A stretch of 59,646 nucleotides of DNA from an uncultured Gemmatimonadaceae bacterium (GTDB lineage Bacteria > Gemmatimonadota > Gemmatimonadetes > Gemmatimonadales > GWC2-71-9), in NCBI GenBank assembly GCA_964613905.1, contig CAZTIV010000008.1, positions 548-60,193 of the forward strand, in the 5' to 3' direction. Both the position numbers and the translations under genes were made by a program. Shown one piece after another: positions 1-59,646 of this stretch. Every line of letters starts with the position of its first letter. Position 1 is the first letter of the stretch. Under the pieces are notes generated by a model, which saw only the letters and a program-made list of their open reading frames with translations, ran no database searches and was not told the DNA's origin.

Positions 1-626
1 TGAACACGACCACTGAACGACTTGGCGCCGTTCTCATCCGGTTTGTTGAGGCCGGTTCCGTTCATCACGGCCCCGAAGACTCTGACCCGGCCCTGAGCCA
101 GGGTTCCTTCCAGCATGGCACCGATATCCCGCCCGCCGAACATCAGACCTTCTGTGAACCGGGTGTAACCGCAGGTGCCTCCGGGGCCCGCGCAGTCGTC
201 CACGCCGCGGATGGCGCCGGCGCGGTCCGCGACAATCATCCGGGTGCTGCCGGAACTCAGGGCGAAGATGTCGAATGGTCGTTTGAACTGTCCTGCCGTG
301 GCGCGGAGTGACGGACTGAACGTCAGCCTCGCGTAGGCATCCTGAAGAGCTGCGGATCCGTTGCCGAAGTCAGGCATGACGCGGCCGCTCAGGAAATCGT
401 TTACCCGGATGTCTACGATTATCCGCGCGCGACGGATCAGAATCTCGCTTGCGCGCGATCCTTCGACGGAGGTTGTGTTGAATTGGGTCTGTGCAATACC
501 GGTGATTTCGACAACGCGCTGGGCTTGTGCCGCATGCGGCAGTGCAAATGCAATCAGGGGCAGCAGAACCCTGACCGCCGTTACGGGAATCAGCGACGAG
601 GTGGCGGGGATTGTCCGAGACTCCAC
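1..626 (-). CDS. OprO/OprP-family (phosphate-selective-like) outer-membrane porin, 3' end outside window
   Basis: Not in the ORF track. My translation of the minus strand: VRVLLPLIAFALPHAAQAQRVVEITGIAQTQFNT...IRRARIIV...MPDFG..AALQDAYARL...AGQFKRPF...GGRDIGAMLEG...VMNGTGLNKPDENGAKSFSGRV. Signal peptide plus RRAR, DAY, GQFK.PF, RDIG and NG.G motifs. Start uncertain; nearest in-frame GTG is at 626. Confidence 0.75.
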   Translation of the reverse strand, partial: MESRTIPATSSLIPVTAVRVLLPLIAFALPHAAQAQRVVEITGIAQTQFNTTSVEGSRASEILIRRARIIVDIRVNDFLSGRVMPDFGNGSAALQDAYARLTFSPSLRATAGQFKRPFDIFALSSGSTRMIVADRAGAIRGVDDCAGPGGTCGYTRFTEGLMFGGRDIGAMLEGTLAQGRVRVFGAVMNGTGLNKPDENGAKSFSGRV

Positions 627-985
627 ACGTAGGCCGCCACGGCTCGGAGCTGGGCGTCCGAGATGTTGGCTCCACCCCTGGGGGGCATCATCCCACCGCT
701 CTTCGACTCGTTGGGCATGATGCCCTTGATAATCGTCTCAAATATTCCGTTGTAGGAACCGTCACTGTGCAGCCACTCGCCGTCGGTGAGATCAGGCCCC
801 ACCCCGCGAACCCCCTTGGCGTTCTGGCCATGGCAGGCGTGGCAGAGACCGGCACCGCGGAAGAGCGTTTGTCCGGTGGAGACCATCTGGCGGGTGACAT
901 CGGGCGGCAGGGAATCCTGCTGAGCGGTGGCCGGGGCGGCCAAGGCGATCAGGAACCCCGGGAGCAGGACGACAGAAGTGCGCAT
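590..985 (-). CDS. Periplasmic monoheme c-type cytochrome
   Basis: C-terminal part of ORF 590..1447 from ATG 985. Signal peptide (APATA-QQ), CHACH heme motif, GPDLTD.EWLH, distal MMPPRGG. Confidence 0.9.
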   Translation of the reverse strand: MRTSVVLLPGFLIALAAPATAQQDSLPPDVTRQMVSTGQTLFRGAGLCHACHGQNAKGVRGVGPDLTDGEWLHSDGSYNGIFETIIKGIMPNESKSGGMMPPRGGANISDAQLRAVAAYVWSLGQSPPPRR

Positions 986-1032
986 GGCGCCCGAATAGTG
1001 TAACGGCAAGGTAACGACTGCAAGGGCCTTGC

Positions 1033-2661
1033 TCAGGCGTAGTCGGGGTACACGGGCTCCCACATGACACCGCGTACATGAGCATCCAGGTCGGCGGGCG
1101 GTGGTATGGTGGCAAGACCATGGTCGAACGCCGTTCGGGCGGCGGCCGTGCCGATAGCGGCCGAAACCTCGCGGATCCGGGCGAGCGGCGGAAAGAGGCA
1201 ACCCAGTCTCAGGGAGTCGTCGGTCACCTGCGCGGCCAGCGCGCGGGCTGCCGCATGAAACATCTCGTCCGTAACCCGAGTTGACCCGACGGCCGTCACC
1301 CCGAGACCCACGCCGGGGAAGATGTAGGCGTTGTTCCCCTGCCCGGGGACGTGGGTCCGACCGTTCAGCGTTACCGGCGCGAAAGGCGACCCACTGGCGA
1401 ACACGGCGCGGCCATCGGTCCATCTGTAGGCCTGCTCGGCGGTGCACTCGGAGTTGGCGGTGGGGTTGGACAGCGCGAACACGATGGGCCGCTCATTGAG
1501 CCGGGCCATTGCCCGGAGCACGGGTTCCGTGAAAGCGCCGCCACGGCCCGACACTCCGATGAGCGCCGTCGGCCGGAGCGCCTCCATTGCCGTCACAAGA
1601 TCGCTCACTGGTGCGTGGGCGTGGGCGAACGGCCGCTTATGCCTGGGCAGGTCGGTGCGGGACGCCACGACCAGTCCGTGCGAGTCCATGAACCAGATGT
1701 TCGCCCGTGCGCGCTCACCTGACACGCCGGTGCCTTCCATCGCCCCCACAACCAGATCGGCTATACCCGTAGCAGCCGCTCCAGCGCCGAAGAACAGTAT
1801 CCGCTGCTGCGTCATGCCGGTTCCGGTGATTCGCCCCGCGCTCAGCAGGCCTGCCAAGGTCACTGCGGCCGTGCCCTGAATGTCATCGTTGAAGCTGAGC
1901 ACGCGGTTGCGATAACGCGCCAGTAAACCGATTGCGTTATCAGTGGCGAAGTCCTCGAACTGGATGAGCGCACGGGGATACACTTCCTGCACCGCGTTTA
2001 CCAACTCCTCGACCAGTTCGTCATAGGCAGGTCCGCGGAGGCGAGGCTGCAACAGCCCGGTGTACAGTGGATCCTCGCGCAGCACGGCATTGTCGGTACC
2101 GACGTCCAGCAGCACTGGCAGGCACCATGCCGGATGGATTCCGGCAAGGGCCGTGTAGAGCGAGAGCTTGCCTATGGGTATGCTCATGCCCCAGGCGCCG
2201 AGGTCTCCAAGGCCCAGAATGCGCTCGCCGTCCGTCACCACTATCACGCGCACGTCGCGCTCGGGCCAGTTACGCAAAATGTCCGTCACCCGGCCGCGGT
2301 CGGCGGCCGTGACATATAGGCCGCGCGGACGCCGGAAGATGTGGCCGAATCGGAGGCTCGCTTCGCCAACGGTGGGTGTGTAGACGATCGGAAGCATCTC
2401 GTCTACATGCTCAAGGAGAGTGCGGTAGAAGAGGGTTTCGTTCCGGTCCTGCAGCGCCGTGAGGAAGATGTACTTCTCGAGGTTCGATGTCTTGGCCTCG
2501 TAGTTCCCCATCACGCGCAGCAGTTGCTGTTCCATCGTGGTGACCCGCGAGGGGAGGAGGCCCCGCAGGTGCAGGCCATCCCGTTCGGTTTCGGTGAACG
2601 CGGTGCTCTTGTTGAACCTCGGGTCGTGGAGCAGGGCGATACCTGTCGGGCGGTCGTTCAT
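1033..2661 (-). CDS. maeA: NAD(P)-dependent malic enzyme (MaeA/SfcA type)
   Basis: Motifs YTPTVGEA, TDGERILGLGDLG, QFEDF, FNDDIQGTAAV, LSNPT, QGNNAYIFPG. Start trimmed to ATG 2661. Confidence 0.93.
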   Translation of the reverse strand: MNDRPTGIALLHDPRFNKSTAFTETERDGLHLRGLLPSRVTTMEQQLLRVMGNYEAKTSNLEKYIFLTALQDRNETLFYRTLLEHVDEMLPIVYTPTVGEASLRFGHIFRRPRGLYVTAADRGRVTDILRNWPERDVRVIVVTDGERILGLGDLGAWGMSIPIGKLSLYTALAGIHPAWCLPVLLDVGTDNAVLREDPLYTGLLQPRLRGPAYDELVEELVNAVQEVYPRALIQFEDFATDNAIGLLARYRNRVLSFNDDIQGTAAVTLAGLLSAGRITGTGMTQQRILFFGAGAAATGIADLVVGAMEGTGVSGERARANIWFMDSHGLVVASRTDLPRHKRPFAHAHAPVSDLVTAMEALRPTALIGVSGRGGAFTEPVLRAMARLNERPIVFALSNPTANSECTAEQAYRWTDGRAVFASGSPFAPVTLNGRTHVPGQGNNAYIFPGVGLGVTAVGSTRVTDEMFHAAARALAAQVTDDSLRLGCLFPPLARIREVSAAIGTAAARTAFDHGLATIPPPADLDAHVRGVMWEPVYPDYA

Positions 2662-2686
2662 GATTGGATTCGCCGTAGAGTAAGAG

Positions 2687-5359
2687 TCATCCCAGTGTGC
2701 GTCCCCGTCTCCGGTTCCACCACTTGTCCACCTCACCGCCGAGTATGACAGAGGTGCCCACCGTGGCGAGCAGAGTCCAGTCGCCCTGGTCCAGTGGGAC
2801 GGTTCGGAAGATTCGCTGGAGCGGTGTCCAGTACAGCGCCCCCACGTGTGCCAGGGCCGCAGCGATCAGGCTCACGAACAGGAACCGGTTGGAGAAGGGG
2901 CTGATCCGGAAGATGGACTGGTCGAGCGACCGGCTGTTGAAGACGTGGAAGAACTGGAACACCACCATTTGCGTCATTGCCATGGTACGCGCATACTCGA
3001 GATTTCCGGTCAACTCCAGGTTCCACCAGAACACGCCGGCCGTACCGGCTGCTATCAGCACGCCAACCGCTCCCAGGCGGCGCAGCAGCGGCAAGGTGAT
3101 GACACCCTCGTGTGGATCGCGCCGCCGGCGTTTGAGCAATCCCGGCTCTGCCGGCTCGAAGGCCAGTGCCACGTCCTGCAGGCCGTTGGTCACCAGGTTG
3201 ATCCACAGTATCTGAGCTGGAACGAAGGGTAGTGGATATCCCATGAAGAGCGTTGCCAGAATCGCGATGGGCATGGCAACGCCGGTGGAGAGCAGGAAGA
3301 ATGTCACCTTCCGGATGTTGGAGAAGACAACCCGTCCTTCTTCCACCGCGGCCGTGATGGTGGCAAAGTTGTCGTCCGCCAGTACCATGTCTGAAGCTTC
3401 GCGGGCCACGTCGGTGCCACTCTTGCCCATGGCCACGCCCAGGTGAGCGGCGCGCAGGGCGGGCGCGTCGTTCACTCCGTCACCCGTCACCGCCACGATC
3501 TCGCCCTTGTGCTTGAGCCGCTGGACTATGCGAAGCTTGTGTTCGGGTGCGACACGGGCGTAGATGGCCGTGTCGTCCAGCGTCCGGTCCAGCTCCTCGT
3601 CCGCCATCGTCTCAAGGGCGGCACCTTCCACGGCCCGTGTCTCACCATTGGCGCCGAGTCCAAGTTGCTTACCGATGGCGCGGGCGGTGTCAACGTGATC
3701 GCCGGTGAGCATCAGCACGCGGATTCCGGCTGCGTGCGCCGATGCCACCGCGTCTATCGCTTCGGGCCGCACCGGGTCCTCCATGCCCTGGAGGCCGGTG
3801 AACACGAGTCCTGAGAGTGCGTCGGGCTTGATGCCGTCGCCTTCCCGCGGTCCAAAGGCCATGGCCAGCACTCTGAGTCCGCGCTGTGCCAACTCTGCGG
3901 CGGCGGCGCGGATGGCATCGGCGTCAATCGGCGCATCGCCATCCGTGGTGGCCATACGGTCACACCGCGAGAGGATCACCTCCGGAGCGCCCTTGAGCCA
4001 GACCCGGCGGCCCGCCGGGCCGTCGTTCAGCGTGGCCATGAACTTCCGCTCCGGCTCGAAGGGCAGGAGGTCACGTTCGGTGTGGTGGCGGCGCTCCTGC
4101 GCCACGTCCAGGCCGGCCCAGCCAGCCGCGCGCAGGAGCGCCACCTCGGTGGGGTCGCCCAGAGATGCGTCGTCATCCGTGCCCGGTGTTTTCGCTTCAT
4201 TGGCAAGCAGTCCGGCGAGCAGGGTTGCGTGGAGCGCCCGGTGTTGCTCGAGGTCGGCCGACAGGCCGCCCTCATCGACGCCGAACATCTCGCCGCCGGC
4301 CCAGACCGCCCGGACGCTCATCTCGTTCTTCGTGAGCGTGCCGGTCTTGTCGGACCCGATCACCGTGGTGCTGCCGAGCGTTTCCACAGCGGGGAGCGAC
4401 CGTATGATGGCACGACGACGCGCCATGCGCCGGACGCCGAGGGCGAGCGTGACAGTGACCACAATCGGCAGTCCCTCGGGGATCGTAGCCACGGCCAGAG
4501 CAGCCGCCGTGAGCACCATCTCACCGAGCGAGAGGCCTACAGCAAGGCCGATCCCTGCGGTGACCACGGACAGCCCGACTACGGCGAACGCAATCCAGTG
4601 ACCCAATCGTTCCATCTTGAGCTGGAGCGGTGTGGCGGTGGGGCCCAGCTCCCGGACCGCCGCCGCGATGCGTCCGAGCTCGGTGGCCGGACCGGTCCGC
4701 ACTGCGACACCACGCGCCCGACCCCGCGCTACGATGGTGCCGAGGAACGCCATGTTGATCTGATCGCCGGCTACCGGGGTGCCCTCAATGACGGCGTGCG
4801 CGTCCTTGCGCACGGTGGTGGACTCTCCGGTCAGCATGGATTCGTCCACCTCGAGGTGCCGTGCGTCGGTGAGCCGGAGATCAGCCGGTACGCGCGCCCC
4901 GGAAGTCAGCAACACGATGTCGCCGGGCACGACCTCGCGGCTCGCGATCTCGCGTGCCCGGCCGTCCCTCAGTACCTCCGCTTTCGGGGCGCTGAGCTTC
5001 TGCAGAGCCCGCATGGCCTGATGAGCGCGGTATTCCTGGGTGAACCCGATCACCGCATTGAGCACGACCACGGCGAGAATGACACCAGTGTCCGTGTAGT
5101 CGCGCAGCAGCAGCGTAATTATGGCCGCCGCGAGCAGGATGTAGATGAGGGGGTCGGTAAACTGGTGGAGCAGGAGGCGCCACCACGGAGTGCCCCGGTC
5201 GGTTTCGACTTCGTTCGGGCCGAACTGCGCCAGCCGGTCTCCGGCCTCGGAGTCGGTCAGTCCGTCGGGGCGGGATCCGATCTGCGCAAGGGTGTCGTCC
5301 GCCGACAGGTCATGCCAGCGGGCGGAGGATGCGTCCTGAGTCACGGTACGGTCGGTCAC
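2687..5359 (-). CDS. Cation-transporting P-type ATPase, type IIA (CtpF/PacL-like)
   Basis: TGES, IPEGL, DKTGTLT phosphorylation site, KGAPE, TGDGVNDAPAL, QILWINLVTNG. 890 aa with about 10 TM segments. Confidence 0.93.
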   Translation of the reverse strand: MTDRTVTQDASSARWHDLSADDTLAQIGSRPDGLTDSEAGDRLAQFGPNEVETDRGTPWWRLLLHQFTDPLIYILLAAAIITLLLRDYTDTGVILAVVVLNAVIGFTQEYRAHQAMRALQKLSAPKAEVLRDGRAREIASREVVPGDIVLLTSGARVPADLRLTDARHLEVDESMLTGESTTVRKDAHAVIEGTPVAGDQINMAFLGTIVARGRARGVAVRTGPATELGRIAAAVRELGPTATPLQLKMERLGHWIAFAVVGLSVVTAGIGLAVGLSLGEMVLTAAALAVATIPEGLPIVVTVTLALGVRRMARRRAIIRSLPAVETLGSTTVIGSDKTGTLTKNEMSVRAVWAGGEMFGVDEGGLSADLEQHRALHATLLAGLLANEAKTPGTDDDASLGDPTEVALLRAAGWAGLDVAQERRHHTERDLLPFEPERKFMATLNDGPAGRRVWLKGAPEVILSRCDRMATTDGDAPIDADAIRAAAAELAQRGLRVLAMAFGPREGDGIKPDALSGLVFTGLQGMEDPVRPEAIDAVASAHAAGIRVLMLTGDHVDTARAIGKQLGLGANGETRAVEGAALETMADEELDRTLDDTAIYARVAPEHKLRIVQRLKHKGEIVAVTGDGVNDAPALRAAHLGVAMGKSGTDVAREASDMVLADDNFATITAAVEEGRVVFSNIRKVTFFLLSTGVAMPIAILATLFMGYPLPFVPAQILWINLVTNGLQDVALAFEPAEPGLLKRRRRDPHEGVITLPLLRRLGAVGVLIAAGTAGVFWWNLELTGNLEYARTMAMTQMVVFQFFHVFNSRSLDQSIFRISPFSNRFLFVSLIAAALAHVGALYWTPLQRIFRTVPLDQGDWTLLATVGTSVILGGEVDKWWNRRRGRTLG

Positions 5360-5396
5360 GAGCTGAAGATGGCCGACGGTACCTCCTCAGGGAATG

Positions 5397-5606
5397 TCAG
5401 TTGCGCCGGGGAGCGCAGGTGCTGAAGCCGAACAGTTCGTACAGCGGGCACTTCTTCGTGAGCGCCGTGGCGGCCATGATCAGGGCACCCAGTGCAGCGA
5501 CCAGTGAGATCAACGGCTGGGCGCTGAACGCTCCCGCCACGATGATGAGTGCCAGGGCAATTACCCAGCGTACGGCCACGTCCAGCGAACTCATGTTGTT
5601 CTGCAT
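5397..5606 (-). CDS. DUF2892 (YgaP-like) small membrane protein
   Basis: N.SSLD..VR, two TM helices, CPLYELFGFSTC tail. GGAGG RBS upstream. Confidence 0.85.
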   Translation of the reverse strand: MQNNMSSLDVAVRWVIALALIIVAGAFSAQPLISLVAALGALIMAATALTKKCPLYELFGFSTCAPRRN

Positions 5607-5639
5607 GTAGCCTCCACGTAAGACGAATACGTGGGGTGA

Positions 5640-5683
5640 ATACTAGACATCGAATTGTGAACGGGGGTCGAAGTGGGGATGAA
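5640..5683 (-). promoter_or_regulatory. Candidate promoter: -10 TAGTAT with three 11-bp-spaced direct-repeat boxes
   Basis: On the plus strand: ATACTA 5640-5645, then GTGAA 5657, TCGAA 5668, ATGAA 5679. Confidence 0.5.
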
Positions 5684-5688
5684 GAGAT

Positions 5689-5752
5689 GAGGGAAAAGGG
5701 GAAAAAGGAAACGTAGGATCATGCCGTACTTTTCCCGTTTCCCTTTTCCCTC
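5689..5752. repeat. Imperfect inverted repeat of GGGAAAA-type heptamers (hairpin just after a stop codon)
   Basis: Arms 5689-5715 and 5727-5752. Same unit and AAAAGTA end as the element at 23717. Confidence 0.75.
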
Positions 5753-5757
5753 TGGTG

Positions 5758-6348
5758 CTAATGTCCTCCCGATCCAGCCGGAGCCGGCCTGCGTCCCCGT
5801 ACACGTTGCCGCACCGCATCCGTCCATCCGTCAACTCGCGCACGCTGGACCTCCGTCAGCACGGCTCGCGCGTCCAGTGCCGCCTTCATGTGAGCCCACT
5901 GGACTCGCCCCATGGCTTCATGAGCCGCCCGGAACTGCGTCTCGATGGCGCGCTGATCGGGTGCGGTGGCGTTCATCGCTTCCGCCAGCTGGCGCCGGGC
6001 CGTGCGGTGCTGCTCCTGAGCCGCTTCGCGCTCCGCGCTCGCCCGTTCGGCAAGCTCAGTCAGCCGGGTGACCTGTTGCTCGGTGAGTCCAAGTGCTTCG
6101 CGGCGCTGGAGCAGCCTGGCAGGCTGCAGGGCGTGGGTGCGGGTCATCTCGGCCATGTGACCCCGCATCTCCCGCATCATCTCTCCGCGCATCCTGCCGC
6201 GCTGCCCCATGCGTTCCTGCATCCGTTCCTGCATGCGGGGTCCCATCTGCATACGTGGTCGCTCGGGCACCGGCTGTGCCGGCTCCTGCGCGGCCGCGGG
6301 GGCACTTACCGCCAGAGCGGCAACCAGAACTGTCATGTGACGCTTCAT
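5758..6348 (-). CDS. Spy/CpxP-family periplasmic protein with Met/Arg-rich segment
   Basis: ATG 6348 after a GGAGG RBS. Signal peptide APAAA-QE, two LTxxQ motifs (LGLTEQQ, VLTEVQR), Met-rich RMQERMQERMG...EMMREMRGHM. Confidence 0.85.
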   Translation of the reverse strand: MKRHMTVLVAALAVSAPAAAQEPAQPVPERPRMQMGPRMQERMQERMGQRGRMRGEMMREMRGHMAEMTRTHALQPARLLQRREALGLTEQQVTRLTELAERASAEREAAQEQHRTARRQLAEAMNATAPDQRAIETQFRAAHEAMGRVQWAHMKAALDARAVLTEVQRARVDGWTDAVRQRVRGRRPAPAGSGGH

Positions 6349-6358
6349 GTCCAACCTC

Positions 6359-7546
6359 CTAGAACGCCGTGCTGAGACCCAGCGCCCATCTCGTGTTTTT
6401 GTCTTCCAGATCCCAGGTGCCTTCCGCGAACAGACGGAAGTTGCGACGCAGGAGGTAGCCTCCTCCTGCGGTGAGGGTCTGGTACCGTAACACATTGGAC
6501 GGTCCGCCCAGCCGAACGTTAAGGAGAGGCCTGTCGGAGTCCACGTAGTTGTATAGCGCCAGTCCGTACCACCGGCTGCGGGGTGGGCTAAGGATCGCCT
6601 CCACGAATCCGCCGTCGGTGCGCACCTTCGTTTCCCCGGCACTGAATGTGGGCAGATCGTCCTCGCGGTGAATGTACTGACCGTTCACCTCCAGAGGTCC
6701 GAAGGACAAGGTGAAATCTCCGCCCACCATCCACAGCCGGTTGGTTTCTTCAGGACCCTCGTTCAAGCTCCCGGACTGGCGTCCGAAATACCCCAGTGCC
6801 CCAACCCTGATACCGGATGTAAGGTCACGCGTCACATGACCCAGAAGGTTCTTGAATGCGTCGTTGTCGAGCCTGAGGTCTGCCTCGGCCTCATGGCGTC
6901 CGTTGCCGTTCACTACGATCCCGGTGACTGTGAAGCCAAGGACGTCGGCGATGGCCATGATACCACGGTCGTAGGTCAGATCCGCCGGCTGACGCCCGAT
7001 TCGAGCCCGGTAGATGGCATAGTCCTGTACCGGGAGACGCAGTTCCCGTTTGAACATGGGGTCCGATACCTGGAACTGGCCAACGGCCAGATCCAGAGGC
7101 GCTCCGGCGATGTCGTTGAAGTAGATGAATGCGTCCTCGACGCCGCCGATCTCGCCGCGCTCGAAAAGGAAGAAATAGAGATAGTACGAAATGTCCCTCG
7201 ATATGGGGCCGCCGGCCAGGATTTTGAGATTGTAAGGTGTCTTCAGGTCCGTCACCGCTCGTCCGTTGGCGTACGCATCCACATACGCATCCAGGCGAAA
7301 GGCGATAGGCAACTCCCGCGAGAGGTCGAGAAGCGGATCACCCGTAGGCACCGAGTCGCGAATCGGCTCACGCGCCACCATGCGGAATCCGTTGGCCGCG
7401 TACTGCTCGCCAAAAGCCGTGAGCCGCGGCATGGGATTGTGGCAGAGGTTGCAGCTCACTCCATACTTGCGGGCGAAGGCGGGGATTTCCGACGCCTCGA
7501 GGACCGCACCGATCATCAGAAACGCAAGCACCAGAAGCATTCTCAT
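6359..7546 (-). CDS. Cyc2-like fused monoheme cytochrome c / outer-membrane beta-barrel
   Basis: Signal peptide, then IPAFARKYGVSCNLCHNPMPRLTAFGEQYAANGF (P.FAR..G..CxxCH...P.L..FG..Y...GF signature). Amphipathic beta strands and C-terminal Phe (LGLSTAF). Confidence 0.8.
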   Translation of the reverse strand: MRMLLVLAFLMIGAVLEASEIPAFARKYGVSCNLCHNPMPRLTAFGEQYAANGFRMVAREPIRDSVPTGDPLLDLSRELPIAFRLDAYVDAYANGRAVTDLKTPYNLKILAGGPISRDISYYLYFFLFERGEIGGVEDAFIYFNDIAGAPLDLAVGQFQVSDPMFKRELRLPVQDYAIYRARIGRQPADLTYDRGIMAIADVLGFTVTGIVVNGNGRHEAEADLRLDNDAFKNLLGHVTRDLTSGIRVGALGYFGRQSGSLNEGPEETNRLWMVGGDFTLSFGPLEVNGQYIHREDDLPTFSAGETKVRTDGGFVEAILSPPRSRWYGLALYNYVDSDRPLLNVRLGGPSNVLRYQTLTAGGGYLLRRNFRLFAEGTWDLEDKNTRWALGLSTAF

Positions 7547-8937
7547 GAGTCCTCCTCTATCGGGAACGTGAGAATCATCCGGAGTCCTCCGGAAGGGGCA
7601 GCCTCGGCTTGTAACGTGCCGCCGTGCGCGTGCACTATGGCGGCCGTCACCGTAAGGCCGAGCCCGGCGCCCGCGTGGCGCCCCCTTGCACTGTCCGCCC
7701 GATAGAACCTTTCCAGGATGTGGGGCAGAAGGTCCGCCGGGAGTCCGGGGCCGTTGTCCTCCACGATCAGCGCCATCGTTCCCGGACCACTCTGGGTCTG
7801 TACTCTCACGGACGTCCCGTCAGGGGTGTGACGTACCGTGTTGTCAAGCAGCTGATCGAGCGCAAGCCCGACCAGTCTCGCGTCCAGCCCAACCGAATGC
7901 GTGAACTCGCTTCTGTCTTCGAGGGCGTAAGTCCGGGTTCCCGCCCGAGGAAGTATGCGATCCAGCGCCATCTGAACCGTCTCTCGCAGATCGACGGGCA
8001 TCACCCTCGGCTCGAGTTCTCCCGCATCGGCCCGCGCCACGATCAGCACGCTCTCTCCGATCATCGCGAGGTGTTCCACCTCTTCGAGAAGACTTTCCAG
8101 AATCGTGCGATACTGCTCCGGCGATCGGTCGCGGGCGCGAAGCGCCACTTCAAGTTGACCCCGCATGGCGGTAATGGGTGTACGGAGGTCGTGACCCAGG
8201 TCGGCGATTATCCGACGCTCGGCCAATATGGACCGGTCAAGTCGCTCGATCATCCGGTTGATCTGTGTTATCAGGCCGTGGAACTCACGCACGTGCGTGT
8301 GCGCCGTGATGCGCTGTCCGGTCTGCTCGCCGTGCACCGCCGACGCCTGGTCGGCGATCTGCTCCACGGGTTCCATCGCCCGCGTGGCCAGCCAACGGGC
8401 ACCGAACACAGTGGCTACCACACCCAGCAGGACCGTGCCGAGCATGAGCAACAGCACGTCGCGGGCCGCTTCCCGGGTGGGATCCAGCGACGCGGCCATC
8501 TGAATAACGCGGCTGGATTGCCCTCCGTTGTCGGGTACACGTTGATACACGATCCGCGCCGACGAGCCAGCCCAGGAGGCGGTCTGATACGCCGAGCCCT
8601 CGCGCAGTGCGTCGCGCAGTGTGTTGGCGTCGAACGGCAGGTCCGCGGCGTGTACTATGTTCACGGAGAGAATGCGGCCGGCCGAGTCGCGCAACACGAC
8701 GAACCGGTTGACCCGGTCTACGAAAGTCTGGAATTCCAGGGGATCCGGGAAGGGAACCAGGGCGTCGTCACGGGCCACGGTGGCGCTCAACATCAACGCC
8801 GCGTTCCCCAACGCCACGTCAAGCTGCCGATTCAGCATACGCGTGGTGCCGAGGAACGCCCACAGCGCTATCAGGAGCAGCGCCGCGGCCATAGTGATGC
8901 AGAACCGCACCGCGAGGACGCGGCGCAGGGAATACAT
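7543..8937 (-). CDS. Membrane sensor histidine kinase (HAMP-HisKA-HATPase; CusS/QseC-like)
   Basis: Two TM helices around a periplasmic domain. HDLRTP H-box, LLDN, DNGPG, FYRAD, GAGLGL. Confidence 0.9.
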   Translation of the reverse strand: MYSLRRVLAVRFCITMAAALLLIALWAFLGTTRMLNRQLDVALGNAALMLSATVARDDALVPFPDPLEFQTFVDRVNRFVVLRDSAGRILSVNIVHAADLPFDANTLRDALREGSAYQTASWAGSSARIVYQRVPDNGGQSSRVIQMAASLDPTREAARDVLLLMLGTVLLGVVATVFGARWLATRAMEPVEQIADQASAVHGEQTGQRITAHTHVREFHGLITQINRMIERLDRSILAERRIIADLGHDLRTPITAMRGQLEVALRARDRSPEQYRTILESLLEEVEHLAMIGESVLIVARADAGELEPRVMPVDLRETVQMALDRILPRAGTRTYALEDRSEFTHSVGLDARLVGLALDQLLDNTVRHTPDGTSVRVQTQSGPGTMALIVEDNGPGLPADLLPHILERFYRADSARGRHAGAGLGLTVTAAIVHAHGGTLQAEAAPSGGLRMILTFPIEEDS

Positions 8938-8946
8938 GGCCCGGGT

Positions 8947-9639
8947 CTAGGTCTTCTTCGAGGGGACCGGCGCGCCGCCCAGCCGGAAACCCACCCCGCG
9001 GACCGTCTGGATCAGGCCGTCATGGCCGGCATTGCGCAGTTTCCGGCGCAGGTTACCGATGTGCACGTCCACCACGTTGCTCTCGGGGTCGAAGTGCATG
9101 TCCCAGACCTTTTCGAGCAGCTCCGTGCGGCGAACTACCTTTTCCGGGTTCAGCATGAAGTGTTCGAGCAGCTGGAATTCCCGTGCCGTAAGGTCCACGG
9201 TCTTTTCGCCGGCGAATACCTGGTGCTTGAGCCGGTCCAGTTGCAGCGGCCCGAACGCGAGTCGCTCCATCCGGCCGGCGCCGCCCCGCCGCACAAGCGC
9301 GCGCACCCGCGCCAGCAGTTCGTCGAACTTGAACGGCTTGCCGAGGTAATCGTCCGCACCGGCATCGAGGCCGCGGACCACGTCTTCCGTGGCGTCCCGG
9401 GCGGTGAGCATGAGGATGGGAATCTTGCGGCCCTCGCCCCTGAGTTCCGTAGCCACCTGGAGGCCGTTCTTCTTGGGCAACATCAGATCGAGCAGGATCG
9501 CGTCGTACTCGTTCACGTGAGCCAGCATGATGGCCTCATCGCCGTCCTTGGCCACGTCGACGGCGTAACCTTCTTCACGCAGTCCCATCTCGATGAATCC
9601 GGCGACCTTCCGGTCGTCTTCCACCACGAGGATTTTCAT
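8947..9639 (-). CDS. OmpR/PhoB-family response regulator (CusR/CzcR-like)
   Basis: VVEDD, LDLMLP, LTARD, GADDYLGKPF, NVVDVHI..LRRKL, TVRGVGF. Confidence 0.95.
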   Translation of the reverse strand: MKILVVEDDRKVAGFIEMGLREEGYAVDVAKDGDEAIMLAHVNEYDAILLDLMLPKKNGLQVATELRGEGRKIPILMLTARDATEDVVRGLDAGADDYLGKPFKFDELLARVRALVRRGGAGRMERLAFGPLQLDRLKHQVFAGEKTVDLTAREFQLLEHFMLNPEKVVRRTELLEKVWDMHFDPESNVVDVHIGNLRRKLRNAGHDGLIQTVRGVGFRLGGAPVPSKKT

Positions 9640-9648
9640 AGTGAGCGC

Positions 9649-9703
9649 AAGCTATTCAGGGTGCGGTGATCGCCTTGTAAACCGGCGGTTAAAGGTTCTT
9701 TAA
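9649..9703 (-). promoter_or_regulatory. Candidate autoregulatory promoter: -10 TAGCTT with four 11-bp-spaced boxes
   Basis: On the plus strand: AAGCTA 9649-9654, then GTGAT 9666, GTAAA 9677, GTTAA 9688, TTTAA 9699. Confidence 0.5.
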
Positions 9704-10917
9704 AGTTCAGTTGGCCAGCGAGGAATGTCGAGAATAAACGTAGACCCTGCGCCCGGCTCGCTGGTCACAGTCAGGTCTCCCCCCATCAGGCGTGCCAGCT
9801 GCCGCGAAAGCGTGAGCCCAAGCCCGGTACCGCGCTGTTCGGGGGAACTTGATCGAAATGCCTCGAAGATCTCTGCCTGTCGGTCGGCCGGAATCCCATC
9901 ACCGCGATCCGACACCGAAAACGTCATGTGGGTGTCGGTGGCCCGGAGCTTCACCGTGACGCAGTCATTCTCGGGGCTGTGCCGCACGGCGTTCGACAGA
10001 AGATTGATCAGAATCTGGCGGGTGCGTTGAGCATCGGCACGACAGGGAACCGGGCCATCGACGTTTGCCTCTACCATAACGTGTCTTCCATTGGCGGTGG
10101 GTTCCACGGAGGCGATGGCATCAACCAGCAGTGCGGTAGCGTCGGCTTCCTTCGGGGCAAGTGCCAGGCGCGCCGCTTCCATGCGCGAAAGGTCGAGCAG
10201 GTCGTTGAGGAGTCCCAGCGTTCGCTCAGCCGAATCGTAGACCTCACGGGCGGCGCGCGGCCCGTCGGGCCCCAGTTTCCTCAAGAGCAGGTCGGACCAG
10301 CCGTACACAGCCGTGAGCGCATTTCGCAGCTCGTGGTTGATCATGGCGAAGAAACGGTCCCGCTGGGCCTGCAGCGCCGCCATCTCCATTACCATGCGAT
10401 CCGCCTCGGCGTAGAGGCGCGCGTTCTCCACGGCGACCGCGGCCTGGGCGGCAAGCATGACGGCAATGGCTTCGTCTTCTTTGCTGAACTCGTCGGCCCC
10501 GACCTTTTCTGTGAGATAGAGATTGCCGATGGGCCCCTTGCGTCCGATGATCGGTACGCCCAGAAAGGAATGCATGTCGGGGTGATGCTCGGGAAAGCCG
10601 TGGGCTCGCGAATGGCGCTCGAGGTCGTGGAGCCTGATCGGCCGGGGATCGGAAATGAGGAGACCCAGAATGCCCTTGCCACTTGGCAGCGATCCGATGC
10701 GGGCGTACTCCTCGGGCGTAACTCCGCTCACCACGAACTGGGTGAGTTGTGAGGCAGTGGAATCCAGAACGCCGAGCGCCGCATACCGAGCGCCGATTAC
10801 GTCACGGGCGGAGTCGACGACTTCCTGGAGGACATCGTCGGTGATCCGCTCGGCGGTTATGCGTACTCCGGCGCGGACCAGGCGCTCGAGTCTTTCACGG
10901 GGGGGCAGGTTGGCCAT
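9700..10917 (-). CDS. Cytoplasmic GAF-domain histidine kinase with DosS/DosT-type heme GAF
   Basis: ARYAALGV...IGSLPSGKGILGLLISDPRPIRL...GFPEHHPDMHSFLGVP...GNLYLT...ENARLY, then HELRNAL, NLLSNA, GTGLGL. No TM segment. Confidence 0.88.
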   Translation of the reverse strand: MANLPPRERLERLVRAGVRITAERITDDVLQEVVDSARDVIGARYAALGVLDSTASQLTQFVVSGVTPEEYARIGSLPSGKGILGLLISDPRPIRLHDLERHSRAHGFPEHHPDMHSFLGVPIIGRKGPIGNLYLTEKVGADEFSKEDEAIAVMLAAQAAVAVENARLYAEADRMVMEMAALQAQRDRFFAMINHELRNALTAVYGWSDLLLRKLGPDGPRAAREVYDSAERTLGLLNDLLDLSRMEAARLALAPKEADATALLVDAIASVEPTANGRHVMVEANVDGPVPCRADAQRTRQILINLLSNAVRHSPENDCVTVKLRATDTHMTFSVSDRGDGIPADRQAEIFEAFRSSSPEQRGTGLGLTLSRQLARLMGGDLTVTSEPGAGSTFILDIPRWPTEL

Positions 10918-11272
10918 AGCTCCCCTGAAAGTTACGCCTCCGACGGCGTTTGAGAATACGAACGGCCGGCGCAGGGGGCTGATTGAACCGGCTCAGCCAG
11001 CGAGTCACGACCTGCTGGATCGGTACCGGATTCAGGTGATTCGTGCGGGTTCTCGTGTGCCGGCTACTGACAATCAGGTCCGCACTCTCCAGCACCTTGA
11101 GGTGTTGCATGACCGCGAATCGGAAAGTCCATGGGGCCGGAATATTCCGGTCAAGCTCGTTGGTGGAATACGGGCGCCTGCTCAGCAACTCCAGGATCCG
11201 GCGCCGGCATGGGTTGGCCGGCGCGCTGAGCAGCTGGTCCAGTCCGTCACGGGAACTGCGAGGTCGCGACAT
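10895..11272 (-). CDS. ArsR/SmtB-family transcriptional regulator (possibly degenerating)
   Basis: RRRILELL, RFAVMQHLKVLESADLI, LNPVPIQ..V.RWL. Several normally conserved positions differ, and the 3' end overlaps the kinase start by 23 bp. Confidence 0.7.
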   Translation of the reverse strand: MSRPRSSRDGLDQLLSAPANPCRRRILELLSRRPYSTNELDRNIPAPWTFRFAVMQHLKVLESADLIVSSRHTRTRTNHLNPVPIQQVVTRWLSRFNQPPAPAVRILKRRRRRNFQGSYGQPAPP

Positions 11273-11300
11273 GTGACAAAAAATATTACATGTCGCGACC
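11262..11300. promoter_or_regulatory. 13-bp perfect inverted repeat over the ArsR start codon (putative operator)
   Basis: GGTCGCGACATGT-gacaaaaaatatt-ACATGTCGCGACC. Confidence 0.65.
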
Positions 11301-11324
11301 CCTGTATAACACCCCACACGCCGG

Positions 11325-12278
11325 TCAGCGGTTGGCGGTCCGCCTCTTCGGTTTCCGTCCCGCGGGTCTCCGTCCCGCGCCGCGCCGCCGCCGGCTGCTG
11401 GTTGGTCCCACTACCGGTATCACGAGAATGGTGGCCGGGAGTGTGTTGAGCAACCGCTCCGTGGTGCTGCCCAGCAGAATCCGGTCCACCCAGCCTTTTC
11501 CGTGCGACCCCACCACCAGCAGATCCACGCCGCGTTGCTGTATTTCGCGCGCAAGGGTTGGCGCCGCAAGGCCGCGCAGGATGCTGGTCTCTGCCTGCGG
11601 ATAGGTTACCAGTGGCCAGACATACTGTTCGCAATGTTCCCGGGACCGTTCGTACGACTCGGTCTCGTAGAGTGTCAACGGGATCTCCGTCCCCACCGGC
11701 GCCGGCTCCACGAGGTGGACCACGTCGAGTTGCGCGTTGAACAGCCCGGCGTATCGCTCGGCCTGATTGATGACCGTACGCGCCGCGTCCGAGAGATCAA
11801 CGGCGGCCATCACTCGCTTGATGTGCGATGTAGCGCCGGCGGTGACAAGCATCGGTACGTCCAGCGTGCGCGAGAGCGCGTGGGCCGTGCTGCCTCCAAC
11901 CCAGCGGCCCAGCACCGAGTGATGCTTGCCGCCCACAACCACGAGTTCCGCATCCAACTCGGCGGCGGCATGCCGGATCACCACCGGCGGCCGGCCGATC
12001 CGCACGTCCAGCGTCCTGAGCGCAGGGTCGGGCACGCGGTCCCGCATGGCGGCCTCGATCCGCGACCGTGCTCCCTCCATCGTGAACCGATCGAGGTCGG
12101 CGGGCGTGAATGCAAAGTGATGAGGTGCGGTCGGGACAGGCCATGGTTCCGGAGTTGCGTGTACCAGGCGGCACGCAACACCAGCCTGTGACGCAATCGT
12201 CCACGCGGCGACCACCGCATCCGTGGACGCAGGAGTCTCGTCAACACCGACCACGATGGGTTTCCAGGTACTGGTCAT
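11325..12278 (-). CDS. Tandem-domain universal stress protein
   Basis: Two USP domains: IVVGVD...LVVVG...VGGSTA and VMAAVD...LLVVGSHG...LLGSTTERLL. Confidence 0.93.
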   Translation of the reverse strand: MTSTWKPIVVGVDETPASTDAVVAAWTIASQAGVACRLVHATPEPWPVPTAPHHFAFTPADLDRFTMEGARSRIEAAMRDRVPDPALRTLDVRIGRPPVVIRHAAAELDAELVVVGGKHHSVLGRWVGGSTAHALSRTLDVPMLVTAGATSHIKRVMAAVDLSDAARTVINQAERYAGLFNAQLDVVHLVEPAPVGTEIPLTLYETESYERSREHCEQYVWPLVTYPQAETSILRGLAAPTLAREIQQRGVDLLVVGSHGKGWVDRILLGSTTERLLNTLPATILVIPVVGPTSSRRRRGAGRRPAGRKPKRRTANR

Positions 12279-12314
12279 GTGGTTACTCCACTTGAGTAGT
12301 TGTCTTGCGGCTTC

Positions 12315-12368
12315 ATCCTACGGTACGGGCGATGAACCCCCGGCTAAAGCTTCATGAAGGCGGATTAA
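12315..12368 (-). promoter_or_regulatory. Candidate usp promoter: -10 TAGGAT with four 10-11-bp-spaced boxes
   Basis: On the plus strand: ATCCTA 12315-12320, then ATGAA 12332, GCTAA 12343, ATGAA 12354, ATTAA 12364. Confidence 0.5.
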
Positions 12369-12472
12369 GGGACAAATCATGGGTTGTTGACCCCTCCCGT
12401 TCTATGCTACGGATGCTGCAACCGACCGCCCGTACGATGCCTGTGCGGGTACTTCCAGACGGGAGGCATACC

Positions 12473-12874
12473 ATGCGTGTAGCCGAGCTGATGATCACTG
12501 ATCTCAAGACCGTAGGACCGGACGCCCCGGTGGCCGAGGCAGTCACCACCATGGCGGACGCCCACGTGTCGGCGCTGCCTGTGGTAGATCGCAAGGGCCG
12601 CCTGATCGGCGTCATCTCGGCCACAGACGTGTTGCGGGCCACGGCCGAGTCAGGTAACGGAAAGGAGCGGGAACAGGTGTTCGACGACACTCCGATCCGG
12701 GAACTGATGACACCTCGTCCGGCCACGGTGTCGCCCGACGCCGACGTCCGCGAAGCGGCGCTGCCGATGCTGTACCTGGAAGTGCACCGGCTCTTCGTCG
12801 AAGATGACGACCGGCTGGTGGGAGTGATCTCGCAGAGCGACATAGTTCGGGCGGTTGCGACGGCCAAAATCTGA
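12473..12874 (+). CDS. Stand-alone CBS-pair protein
   Basis: ATG 12473 after GGGAGG. VAELM, LPVVD..GRLIGVIS..DV, IRELM, LVGVISQSDIV. Confidence 0.92.
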   Translation: MRVAELMITDLKTVGPDAPVAEAVTTMADAHVSALPVVDRKGRLIGVISATDVLRATAESGNGKEREQVFDDTPIRELMTPRPATVSPDADVREAALPMLYLEVHRLFVEDDDRLVGVISQSDIVRAVATAKI

Positions 12875-12896
12875 GAAGTCTTGCGCGGGAGGTACG

Positions 12897-13337
12897 ATGA
12901 AAATCGCCAAGAGCATTCCCACTCCGCTGGCAGTGCGGCATCCCATGGACCGGCTGTTCGACCGCCTGTTCGAGGGACGGTTCAACGGGATCGACTTCCC
13001 CAATGTCGAGACCCTCTGGGCGCCGCCGGTGGACTTCGCCGAGACGGAAAAGGATTACGTCGTCCGGATCGAGGCTCCGGGCATGACGCGTGAGGACTTC
13101 GATGTCAATCTCGAGGGCCATCTGCTGACACTGTCCGGCCGCAGAGAATTCAGCAAGGATGAAGAGACCGAGGAGATGATCTGGCGGGAGCGGGAGCAGG
13201 GTGCGTTCGTGCGCTCGATCCGCCTGCCGAAGGCGGTCCGCCCGGACAAGGTGGACGCGGTATACGCCGACGGCGTGCTGACGGTCCGCCTCCCCAAGGC
13301 GGAACCGACACCGAAGAACAAGATCCCCATCAAGTAG
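12897..13337 (+). CDS. Hsp20/alpha-crystallin small heat-shock protein
   Basis: ATG 12897 after GGAGG. PPVDFAET, LTLSGRR, RER..GAFVRSIRLP, A.YADGVLTVRLPK, C-terminal IPI. Confidence 0.95.
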   Translation: MKIAKSIPTPLAVRHPMDRLFDRLFEGRFNGIDFPNVETLWAPPVDFAETEKDYVVRIEAPGMTREDFDVNLEGHLLTLSGRREFSKDEETEEMIWREREQGAFVRSIRLPKAVRPDKVDAVYADGVLTVRLPKAEPTPKNKIPIK

Positions 13338-13354
13338 TGTCGGGGGATCGATTC

Positions 13355-13392
13355 AAGCCCCCCGGTGGCCGACGGGCCATCGGGGGGTTTTC
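13355..13392 (+). terminator. Rho-independent terminator after hsp20
   Basis: CCCCCCGGTGGCC-gacg-GGCCATCGGGGGG followed by TTTT. Confidence 0.8.
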
Positions 13393-13400
13393 TTGAGCCC

Positions 13401-15218
13401 GTGGGTATCACGCTGATTCGTCGCTACCCCATAGCCGCTGCCGCCACGCTCGGGATGGTGGGCGGTCTGTTGGCGCTTTTCCCGTTCCGCGTCCCCGCCG
13501 TTGCGCAGGCCATCTTCTTTGCTACGCTGGTTGGGGCGGGCGCGCCGCTGGTGATCCGGACCGCCGCCGGACTGATTCGCGGCCGGTTTGCCGCGGACGT
13601 TGTTGCCACCCTCGCGATCGTGACGGCGGTGATCCTGGGTGAGTACTTCGCCGGCACCGTCATAGTGCTGATGCAGTCCGGCGGCGAAGCCCTGGAGGAC
13701 TACGCGCTGAAACGCGCGTCCATGTCCGTGGAAGCCCTGGTGGCGCGCGCTCCAAAGCTGGCTCGAAGGCTGGTGGACGGTTCGATGGAGGAGATCGCGG
13801 CGACGGAAGTGCGCGTGGGGGACCTCCTCGTGGTGCGGCCGGGCGACCTGGTGCCGGTTGACGGCGAGGTAGTCAGCGGGCAATCGGCGGTCGATCAGTC
13901 GGCTTTGACCGGCGAGCCGATGCCGGTACATGCTGAACCGGGAACAGAACTCTACAGCGGCGGCGTCAACCTGGACGGAGCGCTCACCCTCAAGGCAATC
14001 CGCACGGCGGTGGAGAGCCAGTACCAGCAGATCGTGCAACTGGTGGAGCGGGCGCGACTGGAAAAGCCTCCCATGGAGCGGCTGGCGGATCGGGCCGCAG
14101 TATGGTTCACGCCCGCGACGCTCATCATGTGCGGCGTTGCCTGGCTCATCACATCGGATCCCACGGCCGTTCTGGCGGTGCTCGTGGTGGCCACGCCATG
14201 CCCGCTGATCCTGGCAACTCCCGTAGCTGTGATAGCGGGAATCAACCGCGCGGCGGATCGCGGCGTCATAATCAAGACGGGCTCGGCCATCGAGCAGGTG
14301 GGGCGGGCAGGAGTTGTGGTGTTTGACAAGACCGGTACGCTCACCGAAGGCCATCCCACGCTTTCCTCCGTGCGCACCTTTCACCGTCTTCCGGAGCACG
14401 AGGTACTGAAGCTGGCAGCTTCAGTAGAGCAGCTGACCTCTCATCACCTGGGTACCGCCGTGGTGGCCGCCGCCCGGGAGCGCAATGTACCGCTGGCCGA
14501 ACCCCTTGAGTTCGACGAGCACGCAGGCCTTGGGGTTCACGGCCGGGTGGACGGCAGATTCGTGATCGTGGGCACCGCCGGGCTGTTGCGGGAACACGGG
14601 GTTACCGTGGACGCGGCGCCCCTCGATGGTACGGTCGCCTGGGTTGGGGTGGACGGTGAGCTGGTGGGTGCCCTGGTATTCGCCGATCGGATCCGGCCCG
14701 AGGTTCCCGCGCTCATGCGGCAACTCCGTGACCTCGGTATCGGACACACGGTTATGCTTACCGGAGACCGCCGGGAAAACGCCGAGGCAGTTGCCGCGGA
14801 GGTGGGGATAGCCGAGGCGCACGCAGATCTGCTGCCCGGCGACAAGGTACGAGTGGTGGGATCGCTCAAACGCGAGCACGGCACGGTTGTGATGGTTGGC
14901 GACGGGATCAACGACGCGCCGGCACTGGCCGCGGCGGCCGTGGGCATAGCCATGGGGGCGCACGCTCCGGCCGCATCTTCCGCGGCAGCCGACATCGTGC
15001 TGGTCGTGGATGACGTCTCGCGTGTTGGTGATGCGATCACCGTGGGGCGGCGCACACGGCGGGTGGCGCTTCAGAGCATCGGGATCGGGATGGGAGTGAG
15101 CTTCGCGCTGATGTGGGTAGCGAGTTTCGGGCACATCACGCCGGCGCTCGGAGCGGTGCTGCAGGAGATTCTGGATGTGGGAGTGATCCTGAATGCACTG
15201 CGCGCCAGGCGGAACTGA
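13401..15218 (+). CDS. Heavy-metal P1B-type ATPase, P1B-5 subclass, without hemerythrin or N-terminal metal-binding domain
   Basis: TGEP, TPCP in the TM helix, DKTGTLT, GDGINDAPAL, QSIGIGMGVSFALM (Qx4Gx3Sx3M), QEILDVGVILN (QEx2Dx5N). Start GTG 13401 is uncertain. Confidence 0.9.
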   Translation: MGITLIRRYPIAAAATLGMVGGLLALFPFRVPAVAQAIFFATLVGAGAPLVIRTAAGLIRGRFAADVVATLAIVTAVILGEYFAGTVIVLMQSGGEALEDYALKRASMSVEALVARAPKLARRLVDGSMEEIAATEVRVGDLLVVRPGDLVPVDGEVVSGQSAVDQSALTGEPMPVHAEPGTELYSGGVNLDGALTLKAIRTAVESQYQQIVQLVERARLEKPPMERLADRAAVWFTPATLIMCGVAWLITSDPTAVLAVLVVATPCPLILATPVAVIAGINRAADRGVIIKTGSAIEQVGRAGVVVFDKTGTLTEGHPTLSSVRTFHRLPEHEVLKLAASVEQLTSHHLGTAVVAAARERNVPLAEPLEFDEHAGLGVHGRVDGRFVIVGTAGLLREHGVTVDAAPLDGTVAWVGVDGELVGALVFADRIRPEVPALMRQLRDLGIGHTVMLTGDRRENAEAVAAEVGIAEAHADLLPGDKVRVVGSLKREHGTVVMVGDGINDAPALAAAAVGIAMGAHAPAASSAAADIVLVVDDVSRVGDAITVGRRTRRVALQSIGIGMGVSFALMWVASFGHITPALGAVLQEILDVGVILNALRARRN

Positions 15219-15265
15219 CCGCCGCCGGTGCGGTCAGGCGTTGAGATGCGCGCTATATTCCTGAC

Positions 15266-15634
15266 ATGCGTTCAGTGCGCGGCGTCCTGCTCGCCGTGGT
15301 CGCGGGTACCGTCGCGTTCCTTCCTGTGACGGGTTGGGGCGCTCCGGCGCCAAGCCACTGCTCGGCCCACAACGAGCCCACGTCGCCGGTATCGGCGCAT
15401 GAGCGCGAGCACTCCCGGGAAACCGCCGAGTCCGGACACGACGACTGCCGCCACTGCCCACCTGATCGTTGTGACCTGCACACGGCATGCGTGGACCTGG
15501 TGCAGGTTGCGCCGCCGCCGCCCGGCGAACCCATGGTATGCGTAACGGGCACCCATTTCGGATACAGGGTGCCGGTCCCACTTAACTCCCATACCTTCAA
15601 GCCCCCCACGCCACCGCCTCTGCTCCAGTTGTAA
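15266..15634 (+). CDS. Small exported Cys/His-rich protein with C-terminal polyproline (DUF2946/CutF-like leader-arrest candidate)
   Basis: N-terminal hydrophobic signal, HEREH, HDDCRHCPPDRCDLHTAC, ends FKPPTPPPLLQL. TATATT (15254-15259) lies 6 nt before the ATG, consistent with a leaderless mRNA. Confidence 0.7.
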   Translation: MRSVRGVLLAVVAGTVAFLPVTGWGAPAPSHCSAHNEPTSPVSAHEREHSRETAESGHDDCRHCPPDRCDLHTACVDLVQVAPPPPGEPMVCVTGTHFGYRVPVPLNSHTFKPPTPPPLLQL

Positions 15635-15675
15635 ACCTGGGATCCGTCGTTTTCCTCAACCGGACAAGGAGCAGA
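15619..15675 (+). promoter_or_regulatory. Anti-Shine-Dalgarno / SD stem sequestering the RBS of the downstream gene
   Basis: TCTGCTCC (15619-15626) is the exact reverse complement of GGAGCAGA (15668-15675). Confidence 0.6.
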
Positions 15676-15679
15676 AGTG

Positions 15680-16483
15680 ATGGCATACTTGAGAAGCCCC
15701 GCTTGCGCGGCGTTGCTGGGTATATGCGTGGCGGGTGGTGTCGCGGCGCAGACAGATTATCGCAACCTCGATGCCGATCGGCCCGTGAGCACCGAGGACG
15801 CGCATCCGGTGGAACGGCACGCTTTCGAGTTCGTGTTGCCGTATCAGCTGGATCGAGAACCCGGTGGAGGCACCCGACACCTCGTCGTGCCCGAGCTCAC
15901 GTACGGGGTGTTACTGAACGGCCACGTGGGGGTCAAAGTGCCGGTAGCGGCGGTTCACTCGCCGGGGAGTAGGGAGTGGGGGGTTGCCGGTGTACGGGTG
16001 TTCGGTCTCTACAACTTCAACGTGGAGTCTGCCGCGCTGCCGGCGCTGGCGGTGCGTGCGGACGTCCAGCTCCCGGTGGGAAACCTTGGAACGGATGCAT
16101 TCAGGGCGTCGTTCAAGGCCATCGCTACCCGTGCCTGGGGCCGCAGTCGCATTCACCTGAACGGCGCATATGCCGTCGGTCGTGCCGGCGTGCCCGCGGC
16201 CGCCGAGCACCTGCCGGGTTGGTCGGTGTCCGGCGCTCTGGATCGGACGTTTTACCGGCGTAGCCTGCTGACGATCGGTGAGGTGCGGGTGCACCGTCTG
16301 GTTGAGGGCGCACCCATCGAAGCCACCGCGGCCGCAGGTGTGCGCTACCAATGGGGGCCGAGCACCGTGCTCGACGCTGGCGTCGCCCGGCGCCTGCGCG
16401 GGGATGTTGGTCCCGACTTCGCCGTCACGATCGGTGTCACGAGCGCTTTCGCTCTGCGCGCCTTCATGGGAGGTGCCCCATGA
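15680..16483 (+). CDS. Putative outer-membrane beta-barrel channel (MetA-pathway/transporter-like)
   Basis: Signal peptide VAA-QT, DADRPVSTEDA N-terminal motif, alternating hydrophobic beta strands, near-terminal GVTSAF. Confidence 0.65.
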   Translation: MAYLRSPACAALLGICVAGGVAAQTDYRNLDADRPVSTEDAHPVERHAFEFVLPYQLDREPGGGTRHLVVPELTYGVLLNGHVGVKVPVAAVHSPGSREWGVAGVRVFGLYNFNVESAALPALAVRADVQLPVGNLGTDAFRASFKAIATRAWGRSRIHLNGAYAVGRAGVPAAAEHLPGWSVSGALDRTFYRRSLLTIGEVRVHRLVEGAPIEATAAAGVRYQWGPSTVLDAGVARRLRGDVGPDFAVTIGVTSAFALRAFMGGAP

Positions 16484-17508
16484 CCCGCGGGTACCAAATA
16501 GTGGTCTTGCTGGGTGTGATGGTTGCCGGTCCGCTCCCGGCGCAGGAGCGTCGAAATGAGCAGTTCTACTACCCGGGCCGATTCAACTGGGAGTTCCTGC
16601 ACCGGTATCCGGAGGCGGCGCGCCTGTTCAACGCGTTCGATTACGGGCACGCCGTCCTGTACGAGGTATTGCTCACACGATCCGATTCAGCCCGCCAGAC
16701 TGCGGCACTCGAACGGGAGTACCACTACCTCACCACGGATCTCCTGCTCCGGCCGCCGCGTTTTGCCGTGGCGGAAGATGCGGTGGCACCGGCGTATGCC
16801 AGGCTTGCCTGGCGCGCGAAGATGATGTTTCACTGGGCACACGTCCTCCACCGGCAGATCTACGACGCATACGCCGATCCGCGGTTGTCCGACGCTGAAC
16901 GCCGTGATCTCGTGGAACGCCTCACCGACTACTATCTGAGCAACCGGCGCCTCGCGTTCACCGACGTGCCCAAGTCCATGGAACTGATGGACGAGGCCTA
17001 CTACAGTCAGGTATTCCGCCGTCGCCATCCCGAGTTCAACGGATTGATCTGGGCCTACCACTGGCTGCAGGTGGGATTGTACGAGCCTCTGGTCATGGAT
17101 ACTACGGCCGACGGGCGCAAGGCCGGCATCCAGGCCGCAGTGGCGCGGTTCTTCGACATGTTGCGGGAGCCGCCAACTCACTACCCCGTGGTGATGCCCA
17201 TGACGCCCGCCATCGCTCCGGAGTTCACCCGCCGGCATCCACGGGCGGCGGCCATCTTCGACAACCTGCACATGCTGCACGACATTATCTCCGACATCCT
17301 CGTGTCGGGGGCTGTGCCGCGTGACCGAAAACGGGCAGAGATCTATGCTGCTTTGGACGAGTTCCAGGATGGCACCCGGAATGCGATTACGGCTGACGAG
17401 TGGCTGCATATGGCGCATCACATGGGCGGCGTGGACGCCATGGGCGGGCCGGCCGTAGGCTTGTTGCGGAGGCCGGAATCGGTGGATGCCGGGGGCCACC
17501 GGCACTGA
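16480..17508 (+). CDS. Exported His-rich helical protein with internal duplication, function unknown
   Basis: ATGA overlap with the upstream gene. Signal peptide LPA-QE; motifs DYGHAVLYE, HWAHVLHRQIYD, AYHWLQVGLYE, DNLHMLHDIISD; HMAHHM tail. Confidence 0.8.
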   Translation: MTRGYQIVVLLGVMVAGPLPAQERRNEQFYYPGRFNWEFLHRYPEAARLFNAFDYGHAVLYEVLLTRSDSARQTAALEREYHYLTTDLLLRPPRFAVAEDAVAPAYARLAWRAKMMFHWAHVLHRQIYDAYADPRLSDAERRDLVERLTDYYLSNRRLAFTDVPKSMELMDEAYYSQVFRRRHPEFNGLIWAYHWLQVGLYEPLVMDTTADGRKAGIQAAVARFFDMLREPPTHYPVVMPMTPAIAPEFTRRHPRAAAIFDNLHMLHDIISDILVSGAVPRDRKRAEIYAALDEFQDGTRNAITADEWLHMAHHMGGVDAMGGPAVGLLRRPESVDAGGHRH

Positions 17509-17564
17509 AAAAGCCGGGGTGCGTGGCGCAGGGGTAAGTTTCGGGGAGGGAAGGAGAGGGACAG

Positions 17565-18650
17565 ATGAAATGGTCGTGGGTACTGGGGCGGGTCCAGGGC
17601 ATCAAGATCCAGGTGCACTGGACGTTCTCGATCCTTCTCGTATGGGTGGGGCTGATTCACGCTGCCCGCGGTGCGAGCACGGCGGACGTTGTGGCCGGCA
17701 TCATGCTCATACTCGCCGTCTTTGCGTGTGTCGTGCTGCACGAGTTGGGACACGCACTCACGGCCAAGCGGTTCGGAATCAACACTCGCGACATAACCCT
17801 CCTTCCCATTGGCGGAGTAGCACGGCTCGAGCGCATGCCCGACGAGCCGTATCAGGAGTTGATTGTTGCTGCCGCCGGACCGGCTGTGAACGTGGTGATT
17901 GCCGGGATATTAGCGCTCGCACTCCTGGCGGTGGATGGATTCCGGCCGATCGGTGAACTTGCGCTGGTAGGCGGCAACTTTGCGGTCAAGCTGATGTGGG
18001 TGAACGTGCTGCTGGTGGCGTTCAATCTTCTGCCGGCGTTCCCCATGGACGGCGGGCGTATCTTGCGGGCGTTGCTCGCGAGCCGGCTCGATTACGGCCG
18101 GGCCACACGAATAGCGGCAACGATAGGTCAGGGAATGGCGGTGCTTTTCGGCCTGGCGGGACTCTTCGGCAATCCGTTCCTCCTGCTCATTGCCATCTTC
18201 GTTTTCCTGGGGGCGCAGGCCGAGGCCGAGCAGGTTGGGGTACGGATGGCGTTGGAGGGGGTGCCGGTGGCGGACGCCATGATGACCAGGTTCGACGTGC
18301 TGGCCGCGACGAACACACTGCAGGATGCCATCGACGAACTTATTGCAGGATCACAGCAGGACTTTCCGGTGGTGGAAGATGGACGCGTGGTCGGGTTGCT
18401 GCTCCGTCAGGACCTCGTGAAGGCTATCAAGGCGGGTGGGCGCGAGCAGCGCGTGGGTGATGTCATGCGCAAGGACTGTGCTCTGGCCCGGGTGGACGAG
18501 CCCGTGTTCGAGGTGATAGCCCGGATGCGCAGCGCTCGTTGCCCCACTATTCCCGTCATGCAGGACGGTACGCTGGTGGGGCTCCTGACTCTTGAGAACG
18601 TGGGTGAGTTGATGATGGTCGAGCCCGGGAGCGGCAGGATCGAACGCTAG
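17565..18650 (+). CDS. Site-2 protease (M50) with C-terminal CBS pair (Rip3-like)
   Basis: HELGH, LLPIGG, AAAGPAVN, FNLLPAFPMDGGR, two CBS domains. Confidence 0.95.
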   Translation: MKWSWVLGRVQGIKIQVHWTFSILLVWVGLIHAARGASTADVVAGIMLILAVFACVVLHELGHALTAKRFGINTRDITLLPIGGVARLERMPDEPYQELIVAAAGPAVNVVIAGILALALLAVDGFRPIGELALVGGNFAVKLMWVNVLLVAFNLLPAFPMDGGRILRALLASRLDYGRATRIAATIGQGMAVLFGLAGLFGNPFLLLIAIFVFLGAQAEAEQVGVRMALEGVPVADAMMTRFDVLAATNTLQDAIDELIAGSQQDFPVVEDGRVVGLLLRQDLVKAIKAGGREQRVGDVMRKDCALARVDEPVFEVIARMRSARCPTIPVMQDGTLVGLLTLENVGELMMVEPGSGRIER

Positions 18651-19123
18651 AGCGCGGGCCCCCTGGTGGGTTCGGCATGAGCCTTTCCAGAGATGGCCAC
18701 GATGCCGTCACACCTGGCGCACACCGCGCCCTGCTGGTCGATCAGTTCCGCCGCCGCGAACACCAGATTGGCTCCCACCCGCACCGGCCGACCCAGTACT
18801 TCGAAGCGATCCCCCTGAACCGGTCTCAGAAACTGGATGTTGAGTTGTGCGACCCCAGCTCGCCGGCCGAGCGTGTGGAGGTACCCAGCGAGACCCACGA
18901 CGAGATCGAACATCCCCGCAATCACCGCGCCGTTTACCGCCTCCGTGCCGAGCCCGCCGCGATGCTCCGGCCGGATGGGGTCGATCACGGCGCGCACCTG
19001 ACCCGGCGTGGACAGGTCCACCCGCGCTCCCATGTGCCGCATTCCCGGATGCGTGTTCCATTGTTCCGCCATCTCGGTACGGGCTGCATCCGAGGGGTAG
19101 TCGGCCGGTGGCTTGAATTGCAT
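18647..19123 (-). CDS. PaaI-family (hotdog) thioesterase
   Basis: C-terminal part of ORF 18647..20335 from ATG 19123. AVNGAVIAGMFD, LNIQFLRPV. Confidence 0.8.
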   Translation of the reverse strand: MQFKPPADYPSDAARTEMAEQWNTHPGMRHMGARVDLSTPGQVRAVIDPIRPEHRGGLGTEAVNGAVIAGMFDLVVGLAGYLHTLGRRAGVAQLNIQFLRPVQGDRFEVLGRPVRVGANLVFAAAELIDQQGAVCARCDGIVAISGKAHAEPTRGPAL

Positions 19124-19195
19124 GTGATGAAGAGAAGCGGGAGTGGAACAAGCGGTCAAGGCGGTCAGGTCACCCGACGTTGTAAATTGTTTCCA

Positions 19196-20461
19196 ATGAA
19201 CGAACGTCCACGGATTGTCATCGTCGGTGCCGGGTTCGGCGGGTTGGAGCTGGCGCGCAGGCTGGCCAACAAACCGTTCGACGTGGTACTCCTCGACCGG
19301 AACAACTACCATCTCTTCACCCCGTTTCTGTACCAGGTGGCGAGTTCCCTGATCAATCCCGGCGACATCGCCTACCCGGTACGCACGGTGTTTCGGCGAG
19401 CTTCCAATGTCCGGTTCCGCATGGCGGAAGTCGTTGGAGTGGATTTTCAGAACAGACGCGTCAGGCTCGAAAGCGGGCCCGAGGAGCCGTACGAGCACCT
19501 GATCTTCGCCACAGGTGTGGCCATCCACTATTTCGGTCAGGAAGCGATCCGAGCGATATCGCACGGACTCACCGACTTGCCGATGGCAATGCGGCTCAGG
19601 AATCACGTGCTGACCTGTTTCGAGACGGCGGCCGTGCTGGATAGTCCGGAGAAACGGCGCGAGTGGCTCACGTTCATGGTGGTGGGTGCCGGTCCTACCG
19701 GCGTGGAGTATGCCGGCGCTCTGTCCGAGCTGGTGCGACTCATGCTGCGACGCGATCACCCGCGTCTCCCCAGGGACGAGATTCACCTCGTACTGGTTGA
19801 AGGACGGGACCGTGTCCTGCCGATCTTCCCTGAGGGGTTGAGCCATCATGCCGAGCACCATCTCAGGAAGAAAGGGATCGAGCTCAGGCTCGGCCGGTTG
19901 GTCAACGCGGCGGATGGTGAATCGGTGACGTTGGACTCCGGTGAGGTAATCCGCGCGCGGACACTGGTATGGGCGGCGGGCGTCCATCCTCCGCCGCTCA
20001 TAGAGAAGCTGGGGCTGCCTGTCAGGAAGAGTGGGAGGGTGGAGGTGGACGAGTATCTCCGGGTACCGGGATACGAAGGCGTGTACGCCATCGGCGACGT
20101 GGCCGGTTACCTCCACGAAGGTGAGGAATTGCCCATGCTGTCGCCGCCCGCCATGCAGCAGGCCCGTCTCATCGCGGCCAATCTCCAGCGGGCGGCAAAG
20201 GGTCAGCCGGCCAGGACCTACAGATATTTCGACAAGGGCCTGATGGCGACGATTGGCCGGAACGTGGCGGTGGCCCAATCCGGACCCATCCGTCTCAAGG
20301 GTTTCATCGGGTGGGTGGCGTGGCTGGCCCTGCACCTCTACTTCCTGGCCGGATTCCGGAACCGGGTGGCCGTGTTCGCACGCTGGATCTGGGAATACAT
20401 CCTCTGGGATCGTCCCATACGATTCATCCTGCGCACAATGGACCGGCGGGAGCGCGCGTGA
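19196..20461 (+). CDS. ndh: Type II NADH:quinone oxidoreductase (NDH-2)
   Basis: ATG 19196. IVGAGFGG, HLFTPFLYQVA, VGAGPTGVEYAG, WAAGV, AIGD, AMQQA, DKGLMATIGR, WLALHLYFL. Confidence 0.9.
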   Translation: MNERPRIVIVGAGFGGLELARRLANKPFDVVLLDRNNYHLFTPFLYQVASSLINPGDIAYPVRTVFRRASNVRFRMAEVVGVDFQNRRVRLESGPEEPYEHLIFATGVAIHYFGQEAIRAISHGLTDLPMAMRLRNHVLTCFETAAVLDSPEKRREWLTFMVVGAGPTGVEYAGALSELVRLMLRRDHPRLPRDEIHLVLVEGRDRVLPIFPEGLSHHAEHHLRKKGIELRLGRLVNAADGESVTLDSGEVIRARTLVWAAGVHPPPLIEKLGLPVRKSGRVEVDEYLRVPGYEGVYAIGDVAGYLHEGEELPMLSPPAMQQARLIAANLQRAAKGQPARTYRYFDKGLMATIGRNVAVAQSGPIRLKGFIGWVAWLALHLYFLAGFRNRVAVFARWIWEYILWDRPIRFILRTMDRRERA

Positions 20462-21825
20462 GCCTAGAGTCCGTCAATCCGGCCACCGGTCAGCCGCTTC
20501 GAGAGTACGAGGAGTACACGGAAGAAGACGTCCGGGCGCTACTCTCGTCGTCGGTACGAGCGTTCCACGACTGGCGGGTTGTGTCGTTCGGCGAACGGTC
20601 AGACCTCATGAGGCGTGCGGCGGAGTTGCTGCGCGAGCGCAAACGCCGGTATGCCGAGTTGATGGCGGCTGAGATGGGCAAACCCGTAACCCAGGGTGTG
20701 GCCGAAGCCGGGAAGTGTGCCTGGGTATGCGACTATTACGCGGAACATGCCGAGGCGTTTCTCGCGCCGGAATCGGTTTCGACGGACGGATCCAGGAGCT
20801 ACGTAGCGTTCGCTCCGCTCGGGCCCGTTCTGGCCGTCATGCCCTGGAACTTCCCATTCTGGCAGGTCTTCCGGTTTGTGGCGCCGGCCCTCATGGCGGG
20901 AAATACCGGCCTTCTCAAGCACGCATCGAACGTGTCCGGGTGTGCGCTTGCCATCGAAGAGATTATCAGAGATGCGGGGTTCCCGGATGGGGTATTCAGT
21001 ACTCTGTTGATCGGTTCATCGCGTGTTGGGGATGTTATTGACGCGCCGGAGGTGCGAGCCGTTACGCTGACCGGGAGTACGCCAGCGGGGAAGGCTGTGG
21101 CTGCGAAAGCCGGCGGGGTACTCAAGAAGACGGTGCTGGAACTTGGCGGCAGTGACCCGTACGTGATCCTTGAAGACGCAGATCTTGCACTTGCGGCAGA
21201 GACCTGCGTGTCGTCCCGGCTCATCAACAGCGGCCAGAGTTGCATTGCCGCCAAGCGATTCATCGTGGTGGAGCCGGTCAGGGAGGAGTTCGAGGCCCGG
21301 TTCGTCGAAATGATGGCAGAGGTTGTCCCGGGTGACCCGATGGACGGGAAGACAAGGCTTGGACCTCTGGCACGGCCCGATCTCAGGGACGAATTGCACG
21401 AGCAGGTGACCCGTAGCATCGATGGGGGAGCGAAGCTTCTGCTGGGTGGCGAGGTACCGGAAGGAGAAGGGGCGTACTATCCGCCGACCGTGCTGAGTAA
21501 CGTCCAACCGGGCATGCCTGCATATGACGAGGAATTGTTCGGACCGGTGGCTGCGATCATCGCGGCGCGGGACGAACAGGACGCCGTGCGTATTTCCAAC
21601 GACTCTCCGTTCGGGCTGGGTGCGGCGGTGTTCACGCGTGACGTGGAGCGCGGTGAGCGGATCGCGCGAGATGAAATCGAGGCCGGCTCCTGCTTCGTCA
21701 ACGCACTGGTCAAGTCAGACCCCCGGCTGCCGTTCGGCGGGATCAGAGAATCGGGATACGGGCGCGAGCTGTCGTCCTTCGGGATCCGCGAGTTCCTGAA
21801 CGTGAAGACCGTTTACATCAGGTGA
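20458..21825 (+). CDS. NAD(P)-dependent aldehyde dehydrogenase, succinate-semialdehyde dehydrogenase (Sad/GabD) type
   Basis: GTGA overlap. MPWNFPFWQV, LKHAS, LTGS, LELGGSD, GQSCIAAKR, EELFGP, FGG...SGYGRE. Confidence 0.9.
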   Translation: MSLESVNPATGQPLREYEEYTEEDVRALLSSSVRAFHDWRVVSFGERSDLMRRAAELLRERKRRYAELMAAEMGKPVTQGVAEAGKCAWVCDYYAEHAEAFLAPESVSTDGSRSYVAFAPLGPVLAVMPWNFPFWQVFRFVAPALMAGNTGLLKHASNVSGCALAIEEIIRDAGFPDGVFSTLLIGSSRVGDVIDAPEVRAVTLTGSTPAGKAVAAKAGGVLKKTVLELGGSDPYVILEDADLALAAETCVSSRLINSGQSCIAAKRFIVVEPVREEFEARFVEMMAEVVPGDPMDGKTRLGPLARPDLRDELHEQVTRSIDGGAKLLLGGEVPEGEGAYYPPTVLSNVQPGMPAYDEELFGPVAAIIAARDEQDAVRISNDSPFGLGAAVFTRDVERGERIARDEIEAGSCFVNALVKSDPRLPFGGIRESGYGRELSSFGIREFLNVKTVYIR

Positions 21826-23717
21826 CGACACCCTTCATCCCGCACGGGATTCCGCGCCAGCGCCGGAGTCCGCTGAACCCGGACCCCGAACCCGGGTTCC
21901 GCGAGCGATTGTCGGCCCTCAAGTATCTCCCTCCGCTCTTCCGCATGGTGTACCGCGCCCACAGGGGATACACGTGGGGAATAGTCGTCCTGCGGGCATT
22001 GCGAGCTGTGGTTCCGCTGGCGCTTCTCTGGGTAGGCAAGCTCATCATCGATGGAGTGGTGGAGGCAATAGCGGCCCATCAGGCGGGCGCGGCGCCGGAC
22101 TGGCACGGGCTCGCGGTGCTGGTCGCGCTCGAGCTCGGCATCGCGGTAGTGGGCGAGGGTCTGGCGCGTATCTCATCTCTCCTCGAGAGCCTGTTGGGCG
22201 ACCTGTTTGCCAACGAGGTCTCGGTCAGGATGATCGAGCACGCGGCAACACTCGATCTGGAACAGTTCGAGGATGCCGAAACTTACGATCAGCTCGAACG
22301 GGCGCGACGACAGACCGTAGGCCGGATAGGATTGCTCGCGCTGGTACTGAACAGCGCGCAGGATCTGGTGACCCTGCTTTCGCTGGCGGCCGCACTGGTG
22401 GTCTACGTACCGTGGCTCCTGATCCTGTTGGCTCTGGCCGTGATCCCGTCGTTCCTCGGCGAGGCGCGGTTCGCGCATCTGGGGTACTCGTTGCTCTTTC
22501 AGTGGACTCCCGAACGACGCCAGCTGGATTACCTGCGGTACGTGGGGGCCAGCGATGTCTCCGTCAAGGAGGTCAAGCTCTTCGGCCTGTCAAGTTTCCT
22601 GAAAGGGCGGTATGCCCGGCTTGCGCGACAGTTCTACGATGCGAACAAGCGGCTGGCGGTCAAGCGGGCGGCGGTGTCTTCGGTTCTGGCGGCCATCGGA
22701 TCGCTGGGCTACTACGGCGCCTTTGGCGTCATCATATACCTCACCGTGATCGGGTATGAGTCGCCGGCGGGCGTGTTCACCATTGGCGTGCTCACGTTCC
22801 TCGCGGGGTCCTTCCGTCAGAGCCGGGATCTGATACAGCGGGTCCTGCTGTCGCTCACCCAGATATACGAGCAGAGCCTTTACCTGAGAGATCTGTTCAC
22901 CTTCTTCGAATTGAAGCCACGGATCGCGAGCCGGCCGGGGTTGCCTCCGGTGCCTGCTCCAATAGTTGATGGATTCGTCTTCGAGAACGTGGGCTTCCGT
23001 TATCCCGGATCCGACAAGTGGGCGGTGCGCGGACTGAGCTTCGAACTCAAGCCGCAGGAGTCGGTGGCGCTGGTGGGAGAGAACGGTGCCGGGAAGACGA
23101 CGCTGGTGAAGCTGCTGGCCCGTTTGTACGACCCGTCCGAAGGGCGGATCCTGCTGGACGGGCGGGACCTCCGCGAGTACGACCTGGCCAGCGTGCATGC
23201 AAACATCGGCGTGATCTTCCAGGATTATGTCCGATATGACCTGCTGTTCCGTGAGAACATAGGAGTGGGGCAGATCGGGCGGGTGGATGACCGTACTCAG
23301 GTAGAACAGGCAGCCCGCCGCGGGCTCGCGGATGCGGTGGCAGCAGGGCTCGCGAAGGGGTTCGACCAGCAGCTGGGGCGGCGGTTTGAGAGCGGGGTGG
23401 AGCTGTCGGGCGGAGAGTGGCAGAAGGTGGCGCTCGCTCGCGCCTACATGAGGGATGCGCAGGTGCTCATTCTGGACGAACCCACCGCGGCGCTGGACGC
23501 CCGTGCCGAGTATGAGGTGTTCATGCGGTTCACCGAACTCACGCGCGGCCGGGTCGCAGTGATCATCTCACACCGGTTCTCGACGGTGCGCATGGCCAGC
23601 CGCATCCTGGTGCTCAGGGATGGCCAACTGGTGGAGCATGGCACACACCGGGAGCTGGTGGTGAACGGCGGTCTTTACGCGGAGTTGTTCAATCTGCAGG
23701 CGGCGGGATACAGATAA
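21822..23717 (+). CDS. ABC exporter, fused TM + ATP-binding domains
   Basis: N-terminal TM domain. GENGAGKTT, LSGGEWQK, ILDEPTAALD, ISHR. Confidence 0.92.
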   Translation: MTTPFIPHGIPRQRRSPLNPDPEPGFRERLSALKYLPPLFRMVYRAHRGYTWGIVVLRALRAVVPLALLWVGKLIIDGVVEAIAAHQAGAAPDWHGLAVLVALELGIAVVGEGLARISSLLESLLGDLFANEVSVRMIEHAATLDLEQFEDAETYDQLERARRQTVGRIGLLALVLNSAQDLVTLLSLAAALVVYVPWLLILLALAVIPSFLGEARFAHLGYSLLFQWTPERRQLDYLRYVGASDVSVKEVKLFGLSSFLKGRYARLARQFYDANKRLAVKRAAVSSVLAAIGSLGYYGAFGVIIYLTVIGYESPAGVFTIGVLTFLAGSFRQSRDLIQRVLLSLTQIYEQSLYLRDLFTFFELKPRIASRPGLPPVPAPIVDGFVFENVGFRYPGSDKWAVRGLSFELKPQESVALVGENGAGKTTLVKLLARLYDPSEGRILLDGRDLREYDLASVHANIGVIFQDYVRYDLLFRENIGVGQIGRVDDRTQVEQAARRGLADAVAAGLAKGFDQQLGRRFESGVELSGGEWQKVALARAYMRDAQVLILDEPTAALDARAEYEVFMRFTELTRGRVAVIISHRFSTVRMASRILVLRDGQLVEHGTHRELVVNGGLYAELFNLQAAGYR

Positions 23718-23839
23718 CAGGGAAAAGGGAAGAGGGAAAAGGGAAAAGTACTGCGGTCACGCCAGGTCCGCGGCGGGGCGCACCTGAACGTGCGATGAAA
23801 AGCCTTACTTTTCCCTTTTCCCTCTTCCCTTTTCCCTGT
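23717..23839. repeat. 34-bp perfect inverted repeat built from GGGAAAA/GGGAAGA heptamers with 55-nt spacer
   Basis: ACAGGGAAAAGGGAAGAGGGAAAAGGGAAAAGTA (23717-23750) and its exact reverse complement (23806-23839). Confidence 0.95.
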
Positions 23840-23911
23840 CCCCGCCCCCATTTGACACCCTCTGTCCCTCGGCACAATTTCCCGATCCCCCTGGAACGGA
23901 GGTAGGCTCGC

Positions 23912-26005
23912 ATGCGCGAGTACCCTGGAACTCATATCCGGAACGTCGCCGTGGCCGGTCACGGGGCCTGCGGCAAGACTTCGCTGGTTGACGCCCTGGC
24001 GTTCGTTACCGGCAGCAGCAAGCGGCACGGATCGGTCAAAGATGGCACCGCCCTGACCGACTACACTCCCGACGAAATCGAACGCAAGTACTCCATCAGT
24101 CTGGCGCTCGCTCATGCCGAGTGGATGGAGACCAAGCTCAACCTCCTGGATACCCCCGGGTACCTGGACTTCCTGGGTGACGCGGTAGCCGGCATCCATG
24201 CAGCTGACGCTGCGTTGATCGTGGTGGGAGCCACGTCCGGCGTGGAGGTGGGAACAGAGCTTGCCTGGAGTACCGCCGAGCAGCGCGGCATTCCGCGGCT
24301 CTTCTTCGTATCCATGATGGACAAGGAGCACGCCAACTTCGAGAAGGTTTATGAGGACATCAAGGCGCACCTCACGCCCAAGGTGATTCCCATAGAGATC
24401 CCCATTGGCGAGGGGCCCGATTTCCACGGAATAGTGAACCTGTTCTCGCGAAAGGCGCATATCTACAGGAAGGGCACGAAGACCGGTGAATACGACGAGA
24501 CAGACATACCGGCGGAATACAAGGAGCGGTTCGAGCAGTACTCACAGGAGTTGATCGAACGGATCGCCGAGACCGACGATGAACTGCTGGAGCGGTATCT
24601 GGGTGGCGAGGAGATCCCGCGGGACAGCGCGATCGCTGCTCTCAAGGCGGGGATGCTGAGTGGCGATATCTTCCCGCTGCTATGCGGTTCGTCCGAGCTG
24701 ACCTACGGCACGCGCGCGTTGCTGTCGAAGCTGGTGGAGCTGGTACCCGCGCCCACGGAACTGCCTCCGGCAGTGGCCGAGCGATGGGGAAAACCCGAGC
24801 CGGTTGAACTCGAGCGGTCTGACAACGGCCAGTTTGGAGCGCACGTGTTCAAGACCGTCTCGGAACCGCACGTGGGTGATGTTACTTACTTCCGCATCGT
24901 TTCGGGCAAGCTCTCGAGCGGCGCCGAACTGTACAATGCCCCGCGCGACACGGTTGAGAAGCTCAATCACCTGTCGATCACACAAGGCAAGGACCGGACC
25001 GAGGTGCAACTGCTTCACGCGGGGGACATAGGTGCGGTCGCGAAGCTCAAGAACACGCACACAAACGATACGCTCTCGACGCAGGCGCTGCCGATGGTGC
25101 TGCCCAGGATCCCTTTTCCGGAGCCGCTCATAACTATGGCGGTGGAGGTGAAGCAACGGGGTGAGGAGGACAAGCTCTCAACCGGACTGCAGAGGCTGCA
25201 CGAAGAGGATCCAACGTTCCACCACGAGTTCAATCCGGAGCTGGCGCAGACGCTCATCAAGGGTCGTGGGGAACGGCATCTCGAGATCGTAATAGGGCGG
25301 TTGGCCCGGAAGTACGGAGTGCACGCGGAGCTTGTGCGACCCGGGGTTGCCTATCGCGAGACGTTCAAGGGAAAGGGCGACGGACAGGGTAAGCACAAGA
25401 AGCAGAGCGGGGGACGGGGACAATTCGGCGAGTGCTGGATAAGGATGATGCCCCTTCCGCGCGGCAGTGGATATGAGTTCGAGAGCAAGGTAGTGGGAGG
25501 ATCCATCCCCTCGAAGTTCATTCCCGCGGTGGACCGCGGCATACAGGAAGCGGCCGCCCGCGGAGCGATCGCCGGTTATCCGATGGTGGACTTCAAGGTC
25601 GAATGCTATGACGGCAAGTACCACGATGTCGACAGCAACGAGCAGTCATTCAAGATGGCGGGGATCCTGGCGTTCCGTAACGTTGCGCCCGACTGCAAGC
25701 CCGTGCTGCTCGAGCCCATCCTGGAGGTTGAGGTCTGGACTCCTGACGACAACCTGGGTGAGGTGATGGGTGATCTCTCATCAAGGCGAGGGCAGATTCT
25801 GGGAAGTGAAGTTGACGGCCGCTACACCAGGGTGAAGGCCATGGTGCCGGAGGCAGAGATGTACAAGTACTCGACTCAGCTCCATTCCATGACGCACGGC
25901 CGGGGCACGTTCAAGTCCGGGTTTGCGAGTTATCAGGAGGTGCCGCCGGAAATCGCGGCGAAGATTGCGGCGGAGCGGGAGAAGGAGAAGGAGAACGGGA
26001 AGTGA
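23912..26005 (+). CDS. fusA: Elongation factor G paralog (EF-G II / FusA2 type)
   Basis: 697 aa with full EF-G layout: EEDPTF, GERHLEI, KHKKQSGGRGQFG, YHDVDS, LLEPI, GDLSSRRG. Divergent G motifs GHGACGKTS, RKYSI, DTPGY, SMMD. Not in an rpsL-rpsG-tuf context. Confidence 0.92.
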   Translation: MREYPGTHIRNVAVAGHGACGKTSLVDALAFVTGSSKRHGSVKDGTALTDYTPDEIERKYSISLALAHAEWMETKLNLLDTPGYLDFLGDAVAGIHAADAALIVVGATSGVEVGTELAWSTAEQRGIPRLFFVSMMDKEHANFEKVYEDIKAHLTPKVIPIEIPIGEGPDFHGIVNLFSRKAHIYRKGTKTGEYDETDIPAEYKERFEQYSQELIERIAETDDELLERYLGGEEIPRDSAIAALKAGMLSGDIFPLLCGSSELTYGTRALLSKLVELVPAPTELPPAVAERWGKPEPVELERSDNGQFGAHVFKTVSEPHVGDVTYFRIVSGKLSSGAELYNAPRDTVEKLNHLSITQGKDRTEVQLLHAGDIGAVAKLKNTHTNDTLSTQALPMVLPRIPFPEPLITMAVEVKQRGEEDKLSTGLQRLHEEDPTFHHEFNPELAQTLIKGRGERHLEIVIGRLARKYGVHAELVRPGVAYRETFKGKGDGQGKHKKQSGGRGQFGECWIRMMPLPRGSGYEFESKVVGGSIPSKFIPAVDRGIQEAAARGAIAGYPMVDFKVECYDGKYHDVDSNEQSFKMAGILAFRNVAPDCKPVLLEPILEVEVWTPDDNLGEVMGDLSSRRGQILGSEVDGRYTRVKAMVPEAEMYKYSTQLHSMTHGRGTFKSGFASYQEVPPEIAAKIAAEREKEKENGK

Positions 26006-26006
26006 G

Positions 26007-26076
26007 GCGCAGGGTGCAACGTGCAGGGTGCAACGGCCGGGGTGGGCCGTTGCACCCTGCACGTTGCACCCTGCGC
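26007..26076. repeat. 32-bp perfect inverted repeat of GTGCAGG/GTGCAAC heptamers between convergent genes (likely bidirectional terminator)
   Basis: GCGCAGGGTGCAACGTGCAGGGTGCAACGGCC-ggggtg-exact reverse complement. Fills the gap between the stop codons at 26005 and 26078. Confidence 0.93.
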
Positions 26077-26077
26077 G

Positions 26078-27235
26078 TCAGTTCTTCTTTCTGGGCGCCT
26101 TCCGTTTCCCCTTCCCCACAGGCATCCGTCTCGTAGTCAGATATCCGTCCGTCCCGGTAGCCGCGCCTACCAGAACCTCTTCACGCGGCTGTTTCCAGAC
26201 GTAGCGCTCTCCGCGGAAGTTGCGGACTACCAGCTCATCTTCGGTAAGGCTCTCCACATACTCAGGCAGCAACGGAATCTTCCCGCCACCGCCGGGAGCG
26301 TCCACTACGAAATGAGGCACCGCCATGCCGCTGGTCCAGCCACGCAGGCCTTGTATGATCTCCAGTCCCTTCTCGATCGTCGTCTTGAAATGCTCAACCC
26401 CGGCCACATTGTCGCACATGTAGATGTAGTAGGGTCGCACGCGGGCGGTGAGCAGACGCTGCATCAATTCTTTCATGATCTCCACGTCGTCGTTCACGCC
26501 GCGCAGCAGCACGGTCTGGCACCCGAGCGGGATGCCGGCATCCGCCAGCTGCCCCAGCGCCGCCACCGCTGCCGGCGTCAGCTCGTCCGGATGATTGAAG
26601 TGTGTGTTGATGTAGAACGGATGGTGCTTGCGGAGCACCGCGCACAGTTCCGGGGTGATCCGTTCGGGCAGGTGGCATGGTATCCGGCTGCCGATTCTGA
26701 TCACCTCAAGATGCCTGATCCTTCGCAGGCGTGTCAGGATATCATCCAAACGGCGGTCTGACAGGAGCAACGGGTCTCCGCCCGACAGAATCACGTCGCG
26801 GATCTCGCTGTGTTCCTCGAGATAACGGAACGCGCTTTCGAACTGCGACATGGGGATCTTCTCGGGATCGCCAACCTTACGCCGGCGTGTGCAGAACCGG
26901 CAGTAGGCCGCGCAGACCGGGCTCACCAGAAACAGCGCACGATCCGGGTACCGGTGCGTGATGTTCGGTACCGGGCTGTCGGCGTCTTCGCCCAGACTGT
27001 CCGAGACACCATCGACGATCTCCAGTTCCTGAAGGTCCGGGACGTACTGCTTCCAGATGGGATCGCCCGGTTCCCTGATCAGGTCCACCATTGCAGGCGA
27101 GATGCGGAACTCGAAATTGTCCACTGCCTGTTGAAGCCGATCGAGATCCGGGAAATGCTCCGGCCCGAACTTCTCCACCAGATGGTTAAGCGAGGAAAGG
27201 CTCCGTTCGCGCAACAATCGTTGCCAGTCAGCCAT
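26078..27235 (-). CDS. kamA: KamA-family radical SAM/PLP lysine 2,3-aminomutase
   Basis: THRYPDR, CAAYCRFCTRRR (CX3CX2C), LSGGDPL, THFNHP, QTVLLRGVND, PYYIYMCD, VVDAPGGGGK. Start trimmed to ATG 27235. Confidence 0.9.
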   Translation of the reverse strand: MADWQRLLRERSLSSLNHLVEKFGPEHFPDLDRLQQAVDNFEFRISPAMVDLIREPGDPIWKQYVPDLQELEIVDGVSDSLGEDADSPVPNITHRYPDRALFLVSPVCAAYCRFCTRRRKVGDPEKIPMSQFESAFRYLEEHSEIRDVILSGGDPLLLSDRRLDDILTRLRRIRHLEVIRIGSRIPCHLPERITPELCAVLRKHHPFYINTHFNHPDELTPAAVAALGQLADAGIPLGCQTVLLRGVNDDVEIMKELMQRLLTARVRPYYIYMCDNVAGVEHFKTTIEKGLEIIQGLRGWTSGMAVPHFVVDAPGGGGKIPLLPEYVESLTEDELVVRNFRGERYVWKQPREEVLVGAATGTDGYLTTRRMPVGKGKRKAPRKKN

Positions 27236-27761
27236 GTGACCCCACAGTGGTTCCGGATGAGCCGAGGTACTTGACGAAGACGACAAGATCGTCTCCCGGA
27301 GCGTAATACTCCGATATCGGTGGCCGGGCCTCGTATCCCAGCCGCGTGTAGAACGCCCGCGTGGGCGCGTAGTCACCCCGGGACGAAGTCTCCACCACTA
27401 TCAGCCTGCCGCCGTTCGCGGCAATCTGTTGTTCGCAGTGCGCCATCAGCAGCCGGCCAACGCCGCGACCGTGCCACGAAGGATCCACGACGATCCAATA
27501 GAGATCCCAAGTAGCCAGAGTACAGGGTGTGTGCCCGAACGCTGCCCAGCCAACGAGATCGCCATCGCAGTACGCACCTGCACTCCAGTAGTCCTCCTCC
27601 GGCCGCTCGATCGATCCGTCGAACACCTCCAGAGCCACCGGAACCTCGTCGGGCCGGAAGACGCCCGTCGCTTCGACCACCTCACGCAACCGGTCCCGGT
27701 CCGCCGCACCCGGCTTTCTGAGCGTGAGGTTGGAAGCTCGTGCGACTACCACCCGGCTCAT
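27228..27761 (-). CDS. GNAT-family N-acetyltransferase
   Basis: WDLYWIVVDPSWHGRGVGRLL, VETSSR, TRAFYTRLGY. Confidence 0.92.
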   Translation of the reverse strand: MSRVVVARASNLTLRKPGAADRDRLREVVEATGVFRPDEVPVALEVFDGSIERPEEDYWSAGAYCDGDLVGWAAFGHTPCTLATWDLYWIVVDPSWHGRGVGRLLMAHCEQQIAANGGRLIVVETSSRGDYAPTRAFYTRLGYEARPPISEYYAPGDDLVVFVKYLGSSGTTVGSHG

Positions 27762-28795
27762 ACCGTCCTCCTCCCTTCACGTCGCGCGTCGCTGCGCCTG
27801 CTAATGCCCTCGGCCAGCAGAGCCACCGACGCACTCTGTGCCGCCTCGGTGAGGGCCGCCTCAGCCACCTGGACGATCAGCTCTTCGTAGGTCCACCCGT
27901 GTGCGCGGGCCATCCGCGCGAGTCCCGCGTCTTCCGAGATATCAGGGTTGGGGTTAACCTCGATCACCCACGGCTGGTCGGATTCGTCCACCCTCATGTC
28001 CACTCGGCCGTATCCGGTGCCGCCCACCGCTCGCCACGCCTCCCTTGCCACCGAGACAAGCCGATCCGCCAGCGTGCGGGAGATCCGTGCCGGACACACC
28101 GGCTGGCTTCCCACATCATCCGGGCTGCCCTCGTTCCACTTGCCGTCGAATGACAGGATGGGCCAGGTCCCGTCGGGCATGCCGCTGAAGTCGATCTCCG
28201 AAATCGGAAGTGCGCGATCCCCAACGAACCCCACGGCAAACTCGCGACCGCTCACGTACTGCTGGACTATCACTTCGTCGAACTCTTCGCTCAGCTTGGC
28301 CACGCGGGCCACAAGCGCCTTGCGGGTGGTTACGACCGATCCCTGATCGATGCCCACGCTTGCGTCTTCCGCGGCCGGCTTGACGATTACGGGGAGTGGG
28401 AAGTCTGACGGCACACGATGTCCCTTCGGCAGAACCCAGCGCGGTGTGGGCACGCCGAGCGCCTGGAGGTATGCGTTGAGCAGCGGTTTGCTGTGGCAGA
28501 TTGCAATGGTGCGGCTGCGGGCCCCGGTGAAGGGCACCTGTGCCAGTTCGAGCGTTCCCACCACCTTCGGCTCCAGGAGGGAAACCGCCTCGATTCCCTC
28601 GCACAGATTGAAGATCAGATCCATGCGGCGGCACGGGGCAAGCCAGCGCAGCCCCGGACGGACCGGGATACGGATCACCTCATGGTCCCGTTCCCGGAAG
28701 ATCCCGGATACGCGGTCCACGACCTCCATCACCTGGCGGACGTCCTCGTCAGTCCAGGTGACGGCGCCGCCGTCGAACAGGACGCCGACCTTCAA
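27758..28795 (-). CDS. D-Ala-D-Ala-ligase-like ATP-grasp enzyme (second copy)
   Basis: TTG start overlapping the upstream TGA. IFNLCEG, PFTG, IVKPAAEDASVGI, GREF.VG, YGRVDMR, IEVNPNP. Confidence 0.88.
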   Translation of the reverse strand: MKVGVLFDGGAVTWTDEDVRQVMEVVDRVSGIFRERDHEVIRIPVRPGLRWLAPCRRMDLIFNLCEGIEAVSLLEPKVVGTLELAQVPFTGARSRTIAICHSKPLLNAYLQALGVPTPRWVLPKGHRVPSDFPLPVIVKPAAEDASVGIDQGSVVTTRKALVARVAKLSEEFDEVIVQQYVSGREFAVGFVGDRALPISEIDFSGMPDGTWPILSFDGKWNEGSPDDVGSQPVCPARISRTLADRLVSVAREAWRAVGGTGYGRVDMRVDESDQPWVIEVNPNPDISEDAGLARMARAHGWTYEELIVQVAEAALTEAAQSASVALLAEGISRRSDARREGRRTV

Positions 28796-29862
28796 GCCAC
28801 CGCCCCGGCGGGTTCCGGCACGCGTACCTCGAGCCCCGTGATCCGCTTCCACGCTATGCGAACCACTTCCTGAATCAGACCGTCGTAGGTCATCCCGGCA
28901 GTCCAGGCGGCCCTGGGGAAGCAACTGTTATCCGCCGCGTTGGGTATGATGCCCGGCAGCGGGTTTACCTCCACCACGTTGGGAACACCGGCGCCGTCGA
29001 GCCTCACATCCACCCGGGCCCAGTCGCGGCAGCCCAGTGCGCGGTAGGCAGACACTGCCGCCTGCTCAATGCCGCGGCGAACAGACTCGGGAACTTTGGC
29101 CGGGCACTCGAGGAGGTCGAGCGGTTCTTCGGGGCGGTCCCATACCCACTTGGCCTCATAACCCATCACCGGGAGCGCGCCCTCGGGCAGCTGGTCGAAT
29201 CGAAACCGGATGATCGGGAGGGCCCGGGCATCGCCGCCGTTGCCCAGAACGGCTACCGTGAACTCCTCCCCCGGGAGGTAACTCTCGATGAGCGCCGGCT
29301 GGCCGTAGGTCTCAAGCACGTGCAACGCCCGCGCCTTCGCCGCTTCACGGTCCTCTGCATAGCTTGCCTCGGCGATTCCCTTGGACGACCCTTCCCAAAC
29401 GGGCTTCACGAACACCGGGAAGGGAAGGCCACCGTCGAGTCGGTGGAGATCTTCCACGGATTCAACCAGGCGGTACGATGCGGTGGGTACCCCACGGGCT
29501 TTGAAGACCTCCTTGGTGCGGCCCTTGTGCAACGCGAGAGTCAGGGTGAGCGGATCGGAAGCCGTGTACGGTATGCCCAGGAACTCGGCGATGGCCGGAA
29601 CATGCGCTTCGCGGCTGGGACCGTTCAGTCCCTCAGCCATGTTGAACAGGAGATCCACTCTCGCATCCGGGAGCCGCTCGGCGAAATCGCCGACCGCTTC
29701 CAGGCGAACGACTTCACCGAACGCGCGCAAGGCCGCCTCCACCGCGTCGATGGTGGCGGGTTCGTCCCACTCAACGAAAGCGTCTGGTTGATGGGGGAGC
29801 GTTTTGTCCCGGTCTGCCTGACCGAGTGCGGGGCGTTGGTTGTACGCAAGACCGAGTCGCAT
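28792..29862 (-). CDS. D-Ala-D-Ala-ligase-like ATP-grasp enzyme (first copy)
   Basis: LFNMAEG, PYTASD, FVKPVWEGSSKGI, GEEFTVA, WARVDVR, VEVNPLPG. Confidence 0.9.
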   Translation of the reverse strand: MRLGLAYNQRPALGQADRDKTLPHQPDAFVEWDEPATIDAVEAALRAFGEVVRLEAVGDFAERLPDARVDLLFNMAEGLNGPSREAHVPAIAEFLGIPYTASDPLTLTLALHKGRTKEVFKARGVPTASYRLVESVEDLHRLDGGLPFPVFVKPVWEGSSKGIAEASYAEDREAAKARALHVLETYGQPALIESYLPGEEFTVAVLGNGGDARALPIIRFRFDQLPEGALPVMGYEAKWVWDRPEEPLDLLECPAKVPESVRRGIEQAAVSAYRALGCRDWARVDVRLDGAGVPNVVEVNPLPGIIPNAADNSCFPRAAWTAGMTYDGLIQEVVRIAWKRITGLEVRVPEPAGAVA

Positions 29863-29892
29863 CGAACTCCGCAAGAGGAGTTGTTGCGCTAC

Positions 29893-29921
29893 ACGATACG
29901 AAATGCCGAATGGATATGCAA
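29893..29921 (-). promoter_or_regulatory. Sigma70-type promoter of the ATP-grasp/GNAT/kamA operon
   Basis: Minus strand TTGCAT-N17-TATCGT with an upstream A-tract. Confidence 0.65.
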
Positions 29922-29949
29922 TAGGTTTTTTCGGATTTCCGGCGTTGGA

Positions 29950-30444
29950 TCAGCTCGCGCGTCGCCGCTCGTAGCGCCGGAAGGTGTATGGATGCGCGTG
30001 CCGATCGTCGGCGGTATGGACGACTTCGTCCACCAGCACCCAATCAGAAGGATCGAAGGAGGGGAAGAACGTGTCTCCTTCCACGTTCGTGTGGACAACT
30101 GTGAAATACAGCCGGTCGGCTCCAGGCAGAGCCATCCGATAGATCTCCGCTCCGCCGATAACGAACACCTCTTCATCCGGGCCGGCCAACGCCAGCGCCG
30201 CATCGAGGTCGTGCAACGTCTCGGCACCCTCCGCCCGGAAGGATGGGTCCCGGGTTATCACCACATTGCGGCGTTTTGCAAGAGGTTTGCCCAGTTCGTC
30301 CCAGGTCTTCCGCCCCATGATCACCAGCCGGCCGGTGGTGAGGCGTTTGAAGTGTTTGAGATCGTCTGGCAGGTGCCACGGTACCCGGCCGTCGCGGCCG
30401 ATCACGCCGTTCTCGGCCACGGCGGCAATGAGCGATACGGTCAC
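29950..30444 (-). CDS. folA: Dihydrofolate reductase
   Basis: [43 protein letters not shown]. Confidence 0.97.
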
Positions 30445-31235
30445 ACCGCCACCGGAGCCGGGATGGCCGGGTGGGGTGTGTATCCGGTCAGCGTGAAGTC
30501 CTCGTACCGGAAGTCGAAGAGCGACCGCACCTCCGGGTTGAGCCGCATCGTGGGAAGCGGGCGAGGCTTGCGGGTGAGCTGGAGCTGCACCTGTTCCATA
30601 TGGTTCAGGTAGATGTGGGCGTCACCGAAGGTGTGGACAAACTCACCGGGTGCAAGGTCGTTCACGTGGGCGATCATCATGGTGAGGAGTGCGTATGAGG
30701 CGATGTTGAATGGAACGCCCAGGAACAGGTCCGCGCTCCGCTGATAGAGCTGGCAGGACAGCCGCCCTTCAGCCACGTAGAACTGGAACAAGGCATGGCA
30801 GGGGGCGAGCGCCATGGCAGGCAGCTCGCCCACGTTCCACGCCGACACGACCATGCGGCGGGAATGGGGCGTCTCGCGGATCTGCCTCAGTACCTCGGCC
30901 AGCTGGTCCACGGTGCTGCCATCGGGCGCGGGCCAGGAACGCCACTGCCGGCCGTATATGGGTCCCAGGCTGCCCTCGGCGTCTGCCCACTCGTCCCAGA
31001 TCCGTACCCCGTGTTCGTGCAGATACGCCACATTGGTGTCACCCTTCAGGAACCAGAGCAGCTCGTGGATGATGGACCGGACGTGGAGCTTCTTGGTGGT
31101 GACCAGCGGAAAGCCCTTGCCAAGGTCGAACCGCATCTGGTAGCCGAACACGCTCTGCGTACCGGTACCTGTACGGTCGGTCTTTGGATGGCCCTGGTCC
31201 AGGACGTGGCGAAGGAGATCGAGGTACGGTTTCAC
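30441..31235 (-). CDS. thyA: Thymidylate synthase (264 aa)
   Basis: [45 protein letters not shown] start at 31235. Confidence 0.98.
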
Positions 31236-32899
31236 CTGACAGCCTCCACGGCGCGGAGTGGGGACGTGCGCCAACCGGCGGTCCGCTCTACCCGTGAGAG
31301 TGCGCGGGCGACCTCACCGGGGATGTTGGCCGCGCGTGGACCCACCTTGAGGGCTTCAAGGGGTTGGGCTTCGCCGCGCGGCACGATCACACCGGGGTTC
31401 ATCACGTCGGCCGGATCGAACGCCTCCTTCACCTTCCGGAACAACGCGACTACATCCGGGCCGTACACCTGCTCCAGTAACGGAGTTCGCAGGCGACCGT
31501 CCCCGTGCTCGCCGCTGGGAGTACCCCCGAGGCTCAGTACGAGGTTGGTCACCGCCCCCAGAAGATCCTTCATTCGTCGTTCGAATGCGGGATCGGTAGT
31601 ATCAACCAGGGCGTTCACATGGAGGTGTCCGTCGCCGGCATGACCGAACGCCACCACGTCGATCCCGTACTGCCGAGCGGCCTGCCGGACGCCGGCCAGA
31701 TACTCACCGAGCCGGGCAACCGGCACACAGCCGTCCTCTATTACCTGGAGTGAGCGCCGCTCGGCGGGCAGTGCCGCCAACGCGGGGCTTGCCGCCTGAC
31801 GGACGGCCCAGAGACGGTCGCGGTGTGCGGGATCGAGCGCGGTCTCGAGCAGGGGCACGTTGTTGCGAAACTCCCGTTCGATGTTTTCGAGGGCACCTCG
31901 GACGGAGCCGGCCTGCTCCGCCTCGAACTCGACAAGCAATATGGCTTCCAGGTCGGCCGCCGGCGCGGCCTCCGGACCGGCCACACAAAGAAGCGTGCGG
32001 TCCAGCAATTCGAGCGCCACCGGGTTGAGTGGAAGGATGCGCCGGATGACGTCGTCCAACTGATCGAGCCGGCCCAGACCCACGAGCGCGGTTCCGGCGT
32101 GGTCCGGGATCAGTTCGAGGGAGAGTTCCACGCGCGTTACAAAGCCAAGGGTCCCTTCCGATCCGATCACCAGGTCTACCAGATCTCCCGACTCGAGATA
32201 CCGGTCGAGAGCGTAGCCGGAGGAGTTCTTCCGAGTGGCAGGGAAACGATCCCGGATCTGCTCAGCATGTGCTTCGATAGCCGGCGCCGCGTCTGCGAAT
32301 CGGTCTTCGGCAGCCAGTCGATCGACCAGTTTTCGCGGTATCGGGGGGAGTCTCGGGTCGCGCGGGGGACGCCTGTGCGCAGCGCGGGGGAGCCAGCCCG
32401 CTTCGCCATCGACCGTGACCAGTTCCACGCCGCGCACCCAGGAGCGGATGCTTCCGGCCTTGAGACTCCGCGCCCCGGCGGCGTTGGTAGCCACCATGCC
32501 GCCGATGGTGCAGAAAGCTCCGCTCGAAGGGTCCGGAGCCGGCCGGAATCCGAAATGACGGGCGGTTTCGTTCAGTGCCTGCCAGACCACCGCCGCACCG
32601 ACATTAGCGGTGCGGGCAAGGTTTACCGAAGCCGGGCGGATAAACGCTCCCAGGTCTACGACGATACCGTGTCCCAGGTTGCCGCCGGTCACGCCGCTCC
32701 CGGCGCCACGCGGCGTGAGGGCGGTGCCGCGTTCGGCTGCATCGCGGGCGAGCAGCGCAAGGTCCTTGAGGTCGGTCGGGAAGGCTACCGCCCGCGGTAC
32801 TATGCGGAACGCTCCGGCACCTTCGCTGTACGCGGCGGTGGCCGTGAGGTCGGTCAGGAATCGGCCGGTGAAGCCGGTGGGGGGAGAGAGGCCCGCCAT
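31232..32899 (-). CDS. FAD-linked oxidase (GlcD / D-2-hydroxyacid dehydrogenase family)
   Basis: [53 protein letters not shown]. Confidence 0.88.
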
Positions 32900-32933
32900 C
32901 AGGCCCTCAATCTAGCGCGGGCCCCGGCGCGCA

Positions 32934-34160
32934 TCAGTTCTGCGTGGGATTCATCACCCGCCCGATGAACAGGATCGTGCCGGACAGGCGTTCCGTGATG
33001 GCGAATACGAACGGACGGTCGATCGTGATGGATGGGGGCGCGCTCGTGGGCATCATTCCCACGGAAGTGGCGGCCGCGGCCTCGGTTCCTTCCTCGTTTA
33101 CCTCCACGAACGCCTTGTGCTTCACCTCGGAAATGAATAATTGAACCGGGCTCATGCGCGAGAAGTCGGCGTTGTTCTCGTCGAAAGCGATCTCCATGCC
33201 CAGAGCCCTGAGGGCATCGTTGAGTGTCACGTCAAACGAGAACGAAAACCTGGGCAGATAGACCTGGGCCTGACCCTCTCCGAGGGCAGAGATCCAGTCG
33301 CTCCAGGCACCGGTGCTCAACGTGTTCGCGACCATGGACAGGTCATCCGGATCGTCCGGGGCCGCAACCACCATCGAGAAGGCTTCGCGGGAATAGGGCA
33401 GCTCCAGCAGCTGTACTCCGTCACGGCGTCCCCCTTTCACCGTCAAGGGTCGACCGTGTGTCATCATGTCCACGCTCACCGTGCCGCCTCCCGCCAGGTG
33501 GAACGGCTGCTTGCTGGTACGGCTCTTGTCGAACTGGTCGGTCCAGGCGCCCTTGAAGTAGATGGCGTTGATCAGGTACATCACCAGATCCTGGGGAATC
33601 TCTTCGGGCACGATGCTTGGTATCCGCCCCCGGGTCCGCTGGTTGACCCAGTCGTTGATCGTTGCGGACGCCGCGGGACTGCTGAAGTCCAGTTCCTGGG
33701 TTCTGGCGTCGAAGTATTGCTGATTGACGTTCATGAAATCAGCGTAGAACGGGAATCCGGCGCGCGACCAGATGGAGTTGGCGATCTCGAACTCGACCTG
33801 TCTATCCAGGCCGCGCAGAAGGTCGATCAGGCTCCTGAACGACTGGTTTATCTCATCCCTGGTGAGTCCCGCCAGGTCGAGCGCCGCCCTCATCGCATCT
33901 TCAGTCTCTCCCGCCGCGCCATTCAGCGTCATGCCCAGCGCCATGGCTACGCTCAGCGGAGAGATGAAGACGTTGCTATCCGCGTCGGATGCGGCGGAGA
34001 CTTCCCGGAACAGTTTGAAGGTGAACGAGTTGCCCGTCTGAATGAGTTCGAGTTCGGCCGCGGTCAGGGCGCGCGGCAGTTCCGTGAGCGGGCCTGTGGG
34101 CTCGGTGTCGCCGCACGACAGGACGGAGGCGGTGCATAGAACGGCGGTCAGTTTACGCAT
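32934..34160 (-). CDS. Serpin (serine protease inhibitor), lipoprotein
   Basis: Lipobox-like VLSC, NVFISPLS, LINAIYFKGAW, hinge EEGTEAAAATS, DRPFVFAI, ILFIGRVMNP. Confidence 0.95.
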   Translation of the reverse strand: MRKLTAVLCTASVLSCGDTEPTGPLTELPRALTAAELELIQTGNSFTFKLFREVSAASDADSNVFISPLSVAMALGMTLNGAAGETEDAMRAALDLAGLTRDEINQSFRSLIDLLRGLDRQVEFEIANSIWSRAGFPFYADFMNVNQQYFDARTQELDFSSPAASATINDWVNQRTRGRIPSIVPEEIPQDLVMYLINAIYFKGAWTDQFDKSRTSKQPFHLAGGGTVSVDMMTHGRPLTVKGGRRDGVQLLELPYSREAFSMVVAAPDDPDDLSMVANTLSTGAWSDWISALGEGQAQVYLPRFSFSFDVTLNDALRALGMEIAFDENNADFSRMSPVQLFISEVKHKAFVEVNEEGTEAAAATSVGMMPTSAPPSITIDRPFVFAITERLSGTILFIGRVMNPTQN

Positions 34161-34245
34161 CGTTGGTACCTCGGACAGAACCTGGTTTCAGCTTATACCA
34201 CCGATCGCCCTGAAAAGAGCCCGATCCGCGGGTCGCGGGGCCTCC

Positions 34246-35436
34246 TCACTCCTGGATGGCATCCCAGTCCACGCGCCCGATGATCCAGTCGCTCAGGAAC
34301 TCGACTTCGGTGCCGGACACGGCACGCGCCAGCCTGATTCCGCGGGCGGCGTGACGGTTGTTGCCCTCCCAGGCTATTGGAGGACCGGCGGCCTGATAGC
34401 CCTCCATGTCCTCCAGCGCTTCGATCAGCCGCGCGCGCGTGGGGTTGGGGCCTGCCCGCCGCATGGCTTCGACGAACATGTCCGCCACCTGCATCCCGCC
34501 GAACAGGAACATTCCCGCACGCTCGTCTGATGCGTAGCGCTGGTGTGCCTCGCGGAATCGGACAAGTGTCTCGTTCTCGGTGAAGATGTCCACGCTCATG
34601 GCGAATACGGCACCACGCCAGAGTCCCGCGGTGAGCTGGTCCATCAGCTCCACGTCCTGGAGAGTGGTCGAGGCAAGCCACTGTGGTCGGAATCCGATGC
34701 GCGCCGCTTCCTGCACCAGAATCGATGCGTGCCGCGGAGTCATGACCAGCAGCACCGCATCCGCTCCGGACTGACGGAGGCGCAGCGCCTGGGCGCTCAG
34801 GTCGGTGTCCATCAGCTCTATCGACGCGTTACCGGCGAGCGTGAGCCCGTGCCGCGCCACCGTCATCTGCGCGCCGAGCAGCCCACCCTGACCGAAATCG
34901 TCGTTCTGGTAGGCGACCGCGATACGCCGCCTGTTGAACTGCTCGATTGCGTGATCTACCAGCGCCGCTGCCTCTTCGACGTAGAGTGGAAGGGCGCCGA
35001 AGATGAGGGGGTCTTCGGGGATCGTGAACTGGTGGGCGCCGGAGAGTATCCCTACGAGGGGGACGCCATGCTGTGTCAGGTAGCCGCGTACCGCGCTCAA
35101 GGGTGCTGTGCCGAGGCCGCCGATCACGGCAAATACCCGATCCCGTTCCACCAGTTCCCGGGCTGCGGATACGGTGCGTGCCGGCTGATACTGGTCATCC
35201 TTGACCACGAGCCGGATCCGGCGGCCGTGTACGCCGCCTTCGTCGTTCACCAGTCGAACATAGGCTTCCATCCCGCGCATGACCGCGCCCCACGCGGCGG
35301 CGGGCCCGGTCTGGGGTCCGAACGTACCGATCACCACTGTAGTGTCGGTAATCCCCACTTCCTCGCGGGCCGCATCGCCGCCGCAGGAGGCGAGCAGCAA
35401 TACGAATCCCGCACCACCAATCGTCAATCCCCTCAT
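34246..35436 (-). CDS. Liv-type ABC transporter substrate-binding lipoprotein
   Basis: Lipobox LASC, GPQTGPAA, GGVHGRRI, DDQYQP, YQNDDFG. Confidence 0.9.
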   Translation of the reverse strand: MRGLTIGGAGFVLLLASCGGDAAREEVGITDTTVVIGTFGPQTGPAAAWGAVMRGMEAYVRLVNDEGGVHGRRIRLVVKDDQYQPARTVSAARELVERDRVFAVIGGLGTAPLSAVRGYLTQHGVPLVGILSGAHQFTIPEDPLIFGALPLYVEEAAALVDHAIEQFNRRRIAVAYQNDDFGQGGLLGAQMTVARHGLTLAGNASIELMDTDLSAQALRLRQSGADAVLLVMTPRHASILVQEAARIGFRPQWLASTTLQDVELMDQLTAGLWRGAVFAMSVDIFTENETLVRFREAHQRYASDERAGMFLFGGMQVADMFVEAMRRAGPNPTRARLIEALEDMEGYQAAGPPIAWEGNNRHAARGIRLARAVSGTEVEFLSDWIIGRVDWDAIQE

Positions 35437-37261
35437 GCTGACTCCTTTTCCTTCTTCGCCTGGTACATGGACTCTATGAGCTCCGCATACAACCTGTTCA
35501 CGGCCGCCCGCTTGACCTTCATCGTAGGCGTGACCTCTCCGTCTTCCTGATACAGGCGCTTGGGCAGGATTCGGAAGGCGCGTACCTGCTCCACCCGCGC
35601 GAGCTGACGGTTCACCGCGTCAACCTCGCGCTGGACCAGCGTCTGTACCGCATCGCTTTCGGCCAGTTCGGCATACGTGGCATACGGCACCCGGTGGTCC
35701 CTCGCATGGCGGGCTACGTTGTCTTCATCAAGTACGATCAGCGCGCTCACGAAGGGGCGGCGGTCGCCGATGACCACCGCATCCGTAATGTAGGGGCTGA
35801 ACTTGAGTTTGTTCTCGATATACTGAGGAGCGATGTTCTTGCCGCCCCCCGTGATGATGAGATCCTTCTTGCGATCCACAATCCGGATGTAACCGTCGTC
35901 GCTCAACTCTCCCACGTCGCCTGTGTGGAGCCACCCCTCGGCGTCAATCGCCGCCGCAGTGGCTTCGGGGTCACGGTAATAACCGGTGAAGATGTTGGGT
36001 CCGCGAACCAGTATCTCTCCTTCTTCGCCAATCCGGGCTTCCATGCCGTCGAGCACGCGTCCCACCCAGCCGGGCCGCACGCGGCCCGGCGGGCTCGTAG
36101 AGATGACACACGCCGTCTCTGTCATGCCGTATCCCTCTCCCAACGGTACGCCGATCGCATGGTAGAAGCGCAGCACCTCGGGGGCGATGGGTGCGGCCCC
36201 CGTGGCGGCGTACCGCGCACGGTGCAGTCCCAGGCGTTTCTTGAGCGGCCTCAGCACGGCAAAATGCACCGCGGAATACGCCACTCTCAGCGAGAAGGGA
36301 ACGGGCTCGCGGGCAAGCATCCGCTCGGCACGAGCTGTTCCCGTCCACAGCGCAAGACGGGCACTCTGTCGCTTGAACCAGGTGGCGTCGTCCAGCCTGA
36401 GGCGGACCATAGCCGCCAGCTTCTCCCACATCCGCGGCACACCATGCGCAAACGTGGGCGCCACCTCGCGCAGATTCTCGGCCACCGTATCCGGCCGCTC
36501 AACGAAGTTCACCACACACCCCACACGAAGCGGCAGCCAGACGGATACCATCCGCTCGTAAACATGACACAGCGGAAGGAACGAGAGCAGCTCGTCCGTG
36601 TGTGACGGCCGCGCGACAGGGTCCGCCTCCGCGAAGGCGCGCGAGGCCCAGGCCACGTTCGCATGCGTGAGACAGGCACCCTTGGGGTCACCCGTGGTAC
36701 CGGACGTGTAGATTATGAGAGCGGTATCGTCTGACTTGATGCCGGTGCCGAGCTCCGCGAGCGTCTTCGCCGTTGGCTCCCGGCCGGCGGCTGCACCGCG
36801 CTCGATCAGTTCATCGAAGCTCAGGACAGCCGGATCGCGGAAGTCGCGCAATCCCTTCATGTCCCACACGACCACGCGCTCAAGGCCGGGAGACTCGTCG
36901 CGGAACCGCAGCCATTTGTCGAGCTGTTCTTCCCCCTCCAGCACCAGAAAGCGCGCTTCAGAGTGCGTTAGCACGTACCGGCACTGCTCCCATGAGCTCG
37001 TAGTGTAGATCCCGACGCTCACGCCGCCGGCGCACTGAGTCGCGAGATCAGCTACCACCCATTCCGGCGCGTTTTCCCCGATGATGGCAACACGGTCCCC
37101 CCGCTTGAGACCGATCGAGACGAGCCCGAGGGCGGCACGACAGACCCGTTCACGGTACTCGGCCCATTTGATTTCTCGCCAGGCGCCGAGCCGCTTCTGG
37201 CGCAGTGCCACACGGTCGGCGTGACGTTCGGCCGTATCGAGAAAGAGCAATGGAATCGTGT

Positions 37262-37271
<10 letters not shown>
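35433..37271 (-). CDS. Long-chain acyl-CoA synthetase (AMP-binding)
   Basis: YTSGTTGDPKG, FLPLCH, GYGMTE, WLHTGDVG, DRKKD, TPTMKVKR. Confidence 0.93.
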
Positions 37272-38818
<1,547 letters not shown>

Positions 38819-38819
<1 letters not shown>

Positions 38820-39691
38820 CAGACGCGCCTTACGTAGTGTCGACCGAGCAGTCCGGCGGGCCGGAACCAGAGGACGAGCACGATCACGACGAAGGGAACG
38901 ACCGCCCGGAACTCGAGCGAGATGTAGCCGCCGAAGAGACTCTCGATGAGTCCCACAAGGTAGCCGCCCAGTGCGGCGCCGGGGAGGCTGGTGAATCCGC
39001 CCAGCACGGCAGCTGCGAAGCCCTTGATGAGCGCATCCCACATGAGCGTGGGCTCGAGTGATGCCACCGGTGCAATGAAGAGTGACGCCACCGCTCCAAC
39101 CATGCCGGCAATGCCGAAGCTCACCGCGCGCATGCGGCGTGTGGAGATTCCGTTGGTCCGGGCTGCGATCTCGTCCTGTTGGGTGGCGCGTATGGCAAGA
39201 CCGGTGCGGGTGAACTGGAAGAAGGCCCAGAGGAGAAGCATGACCCCGAGTGCCGTGCCGATCGCCGCCATGTTCAGGTGGCTCATGACGACCGGTCCGA
39301 ACTCCACGGTGTCACCGTGCGAGACCGGGGATGGGAAGCGCCGTCCTTCAGCTCCCCAGCGCCATCCAGCGGCGCCGAACAGAACCAGCTGGCAACCCAG
39401 CGTGAGGATGATGAGGTTCAGTGCCGAGGGCTGTTTCGCCCGCCTGATCAGCAGCACCTCGAGTGCCACACCTGCCAGGAAGGCGGCGAACAGCACGCTG
39501 ACGAGAGTGGGCAGATACATGCCGCCTGCAGGAAGGCTGACGGCCAGTCCGAGGAACAGTGCCATGGTGGCGATCTCGCCCTGAGCAAAGTTGGCGATCT
39601 GCGACGCCTTGTAGACGGCCACGAGCGCCAGAGCGATCAGTGCGTATACGCTGCCGACTGCGATGCCGTTGGCCAGAAGCTGGGCTAGCAT
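38819..39691 (-). CDS. LivH-type ABC permease
   Basis: NGIAVGSVYALIA, NFAQGE, TRTGLAIRA, FAAAVLGG. Confidence 0.92.
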
Positions 39692-39695
39692 GTCG

Positions 39696-40739
39696 TCAGA
39701 ACGGCCACGTCTGCCAGTATCGCCGCGTGCGCAGCCACATGCCGTAGAGGCCGCGGGGTTCGTAGAGCACTATGGCTATGAGCACGAGGCCGGTGAGAAC
39801 CCAGCTGGCGTTGGCCGCGTGCGCGACGGAGAAGACACGCTCTGACAGCAGGCGGACGGCACCGCCGATCATCGGCGCTTCGGCGATTGTGTGAGCATAA
39901 AGGCCCAACGCGGCTACCAGGATGCCCCCCATTACGGAGCCGGCCACCGATCCCAGGCCGCCCACCGTGGCGCCTGCAAGCAGCAATACGGAGAGCAGAA
40001 AGGTGAACTGTTCCGGGTTTATGTAGCCGAGTATCGCTGCGAGCAGGCCGCCGGCGAGCCCCCCGTAGAAGGCCCCCACCGCAAAACTGAGCGTGCGATA
40101 CCAGGTGAGATTCACACCCAGTGCGGCGGCGGCGACGTCGCTGTCGCGGATGGCCTGGAAGGCGCGTCCCACGCGGGTTCGCAGGATGTTGGCGGCCGCG
40201 ATAGTCACGATGACTGCCACCGGTACCACGAATGCATACACGGCGCGGTCACCGACCAGGTTCAATGGTCCGACTGCGGGAGTGGGGACGTGCAGGCCCA
40301 TGCGGCCGCCGAAGAACTCGCCACGCGCGATGATCTGGGTGACGGCCAGACCGAATCCCAGGGTTACCACAGCGAGATACGGCCCTTCCAGTCTCAGCGC
40401 GGGGAATCCCAGGACAAAGCCAAGGGCCGCGGCCATGAACGCGGCCACCAGCAGGGCAACCGGGAACGGCATCCCGGTGTGCATGGTCAGGAGAACCGTG
40501 CCGTAGGCGCCGATCGCCACAAAGCCGCCCTGGCCCAGCGAAATCTGGCCGGTGTAACCGGTGACGATATTGAGCCCCAGTACGGCGATCACGTTCACGG
40601 CGGCGAAGCTCGCGGCGTAGACCAGGTAACCGGGCAGGAGAAACGGCAAGGCAGCCAGCAGCGCGACGAGGACAAGGAACCAGAACCACTCCACGCGGGA
40701 GCGCAGCAGCTGTACGTCCTCGTAGTAATCGCGCCGCAT
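39696..40739 (-). CDS. LivM-type ABC permease
   Basis: GYTGQISLG, LRLEGPYLAVVTL, GRAFQAIRD, VGGLGS, EPRGL. Start ATG 40739 or GTG 40745. Confidence 0.92.
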   Translation of the reverse strand: MRRDYYEDVQLLRSRVEWFWFLVLVALLAALPFLLPGYLVYAASFAAVNVIAVLGLNIVTGYTGQISLGQGGFVAIGAYGTVLLTMHTGMPFPVALLVAAFMAAALGFVLGFPALRLEGPYLAVVTLGFGLAVTQIIARGEFFGGRMGLHVPTPAVGPLNLVGDRAVYAFVVPVAVIVTIAAANILRTRVGRAFQAIRDSDVAAAALGVNLTWYRTLSFAVGAFYGGLAGGLLAAILGYINPEQFTFLLSVLLLAGATVGGLGSVAGSVMGGILVAALGLYAHTIAEAPMIGGAVRLLSERVFSVAHAANASWVLTGLVLIAIVLYEPRGLYGMWLRTRRYWQTWPF

Positions 40740-40858
40740 TCGCACGTGTGCATTCCGGTCGCAGGAGGGTGGGTCAATAGATAGCGCTGGGGGGGATTGC
40801 GGGCAAACACCGGGGTACGCTGGCGGCGATCGGTCCGTTCGAAGATCTTCCTGCTGCC

Positions 40859-42001
40859 ATGACAACCGCAGCCGGACCCTGCCCCGAATGCGGGCACGCC
40901 TTGACCTCCGATGACCGGTTCTGCTCCCGGTGCGGTGCAGCCACACCTGCAAACACCGATCCCGATGCCACGATTATTGTAGCGCGCAGAGACTCCACGC
41001 CGCGAGCCTCTGGCCAGCCATCGCCCCGGCTCTCCGCTGCGGGTACCACGTTCACGTCCCGTTTGCGGGATGTGCTCGAGGACGAGTACGAAATCATGTC
41101 CCTTCTGGGCCAGGGCGGCTTTGCGCGCGTGTACAAGGCGCGTGACCTGAGACTCGACCGCACAGTGGCAATCAAGGTCGTCCGTCCCGACGTGGCGGAT
41201 GCAGGCCGGTTCGCAGAGACCTTCCGCACCGAAGGGATCGCCCTGGCTCAACTCCGGCACCCCGGGATCATCCCTATCTATGACCTTCGGGAACGCGAAG
41301 GGCTGATCTACTACGTGATGCCGTTCATCTCGGGGACCACACTGGAAGCGAGGCTCAAGCGTGGGCGCCTGCCGCCATTCGAGGCCCGGCGCATACTCAG
41401 CGAACTGGCGGATGCGCTCTCGGCAACGCACCGAGCCAACATGATACATCTCGACATCAAGCCGGCCAACATCTTTCTGGAGGGAAGCCACCAGAAGGTA
41501 CTGCTGACGGATTTCGGGGCGGCGAAGGCCGTGCCGAAAGAGGTCCCGGACGCCTCGGATGAAATGGTAGTGGGGACGCCGACGTACATGTCACCGGAGC
41601 AGGCGCGCGGGCTGCCGGAGATCGACCATCGGTCGGACATCTACTCGCTCGGCGTTCTGGGCTACCACATGCTCATGGGAAGGCCGCCGTTCACCGGGCG
41701 GAACGCGCGTGAGGTGCTCGAGAAGCACGTAAGCAAAGCACCGGTACCAATCCGCGACATCCATCCGACGATCCCGAAGGAACTCGCAGACTCGGTGATG
41801 CGCTGTCTGGCAAAGGATCCGTGGGAGAGATTCTCGACCACTGCGGAACTGACTGAAGCGCTCGACAAGGTGACCTTCTTCAGCGGGAAGCGCGAAACCG
41901 CACCGCAGGAAGTCCCGGCAGCGATGGAGCCGAAGATTGTGGCGGCGGTGGCGGGAATGGCACTGCTTGTGGGACTTCTCGTGGGACTCGCGATCGGATA
42001 G
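40859..42001 (+). CDS. Hanks-type Ser/Thr protein kinase with N-terminal zinc ribbon and C-terminal TM anchor
   Basis: CPECG...FCSRCG, LGQGGFARVY, VAIK, HLDIKPAN, DFG, GTPTYMSPEQ, DIYSLG, hydrophobic C-terminus. Confidence 0.95.
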   Translation: MTTAAGPCPECGHALTSDDRFCSRCGAATPANTDPDATIIVARRDSTPRASGQPSPRLSAAGTTFTSRLRDVLEDEYEIMSLLGQGGFARVYKARDLRLDRTVAIKVVRPDVADAGRFAETFRTEGIALAQLRHPGIIPIYDLREREGLIYYVMPFISGTTLEARLKRGRLPPFEARRILSELADALSATHRANMIHLDIKPANIFLEGSHQKVLLTDFGAAKAVPKEVPDASDEMVVGTPTYMSPEQARGLPEIDHRSDIYSLGVLGYHMLMGRPPFTGRNAREVLEKHVSKAPVPIRDIHPTIPKELADSVMRCLAKDPWERFSTTAELTEALDKVTFFSGKRETAPQEVPAAMEPKIVAAVAGMALLVGLLVGLAIG

Positions 42002-42004
42002 AGG

Positions 42005-43006
42005 CTACCCGGCCAGCATCCGGTAATACCCTCGTACGAGCGGGTTTGCCGGTGCCACCAGGTGTGCTACCCCAACCGTCCGGTACACCTGCGCGCGCGT
42101 GATCTTCACCTTGTGCGAAGGATCCAACAGGCGTGGGTCCCGCTCTGCCAGTCTCAGCGTACGCACCGCGAAGTAGAGCGACGTGAGACAGAAGATCCGG
42201 ATCCGGTACGCCGAGGTTGGCAGCGTGGTGCAGTACCTGAGGGCATCGTGCAGGTGTTCCCGGGCCTTTGCAATGAGCCGATTCATGGCGGCGCGCGCCG
42301 CCTCCCGGCGGGCCGGGTCGTGAAGGTCTCCCGGCCGCAGGCCCTGTTCCGCCAGCACTGAACTCGGCACGAAACTGCGCCCACGACGGCGGTCGTCCGC
42401 AACGTCCTTGATGATGTTGGTAAGCTGGAGACCCAGACCGAAGCTGGTGGCCAGCGCGTCAAGTTGGCGGTGCCGCTCGGATGTGACACCACGGTTGTGC
42501 ACGCGGAACAGATCGGTGAGCAGGTGCCCTACGGTGCCGGCCACGAAATAGCAGTAACGCTCGAGCTCCTCCAGGGTACCCAGCTCTGCCGCTCGCGCCC
42601 CGGCGAACTCCGCCATCCCGCCTGCCATCTCACGTACCCACGGACCTATGGCCTCGCGCTCCGGCGAGGAGAGTTCATGAAACTGCCGCAGTACCCGGTC
42701 CGAGCGGGCTGCCAACTCCTCTTCAGCGGAGGCGCCGTTTCTGAACGGCTCCTGTATCGCATCGACCGGTGCGTCCGGGTTGTCGAGACAGGCGCGAAAC
42801 GCTTTCAGCAGACGCACCTTGTCGTCCACCTGAAGTGCGATGCTGTCCTCGATCGTGTCCGCAATCCGGCAGAGGAGGTACGCGGTCCGGACGGCGTGCT
42901 CGAGTTCAGAAGGAAGGAGACGGATACCGAGCGCGAAGGTGCGAGACACTCTGGGCAACATGGCCCGCGCGAAGGAGCGATCCGAACCCGGGTCCGGTCG
43001 AGTCAT
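42005..43006 (-). CDS. Squalene/phytoene synthase family (squalene-synthase-like)
   Basis: VSRTFALGI, CRIADTIED, YCYFVAGTVG, FGLGLQLTNIIKD, KVKITR. Confidence 0.88.
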   Translation of the reverse strand: MTRPDPGSDRSFARAMLPRVSRTFALGIRLLPSELEHAVRTAYLLCRIADTIEDSIALQVDDKVRLLKAFRACLDNPDAPVDAIQEPFRNGASAEEELAARSDRVLRQFHELSSPEREAIGPWVREMAGGMAEFAGARAAELGTLEELERYCYFVAGTVGHLLTDLFRVHNRGVTSERHRQLDALATSFGLGLQLTNIIKDVADDRRRGRSFVPSSVLAEQGLRPGDLHDPARREAARAAMNRLIAKAREHLHDALRYCTTLPTSAYRIRIFCLTSLYFAVRTLRLAERDPRLLDPSHKVKITRAQVYRTVGVAHLVAPANPLVRGYYRMLAG

Positions 43007-43458
43007 CGACCGAACCGTTCCCTGAGCGCCACCATGATGGCGTCCAGTTTTGTGCGCGCCGGGTGCCCGGTTGCGGCCATTACTTCGCGTTCCCGTTCCG
43101 GTACGGATGGATCAAGCGACTTGAGATATACGGCCTCCCCCCGCACTTCGGTCCGTATGGTACCCACAGGGTCCACATAGAACCTGAGCCGTCCCCGAAC
43201 CATGCGGCCGCCCCCCCCAACAAAGTCATGCCAGCGGGTCTCGAGAAACCCTTCGGCCGGGCTGACCCGCTGGATCAGGATCGAGTCGTCGCGAACCATC
43301 TGCGCCAGGTGCTCCACCAGCGTTGGCGCCTGTCCGATGAGAGTATCGACAACGGCGCCGGGCAACGGGACGTAATGGGGACGGACGGAGATGGCGGTGC
43401 ACGCGCCGGCCGTAATGGCAAGACCGAGGAGAACCGCCCTGCCTCCATCAAAGCCCAA
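43003..43458 (-). CDS. Hypothetical lipoprotein
   Basis: In-frame TTG 43458 gives MGFDGGRAVLLGLAITAGAC (lipobox-like). Coupled to both neighbours. Confidence 0.6.
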   Translation of the reverse strand: MGFDGGRAVLLGLAITAGACTAISVRPHYVPLPGAVVDTLIGQAPTLVEHLAQMVRDDSILIQRVSPAEGFLETRWHDFVGGGGRMVRGRLRFYVDPVGTIRTEVRGEAVYLKSLDPSVPEREREVMAATGHPARTKLDAIMVALRERFGR

Positions 43459-44335
43459 GATTCGAAACCGCCGGGGGCGTAGCCGAATAGTCGTAGAACC
43501 CCTTGCCTGATTTCTTTCCGTACATGCCCGCCAGCACCATCCGCTTGAGCAACGGCGGCGGTGCGTACCTCTGCTCGCGGTACTCCTCGAACATGATCTC
43601 GGCAATCTTGTACGTCGTATCCAGGCCTACGAAATCGAGCAGTGTAAGAGGTCCCATGGGGTGACCGCAGCCCAGCACCATACCCTTGTCGATATCCGTC
43701 ACCGATCCCACGCCGCGCTCGAGCGCCCGGATGGCGTCAAGCAGATACGGCACGAGCAGGAGGTTGACGATGAACCCCGACGAATCCTTGGCCGCAATCG
43801 GTTCCTTGCTGAGGGACGACGCGAACGCCATGGCACGATCGAACGTGTCGGCGCTGGTGGTTACCGTCTTCACTACCTCTACCAGCTTCATCAACGGCAC
43901 TGGATTGAAGAAATGCAGCCCGACGAACCGGTCGGCTCGCTTCGTGGCCGCGGCCATGGCCGCGATGGTCAGGCTCGACGTGTTGGATGCAAAGATCGTG
44001 TCCTTCCCGCAGAGACCGTCCAGTTCCTTCCAGAGCGCGTTCTTCACATCGAGGTCTTCCGTAACCGCCTCGATCACGATGTCGCAACTCTTGAGCGCCT
44101 TCACGTCGGTCGTGAATGACAGCCTGCCAAGCGTGGCATCACGGTCGGCCTGCTCGAGCTTCTTCTTCTCCACCATCTTGTCGAGCGATTTGGTGATCCG
44201 CCCTCTTCCCTGCTCGTTGAGCGCGTCCGATACCTCGCGCACCGTAGTCTTGTATCCCGCCTGTGCCGCCACCTGCGCTATTCCGCTGCCCATGAGGCCG
44301 CAGCCCAGAACTCCGACGTGCCTGATCTCTGCCAT
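43448..44335 (-). CDS. hbd: 3-hydroxybutyryl-CoA / 3-hydroxyacyl-CoA dehydrogenase
   Basis: GCGLMGSGIA, IEAVTE, ASNTSSL, GLHFFNP, GFIVN, HPMGP, GKKSGKGFY. Confidence 0.93.
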   Translation of the reverse strand: MAEIRHVGVLGCGLMGSGIAQVAAQAGYKTTVREVSDALNEQGRGRITKSLDKMVEKKKLEQADRDATLGRLSFTTDVKALKSCDIVIEAVTEDLDVKNALWKELDGLCGKDTIFASNTSSLTIAAMAAATKRADRFVGLHFFNPVPLMKLVEVVKTVTTSADTFDRAMAFASSLSKEPIAAKDSSGFIVNLLLVPYLLDAIRALERGVGSVTDIDKGMVLGCGHPMGPLTLLDFVGLDTTYKIAEIMFEEYREQRYAPPPLLKRMVLAGMYGKKSGKGFYDYSATPPAVSNLGL

Positions 44336-44345
44336 ATTCTCCTCT

Positions 44346-45176
44346 TTATGCTCCCAGTTGTTTCCTCAATTCATCCGCAATTCGACCGAACGCGCTCGGC
44401 CGCGGTCCCGGTACCTGCCTCGGCACCTGAATCTCGCCATGCTCCAGACGGTCCAGCACCTGTTCCAGCGCAACCTGCGCACGCTCTACCTCGCGCAGGC
44501 GGGACCGACCAATGCTGAACGCCACTGCCGCCGCAATGGGCACGGGCGCCGCCGCCACCAGCAGCGTGACACCCAGCAGGAGGGCGAGCCCGCTCGCCGC
44601 TCCGCCCATGACCGCCATGGTGGTGGCGCCGTTGACCCGTTCTCGCTGCGAATTGGAGAGGTCCGCGATCAACTGCACGTGACAACGGCCGGCCTCCAGG
44701 GCCGTGATGCGACCGTCCACCTCCCGCGAGCGCGAAAGGTGGTAATCACGTCCTCCGGCGCGGAACGAACGCTTGAGCGACGCAAAAGCTCCACTCTTCG
44801 GCTCCCAGGTCGTGCGGTCAGGGTAACGGCGCTTGACCACCAGCAACTCGCCTTCCGACATCCAGTAGTGCAGAGCGTCTTCCACCTGAGCGGCTTCGCG
44901 GGGCAGCGTTCGGCCGGCGGCCACCCGCGACGGCCCGGCAAGCCACGCTCGGAAACCGGTTTCCGCAGTGAGCGCCGAACGAGTGCGTTCCTCAAGCAAC
45001 GCCTGACGGAGGTACGCAGCCGGAATCCCCACATCGTCACCGAGTTGCATCAACTCGGTATCGGTGAGCCCTTCTCCGATCTCCCGCTCACCCGCCTGAA
45101 GCTCCGCCGCCCGATGAATGATCCGTTCGAGCGCCTCGCGGTCTATCCGCGATCCGGTGGGGACGAGATCAGCCAT
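44346..45176 (-). CDS. Hypothetical membrane protein
   Basis: 276 aa in the operon. N-terminal ALERIIHRAAELQ helix and a two-TM hairpin near the C-terminus. Confidence 0.75.
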   Translation of the reverse strand: MADLVPTGSRIDREALERIIHRAAELQAGEREIGEGLTDTELMQLGDDVGIPAAYLRQALLEERTRSALTAETGFRAWLAGPSRVAAGRTLPREAAQVEDALHYWMSEGELLVVKRRYPDRTTWEPKSGAFASLKRSFRAGGRDYHLSRSREVDGRITALEAGRCHVQLIADLSNSQRERVNGATTMAVMGGAASGLALLLGVTLLVAAAPVPIAAAVAFSIGRSRLREVERAQVALEQVLDRLEHGEIQVPRQVPGPRPSAFGRIADELRKQLGA

Positions 45177-45185
45177 TGCTGAAGA

Positions 45186-46370
45186 TCAGAAGACCTCGAC
45201 GATTACCGCGGCACCCTGCCCGCCGCCGATACAGGCTGATCCCAGGGCGTAGCGCTTCTTCATCCGCTTCAGCGCGTGCAGCAGGTGAATTGTGATCCGC
45301 GTGCCGCTCGCCGCAAGCGGATGCCCGATGGCAATGGCGCCTCCGTGCACGTTGGTCTTCTCGCGGTCCAGGCCAAGCTCCCTCTCCACTGCCACGTACT
45401 GCGGCGAGAAAGCTTCGTTCACTTCCACCAGATCCATCTGCTCGAGCTTGAGCCCCGCCTTTGCCAGCGCCTTGCGGGCTGCCGGTGCCGGACCAATGCC
45501 CATGTACTTTGGCTCCACGCCAGCGATACCCCATGCCACGATCCGGCCCAGCGGCTCGAGTTTGTGTTCCTTCGCGAACGCCTCGCTCGCAATCACGGTT
45601 GCCGCAGCACCGTCGCAGATACCCGATGCGTTCCCGGCGGTGACGAATCCATCCTTCTTGAAGTACGGCGACAGGGCAAGCAGTCCCTCGAGTGTAGTCT
45701 CGGGCCGCATGTGTTCGTCGGCGCCCCAGTCTACAGTGGACCTGGTTTTCCGGTCCTTGATCGGGACCGGCACCACTTCCGCGTCAAACACGTGGTCGTC
45801 CCAGGCCTTCTTCGCGCGCTGCTGACTGCTCAGTGCGTATTCGTCCACTTCCCGTCTCGTGAGCTGGTACTTGTCGGCCAGGTTCTCCGCGGTCTCTGCC
45901 ATGGAGAAGCCGCACTGCGGATCCTTGAGGGCCTCCCACAGAGTGTCCTCAAGCTGGGCCCCCGGCCCCAGCCTCAGCCCCCAGCGCGCCCCGCGTACCA
46001 CGTGCGGAGCCTGGCTCATGGATTCCGCCCCGCCCGCCAGCACCACCTGTGACTCGCCCAGCATGATCTGCTGAGCGCCCTGAATGATGGACTCGAATCC
46101 GGATCCGCAGAGTCGGTTCACCGTAACCGCCGGAACCTCGATGGGCAGACCGGCCCTGAGTCCCACGTGCCGGGCCAGGTAGATGGCGTCCGCCGAAGTC
46201 TGCTGGGCATTTCCGAACACCACATGGTCCACTTGCCCGGGCTTCACCCCGGAGCGTTCCACCGCGTGCCGGGCCGCAATGGCCCCCAGGTCGGTGGCGG
46301 AGAAGTCCTTGAGCGCGCCGCCAAACTTGCCGAAACCGGTGCGCACGCCAGAGAGAAAGACGACGTTCAT
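45186..46370 (-). CDS. Acetyl-CoA C-acyltransferase (thiolase)
   Basis: NRLCGSG, AGGAESMS, TAGNASGICDGAAA, NEAF, GHPLAASG, SACIGGGQG. Confidence 0.95.
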   Translation of the reverse strand: MNVVFLSGVRTGFGKFGGALKDFSATDLGAIAARHAVERSGVKPGQVDHVVFGNAQQTSADAIYLARHVGLRAGLPIEVPAVTVNRLCGSGFESIIQGAQQIMLGESQVVLAGGAESMSQAPHVVRGARWGLRLGPGAQLEDTLWEALKDPQCGFSMAETAENLADKYQLTRREVDEYALSSQQRAKKAWDDHVFDAEVVPVPIKDRKTRSTVDWGADEHMRPETTLEGLLALSPYFKKDGFVTAGNASGICDGAAATVIASEAFAKEHKLEPLGRIVAWGIAGVEPKYMGIGPAPAARKALAKAGLKLEQMDLVEVNEAFSPQYVAVERELGLDREKTNVHGGAIAIGHPLAASGTRITIHLLHALKRMKKRYALGSACIGGGQGAAVIVEVF

Positions 46371-46475
46371 GTATGCAGGTCTCCAACAATCCGTAAAGGT
46401 GGAGTAAGTTCCACTAATGTAAAGGAAGGGTAGCCTCCGGGCAGGGGTCCCAACGGGGCCACCCGCGTATGCGTA

Positions 46476-47552
46476 ATGTCAAATGTGACCAGTACTTTGA
46501 GCCGGGCCGTGGTGGCCTCCGCGCTCGCGGCCGGGCTTGTTGGGTGCTCCGGCGGCGGCGATGCCCCCGCCCAGACGAATGGTGGCTCTCCCCAGAGAGT
46601 GCTTTCGGTGGCGGCGAGATCCGCAGAGGTGCGGGATCTGGCCCGGTCGGTGACCGTAACCGGGGCTGTGGAGCCGCTCAGAACAATCGGGGTTACCAGC
46701 CAGGCAAGCGGCAGCCTGCTGTCGGTGCGTGTGGAGGAGGGTGACCGCGTGTCGACCGGCCAGGTGCTGGCCGAACTGGATGCCCGTGAAACAAGGGCCC
46801 AGCTGGAGCGGGCGCAGGCGGTGCTGGTCAACGCCCGAGCAGCGTATGAACGAGCCGAAGCTCTCAGGGTCAGCGAGATCATCACCGCGGCCGAATTCGA
46901 GCAGGCCCGCGCACAGTTCACCGTGGCGCAGAGTGACGTGGAGCTCTGGCGCACCAGGCTCGGTTTCACCCGGATATCAGCTCCTGCTCCCGGAATCGTA
47001 ACCGCCAAGCTGGTTGAGGCCGGCAGCGCCGTATCCCCCAATCAACGCCTCTTCGACCTGGCGGATGACTCGATTCTGGTGGTACGGGTACAGGTTTCGG
47101 AGCTTGACGTGGTCCATCTGACACCCGGCACCGATGTGACGGTGCTGCTGGATGCATATCCGAACCTGCGTTTGACCGGCGCCGTGAGACGCATCTTCCC
47201 GTCGGCCGATCCGCAGAGCCGGCTCGTACCGGTGGAAGTGGCGTTGGAAGACCGACCAGGCGGCGTGGACGTGCGTCCCGGGTTTCTGGCTCGGGTGACG
47301 TTCCCGCTGGATCAGAGGGTCGGCGCGCTGGTGGTGCCTCAGGGAGCCATCGGGGTGACCGACGGCGCCCCGTTCGTGTTCCTGGTTGAAGCCGATACGC
47401 TGGTGATGAGGCGGGTGGGGCTCGGGCTCAGCGTCGAGGGGTGGGTGGAAGTGACACAGGGGCTGATCAACGGAGAGCGGGTTGTGATGTCCGGTCACAC
47501 CAACCTGCGGCCCGGGATGCTCGTCCGCGCCGTTGACGGGAGGTCGCCGTGA
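46476..47552 (+). CDS. RND efflux periplasmic adaptor (MFP), lipoprotein
   Basis: Lipobox LVGC, VEEGDRV..GQVLAELD, ISAPAPG, VEVTQGL. Confidence 0.92.
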   Translation: MSNVTSTLSRAVVASALAAGLVGCSGGGDAPAQTNGGSPQRVLSVAARSAEVRDLARSVTVTGAVEPLRTIGVTSQASGSLLSVRVEEGDRVSTGQVLAELDARETRAQLERAQAVLVNARAAYERAEALRVSEIITAAEFEQARAQFTVAQSDVELWRTRLGFTRISAPAPGIVTAKLVEAGSAVSPNQRLFDLADDSILVVRVQVSELDVVHLTPGTDVTVLLDAYPNLRLTGAVRRIFPSADPQSRLVPVEVALEDRPGGVDVRPGFLARVTFPLDQRVGALVVPQGAIGVTDGAPFVFLVEADTLVMRRVGLGLSVEGWVEVTQGLINGERVVMSGHTNLRPGMLVRAVDGRSP

Positions 47553-50500
47553 GCGCCGCACGGCGGAACCTGCCCAGTCTTGCGATCAGGCGGCCCATAG
47601 GTACGCTGGCGCTCGCATCGGTAGTAGTGGTGGTGGGCCTGTTCTCGCTGAGCCGCCTTCCGCTCGATCTGCTCCCCCAGATCATCTACCCGCAGGTCCG
47701 CGCCAATGTGAACTACCCAGGCGTGGCTCCGGAGGTGATGGAGGAACAGGTCACGCGGATCCTGGAAACCGCGCTCGCGCCCACGGAGAACGTGATTCGT
47801 CTGGAGAGCGAGACCAGCGAAGGGCGCGCGGCGGTCAACCTGCACTTCCGCTACGGTACCGACGTCAACTTCGCGCTGCAGGACGCTTCCAAGAATCTGG
47901 ATCGGGCGCGTGCCCAGTTGCCGCGCGACATCGACCCGCCCACGATCTTCAAGTTCGATCCCTCGCAGATCCCGGTGTTCGAGGCGGGGTTCAGTTCAAG
48001 CGCGCGTAGCCTGGTGGATCTCCGGAACTGGGTGGATCTGAGGCTCAGGCCGCAGTTGCTCACCATAGAGGGCGTGGCGTCGGTGGACATCGCCGGGGGT
48101 CTCGTGCGCGAGATCCACGTGACGCTGGATCAGGAACGCCTCGGTTCATACGGCCTCACCGTCTCGGGCGTGCTTGCCACGCTGCGGGACGAGAACCTGG
48201 ACGTGGCGGCGGGTAACGTCTCGTCGCCCGAGTTCGAGATCATCGGCAAGACCGAAGGCAAGTTCCGCACGGTGGACGACATCCGCGCCGTGCTGCTCCC
48301 GGTGCCCGGGATCCAGCGGCGCATTCCGCTCTCCGAGATAGCGACCATCGAGGATACCCATCGCGATCAGCGCATTTTCTCGCGGCTTGACGGCGTGCCC
48401 GCGGTCAAGATCGCCGTCCGGAAGCAGCCGGATGCCAACACCGTGCGGGTGGCTGGTGAGCTGGGTCGGCGGCTCGAGCAGCTTGCCGAGGCACGGTTCA
48501 TTCCGGATGACATCGAGTACCAGATCATCGCCGATCAGTCGTTCTTCATCCGCAACTCGGTGGCCGGGGTGCGCAACGCGGCGCTGGTGGGCGCGTCGCT
48601 CGCGATGATCATCGTGCTCCTCTTCCTCGGGAGCCTCCGGAAGACGTTCATCATCGGGCTTGCCATTCCTATCGCTGTGCTCGCGGCGTTCCTGATGATG
48701 GGGCTCGGGAATCTCACGCTCAACATCATGAGTCTCGGAGGACTGGCGCTGGGTGTCGGGATGCTGGTGGACAACTCCATCGTGATGCTGGAAAACATCT
48801 TCCGACACCGGGCCAGGGGTACGAAAGACCCCGAGGAAGCGGCGCACGCCGGTTCCGCTGAAGTGACGTCGGCGGTGATTGCCTCCACCATGACGAGCCT
48901 TGCGGCGGTGGTGCCGTTCCTGCTCATCACCGGCCTTGCCGCGCTGATCTTCAAGGAACTGGTGCTGACAATCGCGTTCGCCATCGCCGCCTCGCTTGGA
49001 GCGGCGCTGACGCTGGTACCGATGCTCGCGGCGCAGCTGGCCAAGGTGCGGTTCGAGAGCGGGCTCGACCGGTCGCTTCCCATCAGATTGATGGGGAGGG
49101 GTATCGAGAACCTGACCGGTTGGTACCGTAGCGTTGCCGAGCGTGCGGTGAAACGGCGCGCGATCGTGGTGACAGCCGCGTTTGCGCTGCTCGGTGGAGT
49201 ATGGTTCCTGACCCGCGGACTACCGGACGAATTCCTCCCGGCTGTGGACGACGGAAACCTGAGCGTCAACATCCGGATGCCTGCAGGCACGTCGCCCGAG
49301 CGCACCAACGACCTGACGCTCGAGATGGAAGAACTGGTGCGCACCATGCCTTACGTGCGGCACATCTTTGCCACCGCGGGTGGATTCATGTGGGGCGCAT
49401 CCACCGTCCAGCGCACCGGCCGTGGATCGGTGGACGTGATACTGGTGCCAAGACGTCAGCGACCGGACATGCCGGCCGGCGTTTGGGTGGCGGCACTGCA
49501 GGAGAAGATCGACTCCGTGGGAGTTCCGGGAGCGCGCATATTCGTACGGCCGCCGCGCATACGCGGGCTCAGGACGAGTGCCGCCGGCAGCGACGTCGCC
49601 ATCAGTATTCAGGGCGACGATCTGGCCGAGCTTCAGAGGATCTCCGAGGAAGTCATAGCCCGGATCAGGGGCATCCACGGACTCGAGGCCGTTCAGCCGT
49701 CGGCGGAAGAGGCAAGTCCGCAGCTCTCCATTGTAGTTGAACGCGAGCGGGCGGCGCAGCTCGGGCTCAACGTGGCGATGGTGGGTCAGACCGTGCGGAC
49801 TGCGCTCGACGGCGCGGTCCCCACGCGCTTCACGGACGGAGCCTATGAGTACGACATCCGTGTACGGTTGCCCCGAGAGCAGTTCCAGAGCGCCGAGGCA
49901 TTGGGGAACATCGCGCTCTTCCCGGGCCGCGACCGACCCGTGTATCTGCGGGACGTGGCCACCGTCTCGCTCCAGAGCGGCCCCACCAGCATTCTGCGCG
50001 AGAACCAGAACCGGCAGCTCCGCATAACGGGTGACGTGAACGACGCGCTGTCAAACGTCGGGACAGTGAACCGCGAGATCCGCGCAAGGCTCGGGGACCT
50101 GGACCTGCCCGACAATTACGCGTTGATCTACGGTGGTGAAGAGGAGGCCATCAAGGAGAACCAGCGGAACCTGGCCATAGTCATAGCGCTGGCCGTGTTC
50201 CTGGTCTTCGTGGTGATGGCCGTGCAGTACGAGAGTCTGGCCAATCCGCTGGTGATCCTGTTCTCGATCCCGCTGTCGCTCGTGGGTGTGGGGCTGATCC
50301 TCTGGCTGACCGGCACCCCGCTCAGCGCTCCGGTCATGCTGGGTGTGGTGCTGCTTGCCGGAATTGTGGTGAACAACGCCATCGTGCTGGTCGAATACAT
50401 CGAGATCGTACGCCGCGAACAGAATCTGTCGCGGGAGGCTGCCGTGGTGGAGGCCGGAGTGCTGAGGCTGCGTCCGGTGCTCATGACCACGCTCACCACG

Positions 50501-50767
50501 GTGCTCGGGATGTCGCCATTGGCGCTCGGTATTGGCGAGGGTGGAGAGTTGATGCGGCCGCTCGCGATAACCGTGGTAGGCGGGCTCTCGCTGTCGGCCG
50601 TGCTCACGCTGCTCGTTGTGCCGTCGGTATATCTGATCGTAACTGGTGCGGCTGAGCGGATTCAGCGGTTCCTGGTGGGAGGGGTCCCGGAACTCGGGCA
50701 GGAACCGGAGACCTCAGCGGAAGCTCCCGTCCCCGCGGTTGCACGCAACCGGCTGGCTGACGCCTGA
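47549..50767 (+). CDS. RND efflux permease (AcrB/MdtC-like)
   Basis: 1072 aa. AIRRPI, GMLVDNSIV.LENI, GIVVNNAIVLVE, RLRPVLMT. Confidence 0.95.
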   Translation: MSAARRNLPSLAIRRPIGTLALASVVVVVGLFSLSRLPLDLLPQIIYPQVRANVNYPGVAPEVMEEQVTRILETALAPTENVIRLESETSEGRAAVNLHFRYGTDVNFALQDASKNLDRARAQLPRDIDPPTIFKFDPSQIPVFEAGFSSSARSLVDLRNWVDLRLRPQLLTIEGVASVDIAGGLVREIHVTLDQERLGSYGLTVSGVLATLRDENLDVAAGNVSSPEFEIIGKTEGKFRTVDDIRAVLLPVPGIQRRIPLSEIATIEDTHRDQRIFSRLDGVPAVKIAVRKQPDANTVRVAGELGRRLEQLAEARFIPDDIEYQIIADQSFFIRNSVAGVRNAALVGASLAMIIVLLFLGSLRKTFIIGLAIPIAVLAAFLMMGLGNLTLNIMSLGGLALGVGMLVDNSIVMLENIFRHRARGTKDPEEAAHAGSAEVTSAVIASTMTSLAAVVPFLLITGLAALIFKELVLTIAFAIAASLGAALTLVPMLAAQLAKVRFESGLDRSLPIRLMGRGIENLTGWYRSVAERAVKRRAIVVTAAFALLGGVWFLTRGLPDEFLPAVDDGNLSVNIRMPAGTSPERTNDLTLEMEELVRTMPYVRHIFATAGGFMWGASTVQRTGRGSVDVILVPRRQRPDMPAGVWVAALQEKIDSVGVPGARIFVRPPRIRGLRTSAAGSDVAISIQGDDLAELQRISEEVIARIRGIHGLEAVQPSAEEASPQLSIVVERERAAQLGLNVAMVGQTVRTALDGAVPTRFTDGAYEYDIRVRLPREQFQSAEALGNIALFPGRDRPVYLRDVATVSLQSGPTSILRENQNRQLRITGDVNDALSNVGTVNREIRARLGDLDLPDNYALIYGGEEEAIKENQRNLAIVIALAVFLVFVVMAVQYESLANPLVILFSIPLSLVGVGLILWLTGTPLSAPVMLGVVLLAGIVVNNAIVLVEYIEIVRREQNLSREAAVVEAGVLRLRPVLMTTLTTVLGMSPLALGIGEGGELMRPLAITVVGGLSLSAVLTLLVVPSVYLIVTGAAERIQRFLVGGVPELGQEPETSAEAPVPAVARNRLADA

Positions 50768-50832
50768 CGCCTCTAGCTCCGGCTCCCTTTCGCCACGCCA
50801 CTGGCTTGACCACGGAACATCGCGGAGGGGTA

Positions 50833-51600
50833 TCACTCGATAACGAGCGTATCGAGCAGCGGGTCGGCGAGCGGCGGCACCTCCCCCAGCCGCCGCCATA
50901 GAAACTCCGCCCGCGCCATCCGGCCAAGCACGGTCTCCACATAGCGCGCGTAGCCCGGACCCGTGGCACCAGGATGCCAGGTCGCGGGCCGGGGTAACCC
51001 AGCCGCCAGCATCGCCGCCTCCCGTTCGGCGAGATCCCGCGCCGCCTTGCCGAAATACCGCCGCGAAGCCGCCTCCGCCCCGTACACCCCCGGCCCGAAC
51101 TCCGCCACGTTGAGATAGATCTCCAGGATGCGGCGCTTGCCAAGATGCCGCTCGAGCTGTCGCGTGAGGAGCACCTCCTTGACCTTACGCAATGGATTGC
51201 GAGACGGAGACAACCAGAGATTCTTGGCGAGCTGCTGCGTGATGGTGGAGGCACCCCGGGGCGCACGGCGCTCGGCCATCGCCTGCCGCAGAGCCTCCCG
51301 GATCTCGTGCCGCGAAAAGCCGGTGTGCTGGAAAAACTCTAGATCCTCAGCCGCGATGGCGGCGCGCTTCAGGTGCACCGAGATCGCGGACCACGGCACC
51401 CACTGCCATGCCACCCTGCCGTCACCGCCCGCTTCGCGTTGGCGTGACCGATGCGCTTCAATGAATGCAGTGGTGGCGGGAGGTTCCTCGGCGAGTCGCG
51501 CGACGTCGGGCCAGGTGGCGACCTGATGGATCAGAGCGGCAAGCAGGAGCAGCGTGGCCATCGCGGCCCCAAAAACGAGCCCACGCCGGACGCGGTTCAC
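50833..51600 (-). CDS. mtgA: Monofunctional peptidoglycan transglycosylase
   Basis: AAEDLEFFQH, RGASTITQQLAKNL, RKVKE, KRRILEIYLN, YGAEAAS. N-terminal TM; start GTG about 51600. Confidence 0.9.
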   Translation of the reverse strand: MNRVRRGLVFGAAMATLLLLAALIHQVATWPDVARLAEEPPATTAFIEAHRSRQREAGGDGRVAWQWVPWSAISVHLKRAAIAAEDLEFFQHTGFSRHEIREALRQAMAERRAPRGASTITQQLAKNLWLSPSRNPLRKVKEVLLTRQLERHLGKRRILEIYLNVAEFGPGVYGAEAASRRYFGKAARDLAEREAAMLAAGLPRPATWHPGATGPGYARYVETVLGRMARAEFLWRRLGEVPPLADPLLDTLVIE

Positions 51601-51613
51601 GGAGCCCGGCTGT

Positions 51614-52666
51614 TCAGCTGCCGCATGCGACGCGCACCGCCTCACCCACTTCACGTGTCGATGCCTTGCCGCCCAGGTCCGGCGTCCGTATCCCTTCGGC
51701 CAGCACCCGTTCCACCGCGCGCTCCAACGATTCTCCTGCCTGTTCCAACCCGAGTTCCTTGAGCATCAGTGCGCCCGTGAGAATCGCCGCCACCGGGTTG
51801 GCCGTACCCTTCCCTGCGTACTTGGGGGCCGAGCCGTGCACCGGTTCGAACAACCCCGCACGGCCCGGGTGCAGGTTGGCGCTCGGCGCCAGCCCAAGCC
51901 CGCCCACCAGCTCGGCACTAAGGTCGGACAGAATGTCGCCGAACATGTTGTTCGTGACGATCACCTGGAAATGCTCGGGTCGCTTGACCAGCTGCATGGC
52001 CAGCGCATCGATGTAGTAATGCTCCCGCTCGATCCCGGGGAACTCCTCGCCCACTTCGCCGAAGAGCCGCTGCCAGAGATGATGCGCGGGTATGGCGTTC
52101 GACTTGTCAGCCATCGTCACGCGGCGCCTGCCGTGCGCCCCGGCCCACTCGAACGCAGCGCGGATGATGCGAGTCACGCCGCCGGCCGTGTTCACCTCCT
52201 CGGCCACCTGTTCCTCGCGGGTAGTGCCCACGTCCTTTTCGTACCCCCGGGCCAGATACATCCCCTCGGTATTCTCGCGGAAGATCACGAAATCGATTGC
52301 CGGATCGCCCTTGAGCGGGCAGAAATCGGGATGTATCAGCCGGCACGGCCGGAAATTGATGTAGAGATCCAGCCGGAATCGAAGCCCCAGGAGTATGTCG
52401 CGGGCGTGTTCGTTACCGGGAACACGGGGGTCACCCAGGGCGCCCACGTAGATGGCATGCACTCCATCGCGCATCCGCTCGAACGCGGCATCCGGCAGCG
52501 TTTCGCCGGTTGCCAGGTAATGATCCGCCCCGTACGGCATGCGTTCCCAGATGAGTTCCGCACCATGAGACCGCGCCGCAGCTTCGATAGCCGGGATCGC
52601 GGCGTCCACTACCTCCGGCCCGATGCCGTCACCACCGATGGTTGCTATGGTGAAACGTTGCTGCAC
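51614..52666 (-). CDS. Isocitrate/isopropylmalate/tartrate dehydrogenase family decarboxylating dehydrogenase
   Basis: GTG 52666 after GGAGG. GDGIGPEV, RENTEG.Y, DKSN, NMFGDILSD, FEPVHGSAP, ANP.A.I. Confidence 0.92.
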   Translation of the reverse strand: MQQRFTIATIGGDGIGPEVVDAAIPAIEAAARSHGAELIWERMPYGADHYLATGETLPDAAFERMRDGVHAIYVGALGDPRVPGNEHARDILLGLRFRLDLYINFRPCRLIHPDFCPLKGDPAIDFVIFRENTEGMYLARGYEKDVGTTREEQVAEEVNTAGGVTRIIRAAFEWAGAHGRRRVTMADKSNAIPAHHLWQRLFGEVGEEFPGIEREHYYIDALAMQLVKRPEHFQVIVTNNMFGDILSDLSAELVGGLGLAPSANLHPGRAGLFEPVHGSAPKYAGKGTANPVAAILTGALMLKELGLEQAGESLERAVERVLAEGIRTPDLGGKASTREVGEAVRVACGS

Positions 52667-52716
52667 CGTTTTGTCCTCCTGGAATTTGAATCGGCGATAC
52701 CTGCGTCTGTGCTGCC

Positions 52717-53379
52717 CTACCTCCCCTTCCCTCCCGCCGCCTGCCCGCAGACGGCGCAGAACCTCCACGCCGGCTCCAGCTCCCCCCCGCAGGAAACGCA
52801 ACTCAGGCTTCCCACCCGGGCGCCGCAGAACGGGCAGAATGATACCTCCTTCCGCAATGGAAGCGTCCGGCCGCAACTCCGGCACAGTGGCGAATCCGAT
52901 CCGCTCGAGGGACGCGGAGTAGACTCGGCCTCGAGTGCAAAAACGGGTCCCGCCGACGGCGGAGGCGCGGGCCTTTCAACGGGAGCGGGTTGTACGGCGG
53001 GCGGGGGAGCATACTTCTCGTCCCGCGCCAGCGCCTGGCGGACCGCCTCCGCATCCAGCCGCACGTTGGCCTCGGGATAGGCGCGAAACGCCGCAGTTTC
53101 GGGAAACGGCTCGGCCACTGCGGTGGCCAGCGCCTCCTGTACCTCCGCCGGATACACAGCGGCGAATCCACCGTCACCGGCCAGAAACCTGAGTAGCGCC
53201 AGTTCGTAATCCTCGTGAGTGGCGAAACCGAGGCGAGCACGATGCGTGCGGTACGGTATGATCTCCTCATAGATGAGGGGGGCGGGGAAGGCTTCGCCCA
53301 GGGCGTCCGGCCGCACCGCCGCCAGCGCCTCCACCAACACCCGGAAAAGGCGCTCGACATCTCCCACATCATCGCTCAT
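52717..53379 (-). CDS. Hypothetical protein with C-terminal double zinc ribbon
   Basis: ATGA-coupled start at 53379. CRSCG, FCPFCG, CVSCG, FCAVCG. Confidence 0.8.
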   Translation of the reverse strand: MSDDVGDVERLFRVLVEALAAVRPDALGEAFPAPLIYEEIIPYRTHRARLGFATHEDYELALLRFLAGDGGFAAVYPAEVQEALATAVAEPFPETAAFRAYPEANVRLDAEAVRQALARDEKYAPPPAVQPAPVERPAPPPSAGPVFALEAESTPRPSSGSDSPLCRSCGRTLPLRKEVSFCPFCGARVGSLSCVSCGGELEPAWRFCAVCGQAAGGKGR

Positions 53380-53876
53380 CTCTGGAACCCGGCCCACTTG
53401 TCGTAGAGCACAGGGGTCACGCCCGCGGACTGAAGCAACTCTACGCCACTCGGATCCCGATACGCCTGCCTGTAGAACACGTGGGTGACACCGGAGTTGA
53501 TCATGAGCTTGGTGCACATCACACACGGACTGCTTGTCACGAACACGACCTTGTCCTTCATCCCGCCCGGTGCCTTTACGAGCGCATTCATCTCGGAGTG
53601 AATACACCCGCACTGTCCCGGAACCGTGGAGTCGCAGCGATTGGCCAGACCCCGCGCGTTGCCGTTGTATCCGATAGCCACGACGTTCTCGAGCCGCGCG
53701 TCGGTGACGACCGTTCCCACCTGGAGTCGCGCACAGGTAGACCGCTTCGCCAGTTCTTCGGCCATGCGCATGTAGACCTCAAACAGAGGAACACGCTCCC
53801 GCTCGGGCTCGGCTCCGTCGGGGAGCAGATTGAGCGGGTGGTTGTTTGCGGTAACCCCGTCCTTGAACGCGCTCAT
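53376..53876 (-). CDS. dCMP deaminase family (ComEB-like)
   Basis: RSTC.RLQVG, GYNG, IHSEMNA, SPCVMC. Confidence 0.9.
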   Translation of the reverse strand: MSAFKDGVTANNHPLNLLPDGAEPERERVPLFEVYMRMAEELAKRSTCARLQVGTVVTDARLENVVAIGYNGNARGLANRCDSTVPGQCGCIHSEMNALVKAPGGMKDKVVFVTSSPCVMCTKLMINSGVTHVFYRQAYRDPSGVELLQSAGVTPVLYDKWAGFQR

Positions 53877-54469
53877 GACGGAAAATGACGCGCCGCCTCT
53901 TCGCGGAACGCAAGGTCCGGGTCATGGTCCGTGAATTTCCCGCGCGCCCGCTTCTGCTCGAGCCATTCGTCAAATCCGGAGGGTACCGCGGCGCGTGATG
54001 TCTCCTGTGATTCCGCTGCGTGCACGGCCAGGTCGTTGGCGTACTCGTTCTTCACGTGCCCCGCGTGGCCGCGTACCCAGACCCACTTCACTTCGTGTCC
54101 CTCCACCACTTGCACCAGCGCCTGCCAGAGCGCCAGGTTCTCGATGGCTCCCCCCTTGCGGCGCCAGCCGCGCGCGCGCCAGTTGGGCACCCATTCCGAC
54201 ATCCCCTTCACCAGATACTCGGAATCTGACACATACGCCACCCGGAATCTCCCCTCCTGCGAGAGCAGGGCAAACGTGGCAATGGCGCCCGATAGTGCCA
54301 TTCTGTTGTTGGTGGTGTCCGGGGACGCGAGGAACAGATCGCGTCGTGTGATCAGCCCCTGATCGGCCTGTTCGATGAGCGATCCGGCGCCCCCGGGATT
54401 CCGTCCCTCGCGCCCGTTGCCGAGACAACTCTCGTCGGCGTGAACCAGCACCACCGGGCGTTCTCGCAC
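53873..54469 (-). CDS. rnhA: Ribonuclease HI (atypical active site)
   Basis: ADESCLGN, TTNNRMAL, SDSEYLVKGM..W, N..LWQAL, WVRGHAGH..NE. Confidence 0.88.
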   Translation of the reverse strand: MRERPVVLVHADESCLGNGREGRNPGGAGSLIEQADQGLITRRDLFLASPDTTNNRMALSGAIATFALLSQEGRFRVAYVSDSEYLVKGMSEWVPNWRARGWRRKGGAIENLALWQALVQVVEGHEVKWVWVRGHAGHVKNEYANDLAVHAAESQETSRAAVPSGFDEWLEQKRARGKFTDHDPDLAFREEAARHFPS

Positions 54470-54470
54470 G

Positions 54471-55553
54471 CTACGCGTCACCGGCTGACACCTCCACGCG
54501 ACCGGCCGGCCCATCGACGATCTCGCCGATCACAGCGGCCGCCGGCGTGTTCTCCCGCTTCAGGGCCGATACCAGCTCGTCCACGCGCTCGGCCGCAATG
54601 CTGATCAACAAGCCCCCGGAGGTCTGCGCGTCGCACAACATGATGCGATCGGTTTCGGACACGCCTTCTCCCCAGATGGCAAACTGCCCCGCGGCCTCCA
54701 CGTTACGGGTGGTCCCGCCGGGTACTGCGCCCTGAGCGGCAAGATCACGTGCGCGCGCAAGGAGCGGCACGTGCCCCACGTGTACATCGGCCGCAACGCC
54801 GCTCGCCTCCAGCATCCCGTGCAGGTGCCCGAGCAGCCCGAACCCGGTGACGTCGGTGCAGGCGTGCACCGCATCGCCAACCGATCGCATGGCAGCCATC
54901 GCTCCCGAGTTAAGTGTCGTCATGCTGGTCACCGCCTCACTCATCTCCTTCTCACCAATCAAATCCCGTTTGAGGGCGGTGGCGAGTATGCCGGTACCGA
55001 TGGGTTTGGTGAGCACCAGCTGATCTCCGGTGCGGGCGCCGGCGTTGGTGATTACCTTATCCGCGCGCATCTGCCCCAGCGCCACCATGCCGTACTTGGG
55101 CTCGGCGTCGTCAATCGAGTGGCCGCCCAGCACCAGAGCGCCGGCTTCCCGCGCGACGTCGGCGCCTCCTCTGAGCGTCTCGCCCAGGAGAGCCAGCATT
55201 TCCGGCGCACGGGGCCACGCTACCAGATTGAGGGCCAGCAGCGGCTCGGCCCCCATCGCGTACAGGTCGCTGAACGCGTTGGCGGCGGCGATGCGGCCAA
55301 AATCGTAGGCGTCGTCCACGATGGGCGTGAAGAAGTCCACCGTCGCGACGAGCGCCATGTGGTCCGAGATGCGGACCACAGCGGCATCGTCGCGGGTCGT
55401 GGCGTCCACCAGGACACGCGCGTCATTCACGGCGGGGACGTGGCGCAGGACCTGCGCCAGCTCGTCAGGGCCGAGCTTGCAGGCTCAACCCGCGCCGTGC
55501 GACAGCGACGTCAGCCGGATGCGCGGTTTCTGATCGCGCGGGGCGTTGGTCAT
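54471..55553 (-). CDS. selD: Selenide, water dikinase (selenophosphate synthetase), selenocysteine-containing (UGA codon 23)
   Basis: Two track ORFs join in frame across TGA 55485-55487: RLTSLSHGAG-U-ACKLGP...DDAAV...TVDFFTPIVDD...AAANAFSD.YAMG...GGHS...LTKPIGTG...TDVTGFGLLGH...DAQTSGGLL. Confidence 0.95.
55437..55466 (-). promoter_or_regulatory. Bacterial SECIS-like hairpin
   Basis: 18 nt 3' of the UGA: GACG-AGC-TGGCGCAG-GTC-CTGCGCCA-CGTC, with a G in the apical loop. Confidence 0.8.
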
Positions 55554-55574
55554 CTTCCCCCCGTTTGAGGTGCC

Positions 55575-56285
55575 ATGCCCGAGCTCTGGATAGCCTACGC
55601 GACCGCCTTTGCGCTGGGGGCCGCTCACGCCCTCGAAGTGGACCACATGGTGGCGGTCACCACCTTCGTCGGCGGACAACCTCAAGTTAAACCGGCAATC
55701 GCGTTTGGTGTGCGATGGGGCCTGGGACACTCGGTTGTAGTGCTGGTCGCCGGCGGTCTGCTCGCCCTGAGCGGGCTCACGGTGCCGGAGGCGGCCGAAG
55801 GCTGGGCCGAGCTGGCGGTGGGAATCGTGTTGATCGCGCTCGGCCTCTGGGCAATCAGGAACGCGCGACGACTGCACTTCCACGACCCGGCTTCGCACGG
55901 CGGGCACGCCCATCTCCACGCCCATGCTCCCGGTGACCATCCGCATGAACATCATCACGTTCAGGCCGACCCCGGGCGCCGACACCGCCATTTGCCCACC
56001 ATGATCGGGGCCGTACACGGTCTGGCAGGCACCGCGCCCGTGGTTGCCCTCATCCCGGTGACGCTCATAGGAGGGCTTGGAGCGGCCCTCGTGTATCTCG
56101 CGATGTTCGGGCTGGGCACGGTGCTGGCCATGGGGCTCTACGCCGCCGTGGCGGCCGTGGCGGTGCAGCGGGCGGCGAAGTCGGTCAAGGCGGCGCGCAT
56201 GGCGGCGTTGCTCACGGCAGGCGCGAGCGTGGTGGTTGGCGTGATCTGGATCGTGATGGCAGCAGGGGAACTGGCTTCGGGCTAG
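55575..56285 (+). CDS. Ni/Co transporter-like membrane protein (UreH/HoxN/RcnA superfamily)
   Basis: HALEVDH (Hx4DH), WGLGHS, His-rich loop HGGHAHLHAH...HPHEHHH, GAVHGLAG. Confidence 0.85.
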   Translation: MPELWIAYATAFALGAAHALEVDHMVAVTTFVGGQPQVKPAIAFGVRWGLGHSVVVLVAGGLLALSGLTVPEAAEGWAELAVGIVLIALGLWAIRNARRLHFHDPASHGGHAHLHAHAPGDHPHEHHHVQADPGRRHRHLPTMIGAVHGLAGTAPVVALIPVTLIGGLGAALVYLAMFGLGTVLAMGLYAAVAAVAVQRAAKSVKAARMAALLTAGASVVVGVIWIVMAAGELASG

Positions 56286-57556
56286 TCCGCTCGGCGCGGC
56301 CGGTACTCCTGTCCGCGGGCAACGATCAACTCAATCCGCCGCGTGTTCCGGATGTCGCGCAGCGGGTCTGCCGTGAGTACCACAAAGTCCGCCGCCGCGC
56401 CCTCCCGCAGCACACCGATCGAATCCGCTCTCAGGAGCTGTGCGGCATCGCGCGTGGCCGCAATCAACGCCTCGCGGGGTGTGAGACCGGCGGCCACCAG
56501 GAGTTCCAGTTCCCGGTGCAGCGACTCGCCGGGAGCTCTGAACGGTCCCGGGCTGTCGCTGCCCGCCGCAACGCGCCCCCCGTTCGCCCGGAAACGGCGG
56601 ACGAAGAGATCCTGCGCCGCGCGGCCGTTGCGAAAGGCCTGTACTTCGGCCGCACTGATGCCGGCGGAGCGCAGTACCTGTGACGCATCTTCAGTGGTGC
56701 CGCCGCGCGCCGCGAGATATGCCGAGTCCGTGAGATGGGCATAGGTCTCATGGAGCAGAAGCGTCGGCACCAGGGTCACGCGAGCTTCGACCAGGCTCCG
56801 GGCCGTACGGTCGAGTGCAGCCGAATCGAGAGCACTCCACGTGCGACCGACCATGCGCCAGCCCGCGTAGTAGTCGTCGTGCGCCTGTATGAGGGGGGCG
56901 GGATTGTGGACCGACGCCTCGACCACCCCGGTGAGCCGCTCGATCGATGTAATTCCCGCCCGAGCGGCGGTCACGGCGTCCACCCTGCCCAGGTGCGCAG
57001 CAACCGGGGCTTCGAGCGCGGTGGCCTCGTCGAGCATCGGCGTGAGCAGTCGACGGTCAACCTTGGGGCCGATGGCCAGCTGGCTCGCCGATATCAGCAC
57101 CGCGTTCGCAACCGCCCGCCGTGCATCGGTTGGCGTACGGACTACTCGCGCGTAAGGCCAGCTCGGGGGTGCGCCGTCCGCGGGAGCGCCGGATATGTAC
57201 ATGCGCGGCCCGTCCACCGTGCCGGCATCCACGTCGGTGCGCAGAAAGATCACGCTGTCCTGGATGCCACCCAGGTCTCGGACACTCGTGACCCCGTGGC
57301 CGAGATAGGCTGGGAGCTCTGCGCGACCGACGTGTACGTGAGCGTCGATCAACCCCGGGATCACCCATCGGCCGGCAAGGTCAATCACCTGAGCTCCCCT
57401 TGGCACCGGCACATCGTCAGAGGGACCGAAACGCTCGATCCGATCTCCCCAGACAATGATGGTGGCATCAGCCAGGGGTACTGTTCCCGTGCCGTCGAAC
57501 ACGGTGGCGCCCACATAGGCGGTCCGTCCCTCTCCCGCACGACCGCACGCGGTCAC
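56282..57556 (-). CDS. Amidohydrolase-family protein, probable lipoprotein
   Basis: IPGLIDAHVH, GVTSVRDLGG, AAGSD, ATRDAAQLL, ADFVVL.ADPL.DI. True start probably upstream (in-frame WILLLAVTAC lipobox). Confidence 0.85.
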   Translation of the reverse strand: MTACGRAGEGRTAYVGATVFDGTGTVPLADATIIVWGDRIERFGPSDDVPVPRGAQVIDLAGRWVIPGLIDAHVHVGRAELPAYLGHGVTSVRDLGGIQDSVIFLRTDVDAGTVDGPRMYISGAPADGAPPSWPYARVVRTPTDARRAVANAVLISASQLAIGPKVDRRLLTPMLDEATALEAPVAAHLGRVDAVTAARAGITSIERLTGVVEASVHNPAPLIQAHDDYYAGWRMVGRTWSALDSAALDRTARSLVEARVTLVPTLLLHETYAHLTDSAYLAARGGTTEDASQVLRSAGISAAEVQAFRNGRAAQDLFVRRFRANGGRVAAGSDSPGPFRAPGESLHRELELLVAAGLTPREALIAATRDAAQLLRADSIGVLREGAAADFVVLTADPLRDIRNTRRIELIVARGQEYRPRRAD

Positions 57557-57598
57557 TGCGAGCAGGAGGATCCAGCTCGTGATTCTGAAGGCGAGCTG

Positions 57599-57627
57599 GG
57601 GAACCGCTCCCGGCCGGAGCGGTTCCC
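57599..57627. terminator. 12-bp GC hairpin downstream of the histone-like gene
   Basis: GGGAACCGCTCC-cggcc-GGAGCGGTTCCC. No clear U-tract on the minus strand. Confidence 0.5.
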
Positions 57628-57651
57628 TTCTGATGACCCGCAGCAGGGTGC

Positions 57652-58044
57652 TCAGCGCTTCTTCTTTCTGGCCGCCTTCTTCGCCTTCTTCCTGGAAGTC
57701 CGAGCGGGTTTCCTGCGCGCGGCCTTCCTGGCTGGTCTCTTCTTCTTCGCAGATTTTCTGACCGCCTTCTTCCTGGCCGGTTTCTTCTTCTTTGCCACCT
57801 TCTTCTTTGCGGTCTTCTTTGCTGCCTTCTTCCTGACCGCCTTCTTCTTCACGGTCTTCTTCTTCCTGGCCGGCGCGGCGGCTGATCTGGCGGGGGCCGC
57901 AGGCTGAGAGGCGGCCGGAGCAGCCGGCGTTTCAGACCAGATGGCAGGCTCCTCCGGTTGCGGTGGGCGAACCGGGGGCGGTACCGGCATCGGATCCCAC
58001 ATACCTGGGCCTCCGATTCCGGTGTAGTCGAGTTCGGTGTACAT
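57652..58044 (-). CDS. Lys/Ala-rich histone-H1-like basic protein with acidic/Pro-rich N-terminus
   Basis: ATG 58044 after GGAGG. MYTELDY...PVPPPVRPPQPEEP, then about 65 aa of KKAVRKKAAKK-type repeats. Confidence 0.8.
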   Translation of the reverse strand: MYTELDYTGIGGPGMWDPMPVPPPVRPPQPEEPAIWSETPAAPAASQPAAPARSAAAPARKKKTVKKKAVRKKAAKKTAKKKVAKKKKPARKKAVRKSAKKKRPARKAARRKPARTSRKKAKKAARKKKR

Positions 58045-58136
58045 GTCGGTGTCCCTCCAAACGTGGGCAATACAGCGGTAGAAAATAAATCGCGCCTCTG
58101 ACGGCCGTACGCAAGGGCAACGGGCGGGATTTCGGC

Positions 58137-58166
58137 TTGACACCGTTGTGTGACGAGGGCTAGGTT
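58137..58166 (+). promoter_or_regulatory. Sigma70-type promoter candidate
   Basis: TTGACA-N18-TAGGTT upstream of ATG 58228. Confidence 0.5.
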
Positions 58167-58227
58167 GACGTTCGTATCTACTGGTTATTTCACGAGTTAG
58201 GCCCATAACATCCGGGAAGGCGCACGC

Positions 58228-59646
58228 ATGCGAATTGCATCGCGAGCGGCAGTTATTGTAACGACAGCGTTGGTTGCGTTCACGCTGAGGCCGGCCGCCG
58301 CCCAGGTGGCCGAGATAGTCATTACGCCTCCTACTGTTACCATCCCCTTGAACCAGCGTCAGAGCGTCCTGGCAACCGCGTATGACGGGAGCGGCCAGCC
58401 AATGGTGACCGCCCGGATACAGTGGAGGAGCAGCGACCCCAACGTGGTAAGCGTGGAGTTTGACCCGGCGCAGTCGGGGGTTGCCACCCTGGTGGGGGTG
58501 CAACCCGGCGTTGCGCAGGTAGAGGCACGGGTTGGAAACAGGCTCGGTACCGCGGCGGTGCAGGTGGTGGGCGACGGAGCTCCTGTGGTTGCGCCGGCCG
58601 CGCCAGGTGCGGGTGCTGCCACGGTGCTCAAGCTCGAGCCGCCAAACGTCCTTCTGCTTCCCGGAGAGTCGGGTCAGATCACACCGCAGTTCCTTACGGA
58701 CGACGGCAGTCCGGCCTCGCCGGTGCGGCTCACATGGAGGTCCCACCAGCCCAATGTTGTGGGGGTTACCGATGATGGTCGGGTGCTGGCGGTGGGCCAG
58801 GGTCAGGGGTTCGTCGAGGCCGCGGGCCCGGATGGCCTGCTCCAGATGGTGCCGGTACAGGTAACCGCCGCCGACCTCGCGTTCACCGAACCGCAGATCG
58901 TGGTTTCCCAGGGGATGGAAAAGTCCCTGCAGGTGGTGGTTCCCTCTCAGCAGAACCGTCCTTTGCCGTCCGCCCGATTGAGCTGGCGGTCCAGTAACGA
59001 CCGGGTAGTGACGGTGAGTCCTCTGGGAGTGGCGAGGGGGATGGGCGCCGGTCGGGCACAAGTTACTGCCACAGGGTTTTTGCAGGAAACGTCGGTAACG
59101 ATCATCGTGCATCGTCCGGTGGCCGAACTCTCGGTCGCGCCGGGTCCCTCAGCCGGCCCGGTAGATGTGGTTCTGGGGGGGTCTCGGGAGATCGTGGTGC
59201 AGGCGCTCGCTTCGGACGGAACCCCTGTCCAGGAAGCTCCGTTCAGGTGGTCGGTGACCGACACGAACATCGCCGCATTCGACTCCGAGACCCGAACGAT
59301 GGTGGGGCGCAGGATGGGGACAACGGAGCTTTCCCTTACCGGTCCCGGGCCCGACGTAATCTCGATCAGCTGGCAGGTAAACGTGATTGCCGGGTCGCTC
59401 CGGCTGAACCGGTCGCGTCTAGGGCTCAGTGTGGGCGACACGGTGACGTTGTCCGGTTCGTATTACGACCAGGCGGCCCGGTACGTGGGCGATGCAACGC
59501 AATTACGCTGGCGGTCGTCCAACCCGGCGGTCGCTACGGTGAGCGCAGCGGGGGTGGTGAGGGGCGCCGACGCAGGGCGCGCACGGATAATCGCTACCAC
59601 TCCCTGGGGTAACGTGGCGGACACGTTCGACCTGTTTGTGCAGGGG
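58228..59646 (+). CDS. Secreted bacterial Ig-like (Big_2) repeat protein, 3' end outside window
   Basis: Not in the ORF track. MRIASRAAVIVTTALVAFTLRPAAA-QVAEIVITP..., with repeated W-R-S-S-D/N-P-x-V-x-T-V motifs (WRSSDPNVVSV, WRSSNDRVVTV, WRSSNPAVATV). Confidence 0.85.
   Translation, partial: MRIASRAAVIVTTALVAFTLRPAAAQVAEIVITPPTVTIPLNQRQSVLATAYDGSGQPMVTARIQWRSSDPNVVSVEFDPAQSGVATLVGVQPGVAQVEARVGNRLGTAAVQVVGDGAPVVAPAAPGAGAATVLKLEPPNVLLLPGESGQITPQFLTDDGSPASPVRLTWRSHQPNVVGVTDDGRVLAVGQGQGFVEAAGPDGLLQMVPVQVTAADLAFTEPQIVVSQGMEKSLQVVVPSQQNRPLPSARLSWRSSNDRVVTVSPLGVARGMGAGRAQVTATGFLQETSVTIIVHRPVAELSVAPGPSAGPVDVVLGGSREIVVQALASDGTPVQEAPFRWSVTDTNIAAFDSETRTMVGRRMGTTELSLTGPGPDVISISWQVNVIAGSLRLNRSRLGLSVGDTVTLSGSYYDQAARYVGDATQLRWRSSNPAVATVSAAGVVRGADAGRARIIATTPWGNVADTFDLFVQG

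Follow-up and report, generated by a model that had tools for sequence, protein, structure and literature searches.

The locus examined here raises the question of what a short ORF is doing immediately upstream of a gene for a predicted outer-membrane barrel in a Gemmatimonadales MAG. The stretch of DNA analyzed (the window, 59,646 nucleotides) comes from the Gemmatimonadota, which are abundant, little-studied soil bacteria. To our knowledge, CutF and CruR are the only two proteins for which nascent-chain sensing of extracytoplasmic metal has been shown. An initial annotation had proposed a metal-responsive arrest leader at this locus, and on balance we consider it fairly probable that this ORF of 122 aa acts as a regulatory leader of the CutF type. 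The features on which the argument turns are as follows.

13365-15218, + strand: gene for a P1B-type heavy-metal ATPase (TIGR01525, 533 bits, above cut-off), ending 47 nt 5' of the leader
15254-15259, + strand: -10-like hexamer TATATT, separated by 6 nt from the leader ATG, with no Shine-Dalgarno (SD) sequence there
15266-15634, + strand: leader ORF, 122 aa, from ATG 15266 to TAA 15632-15634 by direct reading of the sequence; its product runs from a basic/hydrophobic N-terminus through HC, a His-rich stretch, CxHCPxxxC-x5-C and a variable linker of fixed length to PPTPPP-LLQL-stop
15437-15490, + strand: codons for the putative metal-binding cluster H58-C75, HDDCRHCPPDRCDLHTAC, recognized from sequence and conservation
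15602-15619, + strand: codons for PPTPPP (residues 113-118), the proposed arrest site, at which P117 would occupy the P-site and P118 the A-site
15619-15626, + strand: anti-SD arm TCTGCTCC, made up of the third base of the Pro118 codon, the Leu119 and Leu120 codons and the first base of the Gln121 codon
15668-15675, + strand: SD arm GGAGCAGA, the Shine-Dalgarno sequence of the barrel gene
15680-16483, + strand: outer-membrane barrel gene, 267 aa, with ATG at 15680 (GTG 15677 is possible) and a predicted FapF/COG4313-like fold
16480-17508, + strand: gene for p342, a predicted exported all-alpha protein of 342 aa, sharing an ATGA overlap with the barrel gene

The leader ORF and its family

The leader carries HDDCRHCPPDRC at residues 58-69, with C75 next in the cluster, and KPPTPPP at residues 112-118 (nt 15599-15619), followed by LLQL and the stop codon; the 122-aa ORF, the Cys cluster and the proline-rich tail described in the initial annotation could all be read from the DNA. 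The N-terminus is basic and leads into a 12-residue hydrophobic window (Kyte-Doolittle 2.62), which is signal-peptide-like by these features alone, and this character is also kept in the leader orthologues. With TATATT only 6 nt away from the ATG, the transcript is apparently leaderless, as had been suggested. Of 32 orthologous loci, 25 likewise have a TANNNT hexamer 4-11 nt 5' of the start codon (background 1.6%), and 1 has an SD-like core there. Consensus scans of 15000-17800 found neither a full sigma-70 promoter nor an intrinsic terminator.

Searching by HMM gave a leader family of 430 representative clusters at E<=1e-3 and 154 at E<=1e-10. Among 33 orthologues, C61, C69 and C75 each reach at least 90% conservation; among 150 family representatives C64 is invariant, and C32, C61, H63, C69 and C75 pass the same threshold. 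P113 and P116-P118 are invariant or at least 90% conserved in both sets, and across the 33 loci the Cys and Pro columns are kept despite an overall identity of 17-28%. Spacing is equally constrained, as exactly four residues follow PPP in 112 of 138 family members and the third Pro lies 57-58 residues beyond the first Cys (10th-90th percentile). The linker between the Cys cluster and the Pro motif is constant in length and not conserved in sequence (mean column identity 26%). A minority of the family has PPTRPP in place of PPTPPP, and the median length as called in the database is 134 aa, compared with 122 aa in the window. Recurrence of the Cys and Pro motifs at fixed spacing agrees with the earlier description of the ORF as a candidate metal-sensing arrest leader. 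A word-based protein search with the leader returned 87 candidates with none at E<=0.001; the window's own ORF is absent from that database, and gene callers can therefore miss such ORFs.

The anti-SD/SD helix

The perfect pairing claimed between the leader's end and the next SD is present, TCTGCTCC being the exact reverse complement of GGAGCAGA, and the GGAG of this SD lies 8 nt 5' of ATG 15680. Folding and covariation had been named as checks. The MFE fold of 15590-15700 by RNAfold contains the helix (-31.9 kcal/mol, z = -2.35), with 5 of 200 shuffles folding equally well; by itself the window's helix beats chance only modestly. In 28 of 32 loci the SD pairs with the leader tail with a probability of 0.5 or higher; in the window the value is 0.93. 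Mean SD pairing was 0.83 in leader loci, 0.64 in loci with a two-component system and 0.72 in loci with neither; in DNA this rich in GC, the measure tells the classes apart poorly.

The comparative data also favored the helix. In an alignment-free test, cognate arms paired with a mean energy of -17.7 kcal/mol versus -12.6 kcal/mol for non-cognate arms, and 0 of 10,000 permutations were as low. Within a 14-sequence subset, picked after the alignment had been inspected, 85.7% of cells are paired, three of seven pairs are changed on both sides, and the covariation score is 0.217; shuffles scored 0.077 (0 of 500) and slid controls no more than 0.044. When RNAalifold was run on the 31 leader-end-to-start regions together, no consensus structure emerged, as MAFFT sets subgroups one column out of register. 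With the comparative data added, the predicted helix is convincing.

Counted from the P-site codon at 15614, the anti-SD of the window occupies +5 to +12 nt, that is, a stretch inside a ribosome arrested at PPP, in agreement with the proposal that a ribosome on the prolines would cover it. The 5' arm in most orthologues comprises the last three to four leader codons and the stop (-12 to +6 relative to the stop), of which a PPP-arrested ribosome would reach the first half only; any terminating ribosome would open it as well. The region between leader and barrel gene spans 42-45 nt in the window and 22-152 nt in other loci, mostly 41-87 nt. Attenuation by an intrinsic terminator was rejected because there is no U-run 3' of the helix, and Rho-dependent control on the ground that leader and barrel gene lie too close together.

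Relation to known leaders

The initial annotation had suggested a search for DUF2946, and by score the leader is not a member: it reaches 16.7 bits (E 0.013) against Pfam DUF2946 (PF11162) over a near full-length alignment, below the gathering cut-off of 23.7 bits. Of the 33 orthologues, three match at E<=1 (lowest E 0.013), as do three of the 150 family representatives at E<=0.01, and a six-frame search of the host genome gave no DUF2946 match at E<=0.1. With hhalign, the leader alignment matched 16 DUF2946 sequences of the same phylum (8 above the cut-off, the rest at 21.6-23.1 bits) with a probability of 44.6%, over 13 columns around CxxC alone.

Compared with the rules for CutF-like proteins given in the available text of PMC9973294, the leader is shorter than 150 aa, has a C-terminal Pro motif (PPTPPP at 113-118 of 122) and lies at a short distance (42-45 nt) from the next gene. 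These rules also call for an N-terminal signal peptide, for which the leader's basic and hydrophobic N-terminus is a candidate. A predicted stem-loop sequestering the downstream SD, a feature of the CutF mechanism, is also found at the window locus. That mechanism further involves a metal-induced arrest at PPP during export that is sensitive to EF-P, a factor likewise encoded in the host genome. As far as the accessible parts of PMC9973294 and 10.1101/2025.02.05.636593 describe CutF of the Rhodobacter capsulatus cutFOG operon, the two have in common a small Cys-motif peptide with a C-terminal PPP, Sec-exported in CutF and predicted to be exported here, a stem-loop hiding the SD of the gene that follows, and a short intergenic region; one leader relative (L146) likewise lies ahead of a multicopper oxidase. 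The Cys motif is CxxxC in CutF and CxHCPxxxC-x5-C here, and the target is CutO there and a barrel with a protein of unmatched fold here. The present leader also differs in lying below the Pfam DUF2946 threshold, in its apparently leaderless mRNA, in carrying the anti-SD within its own last codons and stop, and in its host, a member of the Gemmatimonadota.

CruR (Bp2923) of Bordetella pertussis, as presented in the accessible part of PMC9426467, shares an exported CxxC uORF, a C-terminal Pro-containing arrest motif and a metal-related operon, with export and arrest putative in our case. Its RAPP motif, long intergenic region, Rho-dependent termination and copper-induced shutdown of a TonB-dependent transporter are not seen here; the leader tail, KPPTPPPLLQL, lacks RAPP. 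In SecM-secA and other arrest peptides, according to the available text of 10.1101/2025.02.05.636593, C-terminal arrest of an exported nascent chain melts an SD-hiding helix. SecM-type peptides are described there as monitoring the export machinery, whereas in the leader here a constant spacing separates a putative metal-binding cluster from the arrest site. CutF-like leaders ahead of many kinds of metal genes have already been published (available text of PMC9973294), so the principle is known and what is new is the leader family and its targets.

The barrel and p342

The AF2 model of the barrel (pLDDT 86.6, 15 strand segments by DSSP) is predicted to be a 12-strand channel of the FapF/COG4313-like fold. 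In Foldseek it aligns with the COG4313 channel (4rl8) and FapF (5o65/5o67/5o68) at E 3e-10 to 4.5e-8 and TM 0.6-0.66, with FapF 5o68 at E 3e-10 (TM 0.64-0.66) and 4rl8 at E 4.5e-8, consistent with the outer-membrane channel that had been proposed as the first target. Sequence identity to these proteins is 12-14%, and unlike them the barrel lacks a Pfam match, carries a conserved N-terminal segment, QxDYRNLDxDRP...EDAYP, and has an obligatory partner gene. No Pfam family, PF13557 (MetA-pathway/COG4313 barrels) included, matched the barrel protein at E<=1, so its likeness to PF13557 is at the level of fold only; among the 120 relatives listed, 4 carry a precomputed PF13557 match.

The partner, p342, appears from the ATGA overlap to be translationally coupled to the barrel gene. 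Its AF2 model is confident (pLDDT 88.6, pTM 0.85) and found no match in the PDB (best Foldseek E 0.19, best hmmsearch E 0.22); Pfam and NCBIfam gave no match either. In the ESM Atlas it retrieved unnamed Gemmatimonadota clusters and nothing else, and its relatives, at least 3,329, are every one annotated 'hypothetical'. Six His residues are invariant (H57, H121, H124, H194, H264 and H267), as are many Met residues, and an internal duplication (hhalign probability 94.4%, E 9e-8) spreads the six His over two homologous halves. These properties fit the periplasmic His-rich protein proposed as the second target. The complex model of the two proteins scored an ipSAE of 0.87 versus 0.00 for the best control, with p342 on the periplasmic face of the barrel, and we suggest that barrel and p342 probably form one complex in which p342 is a His/Met-rich pseudo-dimeric cap.

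Genomic context and the metal

The ATPase next to the leader in the window has no HMA domain among its Pfam matches and is of the PCP type, not the copper CPH type, which makes the metal in the host genome less certain. Across 80 evaluable unique loci, the operon is fronted by the leader in 35, by a two-component system in 30 and by both in none. In those 30 loci a response regulator and kinase are divergent from the barrel-p342 operon, an arrangement reminiscent of CusRS/CopRS-controlled copper operons; the window has the leader instead. The best NCBIfam models of the two-component proteins are heavy-metal ones, with scores below the curated cut-offs (226 vs 279 and 239 vs 293). Well-supported branches of the tree require five or more changes for the leader label and six or more for the two-component label. 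Given this mutual exclusion, the distribution is evidence for a regulatory role of the leader, as judged from gene neighborhoods.

Among 27 leader-centered loci, the next genes are barrel and p342 in 20, a multicopper oxidase in one (L146) and a CusC-like OEP in one. Of the 35 leader loci, 10 have a CPH-motif, His-rich (CopB-type) ATPase downstream on the same strand, and the one that was scanned, in L045, scored 583 bits against the TIGR01511 copper-ATPase model (cut-off 397). Since the context consists of a multicopper oxidase, an OEP, a CopB-type ATPase and a CusRS-like system, it favors copper detoxification or efflux as the putative role, rather than the metal uptake or storage that had been proposed.

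Proposed mechanism and alternatives

In the CutF-type reading that we prefer, the leader would be made from a leaderless mRNA and exported during its synthesis, and would probably stall its own ribosome on meeting copper. With the ribosome at PPTPPP, the Cys/His cluster would be 43-57 residues behind the peptidyl-transferase center; as this is roughly what the exit tunnel and the Sec channel together span, the cluster would just have entered the periplasm. Copper bound to the cluster may slow release from the polyproline arrest, and the arrested ribosome would then cover or unwind the anti-SD just past the Pro codons, freeing the barrel-gene SD so that the barrel and the ATGA-coupled p342 are made. 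Without metal, translation would run through, the helix would re-form and operon output would be low. The barrel-p342 complex is predicted to handle periplasmic copper, by efflux or detoxification.

Plain translational coupling would explain part of the same data, with the small protein acting as a periplasmic metallochaperone, the helix tying barrel translation to completion of the leader, and PPTPPP being structural or a non-sensory pause. The leader is conserved and Cys/His-rich, resembling small metal-binding proteins, and the 5' arm in most orthologues reaches the stop and would be opened by termination itself. We nevertheless consider it unlikely, as the linker is conserved in length and not in sequence, PPP is fixed relative to both the stop and the Cys cluster, and sister loci replace the leader with a two-component regulator and not with another chaperone. 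Members of the leader family also precede unrelated copper genes, and CutF, which has the same architecture, is regulatory according to the available text of PMC9973294.

A CruR-type response of opposite sign, in which arrest is constitutive, metal relieves it to turn the operon off, and barrel and p342 serve copper uptake, seems to us less likely still. CruR is itself an exported Cys-motif uORF whose arrest copper relieves (accessible part of PMC9426467), and a barrel could equally serve import. However, the same source describes mostly long intergenic regions for CruR homologues and Rho-dependent termination for CruR, and the regions here are short; the tail is without RAPP; canonical SRAPP-type DUF2946 proteins of this phylum form a separate family that does not adjoin the barrel; and the neighboring genes are of detoxification types. 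That the ORF and helix arose by chance in GC-rich DNA is highly improbable. GC-rich genomes hold many long spurious ORFs, and the word-based search matched nothing, the window's own ORF included, but this reading was rejected since it is contradicted by the Cys and Pro columns retained at such low identity, the size of the family at E<=1e-10 and the covariation of the helix arms.

The leader family offers an unusually clean natural test case for nascent-chain metal sensing because it combines a near-invariant sensor-arrest distance, a fixed four-codon arrest-stop distance, a built-in anti-SD and a leaderless start. Barrel and p342 are large families without annotation, the latter confidently modeled yet unlike any fold solved so far, and probably represent an undescribed way to handle periplasmic copper in this soil phylum. 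More tentatively, and with the odds somewhat against it, the pair could be an unrecognized two-component outer-membrane copper machine widespread in Gemmatimonadota: a 12-strand channel with a new-fold pseudo-dimeric cap holding a six-His (possibly dinuclear), Met-rich site, driven interchangeably by a two-component system or a nascent-chain sensor, with the 57-58-residue spacer as a molecular ruler across the ribosome tunnel and SecYEG. The leader is present in a single copy in the host genome, which also encodes EF-P (201.8 bits, above cut-off).

Architecture of the leader operon

The genes considered here share one strand, and a small ORF encoding a candidate metal-sensing ribosome-arrest peptide (the leader) precedes those for a predicted outer-membrane protein (the barrel) and a 342-aa protein (p342).

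13365-15218, +, P1B-type heavy-metal ATPase (TIGR01525, 533 bits)
15266-15634, +, leader ORF, 122 aa, 47 nt after the ATPase gene
15677/15680-16483, +, barrel ORF, 267/268 aa, 42-45 nt after the leader
16480-17508, +, p342 ORF, 342 aa, ATGA overlap with the barrel gene
17565-18650, +, M50/CBS protease

The features described in the initial annotation were confirmed in the sequence. The leader carries HDDCRHCPPDRC and KPPTPPP, and the two arms proposed to pair are present as TCTGCTCC (15619-15626) at the leader 3' end, termed the anti-SD, and GGAGCAGA (15668-15675) in the Shine-Dalgarno (SD) region of the barrel gene. The RNAfold check of 15590-15700 placed the 8-bp helix within the MFE structure (-31.9 kcal/mol, z = -2.35); 5 of 200 shuffles folded as well, and this result alone is suggestive rather than compelling. 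The annotation's interpretation, arrest on the prolines as a switch for the downstream genes, is supported at the comparative level by the sequences described below. Leaders such as CutF of Rhodobacter capsulatus and CruR of Bordetella pertussis had already established the principle of such control. What is new is the leader family, with its near-invariant ruler and apparently leaderless start, together with an anti-SD inside the leader's own 3' end, its exchange for a two-component system, and a target made up of the barrel and a His/Met protein of new fold.

The leader ORF of the window is absent from a 5.8-billion-protein collection in which both barrel and p342 are present. Gene calling in this genome apparently missed this ORF, perhaps for lack of an SD.

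Distribution and conservation of the leader

A six-frame search with p342 gave matches in 17 of 61 related genomes (a count that includes one unpublished genome, G014). Scanning a species-representative genome collection returned 384 stretches, the best 80 of which are all titled as Gemmatimonadales or Gemmatimonadota MAGs. After removal of six duplicate pairs, 89 unique loci with a barrel gene were retained, and p342 follows the barrel at every one with sufficient flank. Eighty of these loci were evaluable (upstream flank of 450 nt or more), and a small ORF of leader architecture lies upstream of the barrel in 35. Leader matches at E<=1e-5 were found in 56/301 genomes of a phylum sample and 47/124 of the window's own family, both tallies including unpublished G098 and G210; the three unpublished genomes enter genome tallies only and are the sole basis of no claim. 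The leader is single-copy in the window's genome, which also encodes EF-P.

Orthologues are only 17-28% identical overall to the window leader. Their shared architecture runs from an N-terminus that is basic and then hydrophobic through 'HC', a stretch rich in His, C-x-H-C-P-x3-C-x5-C and a variable linker to PPTPPP followed by a few residues. H45, C61, C69, C75, P113, P116 and P118 are conserved at 90% or more, and P117 is invariant. An HMM of 33 leaders searched against 1.84 billion representative proteins gave 430 matches at E<=1e-3 and 154 at E<=1e-10. Among the best 150, PPP falls within the last 25 residues in 138, exactly four residues follow it in 112 of these 138, and 76 have the sequence PPTPPPQ. 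The first Cys of CxxC and the third Pro are 57-58 residues apart (10th-90th percentile of the best 150). Fixed length combined with free sequence suggests that the linker serves as a spacer, not as a folded domain. Counted back from P118 in the window, the C61-C75 cluster is 43-57 residues away, which by our estimate roughly matches the exit tunnel plus the Sec channel.

Leader starts were assigned from where the hydrophobic segment lies, without regard to upstream sequence. A TANNNT hexamer lies 4-11 nt upstream of the start in 25/32 loci, compared with 1.6% of random positions, and an SD-like core precedes the start in 1/32, a pattern that points to leaderless initiation. The window has TATATT 6 nt upstream of the ATG; a strict sigma-70 scan found no promoter. 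In six loci (L074:1551-1580, likewise L051, L052, L071, L079 and L082) a G-tract motif before the leader ATG, ATA-G5-A-G5-TATACT, overlaps the -10-like hexamer, and a palindromic site resembling ATACCC-N-GGGGGTAT lies upstream of the leader in L014. We take both to resemble CsoR/RcnR-type operators; if they are operators, they would add a layer of transcriptional control.

The predicted SD-sequestering helix and the position of the ribosome

The SD pairs with the leader 3' end with a probability of at least 0.5 in 28 of the 32 leader loci whose SD could be recognised; values were lower in L010 (0.49), L030 (0.08), L038 (0.47) and L081 (0.01). L014 and L016 have no SD-like core and so fall outside the folded set. 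The leader segment that pairs usually comprises its last 3-4 sense codons together with the stop codon, and paired changes occur in both arms (CCUAG with CUAGG, CUCGUAG with CUACGAG, CCUCUGA with (C)AGAGG); in L091 the UGA stop itself pairs with UCA. In an alignment-free test, cognate 5' and 3' arms averaged -17.7 kcal/mol compared with -12.6 for non-cognate and -11.4 for 5'-side shuffled arms. The observed cognate mean was reached by 0/10,000 permutations, and the cognate arm ranked first in 11/32 loci. RNAalifold on all 31 sequences returned no consensus structure. In a subset of 14 of these 31, picked as being in register under MAFFT and hence biased toward structure, 85.7% of cells were paired across seven pairs, three of which had changed on both sides, and the covariation score was 0.217 compared with 0.077 for shuffles (0/500) and at most 0.044 for slid controls. 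Counting against the helix, the bare statistic that the SD is paired is high without a leader as well, at 0.83 for leader loci versus 0.64 for two-component loci and 0.72 for loci with neither.

We considered where a ribosome would stand relative to this helix, using established figures for the ribosome footprint and helicase position. For a ribosome arrested on PPP, holding P117 in the P-site (15614) and P118 in the A-site, the window anti-SD spans +5 to +12 nt and would lie inside the mRNA channel. In most orthologues the 5' arm starts 1-5 nt past the third Pro codon and extends through the stop. A ribosome arrested there would thus open only the first half of the arm, and one terminating at the leader stop would open all of it. 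The main rival to metal-dependent arrest is therefore translational coupling that involves no sensing.

Many loci have a strong GC-rich hairpin in the loop between the two arms (for example L058:2033-2125, L081:1340-1433 and L077:2015-2108), which might stabilise the closed state or serve as a protein-binding site. At L038:2082-2142 the leader frame continues beyond the normal stop position, as though a 1-nt indel had occurred, with the CCUAG/CUAGG helix intact.

The barrel and p342

The AF2 model of the barrel (pLDDT 86.6) gave FapF (E 3e-10, TM 0.64-0.66) and the COG4313 channel 4rl8 as best Foldseek matches. The barrel has no Pfam match; PF13557 was found on 4 of 120 listed relatives. The p342 model is all helical (pLDDT 88.6, pTM 0.85), its fold has no match in the PDB (best E 0.19, TM 0.17), a profile search likewise gave none, and it falls in no Pfam or NCBIfam family. 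Its relatives number at least 3,329, every one 'hypothetical', some fused to SnoaL-like domains. Such relatives of 460-500 aa with SnoaL-like/DUF4440 domains (PF14534, PF13474) include P0176, P0214, P0220, P0226, P0235, P0239 and P0242. The two halves of p342 are homologous (hhalign 94.4%, E 9e-8), with H57-H194, H121-H264 and H124-H267 paired in the alignment. All six His are invariant in 89 sequences, as are M167, M170, M227, M239 and M311.

Barrel and p342 probably form one complex. Their co-model scored an ipSAE of 0.87, versus 0.00 for the best control; in calibration this mark was reached by 58/80 solved complexes and 2/110 mismatched pairs, counts that are only roughly valid here as our own alignments were the input. 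Three runs share at least 95% of contacts, with partner pLDDT 91. The models support, rather than show, binding. Barrel contacts involve both termini and regularly spaced turns. Outer-membrane barrels have their termini in the periplasm, and on this basis we read the contact face as periplasmic, which would seat p342 on that side of the barrel.

Comparison with CutF, CruR and DUF2946

Two prototypes have been studied, CutF and CruR (PMC9973294, PMC9426467 and a 2025 preprint), and the leader resembles CutF in architecture and in its predicted SD-shielding helix. Three of the four features in the rule-based 'CutF-like' definition of PMC9973294 are found in the leader; the fourth, a signal peptide, was judged by hydrophobicity alone. 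By score the leader is not a member of Pfam DUF2946 (PF11162). Canonical DUF2946 proteins above the cut-off occur in 9/301 Gemmatimonadota genomes and carry CxxC and SRAPP; unlike the leader, they do not adjoin the barrel, and they form a separate family that aligns with it around CxxC only. Their SRAPP end is strongly conserved and CruR-like (L101-L121). 'Gemmatimon' is absent from the main text of PMC9973294, whose supplementary lists may contain this family. No description of the present system was found in the literature searched on DUF2946/CutF/CruR or on Gemmatimonadota with copper, outer membrane and arrest peptide.

Regulator exchange, neighbouring genes and the metal

In 30 of the 80 evaluable loci the leader is absent and a divergent response regulator and kinase lie 140-370 nt upstream; the pair occurs in 0/35 leader loci. 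The regulator and kinase score best with two heavy-metal NCBIfam models, TIGR01387 and TIGR01386, in both cases below the curated cut-off. Across well-supported branches of a p342 FastTree, the 'leader' label changes at least five times and the 'two-component' label at least six, with midpoint rooting only and no direction of change claimed. Fifteen loci have neither system. Two of them, L022 and L035, retain a decayed leader upstream of the barrel, with a PPTPPP or PPPQ tail and no Cys cluster. L025 also lacks both and shows a third way of combining these parts, with a CPH-type ATPase gene on the barrel strand, 97 nt upstream of the barrel.

Downstream of p342, 10/35 leader loci have a same-strand CPH-motif ATPase with a His-rich N-terminus; the one scanned, from L045, scored 583 bits with TIGR01511 (cut-off 397). 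The leader is followed by barrel and p342 in 20 of 27 public leader-centred loci, by a multicopper oxidase in L146, by a CusC-type outer-membrane efflux protein in L140, and by an unannotated His/Met-rich protein of ~480 aa in five. These neighbours are copper detoxification types, and for this reason copper is our preferred signal, with the operon switched on in response.

The window's upstream ATPase (13365-15218) has a TPCP transmembrane motif, and an HMA domain is absent from its Pfam hits. We take this motif to mark the rarely studied P1B-5 class, and it makes copper less certain as the metal in this particular genome. PCP is listed among the signature motifs in PMC4932525, where the one characterised P1B-5 enzyme has Ni/Fe as substrates.

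The five ~470-480-aa proteins encoded downstream of leaders are secreted, have an N-terminal region rich in His and Met, fall in no Pfam family, and are candidates for another unannotated copper protein.

Coding regions of the leader-adjacent His/Met-rich proteins
L126:1927-3375
L130:1953-3389
L134:8-1450 (-)
L135:1974-3386
L151:39-1445 (-)
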